Part shown: in pieces, positions 1 to 33,226 of the stretch
Layout: every line of letters begins with the position of its first letter
Position numbering within the stretch: the first letter of the stretch is position 1
From: Clostridiales bacterium
GTDB taxonomy: Bacteria > Bacillota > Clostridia > Lachnospirales > CAG-274
DNA length: 33,226 nt
NCBI GenBank assembly: GCA_021202835.1
Contig: JAJQCI010000255.1
Span: 2,185-35,410 of the forward strand
Reading direction: 5' to 3'
Notes under the pieces: generated by a model
Seen by the model: only the letters and a program-made list of their open reading frames with translations
Told to the model about the DNA's origin: nothing
Databases searched by the model: none
Position numbers and translations under genes: made by a program

Positions 1-61
1 TGTATAATAATGGTATATAAATTGCTGCGCATTATAATTTTAAGGGTGTGCGGTAATTGAA

Positions 62-1273
62 ATGGAATATATGTCAGTTAAAGAAGCAGCGAAAAAATGG
101 GGACTGTCAGAGAGGTCTGCTCAAATATACTGTACGGAAGGGCGCATAGAGGGCGCTGTCAAGCTAAGCGGAATATGGGCCATACCGGCGGACGCAGAAA
201 AGCCTGTCATTGTGAAAAAAGAGGTCAGAAAGAAAACAAAAAGAAAAGATAACGAGGAGGAAAACCCTGCGCAAAAGCTTCGTGTGGCCATGCCTTTGAT
301 AAACACGCCCTATAAGCCGGGTGAAGCCTTAAAATCGGCAGAAGAAATCGAAGACGAAGACACACGCCGAATTGCCCTTGCGGAATATTGTTATTTCAGC
401 GGCAGGTCGGCAGAGGCCTCTGACATTGCGGAGGAATATTTGACACACGAGGACATTGCCATACGTCTTTCGGCCTGCTGGCTTTACGGATATGCAAACC
501 TTGCTCTTGACCGCATACCCCGGACAAGGCAGTCAATAAACCAAATCAGAATAACGGCGTCTGGAATTGACGAAAACACGCCGCCGGTTTACCGGGCCTA
601 TGCCGTATGTATAGCAACAGGGGCAAGCGTTCTTCTTCATCTCCCTCTGCAGGAAAACATAAGCCACATAAAGAAATTTCTTAACATTTTGCCAAAGGGG
701 CTTATGCTTTTTGCTCTTTATGTCGAGGCTCACCACGCCTATCTTAACGGCGCCTACGGAATGAGCATAGGTATGGCGGAAACGGCTCTTGCCATAGAAA
801 GCAGGCTTTACCCCATACCGGTGATTTATCTTCACCTTGTTGCGGCTATGGGATATATAAATTTAAAACAGCCCGAACAGGCAGGAAAGCACCTTTTGGA
901 AGCGTGGGAGGTGGCCCGTCCCGACGATATGATAGAGGCCTTCGGAGAACATCACGGCCTTTTGGGCGGTACGCTTGAGGCTGTCATAAAGCCCGACTAC
1001 CCCAACGATTTCAAGCGTATGATTGACATTACATACAGCTTTTCGGCAGGCTGGAGGAAGATTCACAACCCCGTAACGGGGCACTATGTTGCCGATGATT
1101 TAACAACCACCGAGTTTACAGTGGCTATGCTTGCGGCAAGAGGATGGACAAACAAAGAAATAGGGGCCCATCTTCACATTTCACTTAATACCGTAGGCAG
1201 TCAGGTTACTGCGATTATGCAGAAGCTGGGAATTTCACAGCGAACAGACTTATCGGAGTTTATGCTTAAATAA
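62..1273 (+). CDS. Transcriptional regulator with two DNA-binding domains: N-terminal MerR/excisionase-type HTH and C-terminal LuxR/GerE-type HTH, with a helical-repeat middle
   Basis: The N-terminus MSVKEAAKKWGLSERSAQIYCTEGRIEGAVK is a typical HTH. A Lys-rich linker (KKEVRKKTKRKDNEEE) follows. The C-terminus TTTEFTVAMLAARGWTNKEIGAHLHISLNTVGSQVTAIMQKLGISQRTDL matches the LuxR/GerE HTH signature. The start is uncertain (ATG 62 or ATG 71). Confidence 0.8.
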   Translation: MEYMSVKEAAKKWGLSERSAQIYCTEGRIEGAVKLSGIWAIPADAEKPVIVKKEVRKKTKRKDNEEENPAQKLRVAMPLINTPYKPGEALKSAEEIEDEDTRRIALAEYCYFSGRSAEASDIAEEYLTHEDIAIRLSACWLYGYANLALDRIPRTRQSINQIRITASGIDENTPPVYRAYAVCIATGASVLLHLPLQENISHIKKFLNILPKGLMLFALYVEAHHAYLNGAYGMSIGMAETALAIESRLYPIPVIYLHLVAAMGYINLKQPEQAGKHLLEAWEVARPDDMIEAFGEHHGLLGGTLEAVIKPDYPNDFKRMIDITYSFSAGWRKIHNPVTGHYVADDLTTTEFTVAMLAARGWTNKEIGAHLHISLNTVGSQVTAIMQKLGISQRTDLSEFMLK

Positions 1274-1282
1274 AAATTTATT

Positions 1283-1312
1283 AAAAAACCGTCTCTGAAG
1301 GGGCGGTTTTTT
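1283..1312 (+). terminator. Rho-independent terminator after the regulator gene
   Basis: AAAAAACCGTCT-ctgaag-GGGCGGTTTTTT. The GC-rich stem 1289-1294/1301-1306 is flanked by an A6 and a T6 tract, directly after the TAA at 1271-1273. Confidence 0.7.
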
Positions 1313-1478
1313 GCTGCGAAAAAAATTTTTTCACCGATTTCGTTCTGACGAAATTAGCAATGGCTAACTAAAAATTTGTTGTGCAGTTTTACCAAAGCCA
1401 AAAAACCGATATTTATCGGGTATTTTCTGAAAAGCGACTGTGTTTTCAGGCAAAACCCGATTTTTTTTTGGTAAAAGT

Positions 1479-1512
1479 TCATCACAAGTTTTTGGCCCGA
1501 AACTTGTGATGA
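1479..1512 (+). promoter_or_regulatory. Perfect 12-bp inverted repeat (candidate operator)
   Basis: TCATCACAAGTT (1479-1490), a 10-nt spacer, then AACTTGTGATGA (1501-1512). No T-run follows, so it is not a terminator. The right arm overlaps the predicted -35. Confidence 0.5.
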
Positions 1513-1537
1513 CAAACCTTAAATTTTGGTGTAAAAT
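1509..1537 (+). promoter_or_regulatory. Candidate sigma-A-type promoter for the Cys-rich protein / giant protein operon
   Basis: -35 ATGACA (1509-1514), 17-nt spacer, -10 TAAAAT (1532-1537). It lies ~40 nt upstream of the SD GAAGGAGG and the ATG at 1579. Confidence 0.4.
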
Positions 1538-1578
1538 TAACCAAATGAAAAAAACAGCGATGTAGAAGGAGGTCTTAA

Positions 1579-1884
1579 ATGGAGAAAATCAGAAAATATA
1601 TTATTGACGGCTGTGAGCTGGCCGTCCCGGTTTATTATGACGGGCTTTCCGGAAAGTATATCGAAGACTACAGCCGGTGGATTGAAAATCTTATTTACAC
1701 TCCCCGTGGTCATCCGGTTTTGGTTTCGTCTGAAGACGCCTGCAGATTTGCCGAAAGCCGTGACTCCGGCCCCTGTGTGGAGTGTGCCGGCTGCCGGTTT
1801 TACAAACGGGCGAGAAAAAACACACTTATAGGCATATGCCGAAACAAAAAACGGCAGTTAAAAGAAGCAGTGTGTGAATGTTAA
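1579..1884 (+). CDS. Small Cys-rich hypothetical protein (101 aa; CxxCxxC plus C-terminal CxC)
   Basis: Strong SD (GAAGGAGG) 6 nt before the ATG. It has eight Cys, including PCVECAGC and a terminal VCEC. I do not recognise a family. Confidence 0.7.
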   Translation: MEKIRKYIIDGCELAVPVYYDGLSGKYIEDYSRWIENLIYTPRGHPVLVSSEDACRFAESRDSGPCVECAGCRFYKRARKNTLIGICRNKKRQLKEAVCEC

Positions 1885-2251
1885 AAAGAAAGAAGGGATA
1901 AATTTTGGAATTTAGTTTTAAAAGAAACATTGTAAAAAGGCTTGTGAGCCTTATTTCGGCGGCGGCCGTAATGGCTTCGGGGGGGGCTTTCAGCTCCTGA
2001 CGGTTCCTACGTTTGCGGCGTCAACAACAACGGCGGCCGGATCTTTTATTATTACCGGCGACACCGGCGGCTACAGCTATGACAGTGACAGCGATGTTCT
2101 GACAATAAGCTCCGCCGGCAGCTACACGATAGCTGGAAGTTCATCGTCAGACAGAATTGTTATAGATTCAAGCGGCGATGTAGAGCTGACACTGAAAAGC
2201 AGTACCATAATAAGCACAACCGAATCGCCTATAAGCGCAGACAACGGCAAT

Positions 2252-5200
2252 TTGACGCTTATAATCAGCGGCAGTGTCAACCTTGCGTCAACAGCTGAAA
2301 ATTATGCGGCGATTTCAAAGGGGACGTCAAATACTCTTAAAATAACAAGTATTGACGGCGACGGCGCCACAACAGGCTCCCTCACGGCAACAGGCGGCAA
2401 GAATGCAGCGGCCATAGGCGGCGATTATAATAAACCCGGCAACAATATAACCATTGCCGGCGGAACCATAACCGCAGAAGGCAGCGGAAGCGGCGCAGGA
2501 ATCGGCGGCGGCATATATCAAGGCGGCAGCAATATAACAATAACAGGCGGAGACGTTGCCGCTTTATCATCCGATATGGGCGCAGGAATCGGCGGCGGTC
2601 AGGCCAGCGACGGAACCTCAGCCGGCAGTGATATTACAATATCCGGCGGAATCGTTAGCGCTTCAAGCTCTTCAGGCGCAGGCATAGGCGGCGGCTACAG
2701 CTCAAAAGGCGCAAGCACCGGCAGCAATATAGTAATATCCGGCGGCACTGTAACGGCAAAAAGCTCAAACGGCGCAGGCATAGGCAGCGGCGGAAACTCC
2801 AACACTGAGGAAAGCTGCAGCTCTTCCGCAAGCGGCATAACAATCTCCGGCGGCACTGTAACAGCCACAAGTGAATCAGGCGCAGGAATCGGCGGCGGCT
2901 ACACAGTCAGCGGAACAACAGCAGCAAGCAATATAGTAATATACAAATCTTCCGTAAAGGCTTCTTCAACATCAGGCTCTTCCATAGGGGCTCAGCCTGT
3001 AAACAGCAGCGGAGAAAATGTATATTTATATGAATTCACTAACACAACAAAGGGAGAAGCCATAATTGTTGACGGTGAAACGGTAATTGACAGCGTTGTT
3101 TATCACTCAAGCAGTGATACATCCCAATATATCTATCTTCCTAAGGATTCCGCTACTGCTGTTTACGGCGGCAGCTATTATACTCTTTCATATTCTGAAG
3201 AGGACGGAACAGCCACATTTACAAAGACGGAAATAGATTCAATGGAAATACCCAATGCGGCGGCGCTTTCAGCTTTTGCTAAAATGGTAAACAACGGCAG
3301 CACCTCTTTAAAGGGAACGGTTACGGCGGATATCGATTTTTCGGGCTATTCCGATATGATAGGCTCGGAAAGCACCCCCTACGCAGGAGTCTTTGACGGC
3401 GGCGGCCATACCATTACGGTAGACTATGACATATCCTCCGGAACCAGAAATTCGGGCCTGTTCTCATATGCAGACGGCGGAACGGTTCAAGACCTTACGG
3501 TTGACGGAAGTATGGATTTCTCCGGCGACAGCGGTTATACAAATGTAGGCGGCGTTGTGGGATATATGAATAACGGAACAATTTCAAACGTTGTTTCAAA
3601 GGTTAATATTACAAACACGGCGGATTGTCCTTTCGCCAGCGCAGGAGGAATCGTAGGGCGTTTATATGACAGCTCAACGGTTGAGGGCTGTGTTTATGAA
3701 GGCAGCCTGACGGCCTATAATTCGTGGGATTGTGTAGGCGGTATTGTGGGCTATACCAGACAGTACTGTACTATTAAAAACTGTGCAAATTTCGGCACAC
3801 TCTACGCCACAACGGGCACAAACTCAAGCAATGAGACAGTGGCTCCCTATTTGGGCGGCATAATAGGCTACATAAACAGCTCATATTTTTCCGGTATGGA
3901 AGGTTGCTATAATTACGGCAGTGTATCGGCAGACGATACAACATACTGCGGCGCAATTGTGGGCTGGCTCAGAAACTCATCGGATAATTTAACAAACAAC
4001 TGCTGGCTTAACACTTCGGCTGAAAAGGCCTACGGCGCAAACGACAACAGCCGTACAGAGCCGGATTCAAACACAGCCGATGAATTTGCAGGCGGCAAAG
4101 TCACTTACCTTTTAAACGGAAGCACAGACGGCGGCACAAGCTGGTATCAGAATTTGGACAACGGCGAAACGGCTGACAGCTATCCCGTTTTGAGTTCAGA
4201 CCACGGCACTGTTAATGAGGTATGCTATATATACTGCCCGGACTGCATTGTAGTGTTCTACAGCAATACGGAAAGCGGCACAACCGTAAAAGGCAGTGAA
4301 ACCAATCATACCTATGAAAACAGTGTCTGCATATACTGCGGCAATATGGAAGGAGAACTCAACACCGATAGTGAAGGCAGATATATAATACATGATGCGG
4401 CTACACTGAGTTCATTTGCGGCGGCGGTAAATTCAGGCTCGACAAGCATAAACGGTATTGTGACGGCCGATATCGATTTTACGGCCCGCAACTATATGAT
4501 AGGCTCAAGCACATATCCCTACGCCGGAACCTTTGACGGCGGCGGCCATACCATAAAGGTAGACTATGACATATCTTCGGGAACCGAAAACATAGGTCTG
4601 TTTTCATATATAGACGGCGGAACGGTTCAAAACCTTACGGTTGAGGGAAGTATGGATTTTTCCGGCGGCTCCGACTATACAAATGTAGGCGGCGTTGTGG
4701 GATATATGAATAACGGAACAATTTCAAACGTTGCTTCAAGTGTTAATATTACAAACACGGCCGATTATCCTCTTCACAGCGCAGGCGGAATCGTAGGGCG
4801 TCTTTATGACAGCTCAACGGTTGACAAATGTGTTTATGAGGGCAGCCTGACGGCCTATAAATCGTGGGATTGTGTAGGCGGTATTGTAGGCTATACCTAC
4901 ACAAACTGTACTATTACAAACTGCGCAAACTTAGGCACACTCTACGCCACAACGGGCACAAACTCAGACGGCGACTCTGTGGCTCCCTATTTGGGCGGCA
5001 TAATAGGCTACATAAACAGCGCATATTTTTCCGGTATGGAAAACTGCTATAATTACGGCAGCGTATCGGCAGACGACACAACCTACTGCGGAGCGATTGT
5101 AGGCTGGCTTAGAAATTCAAAGTCTGTTTTATCAAACAATTACTGGCTTGAAACCTCGGCAGAAAAGGCCTACGGCTCAAACACAAGCCAATACACTGTG

Positions 5201-8200
5201 ACAGTGCCCGATTCAAGTACGGCAGACGAGTTTGAAAGCGGCGAAATCGCTTATCTGTTAAACGGAAGCACAAGCGGCGGCACAACCTGGTATCAGACAT
5301 TAAGCAGTGACAGCTATCCTGTTCTCGACAGCGCTCACGGCATGGTTTACATGGAGGCAACAGTATACTGCCCCGACTGCTATGATATAACAGGCTATAA
5401 CAATACGGCAGAGGTATTAACGGCGGCCGAAGGCGGCAGCGTTGACGAACATACCTATGAAAACCATACGTGTATATACTGCGGCGCAATCGAAACTGCG
5501 GAGCCTGCTAAGGCAAGTGACGGATATTATGAAATATATACCGTGCCGGAGCTTTACTGGCTTGCCAATGCGGTTAATTCCTATTCCGAGACACCTGCGT
5601 CAGACTCAATTACCAATGATACATATTATGTAAGGCTTATGGCGGATATTGACCTGGACGGCCTTGAATGGACGCCTATAGGCTTTACGTCAACAAACAA
5701 CGGAGCGGCCTTATATTCCCAGTATTCTTATATAGGCACATTTGACGGAAACGGCCATGTAATCAAAAATATGTATGTTAACGGATACGGCAAAAATTAC
5801 GTGGGCTTTTTCGGCTCAATTCGTGACGGCGATATCAAAAATTTAGGTATTGTTGACAGCTGTGTAACCAATGCAGGCGGCAAGGTCGGCGGCATAGCCG
5901 GTTCACTTTACGGCGCAATGACAAACTGCTATTATACGGGTAAAGCAGAAGGCGGCGAATTTGTGGCAGGTTTGATAGGCTACCCAAGCACAGACGCAGT
6001 AATTAAATACTGCTACGCAAGAGCATCTGTTTCCTCCGACTCAAGCTATTGCGGAGCTCTTTTTACCACAATTATAAGCGGAATGAGCATATCAAACTGC
6101 TATTATGACAATTCGCTGGTCTCAAAGAGCGGAGGCTATGGCACAGGCTGCAGCTCAGAGGATTTTGAAAGCGGCAGGGTGGCCTACCTTCTAAACGGAA
6201 AGACAAGCGGCGGCACAACCTGGTATCAGAATTTGGACAACGGCGAACCGGTTGACAGCCAGCCTGTTCTGAGCTCAAGCCACGGCACGGTTTATTATTT
6301 CTCAAATTATTATTACTGCCCCGATTATAAAGTTTCTCTTTATACAAACGACGGAAGCAGTTCGGGAAATTCGGAAAGCCACACATATGACGACGACGGC
6401 ATTTGTGTTTACTGCGGAGGCGCTGAAGACGGCGTATTTGAAACCGATGAAGGCAGAGTAGTAATACCCGACGCAGAAACGTTATATAAATTCGCAAAAA
6501 CGGTAAATTACGGAAGTACAGCCTTAAACGCTATAGTAACGGCTGATATCGACTTCAGCAGCTATTCGGCTATGATAGGCTCGGAAGATCACCCCTACGC
6601 CGGAACCTTTGACGGCGGCGGATATGAAATAACAGTAGGCTATGACGTATCTTCGGGAACCGAAAATATAGGCCTGTTCTCATATGTAGACGGCGGAACG
6701 GTTCAAAACCTTAACGTCAGCGGAAGCATGACATTCTCAGGCGGCGGAGCGGACGGCGACGGCTATTCAAACGTAGGCGGCGTTGTGGGATATTTGACAA
6801 GCGGAACAATTTCAGATGTAACCTCAAGTGTTAACATTACGGCTTCGGCTGAATATCCTCTTCACAGCGCAGGCGGCATTGTAGGGCGTCTTTATCAAAC
6901 CTCCAACGTTAAAAACTGTATTTACTGCGGTAAATTAACGGCTTATGGATCGTGGGACGCTTTGGGCGGCATAGCAGGCTATACCTACCAATACTGTTCG
7001 ATTAAAAATTGTGCAAACTTAGGAACCCTTTACGCCACAAAGGGCACAAACGCTCCCTATTTGGGCGGTATACTGGGATATGTAAACAATACAGACTTCT
7101 ACGGTATACAAAACTGCTACAATTACGGCAGTGTTTCGGCAGACAGCACAACCTACTGCGGCGCTATCGTAGGCTGGCTGAGAGGGGCTTCAACGAACAT
7201 TTCAAACAATTACTGGCTTGACAGCTCGGCGACTAAGGCTTTCGGAACAAACGGCACAAGCAATACGGCTCCTTCCGCAAATACGGCAGACGAGTTTGAA
7301 AGCGGCGAAGTGACTTATCTGTTAAACGAAAACTCAAGCGGCAGTACAAGCTGGTATCAGAATATAGACAACGGCGAAACGGCCGACAGTTATCCTGTTC
7401 TCGATACGGCTCACGGTTTGGTTTATTATATCGCAGGTTATTATTACTGCCCCGACTGTCAGGACGAATATTATTCGAATGATGAAAACGCCGCAGGAAA
7501 TACAGAAAGCCATACATATAAAAACAGCGTTTGTATTTACTGCGGAGCCGTTGATTCAAGCGAATTTACAACAGACGAAAGCGACAGAATAATAATACCC
7601 GACGCTGAAACATTATATAAATTCGCAAGCACGGTAAATGCAGGAGAAACAGCCTTAAACGCCATAGTAACGGCTGATATAAATTTCAGTGATTATACGG
7701 TTATGATAGGCTCAAGCTCATATCCCTACACAGGAACCTTTGACGGCGGCGGCTATACAATAACAGTAGGCTATAACCTGACCTCCGCCGCAAACAATAT
7801 AGGTTTGTTCTCATATATAAACGGCGGAACGGCTCAGAACCTTAACGTTGAAGGTACTATGGATTTTTCAGGCGGCAGCTATGAAAACGTAGGCGGCGTT
7901 ATAGGATATATGAACAACGGAACAATTTCAAATGTTGTTTCGGGGGTTGATATTACAGGGCCGACAGGCTATTCTCTCGGCAGTGCGGCAGGTATAGTAG
8001 GGCGCTTGTATGACAAATCCACAGTTGACAAGTGTATCTATACAGGCAAATTTACAGCCACCGATTCAAATGACTGTTTGGGCGGTATTGTAGGCTATAC
8101 CAGACAGTCCTGCTCTATAACAAACTGTGCAAACTTAGGTACGCTCTACGCTACAACAAAGGGCTCAACTGCTCCTTATTTAGGCGGAATTATAGGCTAT

Positions 8201-10516
8201 ATAAACCACTCAACCTTTGTGGGCCTTGAAAACTGTTATAATTACGGAACAGTAGAAGCAGACGATACAACCTACTGCGGAGCTATTGTAGGCTGGCTGA
8301 GAAATTCAAATGATGTTTTATCAAATAACTACTGGCTTGAAACCTCGGCCACAAAGGCCTACGGCGCAAACGACAAGAATCGTACCGCACCCGACTCAAG
8401 CACGGCAGACGACTTCGCAGGAGGCAAGATTGCTTATCTGTTAAACGGAAGCACAAGCGGCGGAACAACATGGTATCAGAACATAGACAACAGTGAAACA
8501 GCCGACGGCTATCCTCTTCTCGACAGCTCCCACGGCACGGTTTACTATGTTGCCGAAGTTGTATACTGCCCGGACTGTACTGAAGCAGGCTATAGCAATA
8601 CGGAAACAGATTATATAGTAAGAGGAAGCGAAACAGACCACAGCTATTCGGGCGGTGTATGTGAATACTGCGGCGCTGCAGATTCAAGCTTACTTGCAAC
8701 AGACAGCGAAGGCAGATATATAATACCCGATGCACCTACACTTGCGGCCTTTGCCACAACAGTAAATTCAGGCTCAACAGGTATAAGCGGTATCGTAACC
8801 GCTGATATCGACTTCACAGGCTATTCTGTTATGATAGGCTCGGAAAGCAAACCCTACGCCGGAACCTTTGACGGCGGCGGATATACAATAACCCTTGGCT
8901 ATAACATAACCTCGGGCACAAGCAATATAGGCCTGTTCTCATATATAAACGGCGGAACGGTTAAAAACTTTAACCTTGAGGGATATATAGACTTTACAAA
9001 TGCGCCCAAGGGCGATCAGAGCGACGGCGGCTATACAAAGGTAGGAAGCGTTACGGGATATTTGAGAAACGGATCGATTTCAAATATTGTTTCCAGCGTA
9101 GATATTACGTCCTCCAAAACCTATCCCCTTCACCTTACCGGCGGTATCGCAGGCGATCTCTATGAAGAAGCAAGAATTGACAAGTGTATATACAAGGGTA
9201 ATCTGACAGCATATAACTCATATGACGCTTTGGGCGGAATTGCAGGATATGTAAGACGTGCCGGTATTACAAACTCGGCGAATTTAGGCACTCTTTACGC
9301 CACAGCAGGTACTTATGCACCTTATATGGGCGGTATATTCGGCTATGTAAACAGCACAGCCTTCTACGGCATGGAAAACTGTTATAACTACGGAGACGTT
9401 TTGGCATACAATTCAGACGGAACCGCAAAGGCCGAAACCTACTGCGGAGCCATTGCAGGATATATTAAGAGCTGCTCCCTTTATATAACAGACAACTATT
9501 GGCTTGACACCTCGGCATCAAAGGCCTTCGGAACAAACGGCTCAAACAATATTGCCCCCGAATCAAGCACGGCGGCTCAGTTTGAAAGCGGCGAAATAGC
9601 TTATCTCTTAAATGAAAGCGTAAGCGGCGGCACAACATGGTATCAGACAATAGGCACCGACAGCTATCCTCTTCTTGACAGCTCTCACAGTTTGGTTTAT
9701 ATCACAGCCACTGTATACTGCCCCGATTCAAAAGACATAAGCGGCTATAACAATTCGGCGGACGAAATAACAGTTGTCGGCAGTGAGACAGAACACAGTT
9801 ACAACGACAACGGCGTATGTATTTACTGTCACTCTGTTAAGGCGGAAGAGCCTTCCACAGCGTCTGACGGCTATTATGAAATAGAAAATGCGGCTCAGCT
9901 TTACTGGCTTGCGGAACAGGTTAACCAATATGCCAATGAGGATAAGTCTTCAAGCGATACACAGAACTATTACTTTGTAAGGCTTGTTAATGACATAGAC
10001 TTAGACGGCATAGACTGGACGCCTATAGGATATACAGAATATAAAAACGGATATAACTATTATTATGCATATTCCTTCATAGGTATATTTGACGGAAACG
10101 GCCACGTAATTAAAAACATGACAGTCAACACGGGAACCTACGGCTATGCGGGACTTTTCGGAAGTGTAGTATATTCAGGTTCGACCATTAAGAATCTGGG
10201 TGTTGTTGATTCCACAGTATACGGCGGCGGAAACAATATCGGCGGTATTGTAGGCAGACTGGGCGACTCCACTTCAATGACAAACTGTTACTTTACCGGA
10301 ACGGCAGAGGGCTACAAATATGTAGGCGGCTTAACAGGCTGGTCAAGCGCCGCAATTACAAACTGCTGGGCAAGCGCAGACGTAACAGGCTCAGTATCAC
10401 CTGTTTATGCACTTATAGGAACGGATTCAAGCTCTGTAAGCGTTACAAACTGCTATTATGACAGCTCAAAGACAAGTGCTGCAGACAGCAAGAGCCACAG
10501 CCTGCACAGCGGCTGA
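2252..10516 (+). CDS. Main body of the giant repeat protein (ORF-track segment; the frame is actually open from 1922)
   Basis: 2754-aa ORF. The N-terminal head carries ITISGGTVTA..GAGIGGG repeats. Seven super-repeats follow, with GLUG-like motifs (NVGGVVGY, SAGGIVGR, CVGGIVGY, YLGGIIGY, YCGAIVGW) and the DIDF/DIDL..FDGGGH(T/Y)I entry motif typical of GLUG-domain surface proteins. Confidence 0.9.
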   Translation: MTLIISGSVNLASTAENYAAISKGTSNTLKITSIDGDGATTGSLTATGGKNAAAIGGDYNKPGNNITIAGGTITAEGSGSGAGIGGGIYQGGSNITITGGDVAALSSDMGAGIGGGQASDGTSAGSDITISGGIVSASSSSGAGIGGGYSSKGASTGSNIVISGGTVTAKSSNGAGIGSGGNSNTEESCSSSASGITISGGTVTATSESGAGIGGGYTVSGTTAASNIVIYKSSVKASSTSGSSIGAQPVNSSGENVYLYEFTNTTKGEAIIVDGETVIDSVVYHSSSDTSQYIYLPKDSATAVYGGSYYTLSYSEEDGTATFTKTEIDSMEIPNAAALSAFAKMVNNGSTSLKGTVTADIDFSGYSDMIGSESTPYAGVFDGGGHTITVDYDISSGTRNSGLFSYADGGTVQDLTVDGSMDFSGDSGYTNVGGVVGYMNNGTISNVVSKVNITNTADCPFASAGGIVGRLYDSSTVEGCVYEGSLTAYNSWDCVGGIVGYTRQYCTIKNCANFGTLYATTGTNSSNETVAPYLGGIIGYINSSYFSGMEGCYNYGSVSADDTTYCGAIVGWLRNSSDNLTNNCWLNTSAEKAYGANDNSRTEPDSNTADEFAGGKVTYLLNGSTDGGTSWYQNLDNGETADSYPVLSSDHGTVNEVCYIYCPDCIVVFYSNTESGTTVKGSETNHTYENSVCIYCGNMEGELNTDSEGRYIIHDAATLSSFAAAVNSGSTSINGIVTADIDFTARNYMIGSSTYPYAGTFDGGGHTIKVDYDISSGTENIGLFSYIDGGTVQNLTVEGSMDFSGGSDYTNVGGVVGYMNNGTISNVASSVNITNTADYPLHSAGGIVGRLYDSSTVDKCVYEGSLTAYKSWDCVGGIVGYTYTNCTITNCANLGTLYATTGTNSDGDSVAPYLGGIIGYINSAYFSGMENCYNYGSVSADDTTYCGAIVGWLRNSKSVLSNNYWLETSAEKAYGSNTSQYTVTVPDSSTADEFESGEIAYLLNGSTSGGTTWYQTLSSDSYPVLDSAHGMVYMEATVYCPDCYDITGYNNTAEVLTAAEGGSVDEHTYENHTCIYCGAIETAEPAKASDGYYEIYTVPELYWLANAVNSYSETPASDSITNDTYYVRLMADIDLDGLEWTPIGFTSTNNGAALYSQYSYIGTFDGNGHVIKNMYVNGYGKNYVGFFGSIRDGDIKNLGIVDSCVTNAGGKVGGIAGSLYGAMTNCYYTGKAEGGEFVAGLIGYPSTDAVIKYCYARASVSSDSSYCGALFTTIISGMSISNCYYDNSLVSKSGGYGTGCSSEDFESGRVAYLLNGKTSGGTTWYQNLDNGEPVDSQPVLSSSHGTVYYFSNYYYCPDYKVSLYTNDGSSSGNSESHTYDDDGICVYCGGAEDGVFETDEGRVVIPDAETLYKFAKTVNYGSTALNAIVTADIDFSSYSAMIGSEDHPYAGTFDGGGYEITVGYDVSSGTENIGLFSYVDGGTVQNLNVSGSMTFSGGGADGDGYSNVGGVVGYLTSGTISDVTSSVNITASAEYPLHSAGGIVGRLYQTSNVKNCIYCGKLTAYGSWDALGGIAGYTYQYCSIKNCANLGTLYATKGTNAPYLGGILGYVNNTDFYGIQNCYNYGSVSADSTTYCGAIVGWLRGASTNISNNYWLDSSATKAFGTNGTSNTAPSANTADEFESGEVTYLLNENSSGSTSWYQNIDNGETADSYPVLDTAHGLVYYIAGYYYCPDCQDEYYSNDENAAGNTESHTYKNSVCIYCGAVDSSEFTTDESDRIIIPDAETLYKFASTVNAGETALNAIVTADINFSDYTVMIGSSSYPYTGTFDGGGYTITVGYNLTSAANNIGLFSYINGGTAQNLNVEGTMDFSGGSYENVGGVIGYMNNGTISNVVSGVDITGPTGYSLGSAAGIVGRLYDKSTVDKCIYTGKFTATDSNDCLGGIVGYTRQSCSITNCANLGTLYATTKGSTAPYLGGIIGYINHSTFVGLENCYNYGTVEADDTTYCGAIVGWLRNSNDVLSNNYWLETSATKAYGANDKNRTAPDSSTADDFAGGKIAYLLNGSTSGGTTWYQNIDNSETADGYPLLDSSHGTVYYVAEVVYCPDCTEAGYSNTETDYIVRGSETDHSYSGGVCEYCGAADSSLLATDSEGRYIIPDAPTLAAFATTVNSGSTGISGIVTADIDFTGYSVMIGSESKPYAGTFDGGGYTITLGYNITSGTSNIGLFSYINGGTVKNFNLEGYIDFTNAPKGDQSDGGYTKVGSVTGYLRNGSISNIVSSVDITSSKTYPLHLTGGIAGDLYEEARIDKCIYKGNLTAYNSYDALGGIAGYVRRAGITNSANLGTLYATAGTYAPYMGGIFGYVNSTAFYGMENCYNYGDVLAYNSDGTAKAETYCGAIAGYIKSCSLYITDNYWLDTSASKAFGTNGSNNIAPESSTAAQFESGEIAYLLNESVSGGTTWYQTIGTDSYPLLDSSHSLVYITATVYCPDSKDISGYNNSADEITVVGSETEHSYNDNGVCIYCHSVKAEEPSTASDGYYEIENAAQLYWLAEQVNQYANEDKSSSDTQNYYFVRLVNDIDLDGIDWTPIGYTEYKNGYNYYYAYSFIGIFDGNGHVIKNMTVNTGTYGYAGLFGSVVYSGSTIKNLGVVDSTVYGGGNNIGGIVGRLGDSTSMTNCYFTGTAEGYKYVGGLTGWSSAAITNCWASADVTGSVSPVYALIGTDSSSVSVTNCYYDSSKTSAADSKSHSLHSG
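2396..2990 (+). repeat. About seven tandem G-rich ~28-35-aa coding repeats (beta-helix-like head)
   Basis: The unit (S/N)(N/D)ITI(S/T/A)GG(T/I/D)V(T/S/A)A.S..GAGIGGG recurs; the last copy is degenerate (SGSSIGAQP). Confidence 0.8.
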
Positions 10517-10640
10517 GTTCGAAAGCGGAAGCGTAACATGGCGCTTAAACGGAAGTGCAGAGGGAACCACATGGGTTCAGACACTGGGAACCGACAGCTA
10601 TCCCTCATTTGCGGCGTCAGACTCCGACAGGGCAAAGGTT
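3242..10640 (+). repeat. Seven coding super-repeats in the order A1-A2-B1-A3-A4-A5-B2
   Basis: Anchor-based boundaries are A1 3242-4381, A2 4382-5524, B1 5525-6457, A3 6458-7588, A4 7589-8716, A5 8717-9871 and B2 9872-~10640. Nucleotides 3541-3593 are identical to 4681-4733, a 53-nt perfect match at offset 1140. Confidence 0.85.
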
Positions 10641-11042
10641 GCTGAGATGACGAAGAACGGCAGTGCGGTTTATGCAAACGTTGTTTCGGAAGGCGTAGCT
10701 TTAAGCACAAGCGGCTCCGAGCTTCTGGGAATTATAATAGACACAGCTGTTTTCGGCGGAGACGGCGGCGAATATCTTAACGACGTCGGCGTTGTTATAG
10801 AAGGCACACTCTATCAGCTTGAAAACTACTATTATATTGACAGTGACGGAAATTATTCGGCATCAGCCACAGACGAGGCGTTCTTCCCCGTTGCAAGAGA
10901 TTCGTCAAGCAGCAGCGACAGCGTATCGGCAAGAGGAGAAGCCACAACATCGACGACAAACACAGCCGATGACGGTCTGCTCTATTTTGTAACCGAAGTG
11001 ACAGCGGGGCTTACTGTAAAAGAAGCCGCAGAAACAGAATAA
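10458..11042 (+). CDS. C-terminal fragment of the giant repeat protein in a shifted frame
   Basis: Residues TAAEFESGSVTWRLNGSAEGTTWVQTLGTDSYPSF are homologous to the motif that ends every upstream repeat (TADEFESGEIAYLLNGSTSGGTTWYQTLSSDSYPVL). The listed Met start is therefore an artefact of the frameshift. Confidence 0.7.
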   Translation: MTAQRQVLQTARATACTAAEFESGSVTWRLNGSAEGTTWVQTLGTDSYPSFAASDSDRAKVAEMTKNGSAVYANVVSEGVALSTSGSELLGIIIDTAVFGGDGGEYLNDVGVVIEGTLYQLENYYYIDSDGNYSASATDEAFFPVARDSSSSSDSVSARGEATTSTTNTADDGLLYFVTEVTAGLTVKEAAETE

Positions 11043-11057
11043 AGGAGGTCTTTCTGA

Positions 11058-11207
11058 ATGAAAAAAATATACATATCACCTAAAATCGAGATAACAAAAA
11101 TAAATTCGGAAGACCCGACGGCGGCTTTTGCAGCAGGAAACCACAATTCACTGGCTATGGTTAAAGCCAAGGATGTCAGTTCGGCAGCAAATATAATAAA
11201 CTATTAA
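11058..11207 (+). CDS. Unlisted small ORF, 49 aa (MKKIYISPKIEITKINSEDPTAAFAAGNHNSLAMVKAKDVSSAANIINY)
   Basis: Below the 60-aa cutoff of the ORF track. The SD AAAGGAGG (11041-11048) lies 9 nt before ATG 11058. The ORF stops at TAA 11205-11207 and a terminator follows at 11259-11286. Confidence 0.5.
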   Translation: MKKIYISPKIEITKINSEDPTAAFAAGNHNSLAMVKAKDVSSAANIINY

Positions 11208-11258
11208 TCCGGTTTTTTCCCCTTTCATATATTATAAGACGGAGCGGAGACGGCGCTT

Positions 11259-11286
11259 AAGAGCCGCTTCCGCTTTGCTCTTTTTT
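11259..11286 (+). terminator. Rho-independent terminator closing the giant-protein operon
   Basis: AAGAGC-cgcttccgcttt-GCTCTTTTTT (stem 11259-11264/11277-11282, T-run to 11286). Confidence 0.65.
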
Positions 11287-11330
11287 ATGACTGTCTTTTA
11301 AAGAGGGCAGTGTTTCTTAAAAAGTTGTGA

Positions 11331-11359
11331 TTGACAGTGGTTGTTTTGTATGATAATAT
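11331..11359 (+). promoter_or_regulatory. Strong sigma-A-type promoter with extended -10
   Basis: -35 TTGACA (11331-11336), 17-nt spacer, and TGa immediately before the -10 TAATAT (11354-11359). Confidence 0.6.
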
Positions 11360-11377
11360 AAAAACAGAGATTATTCG

Positions 11378-11414
11378 GAAATAACCGTATTATTTGGATA
11401 ATAACGGTTATTTC
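11378..11414 (+). promoter_or_regulatory. 16-bp leader hairpin between the promoter and the rnhA SD
   Basis: GAAATAACCGTATTAT-ttgg-ATAATA(A)CGGTTATTTC with one bulged A, followed by TTTGTATAT and then the SD AAGGAG at 11424-11429. Confidence 0.5.
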
Positions 11415-11434
11415 TTTGTATATAAGGAGAATTT

Positions 11435-11896
11435 ATGAAAAAGGTTAATGTATATACTGACGGAGCCTGTTCGGGAAATCCCGGCAAGGGCGGAGCAGGG
11501 GCCCTGCTTATGTATAATGACTTTAAGAAAGAGCTTTCCGAGGGTTTTTTGAAAACCACAAACAACAGAATGGAGATTTATGCCGTTATTATGGCCCTCA
11601 GAATTTTAAAGGAGCCCTGTGAGGTTATGCTTTACAGCGATTCACGGTATGTTGTTGATGCAATAAACAAGGGCTGGGTTTTGAAGTGGAAGAAAAACGG
11701 CTGGATGAGAACGAAAACAGACAAGGCGCTGAATGTTGACCTTTGGGAGGAGCTTTTGAAGCTTCTGGACATTCACAAGGTTAAGTTTAACTGGGTAAAG
11801 GGTCACGCCTCAAACCCCTATAACAACAGGTGCGACGAGCTTGCTACCGGGGCAATAAAGGGGAACGGCCTTAAAGAGGATAAAAATTACAAATGA
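11435..11896 (+). CDS. rnhA: Ribonuclease HI
   Basis: VYTDGACSGNPGKGGAGA...TNNRMEIYAVIMAL...YSDSRYVVDAI..GW...WKKNGW...NVDLWEEL...WVKGHASNPYNNRCDELA matches the RNase H type 1 catalytic pattern (D, E, D, D). Confidence 0.9.
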   Translation: MKKVNVYTDGACSGNPGKGGAGALLMYNDFKKELSEGFLKTTNNRMEIYAVIMALRILKEPCEVMLYSDSRYVVDAINKGWVLKWKKNGWMRTKTDKALNVDLWEELLKLLDIHKVKFNWVKGHASNPYNNRCDELATGAIKGNGLKEDKNYK

Positions 11897-13110
11897 GAAG
11901 AGTTATTGTTATAGGGGGCGGAGCCTCGGGGATGCTTGCGGCAGGGGTCGCCGCCAAAGAGGGGAAGGAAGTTATACTTCTGGAAAAAAACAACAGGCTT
12001 GGCAAAAAGCTTTATATAACCGGAAAGGGCAGGTGTAACCTTACGAATTTTTCCGACGCAGAAAATCTTATTAAAAACACTGTTTCAAACCCTTATTTTT
12101 TATATTCGGCCTTTTATACCTTCGGAAGTGAGGATATTATGAAGCTGGTTGAGGATATGGGGGTTAAGCTTAAGGTTGAAAGAGGAAACAGGGTTTTCCC
12201 GAAATCAGACAAGTCATCGGATGTTATAAAGGCACTTTCAAGGTTTATGAATATAAACGGCGTCAAGGTTGTTTTAAACTGCCGAGTTAAAGGCTTTAAG
12301 GCCGAGGGCGGCGAAATCAGGGGGCTTATTACCTCAAAGGGAGAATTTGCCGCCGATTCATATATTTTGGCGACGGGAGGCTTTTCATATCCCTCCACAG
12401 GCTCAGAAGGGGAGGGCCACGGCTTTGCTTCAGCTCTGGGCCACAGTGTTACAAAGGTTTATCCCTCTCTTGTGGGGCTTAAGGCCGACGGCTTTTGCCG
12501 TGATTTGGCAGGGCTTACTCTTAAAAATATAGGAATAAAGGCCTGTGCCGGCGGCAAAAAGGTTTATGAAGACTTCGGCGAGCTTTTGTTTACCCATACG
12601 GGAGTCAGCGGACCGGTAATTTTGTCGGCAAGCCGTTATCTTACAAAGGAAATTAAAAACAAGCCCGAAATATATATAGATTTTAAGCCTGCACTTAGCG
12701 AAAGCGAGCTTAACAAGCGAATTCTCAGGGATTTCGAAGAGTTTAAAAACCGGGAGTTTAAAAATTCTCTCGATAAGCTTCTTCCTAAGGCGGTTATTCC
12801 CGTTGTTGTTAAAAAAACAGGCATAGACGAAAATAAACAGGTGAACTCGGTCAGCAGAGAGGAAAGAATCAGGCTTATAAAGGTTCTTAAAGAATTTAAG
12901 CTTAACATAACCGGTACGGAGGGCTTTAATCAGGCTGTCATAACCTGCGGAGGGGTTGATGTGAGAGAGATTGACCCTTCCACCATGAAATCAAAAATTA
13001 TTAATAACCTTTTGTTTGCAGGGGAAATTATAGATGTGGATGCCCTTACAGGGGGCTATAACCTTCAAATTGCCTTTTCAACAGGCTGTCTTGCCGGAAT
13101 AAATTCATAA
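11893..13110 (+). CDS. HI0933/BaiN-like NAD(P)/FAD-dependent flavoprotein
   Basis: N-terminal Rossmann motif VIVIGGGASGMLAAG. The central LATGGFSYPSTGSEGEGH and the C-terminal GGV...FAGEIIDVDALTGGYNLQIAFSTG are typical of this family. Its ATGA start overlaps the rnhA stop. Confidence 0.85.
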   Translation: MRRVIVIGGGASGMLAAGVAAKEGKEVILLEKNNRLGKKLYITGKGRCNLTNFSDAENLIKNTVSNPYFLYSAFYTFGSEDIMKLVEDMGVKLKVERGNRVFPKSDKSSDVIKALSRFMNINGVKVVLNCRVKGFKAEGGEIRGLITSKGEFAADSYILATGGFSYPSTGSEGEGHGFASALGHSVTKVYPSLVGLKADGFCRDLAGLTLKNIGIKACAGGKKVYEDFGELLFTHTGVSGPVILSASRYLTKEIKNKPEIYIDFKPALSESELNKRILRDFEEFKNREFKNSLDKLLPKAVIPVVVKKTGIDENKQVNSVSREERIRLIKVLKEFKLNITGTEGFNQAVITCGGVDVREIDPSTMKSKIINNLLFAGEIIDVDALTGGYNLQIAFSTGCLAGINS

Positions 13111-13123
13111 AGGAGAGAAAATT

Positions 13124-14164
13124 ATGTCAATTAGAGCAGTCAGAGGAGCAACAACCGTAAAAGAAAACACAAAAGAGGCCATTCTTTTTGAAACGGGCTA
13201 TCTTTTAAAGGAAATAATGGAAAAAAACTCTCTTAAAAATGAGGATGTTATAAGCATAATGTTTACCGCAACGGATGACTTAAACACAGCCTATCCTGCT
13301 GCGGCGGCAAGGAAAATAGGCATAACAAACGCCGGTCTTTTAGACTACCCCGAGCTTAAGGTTGCGGGCGGACTTAAAATGTGTATAAGAGTTCTTATGC
13401 TTACGGAGGCCATTGTTCCCCAAAGCGAAATTAAGCATGTTTACTTAAACGGAGCAAGAGTTTTGAGAACGGATTTACTGAGGGACGAAAACAGGGTTGC
13501 GGTTGCTCTTGACGGGCCTGCCGGGTCGGGCAAGAGTACTATTGCAAAGCTTGTAGCCAAGGAGCTGGGCTTTACCTATATCGACACGGGAGCAATGTAC
13601 AGAAGTGTTGCTTTTTACTGCATAGACAAAGACATAGACTATAACAATGAGCTTGAGGTTATAAGCCGTCTTGACGATATAAGCATAACAATATTATCTA
13701 CAAAGAAGGAACAGAGATATCTCTTAAACGGCGACGATGTAACAGACCTGCTTCGTTCTCCCGAGGTTTCGGAAGGGGCTTCGAAGGTGGCGTCATATAA
13801 GGCGGTAAGAGAGAAGCTTGTTGCCATTCAGAGGGAATGTGCCTCGAAGCAAAGCGTTATTATGGACGGAAGAGACATAGGCACCAATGTTTTGCCTAAT
13901 GCCGAAGTAAAGGTATTTATGGACGGCAACGTTGAGGAAAGGGCAAAAAGACGTTTTGAAGAGCTGGAGCTTAAGGGCATAACAACCACATATGAGGAAA
14001 TTCTGGAGGATATCAAAAAGAGAGACTACAACGACAGCCACAGAGAATATAACCCCTTAAGGCGTGCCGAGGACGCAGTTCTGCTTGACACCACATATAT
14101 GTCAATAGAGGAAGTTAAGGACTATATAGTAGAAGAAATAAAAAAATATTTGAAAGAGGAATAA
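13124..14164 (+). CDS. cmk: Fusion protein: AroH-class chorismate mutase (aa ~1-120) and cytidylate kinase (aa ~125-346)
   Basis: The N-terminus IRAVRGATTV..NT.EAIL..T..LL..I...N....EDVISIMFTATDDL...YPA.A.R..G....GL.....L.V.GGL..CIRVLM......PQSEIKHVYL aligns with B. subtilis AroH as I recall it. The continuation ALDGPAGSGKSTIAKLVAKELGFTYIDTGAMYR is the Cmk P-loop region. Confidence 0.85.
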   Translation: MSIRAVRGATTVKENTKEAILFETGYLLKEIMEKNSLKNEDVISIMFTATDDLNTAYPAAAARKIGITNAGLLDYPELKVAGGLKMCIRVLMLTEAIVPQSEIKHVYLNGARVLRTDLLRDENRVAVALDGPAGSGKSTIAKLVAKELGFTYIDTGAMYRSVAFYCIDKDIDYNNELEVISRLDDISITILSTKKEQRYLLNGDDVTDLLRSPEVSEGASKVASYKAVREKLVAIQRECASKQSVIMDGRDIGTNVLPNAEVKVFMDGNVEERAKRRFEELELKGITTTYEEILEDIKKRDYNDSHREYNPLRRAEDAVLLDTTYMSIEEVKDYIVEEIKKYLKEE

Positions 14165-14168
14165 AGGC

Positions 14169-16106
14169 ATGGAAATTATGCTTGCAAAAACCGCCGGCTT
14201 TTGCCCCGGGGTTAAGAGAGCCGTTGAGGCGGTTTACGGAAATATAGGAAAAGAAAAAATGTATACCTACGGGCCTATTATTCACAATAAAATCGTTACC
14301 GGCGATTTGGAGGAAAAGGGTGTTAAGGCCATAAGTGATTTAAGCGAAGCCGAAGAGGGAGCCACAATTGTTATTCGTTCCCACGGGGTTCCGCCGGAGG
14401 TTTATGAAGAAATTGAAAAGAGGGGCTTTAAATATATCGATTTGACCTGCGGCTATGTTAAAAAAATTCATAATATTGTCAGGGATAATTATAATGAAGG
14501 AAGAAGCATAATAATAGTAGGAAGCTCTGTTCATCCGGAGGTCGTCGGCATAAACGGATACAGCAGAAACTCTGCCTTTATTATAGAAAAGCCGGAGGAT
14601 GTAAAAGATTTGAGTCTGGAGCCGGAGGGAAAATATGCCCTTGTGGTTCAGACAACCTTTAACGCCGGGCTGTTTGATGAAATTTTGAAGCTGCTGCCTG
14701 AAGGTATTGACATAAAAATATTCAATACGATTTGTTCCGCTACGGCCGCAAGACAGAAGGAAGCTGTCGAAATTGCCAAAAAAGCCGACTGGATGATTGT
14801 TTTAGGTGATAAAAACAGCTCCAATACACAAAAACTCTTCAGCATAAGTGAAAAATTTTGCAAAAACACATTTTTATTTGAAAAAATTTACACAAAACAG
14901 TTGAAATGTTTAAAGAAAAATGTTAAAATAGGAATAACAGCCGGAGCGAGTACACCGCCCGGTATAATCGAGGAGGCAATAAAAACCATGAGTGATGAAA
15001 ACAAAACATTTGAAGAAATGCTTAACGATACGCCTTTAAGCCTTAGAAGCGGCAAGGTTGTTAAGGGAACTGTTATCAGTGTAACAGACAAAGGCGAGGT
15101 ATTCGTTAATTTGGGATTCAAATATGAGGGAATTATCGAGAGAAGTGAATTTTCCGATGATGTTAATGTGAATCCTGCCGACGTAGTTAAAGAAGGCGAC
15201 GAAATTGAAGTTTATATAAAGAGAGTAAACGACAATGACGGTATTGTAGAGCTTTCTAAGAAATACTGCGACAAGTCGAAGACTTTTGATGCTTTAAAGG
15301 AAGCTTTCGACAACAACACCGTTGTTACGGGCAAGGTTTTAAACGTTGTAAAAGGCGGCCTTATGGTAAATATTCTCGGCGGAAGAGTTTTTGTACCTTC
15401 TTCACAGGTTTCAAACAGATTTGTTGAGGATTTAACCAAGTTCGTAGGTCAGGAGCTTGATTTTAACATCATTGAATGCACAGACAAGCCCAAGAGACGT
15501 ATCGTAGCCGGAAGAAGAGCCCTTGTTGAAAAACAGATTGAAGAAAGAAGACAGCAGCTCTTCGATTCTCTTGAGGTTGGTTCAAGAGTTGAAGGTACTG
15601 TAAGCCGTATCGTTGAGTTCGGTGCTTTCGTTGATTTGGGCGGAGTTGACGGTCTTATCCATATTTCCGAAATGTCATGGGGCATAGTAAAGAAGGTTTC
15701 CGACATTCTTTCAAGAGGCGACAAGGTTGTTGTTACTATTCTTGACATTAACAAGGAAAAGGGCAAAATCTCCTTATCTCTTAAGGATATAAACGCTAAT
15801 CCCTGGAATAACGCCGCTGAAAAATATGCAGTAGGCAATATTGTAACAGGCAAGGTTGTAAGAATGGTTTCCTTCGGTGCTTTTGTTGAGCTTGAAGAAG
15901 GTATCGACGGTCTTGTTCATATTTCACAGATTGCTTTCAAGCACGTTGAAAAGCCCGAAGACGAACTCCAGATCGGTCAGGAAATTACCGCTAAGGTTAC
16001 AGAGCTTGACCTTGAAAACAAGAAAATCAGCTTAAGCATTAAGGCTGCTATCGACAAAAACGCCAAGAGCGAAGAAGCGGCTCCTGCTGAAACAACAGAA
16101 GAATAA
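14169..16106 (+). CDS. ispH: Bifunctional 4-hydroxy-3-methylbut-2-enyl diphosphate reductase / ribosomal protein S1-like (four S1 domains)
   Basis: The N-terminus LAKTAGFCPGVKRAV...IRSHGV...DLTCGYVKKIH...VVQTT...NTICSAT..RQ...LGDKNSSNT is IspH. The C-terminal half carries repeated S1 motifs (G.V..V...G.FV.L.G..G..H.SE). Confidence 0.9.
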   Translation: MEIMLAKTAGFCPGVKRAVEAVYGNIGKEKMYTYGPIIHNKIVTGDLEEKGVKAISDLSEAEEGATIVIRSHGVPPEVYEEIEKRGFKYIDLTCGYVKKIHNIVRDNYNEGRSIIIVGSSVHPEVVGINGYSRNSAFIIEKPEDVKDLSLEPEGKYALVVQTTFNAGLFDEILKLLPEGIDIKIFNTICSATAARQKEAVEIAKKADWMIVLGDKNSSNTQKLFSISEKFCKNTFLFEKIYTKQLKCLKKNVKIGITAGASTPPGIIEEAIKTMSDENKTFEEMLNDTPLSLRSGKVVKGTVISVTDKGEVFVNLGFKYEGIIERSEFSDDVNVNPADVVKEGDEIEVYIKRVNDNDGIVELSKKYCDKSKTFDALKEAFDNNTVVTGKVLNVVKGGLMVNILGGRVFVPSSQVSNRFVEDLTKFVGQELDFNIIECTDKPKRRIVAGRRALVEKQIEERRQQLFDSLEVGSRVEGTVSRIVEFGAFVDLGGVDGLIHISEMSWGIVKKVSDILSRGDKVVVTILDINKEKGKISLSLKDINANPWNNAAEKYAVGNIVTGKVVRMVSFGAFVELEEGIDGLVHISQIAFKHVEKPEDELQIGQEITAKVTELDLENKKISLSIKAAIDKNAKSEEAAPAETTEE

Positions 16107-16112
16107 TTTTTT

Positions 16113-16146
16113 AATCGGCTCGGCATTGTCTTGAGCCGATTTTTTA
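16113..16146 (+). terminator. Rho-independent terminator (first of a tandem pair)
   Basis: AATCGGCTC, an 11-nt loop, then GAGCCGATT. The 9-bp stem is perfect and is followed by a T-run to 16145. Confidence 0.75.
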
Positions 16147-16170
16147 ATGCACTCGGTGAGTGCATTTTCT
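16146..16170 (+). terminator. Second hairpin/terminator
   Basis: AATGCACTC-ggt-GAGTGCATT (perfect 9 bp) followed by TTCT. Confidence 0.55.
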
Positions 16171-16351
16171 AACGGAAAAAATTTTCGAATATGCCCGGCA
16201 GTCTGAGCCGGGGGTGTCATATATTTATTCTGATAAATTCATTATCGGTGAAAAAGCCGGAAAGTATAGCAGAAGATAATACGAATTTCTGTCATTCAAC
16301 AAAAAACTGTGTTAATTGGCTCAAAATTATATTAAAATGAATTTAAAATCA

Positions 16352-16379
16352 TTGACTTTTTCGGGATTTATAGTATAAT
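16352..16379 (+). promoter_or_regulatory. Sigma-A-type promoter of the envelope glycopolymer operon
   Basis: -35 TTGACT (16352-16357), 16-nt spacer, consensus -10 TATAAT (16374-16379). Confidence 0.6.
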
Positions 16380-16438
16380 TGAATCTATGATGGTTTTCGG
16401 CGCAGGACGGAGTGCGCTTAATTAAGGAGTTGGAAGGT

Positions 16439-17926
16439 ATGGAGCGGAGTTCCGGCAAGGGGGCTATGGCTAAGGACACAGTTATATATATGCTGGCGAA
16501 GGGCTGTGAGGGCGTTGTAGGCGTTTTGACGGTTTCGGCTATGTCAAGGATATATGTGCCCGAGCAGATGGGCATATATTCAACGGTTAACATTGCCGTT
16601 ACCACAATAGCTATGTTTGCCTGTCAGTGGCTTGTTCAGTCTGTTATGAGATATATAAACAAATATGAAATGAGCGGCCGGCTTAAGGAGTTTTATTCAA
16701 CGGCTTTCTTTTCATGGGTCAGGGTGAACCTTGCCATTATATTTTTGGCGGCGGTTTTCCTTCTGTTTATAACAAACAGCGGCTCAGGCTTTTTGGAGGC
16801 CTACAGTATGCCGGTTCTTGTTTCGGCAGGGTTTATGTTTATAACCTACAGCGCAGCCCAGCTTGTCATTGCCATGCTGGCGGCTGTCAGACGGGCTAAA
16901 ACGAACTTGTTTTTGTCTGTTGTAAATATATGCGGCAAGCTTGTTTTGCTTGTTGTTTTAAACAGGCTTTTTGGCAGCAGAGTTGAATTCATATTTATAA
17001 GCTACTGTCTTTTGGATTTGTTTTCAACGGTTTTCGGTGTATACAAGCTTGATATGTTTAAATATATCGACAGAAGGGGCTTTGACAAAGAGGTCTTCGC
17101 CGATTTGTTTGCCTACGGCTTTCCCCTTATGGGAAATCTCATAACAACACAGATTTTAAACAAGTCTGATGTTTATATTATAACCTTTTTTCAGGGAAAG
17201 GGCGCAGCAGGCATTTATTCAACGAATTATTCACTTGTTTCCTCAGCCTTTACCATGCTTTCGGCGGCTGTTATGAGGGGGAGCTATCCCACGATTTTAA
17301 GAACATGGTCGGAGGGAAGAAAGGAGCAGGCCGGGCTTTTGGTAAACGAGGCTGTCAGAATGTATCTCATTTTGGGGGTTCCTGCGGTCTGCGGAGTTTT
17401 TGCCCTTCAGGACGTTATAAGCGGCGTTTTGTTTGCGGCGGAATATCACAGCGGCAACATTATAATGGGGCCCGTTGCTTTGGGCATGATGTTTTTGGCC
17501 GTTACCGAATACAGCATAAAGGGCTGGGAGCTTAACGCCATGACAAAGCAGATTTTTTACAGAAGTCTTATAGGCGGAGCCGTGAATGTTGTTATAAACC
17601 TTATATTTGTTCCCGTTTTCGGTATAATTACGGCGGCTGTTTCCACATTTTTGGGTTTTTTTGTTTATTTTCTCCTTGCCAGATTCGGCACGAGAAAGCT
17701 TCTCAGGTTCAGGCTGCCTCTCAAAACCTATATAAGAATTATAGGCAGCGGACTTTTGATGTGGCTTGTACTTATTATTATTAAGAATATTTTACCGAGA
17801 AATATTATTGCCCTGGGGGCTATGGTTATTTTCGGTATCATTATATATTTTGGAACACTTGTTTTAAGCGGCGAGGTTAAAGAAGAGCTTCAGACGCTTT
17901 TAAAAAAGAAAGGAAGGTCTGTATGA
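16439..17926 (+). CDS. Wzx-type oligosaccharide/polysaccharide flippase (MOP superfamily)
   Basis: ~14 predicted hydrophobic helices and polysaccharide-biosynthesis-protein-like spacing. I prefer ATG 16439 (SD AAGGAG at 16424-16429, 9-nt spacing) over the ORF-track GTG at 16412. Confidence 0.8.
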   Translation: MERSSGKGAMAKDTVIYMLAKGCEGVVGVLTVSAMSRIYVPEQMGIYSTVNIAVTTIAMFACQWLVQSVMRYINKYEMSGRLKEFYSTAFFSWVRVNLAIIFLAAVFLLFITNSGSGFLEAYSMPVLVSAGFMFITYSAAQLVIAMLAAVRRAKTNLFLSVVNICGKLVLLVVLNRLFGSRVEFIFISYCLLDLFSTVFGVYKLDMFKYIDRRGFDKEVFADLFAYGFPLMGNLITTQILNKSDVYIITFFQGKGAAGIYSTNYSLVSSAFTMLSAAVMRGSYPTILRTWSEGRKEQAGLLVNEAVRMYLILGVPAVCGVFALQDVISGVLFAAEYHSGNIIMGPVALGMMFLAVTEYSIKGWELNAMTKQIFYRSLIGGAVNVVINLIFVPVFGIITAAVSTFLGFFVYFLLARFGTRKLLRFRLPLKTYIRIIGSGLLMWLVLIIIKNILPRNIIALGAMVIFGIIIYFGTLVLSGEVKEELQTLLKKKGRSV

Positions 17927-19179
17927 AAAGTATTTGCGTAGTTGGTATAGGGTATGTGGGGCTTCCCACAGCGGCTATGTTTGCCTCAAGGGGGCACAGA
18001 GTCGTAGGCTTTGACGTAAACAAAAAGGCCGTAAACGCCCTTAATAAAGGCAAGATTATTATAGAAGAGCCGGGTCTTAAGGACCTTGTTAAACAAACTG
18101 TTGAAAGCGGCCTGCTTTCGGGAACGACAGAGTGTCCCGATGACTGCGATGTTTATATCATTGCCGTGCCTACACCTATTAATCCCGATAAAACAGCGGA
18201 TATGAGATATGTTGAGGCTGCAACGAGAACAATTACTCCCTGTCTTAGGGAGGGAAACATTGTTGTTTTGGAGTCAACCTCACCTCCGAGAACAGTTGAG
18301 GACCTTATGCTCCCCATACTTTCCGAATCCGGCCTTGTTATGGGCGAACAGGTTTATGTTGCCCATTCTCCCGAAAGAATTCTTCCCGGTCAGATTCTCT
18401 ATGAGCTGAGAACAAACAGCCGTATCGTCGGGGGAATAAACGAAAAATCCTCACAGGCCGTTAAGGAGCTTTATTCGGATATCTGCGAGGGCGAAATCTG
18501 TTTGACAACAGCCACAACGGCCGAAATGTGCAAGCTTATGGAAAATACCTTCAGAGACGTTAATATTGCTCTTGCAAACGAGCTTGCAAAAATGTCCGAA
18601 GAGCTTGGGGTTAACGCATGGGAGGTTATAGAGCTTGCGAACAAACACCCCAGAGTAAATCTGCACCAGCCCGGCCCGGGAGTAGGCGGCCACTGTATCG
18701 CCCTTGACCCCTGGTTCCTTGTTGAAAAGAGTAAAAACGCCCTTCTTATACATCAGGGCAGACTTATAAACGACTCTATGCCCCGGTATGTTCTTGAAAA
18801 AATAAGAACGGCATTAGGGGGCTTTAACGGTCAGCTTGTTACTCTTTTGGGCGTTACATACAAGCCAAACATCGACGACGTAAGAGAATCGCCCATTATG
18901 AAGCTTTGGGGGCTTTTAAAGAAAGAAAATGTTGCCGTAAATGTATGTGACAGCCATGCCAATGAAAAAATAGGCTGTATAAACAATGTTTACGCAGCCA
19001 GCGACAGGGCTTCAATTGTTGTGCTCTGTGTAAACCATGATGAATTTAAGGATATAGATTTTGATAAGCTTAAGGAGGTTATGTCGGGGGACATAATTTT
19101 GGATACCCGTAATTTCTTCGACAAGGATTTGCTTGAAAGCAAGGGCTTCAAATATATGTTGCTTGGAAACGGCAGATAA
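17923..19179 (+). CDS. wecC: UDP-N-acetyl-D-mannosamine dehydrogenase
   Basis: Collinear with E. coli WecC as I recall it: VVGIGYVGLPTAAMFASRGH.VVGFDVN, IIAVPTP, VVLESTSPPRT, SPERILPGQ, TAEMCKLMENTFRDVNIALANEL, HPRVNLHQPGPGVGGHCIALDPWF, YKPNIDDVRESP. Confidence 0.9.
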   Translation: MKSICVVGIGYVGLPTAAMFASRGHRVVGFDVNKKAVNALNKGKIIIEEPGLKDLVKQTVESGLLSGTTECPDDCDVYIIAVPTPINPDKTADMRYVEAATRTITPCLREGNIVVLESTSPPRTVEDLMLPILSESGLVMGEQVYVAHSPERILPGQILYELRTNSRIVGGINEKSSQAVKELYSDICEGEICLTTATTAEMCKLMENTFRDVNIALANELAKMSEELGVNAWEVIELANKHPRVNLHQPGPGVGGHCIALDPWFLVEKSKNALLIHQGRLINDSMPRYVLEKIRTALGGFNGQLVTLLGVTYKPNIDDVRESPIMKLWGLLKKENVAVNVCDSHANEKIGCINNVYAASDRASIVVLCVNHDEFKDIDFDKLKEVMSGDIILDTRNFFDKDLLESKGFKYMLLGNGR

Positions 19180-19188
19180 ATATAAAAT

Positions 19189-20427
19189 ATGAAAAAAGTG
19201 CTTATAATTGCTAACCAGTTTCCACCTATGGGAGGCTCGGGAGTTCAGCGCAGCGTTAAGTTTGTTAAAAATTTAAGATATTTTGATTATGAGCCTGTAG
19301 TTCTTACAAGAACAGTGGGGAATATGCCTGTTAAAGACGAAACTCTTATGAAGGATATTCCCGAGGGGGTTAAAATATACAGAACCAAAGCCTTTGAAGC
19401 TCCGGAGCTTAAGGGGGCTCTGAGAATTCCCGGAAAGGTTTTGGGAAAGGTGACTGTGCCCGATTCTGCCTATTTTTGGTACATGGCTTCGAGAAAAAAG
19501 GCCCTTAAAATAATAGAGGAGGAGGGAATAGACATAGTATATTCAACCTCCGCCCCTTATTCCGACCACCTTTTGGGGCTTTATATAAAGAAGAAAACAG
19601 GCTTAAAATGGGTTGTTGATTTCAGAGACGAATGGACAAACAACCCCTATACCCTTGACGCCCCCTATAATCCTGTCAGGACGAGGGTTGAAAAGGGTAT
19701 GGAACACAGGGTTGTCACCGCAGCCGACAGAATTATTGCCAATTCTTCGGTTATGAGAGCCAATTTCATAAAAAACAACGGCCTTAGCGGAGATAATTTC
19801 TATGTCATACCAAACGGCTATGACAAGGAGGACTTTGATGATCTGGACTTGACGCCGCCTAAAAATCACAAATTTACTCTTGTGTATACAGGTGCGCTTT
19901 ACGGCAGAAGAAAGCCCGATGTTTTCTTTGAGGCCCTTTCTCAGCTTATAAAGGAAAACAAAATAGACAGGGAGTTAATCAGGGTTCAGCTTATAGGAAA
20001 CTATCACAAAGACAAGCTTCAGGCTCAGATTGACAGCTTCGGCTTGGGCGGTGTTGTTGAAATTGTGGGCTATGTTCCCCACGACGAATGTATAAGAAAA
20101 CAGCTTTCGGCCGACAGCCTTCTCCTTATTGAAGGCGGCGGCAGAGGGGCCGATGCTTTTTACACAGGCAAAGTTTTCGAATATATGAATACAGGCAGGC
20201 CCGTTCTTTCACTTCTGCCCGAAGGCGTAGCCAAGGATTTGGTTTTAAAAAGCGGTATAGGCCTTGTTTCGGAAACCTCTGATGTTGAGGGGGCTAAGAG
20301 AAATCTGCTTATATATTATAAGGATTGGAAAAAAGGCAGCCTAAGCTTCAAAGGCAACAGAAAGGTAATCGATAAATATGAGAGAAGGGTTTTGACAGGG
20401 CGGCTTGCAAGGATATTTGATAAATAG
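19189..20427 (+). CDS. Glycosyltransferase (GT-B fold, GT4-like)
   Basis: N-terminal IIANQFPPMGGSGVQRS and a C-terminal nucleotide-sugar-binding-like region (GKVFEYMNTGRPVLSL). Confidence 0.75.
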   Translation: MKKVLIIANQFPPMGGSGVQRSVKFVKNLRYFDYEPVVLTRTVGNMPVKDETLMKDIPEGVKIYRTKAFEAPELKGALRIPGKVLGKVTVPDSAYFWYMASRKKALKIIEEEGIDIVYSTSAPYSDHLLGLYIKKKTGLKWVVDFRDEWTNNPYTLDAPYNPVRTRVEKGMEHRVVTAADRIIANSSVMRANFIKNNGLSGDNFYVIPNGYDKEDFDDLDLTPPKNHKFTLVYTGALYGRRKPDVFFEALSQLIKENKIDRELIRVQLIGNYHKDKLQAQIDSFGLGGVVEIVGYVPHDECIRKQLSADSLLLIEGGGRGADAFYTGKVFEYMNTGRPVLSLLPEGVAKDLVLKSGIGLVSETSDVEGAKRNLLIYYKDWKKGSLSFKGNRKVIDKYERRVLTGRLARIFDK

Positions 20428-20446
20428 TAAAACCGAGGTGGTTTTT

Positions 20447-20914
20447 ATGACAAAGTGCAGAGTTTTGCTGTGGGTAATGATTATTGTTATGCTGTGTGTT
20501 ATTTTCGGCTTCTCGGCCCAGTCGGGGGAGTCGTCTGTTGCGCTTAGCAGCGCCGTTGCAAGTGAACAGCGTGTTTTAAACTCCAAATTCGCCGAGTGAG
20601 GAATTTCATATATAGACGATTTTATAAATAAACACTTAAGGTCTATGGCCCATTGCTTTCTATACCTTATACTTGCAATACTTGTTTTTACACAGTGCAG
20701 ACTTTATAAAGTAAAACCTCTTTGGGCTTTTGTTGTCGCTGTTGACTGTTGTCTTTTATACAGCCTGACTGACGAATTTCACCAAAGGTTTGTTGAGGGA
20801 AGAACCTCTTGTATCGGGGATGTCTGTGCCGACAGTTTAGGCGCCTGTATAGGGGCGGCACTGACACTTGTTTCGGAAAAGCTTTGCCGGTTATTTAAGG
20901 GAGCAGAAAAATGA
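20447..20914 (+). pseudogene. VanZ-like membrane protein interrupted by a single in-frame TGA (20597-20599)
   Basis: The N-terminal half LLWVMIIVMLCVIFGFSAQSGESSVALS and the C-terminal half LRSMAHCFLYLILAIL...DEFHQRFVEGRTSCIGDVCADSLGACIGA are the two conserved VanZ blocks. Both are in the same frame (20447 and 20645 are both 2 mod 3) with only the TGA between them. SD GAGGTG at 20435-20440. Confidence 0.7.
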
Positions 20915-22044
20915 AAGTAATTCACTTTATATCGGGGGGAGATACCGGAGGGGCAAAAACCCATGTTTTATCTCTTCTTAAAAATCTTTTAAAAATGAAT
21001 ACGGATGTTTCTCTGCTTTGTATTATGGAAGGAGTTTTTACCGAGGAAGCCCGTGAACTGGGTATTCCCGTAAAAATTATTCCCCAGAAAAAGCGCTATG
21101 ATATAAGGGTTTTTAAGAAAATTTCCCGTTATATAAACGAAAGCGGCGCCGATCTGGTTCATTGTCACGGAGCAAGGGCAAATTATATAACCATGTTTAT
21201 AAGGCACAGGGTTAAAATCCCCATGATTACGACTCTTCACAGTGACTATAAGCTTGATTTCGCCGGAAATTTCAAGAAAAACCTTATTTATACCCCTATA
21301 AATGCCTTTGCGCTGAGAAAATTTTCATGTATACTTACGGTTACAAAGGCCTTCAGAGATATGATGGAGGAGAGGGGCTTTAAGGCCGAAAGGCTTAAGG
21401 TTATCTATAACGGCATAGATATGGAAGATATACCTCCTGTTATGAGCCGGGCGGAATTTATAGAAAAATACTGCCCGAGGGAAGTGGGCGGAAAGTTTAT
21501 TGTAGGCATAGCGGCCCGTTTTCAGCCTGTTAAGGGTGTCGATATTTTTATAAAGGCGGCGGAACAGGTCTTGAAAAAGAGAAACGACACTGTCTTTATT
21601 ATTGCCGGCGACGGCGACGACGGAGATAGCCTTAAGGGTTATGTCAGAGAACACAATATAGAAGGAATTTATTTCCTGGGTCAGCTTCCCTCAGACATTA
21701 TAGACAGCTTTTACAATGCTCTTGACGTTAATGTTCTTTCGAGCTATTCCGAAAGCTTTCCCTATGCACTTTTGGAAGGGGGCCGAAGAAAAAAGGCGAC
21801 GGCCTCAACCCTAGCCGGCGGAGTAGGGGAAATGATTGAAAACGGAAAAACAGGCTTTTTGTCTCCCGTGGGAGATTTTGAAAGCCTGGGAGAAAACATA
21901 GACAGGCTTCTCGAAAGCAGAGAGCTTAGAGACAGCTTGGGCGAAAGCTTTTATAACAAAATAAAAAAAGATTTTTCACTTGTGTCTATGGCCCGAAGGC
22001 ACATTAAAATTTACAGTGAGGTAATTGAAAATGAAAAAACATAA
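20911..22044 (+). CDS. Glycosyltransferase family 4
   Basis: MKVIHFISGGDTGGAKTHVLSLL at the N-terminus and ESFPYALLEGG....AGGVGEMIENGKTGFL at the C-terminus (E-x7-E-like region). The ATGA start overlaps the VanZ stop. Confidence 0.85.
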   Translation: MKVIHFISGGDTGGAKTHVLSLLKNLLKMNTDVSLLCIMEGVFTEEARELGIPVKIIPQKKRYDIRVFKKISRYINESGADLVHCHGARANYITMFIRHRVKIPMITTLHSDYKLDFAGNFKKNLIYTPINAFALRKFSCILTVTKAFRDMMEERGFKAERLKVIYNGIDMEDIPPVMSRAEFIEKYCPREVGGKFIVGIAARFQPVKGVDIFIKAAEQVLKKRNDTVFIIAGDGDDGDSLKGYVREHNIEGIYFLGQLPSDIIDSFYNALDVNVLSSYSESFPYALLEGGRRKKATASTLAGGVGEMIENGKTGFLSPVGDFESLGENIDRLLESRELRDSLGESFYNKIKKDFSLVSMARRHIKIYSEVIENEKT

Positions 22045-22600
22045 ATTTAACATTATAGACATTATTGTTTTAATTGTTATTATAGCTGTTATTGCCGCAG
22101 TGGTTTACAGAGTTGTAAGTGTAAGCCACAATGTGGGAGATTCAAATCTTCTTTCCGAAGAACAGTATATGTATGTTGAGCTTTATGCAAACCAGGTTGT
22201 GCCCGAGGCGGTTGACACACTTAAACCGGGTGATCTTCTGGTGGCAAACGGAAAGCAGACAACAGGCGAGGTTGTGTATGTTGAGTCTGAGCCGGCCGCT
22301 TATATAGGGGTTGACTCTGACGGAAACACTGTTTTAACACAGCACCCCCTCTGGAAGGACCTCCACGTTATAATAAGAGACAAGGTGAACCCCTCAGAGG
22401 TTACTCTTAAGGCAGGAGAGCAGGATGTTAGGGTAAACTATACCTTTATTCTTAAAACACAGCAGTTTGAGGGAAACTCAAAGGTCAGAAACATAGAGTT
22501 TGTTCCCGTCGGCGAAGCTGAGAGTGTCGACCCCGAAACTATGTTCGGAGATATGAGCAGCTACGCAGAACTGGGCAGTTCGGCGGAAGACAGTGAGTAA
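22031..22600 (+). CDS. Single-pass membrane protein, DUF4330-like
   Basis: MKKHKFNIIDIIVLIVIIAVIAAVVY is an N-terminal anchor. It resembles my recollection of DUF4330 proteins from clostridial polysaccharide loci. I prefer ATG 22031 (GAGGT 9 nt upstream) over the TTG at 22025. Confidence 0.55.
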   Translation: MKKHKFNIIDIIVLIVIIAVIAAVVYRVVSVSHNVGDSNLLSEEQYMYVELYANQVVPEAVDTLKPGDLLVANGKQTTGEVVYVESEPAAYIGVDSDGNTVLTQHPLWKDLHVIIRDKVNPSEVTLKAGEQDVRVNYTFILKTQQFEGNSKVRNIEFVPVGEAESVDPETMFGDMSSYAELGSSAEDSE

Positions 22601-22624
22601 AGCCTTGATTTTTGGGGTGATATT

Positions 22625-24145
22625 ATGAATTTTAAGGAAAGCCTGACAGGCGGTTTAATATTTTGGTTTTTGAACGCCTATGAAGAAAGCAGCTTGAAAA
22701 AAGCCTTAAGCGCCTTTGGCGGCCTTGTTAAAGAAAGCTGTATTTACGGCCTTATGAGAAAATATGTTCATTCGGGGGCTTATGTTTTAGACAGCGGAAT
22801 TGTGTCTGTTTTTAATATTATTTTAGGGCTTTTCGCCGGCCTCTGCGACAGGGCGGAGGGGCTTATTGAGGGCAGCCTTGTGTTCCGACTTTTAAGGAAA
22901 ATAACAGAGCATAAGGAGATATTTTTATATATTCTTATTTCCTACCCCTTTACAGACCTTATTATAAGAAAAACAGCCGGTATTCTGGCAGGCCCCTGGG
23001 ACGAGCTTTATTTCTTCGGTCTTCTGCTTATTCTCATACTTGATTTTATATATAACCACAAGGGGAGAAAATATGTTGTTTCGCCTTTAAACCTGCCGGT
23101 TATAATATTTCTGGCGGTGATGTTCGGCTGTTATTTCGTTGTTTCTCCCGACAGAACAATAGGCTTTGAGGGTATGAGGGCTGTCTGTGAATATATATTT
23201 TGGTTTTTCCTTGTTCTTAAGCTTTGCGACAGTGACGAAACAGGGAAAAGACTTTGTATCTGCTTATTTTTGGTTATAGGCATAATGGCTGTTCACGGTA
23301 TATATCAGTATATAGTTGCGGTGCCTATGCCCTCTTCATGGGTTGACCATAACGAAGCCGGAGTAAGAACAAGAGTTTATTCGATTCTCACAAGCCCCAA
23401 CGTTTTGGGAAGCCTTTTCACGCTGACTATACCCATAGGCGCGGGCCTGTTCCTTGAAGAAAAAAACAAGGCCAAAAAGGCGTTTTATGCTGTTGTTATA
23501 CTGTGTATGCTGGCTTCGCTTGCCTTTACGTTTTCAAGAGGGGCATGGATGGGTTTTATGGCGGCAGTTATAATATTCGTGCTGTTTTATGACGCAAGGC
23601 TTCTCGTCCCAGTGTTGGCTCTGGCGGTTTTGGCTGTGTTTCTGGTTCCCGAGGTGGGAAACAGAATAAGCTATATGTTAAGCGCCGACTATATAGAGTC
23701 ATCTATGAACGGAGGCAGGCTCATAAGGTGGATTGACGGCTTAAGCGTCTGGGCCTACGGAAAGCTGACAGGTGTTGGCCTGGGCCATTTCGGCGGCGCC
23801 GTAGCCATAAACCACGGTATGCAGTATCTTGTGGGCTATGAATATATAGATACATTTTATATGGACAACTATTATTTAAAAACAATGATAGAAACGGGAG
23901 TAGTAGGGCTTTTTGCCTTTATATTCCTTATGTATCAGGTGTTTATAAACTCCGCCAGAGCCGTTAAAGCTTCTGCGGAGAACAAATATTTAAAAATAGG
24001 CATAATGTCGGGGCTCTTCGGCATAATTATTCACAATCTTGTTGAAAATATTTTCGAGGTTCCCCTTATGTCTACGGAATTTTGGATTTTTGCGGCTGTT
24101 TTAATGTCATTTTGGTATAGAAAGGCCGCCGGAAAATCGGCTTAA
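22625..24145 (+). CDS. O-antigen ligase / Wzy_C-domain polytopic membrane protein (polymerase, ligase or O-oligosaccharyltransferase)
   Basis: Twelve or more hydrophobic helices and the Wzy_C-type motif FTFSRGAWMGF followed by a large loop. Confidence 0.8.
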   Translation: MNFKESLTGGLIFWFLNAYEESSLKKALSAFGGLVKESCIYGLMRKYVHSGAYVLDSGIVSVFNIILGLFAGLCDRAEGLIEGSLVFRLLRKITEHKEIFLYILISYPFTDLIIRKTAGILAGPWDELYFFGLLLILILDFIYNHKGRKYVVSPLNLPVIIFLAVMFGCYFVVSPDRTIGFEGMRAVCEYIFWFFLVLKLCDSDETGKRLCICLFLVIGIMAVHGIYQYIVAVPMPSSWVDHNEAGVRTRVYSILTSPNVLGSLFTLTIPIGAGLFLEEKNKAKKAFYAVVILCMLASLAFTFSRGAWMGFMAAVIIFVLFYDARLLVPVLALAVLAVFLVPEVGNRISYMLSADYIESSMNGGRLIRWIDGLSVWAYGKLTGVGLGHFGGAVAINHGMQYLVGYEYIDTFYMDNYYLKTMIETGVVGLFAFIFLMYQVFINSARAVKASAENKYLKIGIMSGLFGIIIHNLVENIFEVPLMSTEFWIFAAVLMSFWYRKAAGKSA

Positions 24146-24170
24146 CTGATAAGAGAAAAGAGAGAACGCT

Positions 24171-25277
24171 ATGACAGAGGTACTTATAACGGGTTACCAC
24201 GGATACGGCAATTACGGCGACGAAGCCACTCTTTTGGCCATAAAAGAGGGCATTGAGAAAATGAATCTTGACGTCAGAATTACCGCTCTGTCTTATGACC
24301 CGGAATTTACAAAAACCGAATATGGAATAAACGCCGTACAGAGATTTAACGTTTTCAAGGTGTTTTGGGCAGTGTTTAAGAGTAAGGTTGTTGTTTCCGG
24401 AGGGGGAACCCTTCTTCAGGATATTTCAAGCACACGTTCTCTTTTCTATTATCTGGGAATAATCAAGCTGTCAAAGCTCTTAGGCAAAAAGGTTATGGTG
24501 TATGCAAACGGAATAGGCCCCGTAAACAAGGAGTCTAACCGAAGGCTTATAGGAAAGATTGTCAACAAGGCCGACATTATAACCCTGAGAGAAGAGCCCT
24601 CTCTTAACGATTTGGTAAGTATGGGGGTTACAAAACCGCCCACCTACGTTACCGCCGACCCGGCCTTCAATCTCACTGCGGAGTCTGCCGAAAGGGCGGA
24701 AAGAATTCTCTCCTGCGAGGGAATTCCCACTGACAAGCCTATTGTGGGCGTAGCCGTAAGAGACTGGAAAAAGGCTAAGTTCGGCGAGGAATATATAAGA
24801 GAAATCGCCATAGCCTGCGACGGGCTTATAAGAGGGGGAAACACTGTTCTCTTTATACCCATGCAGTATAAAACAGACTCTGAATTTTCACGAAAGGTTA
24901 TGAGCTGTATGGAAGAGGAGGGCTATATTCTCAAACAGCCCTATAAGCCCAAGGAAATTATGGCTGTTTTCGGCCGGCTTAAGCTGACAATAGGTATGAG
25001 GCTTCACGCCCTTATTTTCAGCAGTGTTGAAAACGTGCCTATGCTGGGCATAATCTACGACCCTAAGGTTGAATATTATCTTGACGTTTTGGGAATGGAC
25101 AAGGCGGCGGATATAAGAGAAGAAAGGCTTTTGGGGGCGGATATTGTAAGGCTGGCGGATAATATTTTTAATAACTATGATGAACACAAAAAGCTTTTGA
25201 AGAGCAGAACGGCGCCGCTTTTGGCTAAGGCTAAAAAGAACGATAAGTTTTTAAAGGAACTTATTAAAAAAGCATAA
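24171..25277 (+). CDS. csaB: Polysaccharide pyruvyl transferase CsaB
   Basis: ITGYHGYGNYGDEATLLAI...SGGGTLLQDISSTRSLFYYLGII...ANGIGPV...ADPAF follows the CsaB family pattern. Confidence 0.85.
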   Translation: MTEVLITGYHGYGNYGDEATLLAIKEGIEKMNLDVRITALSYDPEFTKTEYGINAVQRFNVFKVFWAVFKSKVVVSGGGTLLQDISSTRSLFYYLGIIKLSKLLGKKVMVYANGIGPVNKESNRRLIGKIVNKADIITLREEPSLNDLVSMGVTKPPTYVTADPAFNLTAESAERAERILSCEGIPTDKPIVGVAVRDWKKAKFGEEYIREIAIACDGLIRGGNTVLFIPMQYKTDSEFSRKVMSCMEEEGYILKQPYKPKEIMAVFGRLKLTIGMRLHALIFSSVENVPMLGIIYDPKVEYYLDVLGMDKAADIREERLLGADIVRLADNIFNNYDEHKKLLKSRTAPLLAKAKKNDKFLKELIKKA

Positions 25278-25294
25278 GCAGGAGAGGAGACAAT

Positions 25295-26104
25295 ATGGCA
25301 GGAATTTGTACTATTATGGGCGTACCCTTTAACAACATAAGCATGACAGAGGCTATGGGTATAATATTACTTAATTTAAAGGAAAGAAAACAAACTGTTA
25401 TATATACGCCGAACCCGGAGATGGTTATGGCGGCTCAAAAGGACAAGAAGTTTATGCAGGTTTTAAATGATGCCGACTTGCTTCTTCCCGACGGAATAGG
25501 GGTAGTGAAGGCGTCTAAGTTCTATCACAACCCCATTAAGGAGAGGGTAGCCGGCTGTGATCTTATAGAAGAAATTTTTTCAAGAATAAAAACAAGCATA
25601 AACACGGTCTATTTTTTGGGCGGTGCCGAAGGGGTTGCCGAAAAGGCTAAGCAGAAGATGCAGAGGCGATACAGAGGATTAGGTATCTCAGGCACCCACC
25701 ACGGCTATTTTAAAGACGGTTCTCCCGAAGAAAAGGAGATTTTAGACGAAATAAACAGGCTTAACCCCGAGGTTCTTCTTGTGGGCTTAGGCTTTCCCAG
25801 ACAGGAAAAATGGATAGCTAAGCACAAAAACGAGCTTAACTCCATCATAATTATAGGCGTAGGAGGCAGCTTTGACGTTTTAAGCGGAAACGTAAAACGT
25901 GCGCCGGAGTTCTACAGAAATCACGGCCTTGAGTGGTTCTACAGGCTTGTTACCCAGCCTACAAGATTCAAAAGAATGCTTGTTTTGCCTGTGTTTATGA
26001 TAAGGGCGATAGGGGAAAGATTCGGCGCCAAAATAGAGTTTAAAGGCGACAGGGTAACTATAAAGAAAATTGAAGGAAAAAAGAAAAAAACTAAGAGGAA
26101 GTAA
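25295..26104 (+). CDS. tagA: WecB/TagA/CpsF-family glycosyltransferase (ManNAc transferase-like) with a poly-Lys C-terminal tail
   Basis: GVPFNNISMTEAM...IYTPNPEMVM.A.....F..VLN.ADLLLPDGIGVV...GGAEGVAEKA...G.HHGYF........I...IN...PEVLLVGLGFPRQEKW...GVGGSFDVLSG...RAP......GLEW.YRL..QP.R. The tail is KKIEGKKKKTKRK. Confidence 0.85.
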   Translation: MAGICTIMGVPFNNISMTEAMGIILLNLKERKQTVIYTPNPEMVMAAQKDKKFMQVLNDADLLLPDGIGVVKASKFYHNPIKERVAGCDLIEEIFSRIKTSINTVYFLGGAEGVAEKAKQKMQRRYRGLGISGTHHGYFKDGSPEEKEILDEINRLNPEVLLVGLGFPRQEKWIAKHKNELNSIIIIGVGGSFDVLSGNVKRAPEFYRNHGLEWFYRLVTQPTRFKRMLVLPVFMIRAIGERFGAKIEFKGDRVTIKKIEGKKKKTKRK

Positions 26105-26106
26105 AA

Positions 26107-26952
26107 ATGGAAGCATGGGTTTTGCTTGTTGTTTTATATGGAATTTTAAAGGGCATGAGGGACCTTTTTAAGAAAAAAGCTCTTGAAAAAAGCGAGGTTA
26201 TGGAGGTTTTGTTCTTCTTCTCACTCCTCGCTTTTTTGTTTGTCAGCCCGAGCGCAGGGGAGGCCCTGAAGCTTGAGAAGGGCTATATTTGGCTTATCGC
26301 CCTTAAAACATTTTTTGTTTTCAGTGCGTGGATATGCGGCTTCAGAGCCTTGACGAAAATTCCGGTGAGTCTTTACGGCGTTTTGGACTTGTCGGGGGTT
26401 TTGTTTTCAACCTTTATGGGAGTGGGGCTTTTGAATGAAAGCCTTTCCGTTAACCAGATTATAGGCCTTTGTATCGTTCTTGTGGGTTTGATTTTGGTAA
26501 ACTACAGAAAAAACGAATCCGGCGACAAGGCAAAGGCAAAATATGTTTTTCTTGCCATTTTAAGCTGTGTTTTAAACGCTTCAAGCGGCGTTATGGACAA
26601 GGTTTTAATGAGATATATGGAAAGCAGTCAGCTCCAGTTTTGGTTTATGCTCCTTATGCTTATATTCTACGGCGTTTACATAGTTGTCACAAAAACAAAG
26701 ATAAGCCTGAAATCCGTTTATAAAAATTATTGGATTCTTCTCGTTGCCCTGACTCTTGTAATAGGTGACAGAGCCTTGTTTTATGCCAACGCCGCAGAGG
26801 GCAGCAGCGTTTCCGCTATGACGCTTATAAAGCAGTCGGCTTGTTTTATAACAATTTTAGGCGGCAAATTTATTTTTAAAGAAGAAAACATATTAAAGAG
26901 GCTGCTTTGTGCGGCGCTTATATTGGTGGGAATTTTTATTTCCGTTGTGTAA
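26107..26952 (+). CDS. EamA/DMT-family transporter
   Basis: Ten hydrophobic segments in a duplicated 5+5 arrangement over 281 aa. Confidence 0.75.
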   Translation: MEAWVLLVVLYGILKGMRDLFKKKALEKSEVMEVLFFFSLLAFLFVSPSAGEALKLEKGYIWLIALKTFFVFSAWICGFRALTKIPVSLYGVLDLSGVLFSTFMGVGLLNESLSVNQIIGLCIVLVGLILVNYRKNESGDKAKAKYVFLAILSCVLNASSGVMDKVLMRYMESSQLQFWFMLLMLIFYGVYIVVTKTKISLKSVYKNYWILLVALTLVIGDRALFYANAAEGSSVSAMTLIKQSACFITILGGKFIFKEENILKRLLCAALILVGIFISVV

Positions 26953-26962
26953 GGAGGGGCAT

Positions 26963-27325
26963 ATGAAAATAAAAAGGGCTGTTATTTTAATCACAGCGGT
27001 TTTTAGCCTGACTGCCTGCGGCTCTTCCGAAAGGGAGTTTAATATTGCCGAGGCAGGAAGCTGGCTTGACGGTATATATACCACAACGGCCGAAGGCAAA
27101 AACGGCAGCTTTGACATTTCCGTGAAAATAGAAAACGGCGAAATCGCAGAAATTAACGCAGAAAACAACGATGAAACAGAGGATATAGGAAAAGCCGCTA
27201 TAATTGAGCTTTCGAAGAAAATGACAGAAGAACAGACCTGTGATGTTGATGCTGTTTCGGGAGCAACTGTTTCATCGGAAGCCTTGAAGAAGGCTGTGGC
27301 CAGATGTCTTGAGCTTGCGTCTTAA
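26963..27325 (+). CDS. Lipoprotein with an FMN_bind domain and a flavinylation motif
   Basis: SD AAGGAGGGG before ATG 26963. The lipobox is VFSLTAC. The FMN_bind pattern is DGIYTTTAEGKNGSFDISVKIENGEIAEI...DETEDIGKAA...VDAVSGATVSSEALKKAV, and the D-A-V-S-G-A-T motif is encoded at 27248-27268. The ORF-track start at 26909 overlaps the EamA gene and lacks an SD. Confidence 0.8.
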   Translation: MKIKRAVILITAVFSLTACGSSEREFNIAEAGSWLDGIYTTTAEGKNGSFDISVKIENGEIAEINAENNDETEDIGKAAIIELSKKMTEEQTCDVDAVSGATVSSEALKKAVARCLELAS

Positions 27326-27369
27326 GTCGGCCGGTGATAATGAGAATGTGTTTTTTATGAGGGCGGAAT

Positions 27370-28362
27370 ATGAAAATAAATGAACTCAGAAATCTTTTGG
27401 CAGAAAGCCGGGAGGAAAGCATAAAAAAAGCCTTTGCGGAATGTTATAAGGCCCTGCCAAAGGCAAAAAAGGAAGAAATTGACGGCCTGCTGACAGATAT
27501 ATTAAAGGGCAGCGATGTTAAAAAGGCCAAAAAGAAAAATCAGACTGTTGACTTCGGGGAGCTAAGCGTCGAAATCGATACATTTATGGAATATGCCTAT
27601 GCGGATCTATATTTTGCTCCCAACAAAATTGTGCCGAGGGCTCAGAGGTCAAAGTGGAGATTTACTGTCAAGGGTTTTGTCAAGGCTCTTACGGCGGTAA
27701 AAGAGGAAGATGAAAGCTTCGGCGCTGCGGCGGAATATTTGTTTAAGCTCTATGAGCTTCTTTGTTACGGCTGCGGCTATTATGTTTTTTCGTCAACAGA
27801 CACTTTCCGCTCTGTGGGAATTCCTCAGGAAGAGTTTCTTGAAATGGTTGTAAGCAGAAAGCTGGCGGCGGAGGGATATACAAAGGAAAATCTTGAAAGA
27901 CTTATTTGGCTGGGAGCGGCCTGTTTGGTAAGCTCTGAGAACCTAAATGAGGATTTGCTTTGTGTTGTTGCCGATAAGCTAAAAACCTCCGATTCAAAAT
28001 ATATTGCCATAGAAGCGGCAAGGGCTCTTATAGAAACAGGGGCCGCCGATGAGCTTACTGAAAAATCGTCAAATCCTCAGACTTATGATGTTGAATACGG
28101 CAAAAACCGGGCGGCGCTTTTTATTCTTCACCTTGCTGTGCTGTTGGGAGAAACGGAGAGCTATGTGGCCTATTACTTTTCAGCCTATAAAAGCCGCAAT
28201 AAGGAATATACCCTTTCAAGAGCTTTGTGGAGAATCAAAGATTTCGGAACTGACAGAGACTGGATAACAGTTTATGAATATGCTGTTAAAAAGATTAAGG
28301 TTAAGCCCGCAGAACACCTTAAAAAAGAATATAATGAGCTTAAATCAAAAATGAAGGCATAA
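27370..28362 (+). CDS. Hypothetical helical cytoplasmic protein (330 aa)
   Basis: Last gene of the operon, with no TM segment or signal peptide. The N-terminus (ELRNLLAESREESIKKAFAECYKALPKAKKEEI) vaguely resembles my recollection of DUF6155-type proteins; this is a low-confidence family guess. Confidence 0.65.
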   Translation: MKINELRNLLAESREESIKKAFAECYKALPKAKKEEIDGLLTDILKGSDVKKAKKKNQTVDFGELSVEIDTFMEYAYADLYFAPNKIVPRAQRSKWRFTVKGFVKALTAVKEEDESFGAAAEYLFKLYELLCYGCGYYVFSSTDTFRSVGIPQEEFLEMVVSRKLAAEGYTKENLERLIWLGAACLVSSENLNEDLLCVVADKLKTSDSKYIAIEAARALIETGAADELTEKSSNPQTYDVEYGKNRAALFILHLAVLLGETESYVAYYFSAYKSRNKEYTLSRALWRIKDFGTDRDWITVYEYAVKKIKVKPAEHLKKEYNELKSKMKA

Positions 28363-28399
28363 GACGGCGTTTTATTATTAAATAAGAAAAACAGAATTT

Positions 28400-28448
28400 C
28401 CCCTCGGGTTTCGGCTGAGTTCAGCTTGAAAACGGAGGGGTTTTATTT
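28400..28448 (+). terminator. Terminator-like structure ending the envelope operon
   Basis: CCCCTC (28400-28405) pairs with GAGGGG (28435-28440) and is followed by TTTTATTTT. The loop is large and contains an internal GCTGA-gt-TCAGC hairpin. Confidence 0.5.
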
Positions 28449-28455
28449 TCCCACA

Positions 28456-28480
28456 AAGGTATACTTTAGTAATCATAGCA
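28456..28480 (+). repeat. Direct repeat, copy 1 (core GTATACTTTAGTA)
   Basis: AAGGTATACTTTAGTAATCATAGCA. The 13-nt core at 28459-28471 is identical to 28577-28589. Confidence 0.6.
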
Positions 28481-28573
28481 ACAATATACAAACTTACAAT
28501 TTTATTATACCCTGCTTTTTGTGCGAAAGTCAATAAAAAAATCAAAAAATTTTTTTAAAATCGTGAGTTCATT

Positions 28574-28600
28574 AAAGTATACTTTAGTAGCCATAACTGC
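28574..28600 (+). repeat. Direct repeat, copy 2 (core GTATACTTTAGTA)
   Basis: AAAGTATACTTTAGTAGCCATAACTGC, 118 nt downstream of copy 1. The flank also matches partly ((A/G)(T/C)CATA(G/A)C). Confidence 0.6.
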
Positions 28601-28866
28601 CATTTTTTTGGCAGGCAAGATTTCCGGAAATTGGAGGTGCAAAACAATAAGATTTTATGCAGGATGGTAAAGCAGCCCGTTTATTATTTTTTAATAAGGG
28701 GATCAGGGATTTTGCCTATATGAACGGACGGAGCATAAAATCATCGGGGAGGGGCAATTGAAATTTACGAAATTATTTTAATTACTGCATTGGCTTAAGA
28801 CGCTCCGAGGGCGGAAATGGCTTGTTTAAAACAGGCTCCGTATACGCTGTAGGGGTGTTTGAGGTT

Positions 28867-28916
28867 TAATTACATGCAGTTTTTTGTGTAATTGTTTAAA
28901 GCGAAGCAATTACACA
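28867..28916 (+). promoter_or_regulatory. Leader element with mutually exclusive hairpins just upstream of the SD of the second giant gene
   Basis: TGTGTAATTG (28885-28894) is the perfect complement of CAATTACACA (28907-28916). It can alternatively pair with AATTACA at 28868-28874. The SD AAGGAGG at 28921-28927 follows. Confidence 0.4.
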
Positions 28917-28936
28917 ATGAAAGGAGGAAAAAACAA

Positions 28937-31399
28937 GTGAAGAAAGCTTTAAAAAGGGTTTTAAGTACGGTTCTGTCATCTGTAATGGTACTTTCCTGCG
29001 TCGCAGTTACAAATGTTACTTCCGTTTTGGCTTCAACCTACACCTACACCCCGTCGGCAAGCTCAGATACTCTTTATACCGGTGATTCGTTTACTTCGAT
29101 AAGCGGTATTTTGACAACAGCAATTGCGGCACCTTCCGCTACATTCAGTGATGGCGCTATCAGATTTAGCTACAGTAATACTTCAGCAAATCTGGTGGCA
29201 GACGGAACTACAACAACAGGTACAAATGTCAGACTGTTCATAGAAGCAACACCCAGTAAAACAGGTGAATTGACATTTACAACGTCAATCGGTACCTCCG
29301 GAAGGGATATTTATATTTTGGAAAAAACCGGTACCGGAGATACGACTGCAGACAAGACCGAAAATCCGGAAAAGTATTATGACACCTATACAGCTATAGC
29401 TCATGAAACTATCGGCTCCGGTTCGTCTACAACAATATCGGGTGAGGTTACAAAAGGCGTAACATATTATTATGCGTCAAAGGCAACAACGCCTAATGCA
29501 ACAGAAATCTCATTTACAGAAGCATTCGGTACATACACCTTCAGCGGAGATTACGGCAGCGGCAACAGCTATACGGATTCATTTACGCTGACTGATGAAG
29601 ACAACAACAGCTATACGGCTGAATATTCAGCGACTTCAGGCGGCTATGTTTTAACCATCAGCGATATATATGCCGACACATACGCAAAGGGCGACACCTT
29701 TACCGTAACAGCTCCCACAGGCTTTACCGCCAGCACGGACGTTCTTACTGTTGACACAATAACGGCTTCGGGCTCTACGGCAAAGGGCTATACCTATACG
29801 GCTTCATTCGTTGAAAGCCTTGCCTTTGCGCCTATAAGCTATACAACAGACTATACCTTTACAGGCAGCACGGCCGACAATGAATATACGGGAAATGTAA
29901 CGCTTACAAACAGCGCTAAGGCTATTTCTCTTTCAATTCCCGTTACGGCAGGAGAAAGCAGCTTCAGCTCCGACAAAACCCTCAGCAATGATCTTGTATT
30001 CGAAGAAGGCGACGAATATACTGTTTCAATAAGCGCAAGCGGCTATACTTCGGCAGGCAGCAGCACACTTACAATAGACAGTATTACGGCAGGTTCTTCT
30101 TCAAGCGATCCGACTCTTGTTTCATTCGACGGAACTATCTGTTATTTAAAGGACGAATTTGACTACAGTGTAAGCGCAGGTCTTACTGTTGACGGCCAGT
30201 CTGAATTTTCGTCTGACAGCTATTCCTTCGGAGACTTTACACTTACAAAGGACGGAACTGACTACACGGCTTCTGTTTCCGCAGTGGCCGGCAGTGACTC
30301 CGGAGTAGTTTATGTTTTGGAAGCGGATTTTACAGCGGCCAGAAATACCATAAGTGCAGGGGACACATTTACCCTGACGGTTCCCTCGGGCTATGACGGC
30401 CCCGACACTGTTACTGTTGAATCTGTTACCGAAACAAGCTTAGGCGTATATGATGTTGTTTTGGAGGATATTGCCTTAGAAACTCACATTACATATACAT
30501 ATAAGCCTTCGGCAAACGAGATGAGCCACAGCTATTCGTCAGGCTCTACCGTAGGCGGTATCGACACAACATACCTTGATATTAAGCCGGCCTCCGACAC
30601 AAAGGTTAAGGTATATTACAGCGGCTCATACTATTTCAGTGTTGAAAGCAGCACGATAGATTCCGACATGATTTTAAACGGCAGATATACGACTGCAACA
30701 GGCCTGAGAGTTCTCTATGCAATTACTCCCCAGATAACAGGCGACTTAACCGTTACAACAAATTCTTCATATACAGACGAAGGCGACGACGGCTATATTG
30801 CTGTTTTAAACAGTGACGGAAGCTATACTGTTTTAGGCGTAATAAGAGGCAGCTCATCCAACTACGAAAAGAACGTAACAGCTTCTGTTGAAGCAGGCAC
30901 AACATATTATTTTATTTCAGCAGGGTCAATCCCCGATTTATATTCGGTAACAATCGACCAGGCCGATTTAACAACAAAGGCATATACATTAACAGGCTCT
31001 TTGGGCAGTGATAATGAATATGACGGAGACTTTGCCGTTACAGGCAGCGACAGCTGTTATTACACAGCCACAGCCTACAAGGACAGCGGCTATTATACAA
31101 TTAATGCGGCGGCGGCTTTAAACGGCGGCTTAGACGGCTCGGAATTCTCAATAGATTATTCCGACTTCTATACAGCCGAACCCGAAACAGTGACGGCGGC
31201 TTATGACGACTCGGCCGACTCTTACACTCTGACAAGCGGCCTTGTTATTAAGGAAGCTTTCTCGGGAACATATACATATAATCCCGAAGTGACAGACACT
31301 GTATATTCAGCCGGAAGTGCTCTGCCTACAAATACAGACTATTTGACAGTGGTTGTAGGCGTGGACGATACATCGGGATATTCTTCAGCATATATATGA
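28937..31399 (+). CDS. Second giant surface protein, N-terminal segment (signal peptide plus D and S modules)
   Basis: GTG 28937 lies 9 nt after GGAGG and opens the signal peptide VKKALKRVLSTVLSSVMVLSCVAVTNVTSVLA/S. The protein is acidic and T/S/Y/G-rich, with repeated modules carrying the G(S/D)xNEY signature. The frame closes at TGA 31397-31399 in the middle of a module. Confidence 0.85.
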   Translation: MKKALKRVLSTVLSSVMVLSCVAVTNVTSVLASTYTYTPSASSDTLYTGDSFTSISGILTTAIAAPSATFSDGAIRFSYSNTSANLVADGTTTTGTNVRLFIEATPSKTGELTFTTSIGTSGRDIYILEKTGTGDTTADKTENPEKYYDTYTAIAHETIGSGSSTTISGEVTKGVTYYYASKATTPNATEISFTEAFGTYTFSGDYGSGNSYTDSFTLTDEDNNSYTAEYSATSGGYVLTISDIYADTYAKGDTFTVTAPTGFTASTDVLTVDTITASGSTAKGYTYTASFVESLAFAPISYTTDYTFTGSTADNEYTGNVTLTNSAKAISLSIPVTAGESSFSSDKTLSNDLVFEEGDEYTVSISASGYTSAGSSTLTIDSITAGSSSSDPTLVSFDGTICYLKDEFDYSVSAGLTVDGQSEFSSDSYSFGDFTLTKDGTDYTASVSAVAGSDSGVVYVLEADFTAARNTISAGDTFTLTVPSGYDGPDTVTVESVTETSLGVYDVVLEDIALETHITYTYKPSANEMSHSYSSGSTVGGIDTTYLDIKPASDTKVKVYYSGSYYFSVESSTIDSDMILNGRYTTATGLRVLYAITPQITGDLTVTTNSSYTDEGDDGYIAVLNSDGSYTVLGVIRGSSSNYEKNVTASVEAGTTYYFISAGSIPDLYSVTIDQADLTTKAYTLTGSLGSDNEYDGDFAVTGSDSCYYTATAYKDSGYYTINAAAALNGGLDGSEFSIDYSDFYTAEPETVTAAYDDSADSYTLTSGLVIKEAFSGTYTYNPEVTDTVYSAGSALPTNTDYLTVVVGVDDTSGYSSAYI

Positions 31400-33226
31400 A
31401 GATAATGTATTGTCATTCGGAAATTACACTTCAATATCTTCCGCAGTAAACGGAAATTATTCGACAGGCTCTCACAGAGGTCTTCTTGAGCTTACTCCTG
31501 CTTTAGACGGAACCTTAACTATTAACTTCTGCTATTATATAGGCTACAACGGCTCTAATGAAAACAAGCAGGCTTATATAGCCGTAAAGAACAGCGACGG
31601 TTCGTTCAGTGTTCTCGGAGCAGCTGTATACAAGGAATATTCTGTGTCGGCCGAGGTTAACGCAGGCACAACATATTATTTAATAACTCACGGAACAACA
31701 CCTTCTGTTGCAAGTATTGTTCTTACACAAAGCGACACGCCTGTTTCATATACAGAATATGAGTTCAGCGGCACAATAGGCAGTGAAAATGAATACACAG
31801 ATGATTTCGTATTGTCTAACAACGGTCTTTATTTCACGGCGGCTGTTTCGGGCTCTGAATATTCATTCTTATATACAGTTAAGGACGGAACAAGCTATGA
31901 CAATGAAGTGTTTGCTCTTGACATTCCTTCTTCATATACAAGCTCGGTTTCAACGGTTACGGCTTCGGCGGTAAGCGGAAAGAATGAATATACATTCGAC
32001 GGCTCTGTTGAATACCTGCTTAAAAACGCAGAATTTACATTCACAAGCGCTTTAGGCTCGGGCAATGAATATACAGACAGCTTATATTTAACATTTAACA
32101 ATAAGACCTATACGGCAAGTGTTTCGGGCTCTGCCTATACATTTACAGTAACAACGTCAAGAGACGCTTTTGCTGTAGGTGACGAATTTACAATATCGGC
32201 TGTTTCAGGCTATGAAGGAACCGAAACCGTTAAGATTACGGCCATAACAGGCTCGGCGGTTGACGGCTACAGCGTTGAGCTTGAAAGCATAGAGCTTAAG
32301 CTTGTTATTTATGACTTTGTTATAACCGGTGAATTCGGGTCGGATAATGAGTACAACACTCCCGGCGACACATTCTCCGTTGTTGAATACTGGTATGAAA
32401 ATTCCACAGAGGCAACAACAGAATATGTTATGACAATTTCAGACGACGGAAAGTCTTATTCCTGTTCTGTAGATGACCTTCATTCAATTCACTTCTCCTC
32501 TACAGGCGGCAGCCGGGTTGAGGTAGTAAGCCCTGAAGGCTATACAGCTAAACCGAAATATATCGACTTTACCACCGTAAAGGGCGACGCCGGCTATACG
32601 GTAACCATGAACGGAATCGTATTTACGGAAAATACAGTTCTTTACACATTAACAGGCGCTCTCGGCAGCGATAATGAATATACGGGAAGCTCATTTGAAC
32701 TGACATACGGCGATACAACATATACCGCCGAAATTTCAGGCAGCACATATTCATTTGACGTTGAAGTTAAGCAGAGCGCAGGGGCACCCTTCGCAGTTGG
32801 CGACCAGTTTACGGTAAGTGTTCCCAACGGATATACCGGAAGTGACAGTGTTGCCGTTGAGGCTTTAAGCGGAACGGATTATGAACTCAGTTCTGTAAGC
32901 TTCCAAGAAACAATGACTGATTATACTCTCAGCGCATATCTCGGCGACGGAAATGAATACAGCGGAGATTCCTTCGATATTTCCGACGGAACAAACACCT
33001 ACACACTTACAAAGGACGGCTCAACAGGAGCATACAGCATAACCGTCAGCGCTAAGACAAGCGCAGACGCACCTTTCACAAGCGGTCAGAGTGTAAGCGT
33101 TGTTAACCCCGAGGGATATACGGCTTCGGCTTCATCATATACCGTAAGCTATGATTCTTCAAACGATGTCTATGTTATAAGCGGCGTTGTATTTATCGAA
33201 AATACGGTTGTTTATACACTGACAGG
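31398..33226 (+). CDS. Continuation of the second giant surface protein in a shifted frame (partial; runs off the window)
   Basis: This frame is open from 31359 to the window end, and no ORF is listed here in the track. It translates to EDNVLSFGNYTSISSAVNGNYSTGSHRGLLELTPALDGTLTINF...AGTTYYLITHG, which completes the D module begun upstream. S modules follow (YEFSGTIGSENEYTDDF, FTSALGSGNEYTDSL, ITGEFGSDNEYNT, LTGALGSDNEYTGSS, LSAYLGDGNEYSGDS). Confidence 0.8.

Follow-up and report, generated by a model that had tools for sequence, protein, structure and literature searches.

An out-of-frame G8 tract in the signal-peptide region of a giant surface-protein gene of an uncultured Clostridiales bacterium: a candidate slippage-silenced adhesin

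Homopolymer tracts in described adhesin and regulator genes

The study of homopolymer tracts in adhesin and regulator genes has revealed several ways in which bacteria turn surface proteins on and off. In Bifidobacterium breve UCC2003, the pilin genes bbr_0113ab and bbr_1889ab have been shown experimentally to be switched ON and OFF by replication slippage in a G tract, and the ON tract lengths were enriched in the mouse gut (PMC9187656). In Neisseria gonorrhoeae, an adhesin is switched on and off as a homo-guanine tract in the signal-peptide region of pilC shifts the reading frame (Jonsson et al. 1991, as summarised in PMC5354566). In Bordetella pertussis, a coding-region C6/C7 tract toggles the frame of bvgS, and phase variation is exerted through a regulator (PMC1891110). 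Finally, inlA of Listeria monocytogenes is recurrently inactivated in nature by a poly-A change from A7 to A6 as well as by other premature-stop alleles (PMC2831843).

Here, we have analysed a stretch of 33,226 nucleotides (the window) from the metagenome-assembled genome (MAG) of a Clostridiales bacterium, in which a G8 run parts a putative signal peptide from the body of a giant repeat protein. The B. breve pilin G tracts and the Neisseria pilC appear to be the closest precedents. As in our locus, the B. breve pilins belong to a Gram-positive commensal, a G tract parts the Sec-signal ORF from the body ORF of the cluster's first gene, a length change of -1+3n fuses the two ORFs, and the second ORF lacks its own translation start. 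An earlier note on this DNA, which had described such tracts as far better documented in other bacteria than in Clostridia, therefore played them down too strongly for Gram-positive gut bacteria, since B. breve has the same architecture (PMC9187656). There are also clear differences between the two models. The B. breve tracts are longer (~G10-G12) and conserved across strains and species, whereas ours is G8 and its orthologue has G3; the B. breve products are LPXTG pilins encoded in sortase-dependent clusters, whereas the window holds neither LPXTG nor sortase; and our case concerns a ~3000-aa GLUG/beta-helix repeat protein in a Clostridiales MAG, with a second frameshift. With pilC, our locus shares a poly-G run in the signal-peptide-coding region of an adhesin, but pilC comes from a Gram-negative pathogen, its switching has been measured, its product is ~110 kDa and it exists in two paralogous copies, whereas here we have a candidate switch only. 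The inlA gene likewise encodes a Gram-positive surface adhesin that is lost by both 5' slippage and ordinary lesions; it differs in having a poly-A tract, in encoding an LPXTG internalin and in having population genetics at hand. A homopolymer frameshift in the signal-peptide region of an adhesin gene is thus of a known kind, found here in an uncultured Clostridiales MAG, and its membership of the phase-variable class is not established.

The G8 tract and the gene it interrupts

The features around the tract are the following.

1905-2000, + strand: signal-peptide ORF, starting at a TTG preceded by GAAAGAAGGGAT, with 31 codons (MEFSFKRNIVKRLVSLISAAAVMASGGAFSS) closed by TGA 1998-2000; the start region and signal peptide are conserved in the sister orthologue
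1979-1986, + strand: G8 homopolymer at the frame junction; G3 in the sister lineage, in-frame lengths 3, 6 and 9
1988-10516, + strand: giant surface-protein body, whose frame lies 2 nt downstream of (one base behind) that of the start codon, as defined by translation, Pfam and module map

The coordinates given in the earlier note for the G8, TTG 1905, TGA 1998-2000, the frame open from 1922 and TTG 2252 all hold. The body frame, which has an offset of +2 from the frame of TTG 1905, runs from 1922 to TGA 10514-10516 (2864 codons plus the stop), and the earliest start codon that it could use is TTG 2252. Translation from TTG 1905 would stop after 31 codons, and because the body itself lacks both a start codon and an export signal, the protein would not be made from this sequence, which would represent an OFF allele. 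The G8 begins 74 nt past the start codon and occupies codons 25-27 of the putative signal peptide (judged by inspection and by its conservation in the sister orthologue), in the hydrophobic region and exactly at the frame junction. Such a run would be prone to slippage, and it is one base short of in-frame: one added G (G9) or the loss of two (G6) would rejoin the signal peptide to the body, with G9 giving a product that reads ...VMASGGGFQLLTVPTFAASTTT..., in the manner of known slipped-strand switches. In length and place, the tract agrees with what is expected of a mutable homopolymer (about 7 or more, in the 5' coding region or promoter), and its length decides between a truncated and a full-length frame of one gene. 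At eight bases, it stands at the short end of the tracts known to switch at useful rates. The interrupted form of the tract designated for reporter constructs is GGGAGGGG. We also considered an alternative genetic code in which TGA is read as sense, and rejected it: the frame past TGA 1998 is nonsense with more stops, and translation with table 11 gives the other genes normal lengths.

The G8 is the only G/C run longer than 6 in the window (44% G+C), where we counted 26 runs of G5, one of G6, none of G7 and one of G8. Nevertheless, its existence alone is within expectation for dinucleotide-preserving shuffles, which give 1.45 G8/C8 runs per window and at least one such run in 59 of 100 shuffles. 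Real sequence is poorer in such runs than this model: only nine G/C runs of at least 8 were present in 1.35 Mb of fetched loci, and an under-representation of poly-G and poly-C in prokaryotic genes is reported as general (Orsi et al., PMC2831843). What gives the observation weight is thus the position of the tract rather than its existence, at a frame junction where the orthologue is continuous.

The body matches the Pfam families GLUG (PF07581; E 7.9e-27, 92.2 bits against a cut-off of 20.5) and Beta_helix_3 (PF18889; 28.6 bits against 27). With both above the curated thresholds, and with a putative signal peptide at the N-terminus, the protein belongs with the GLUG/beta-helix surface proteins. 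An N-terminal beta-helix domain with GAGIGGG repeats is followed by seven GLUG-type modules in the order A A B A A A B, each of ~330-380 residues and 65-84% identical at the DNA level, and the body frame ends mid-module at its TGA. No LPXTG motif was found in the body or tail, no sortase among the window genes, and the Pfam scan gave no hit to an SLH or dockerin domain. A separate protein, P0004 (429 aa), which is 43% identical to the N-terminal beta-helix domain of the adhesin, ends in a dockerin (PF00404), which suggests that this domain family also occurs in cellulosome-associated proteins. For the annotation of MAGs, it is relevant that this one gene was deposited as two separate and seemingly unrelated proteins (2754 aa and 194 aa) and that its signal peptide was left out of the annotation.

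Could the G8 be an error of sequencing or assembly? G homopolymers are the hardest sites to call, the lengths of G tracts in databases can differ from the true ones and Illumina artefacts occur at such tracts (PMC9187656), the organism was apparently at low coverage, as its Logan contigs are short fragments, and there are three frame breaks in 33 kb. Against this, the data are of short-read, SPAdes type: in related MAGs from this accession series, the contigs bear SPAdes-style names that include coverage values, from which the window is very probably a short-read assembly too, and its Logan matches come from a run of the same SRR152213xx series as these MAGs. Where the window overlaps independent Logan contigs of run SRR15221331 (9897-11382, 21041-26435 and 27115-28442, with the G tract and its surroundings, 1579-3300, outside the overlap), 8209 of 8209 bases agree, including 22 homopolymers of at least 6. 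In addition, the independent assembly shows precisely the same second break in the adhesin gene, at a place with no homopolymer, so the frame breaks in this gene are not assembler noise, and there is no repeat-induced ambiguity near the tract. Chimeric assembly through repeats was rejected, as the longest exact repeat is of ~58 nt and far from both lesions and the modules are only 65-84% identical. An error at the G8 is thus unlikely, and less likely than the earlier note allowed when it named homopolymer sequencing error as the alternative, given short-read-type data and full agreement outside the tract; we take the run as probably genuine.

It would also be possible for the protein to be made despite the G8, at a low constitutive level, if RNA polymerase added a G or if the ribosome shifted by -1 on G_GGG_GGG to give ...ASGGGFQLL.... 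The shift needed is indeed -1, the run can formally be read as X_XXY_YYZ, on which tRNA-Gly would re-pair perfectly, and transcriptional slippage on homopolymers is established and has been discussed for G tracts (PMC9187656). Apart from the heptamer, however, the site does not resemble a programmed -1 frameshift: the downstream RNA folds no better than shuffles (MFE z-score 0.07), so there is no stimulatory structure, the site is not conserved, with orthologues in frame at G3, and the second frameshift would still truncate the product. We regard such non-standard decoding as very improbable.

The sister locus and its regulator tract

Three neighbours of the adhesin gene are needed for the comparison with relatives.

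62-1273, + strand: LuxR/GerE-type transcriptional regulator, 403 aa, intact (Pfam GerE and HTH; 85% amino-acid identity to the sister regulator)
1579-1884, + strand: Cys-rich 101-aa ORF, conserved upstream partner of the adhesin, with its stop 20 nt before the adhesin start
11058-11207, + strand: small 49-aa ORF directly after the adhesin gene, which also follows the sister orthologue

A search with the G9-repaired N-terminus recovered a sister orthologue, P0001 (895 aa; 60% identity over 100% of the query), in which just one module parts the N-terminal domain from the C-terminal tail, both shared with the protein of the window. P0001 is unbroken at the junction (LNLSFKSTIIRRFLSLLSAAAVAVSGFQVLAVPVFA followed by ETAG..., also read as AAAVAVSGFQVLAVPVFA followed by ET) and keeps both the TTG start region and the xFA motif. 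Since the orthologue crosses the junction without a break and has G3 there, signal and body belong to one gene, in line with the continuous secreted protein, cleavage motif included, that had been predicted for G9 or G6. The DNA of the sister reads GGTTTC-GGG-CTTTCAG, as against GGCTTC-GGGGGGGG-CTTTCAG in the window. G3 is the sister, or ancestral, state; it was found in 10 of 10 sister contigs, which come from different sequencing runs. The in-frame lengths are hence 3, 6 and 9, and the G8 of the window is a lineage-specific, out-of-frame expansion that is one base short of G9. Between one and three glycines would seem to be tolerated in the hydrophobic core of the signal peptide, to judge from G3 in the sister and G9 here, and with this tolerance the tract could expand at that very place. 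The comparison of tract length with relatives, which the earlier note looked to, thus unites signal and body, but the only orthologous lineage has G3 and no long tract. The tract is not conserved, with no sign of selection keeping it long.

The window and the sister contig L001 share the gene order LuxR-type regulator, 101-aa ORF, adhesin and small ORF. The 101-aa ORF (with a CVECAGC motif) has a single relative, P0130 (82% identity), in a set of 5.8 billion proteins and matches neither a Pfam nor an NCBIfam family; this relative always lies directly upstream of the adhesin orthologue, as does the copy at 2517-2822 of L010. The 49-aa ORF was called at 1162-1311 of the Logan contig L002; in the sister contigs, which end within it, the called product is cut to 30 aa. 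Other searches for relatives returned little: a scan of GTDB reference genomes with the adhesin N-terminus found no relative, a scan of JGI metagenomes found distant paralogues only (at most 46% identity over partial segments), and the window proteins that we looked up each stand in a one-member cluster, making the species a singleton in a 15-billion-protein collection. Members of the RNase H cluster were considered as contigs of the same species and set aside, with ~85% DNA identity and a different upstream neighbour.

Upstream of the 101-aa ORF lie a 27-nt inverted repeat (1370-1396/1467-1493, 81% complementary, 70 nt apart), a perfect 13-nt palindrome (1479-1491/1500-1512) and a T9 run (1461-1469), which may be operator or promoter elements for the operon. 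As to an invertible promoter, the inverted repeats near 1370-1512 enclose only 70 nt, and the window has no recombinase gene.

The regulator of the window has no homopolymer at the site where its relatives carry a poly-C tract: it reads ACGCCGCCGGTT (~578-589, CCGCCG), and the alignment sets ENT--PPVY of the window against ENTL(P)PPVY of the sister, whose poly-C (~1517 in L010 coordinates) encodes L-P-P-P. The length of this tract varies among the sister contigs, being C9 in L001, L010 and L014-L016, C7 in L011, C6 in L012 and C10 in L013 and L017. With C6 or C9, the regulator is intact (404/405 aa), whereas with C7 or C10 it is frameshifted. Contigs that are otherwise nearly identical differ in it, as follows.

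L011 vs L012: C7 vs C6, 0 SNPs over 5605 nt
L013 vs L015/L016: C10 vs C9, 0 SNPs over 4.3 kb
L010 vs L011: C9 vs C7, 1 SNP over 5605 nt

This variation among contigs that differ by 0-1 SNPs demonstrates that homopolymer hypermutation is real in this locus family; polymorphism in tract length between near-identical contigs was seen for the regulator poly-C of the sister lineages only. The same site carries C9 in L022 (3289-3297, in frame) and C10 in L024 (2619-2628, frameshifted), from two more species. These sequences make the poly-C gene a strong candidate for phase variation of a regulator in uncultured Clostridiales, and its variable tract is much stronger evidence of contingency-type behaviour than the G8 itself. 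The best analogue of this C6/C7/C9/C10 tract is bvgS, with the differences that bvgS is a sensor kinase with established switching and an established regulon and that the window's own regulator has no tract.

Ordinary lesions also occur in the sister regulators. L001 has a nonsense codon, and in L013-L017 (DRR845xxx contigs) a 2-nt deletion relative to the SRR contigs turns CCGGGGGAGGCC into CCGGGGGGCC, creates a G6 and frameshifts the regulator; the same five contigs have A8 against A7 upstream of the regulator. These differences from the SRR contigs lie at ~915 and 1257 in L010 coordinates. The locus is knocked out time and again in nature, by mutations of the tract and by others.

Both orthologous lineages carry a single long G/C tract at this locus, the one in the regulator and the other in the adhesin signal peptide. 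One may speculate, tentatively and as something rather unlikely, that a hypermutable G/C tract resides in different genes in each lineage, the sister regulator (C6-C10) or, in the window's lineage, where the regulator would have lost its tract, the adhesin signal peptide, as a switch relocated within one locus. In Clostridia, phase variation is otherwise known mainly from invertible DNA, and if the relocation were true these would be, to our knowledge, among the first simple-repeat phase-variable loci described in this class. Separately, the Lachnospiraceae MAG contig L021 has an in-frame G10 (12868-12877). Lying right behind the signal-peptide part of a secreted 759-aa protein (MKKRMKQLLAMTLAASMVASLSVSALAEEGGGTEAE...), and ~1.6 kb downstream from a LuxR-type regulator homologue, it is a second long G tract beside a signal peptide in the neighbourhood of this regulator.

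The second frameshift and the state of the gene

The adhesin gene is broken a second time, near its 3' end.

10460-10503, + strand: second frameshift interval, located by three-frame translation and module alignment; repaired by -1 nt or +2 nt
10503-11042, + strand: detached conserved C-terminal domain of ~175 aa, in the start-codon frame; deposited as the 194-aa ORF 10458-11042

No homopolymer or tandem repeat is present at 10460-10503. Past the break, the start-codon frame carries on the module motif (TAAEFESGSVTWRLNGSAEGTTWVQTLGTDSYP...) and then the tail, up to the stop at 11040-11042. Once repaired, the junction aligns to residues 688-894 of P0001 in one HSP across the break (65% identity, E = 2e-72). 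The ~3000-aa surface protein of the earlier note is therefore one gene with a signal peptide, but this gene runs past 10516, in another frame, to 11042, which the note had missed. L002, an independent Logan assembly from run SRR15221331, is 100% identical to 9897-11382 of the window and has the same two overlapping ORFs; as it reproduces the second frameshift base for base, this frameshift is not an assembler artefact. The ~175-aa tail has no Pfam, NCBIfam or PDB sequence match; it ends P0001 and occurs in P0019, and for this conservation the loss of it probably matters.

With both lesions repaired, the gene would measure 9138 nt and encode 3045 aa, while G9 alone would give 2870 aa without the tail. 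Reversion of the tract would thus yield only a truncated product, and even at an ON length the second frameshift detaches the tail. Measured against its intact orthologues, the gene has two independent disabling lesions (the G8 and the break at 10460-10503), as a pseudogene would; with 2864 stop-free codons left, any decay is very recent.

Two other genes of the window are damaged as well. Another large repeat surface protein (28892-31399, an 835-aa ORF with signal peptide) ends at TGA 31397-31399 right after GCATATATATGA, which contains (AT)4; beyond this break (at about 31385-31399), the rest of the domain follows in another frame, as far as the window reaches (33226), collinear with an intact earlier copy of the domain. 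The frame would be restored by adding one AT unit or deleting 1 nt. A VanZ-like gene (20441-20914) has an in-frame TGA at 20597-20599 (...NSKFAE*GISYIDDF...), and only its C-terminal 89 aa are called as an ORF. The G8 is accordingly one of four disabling lesions in the window, all in accessory or surface genes, next to ~17 kb of intact housekeeping and polysaccharide-synthesis genes. The further decay of the gene that the earlier note had associated with a fixed pseudogene is in part what we see, through the frameshift at 10460-10503 together with the two lesions in other accessory genes.

How, then, should the slipped-strand ON/OFF switch proposed at the outset be viewed? In its full form, a functional contingency switch would exist as a mixture of G8 and G9 (or G6), of which the majority OFF form entered the assembly, and a G9 allele would encode a working adhesin, either because the 2870-aa protein works without its tail or because the 3' frameshift is a minority allele. 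The architecture is the same as in proven switches, the hypermutability of tracts has been shown in the regulator of the sister lineage, the 8.6-kb body frame is stop-free, so that the inactivation is recent, and long tracts occupy the regulator or the adhesin by lineage in a complementary pattern. Yet this pattern comes from two lineages only, the second frameshift is not at a repeat and stands in two independent assemblies, and the detached tail is conserved in P0001 and P0019 and so probably matters. Architecture and slippage in the sister regulator thus speak for the proposal, but since the G9 product would be without the conserved tail, this is no simple switch of an intact gene, and a functional switch is in our judgement possible but doubtful.

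The reading that we prefer, with a probability of roughly 55%, is a slippage-mediated silencing (an OFF allele) of an often-inactivated adhesin locus that is now starting to decay, rather than a cleanly reversible switch. Under this preferred reading, the length of the tract would vary within the species and silencing would have been selected. What counts against it is that the second frameshift and the two further lesions of the window also fit a plain decay without adaptive switching.

If the gene is only decaying, the case would show that a 5' homopolymer frameshift does not suffice to call phase variation unless the rest of the gene is checked. If the tract does switch, the control of surface adhesins by homopolymer contingency loci would extend to uncultured Clostridiales and, taken with the poly-C of the sister, one locus would be toggled at different levels in different lineages. 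This would bear on the surface variation of commensal anaerobes, for example in the escape from phage or immunity, or in changed adhesion.
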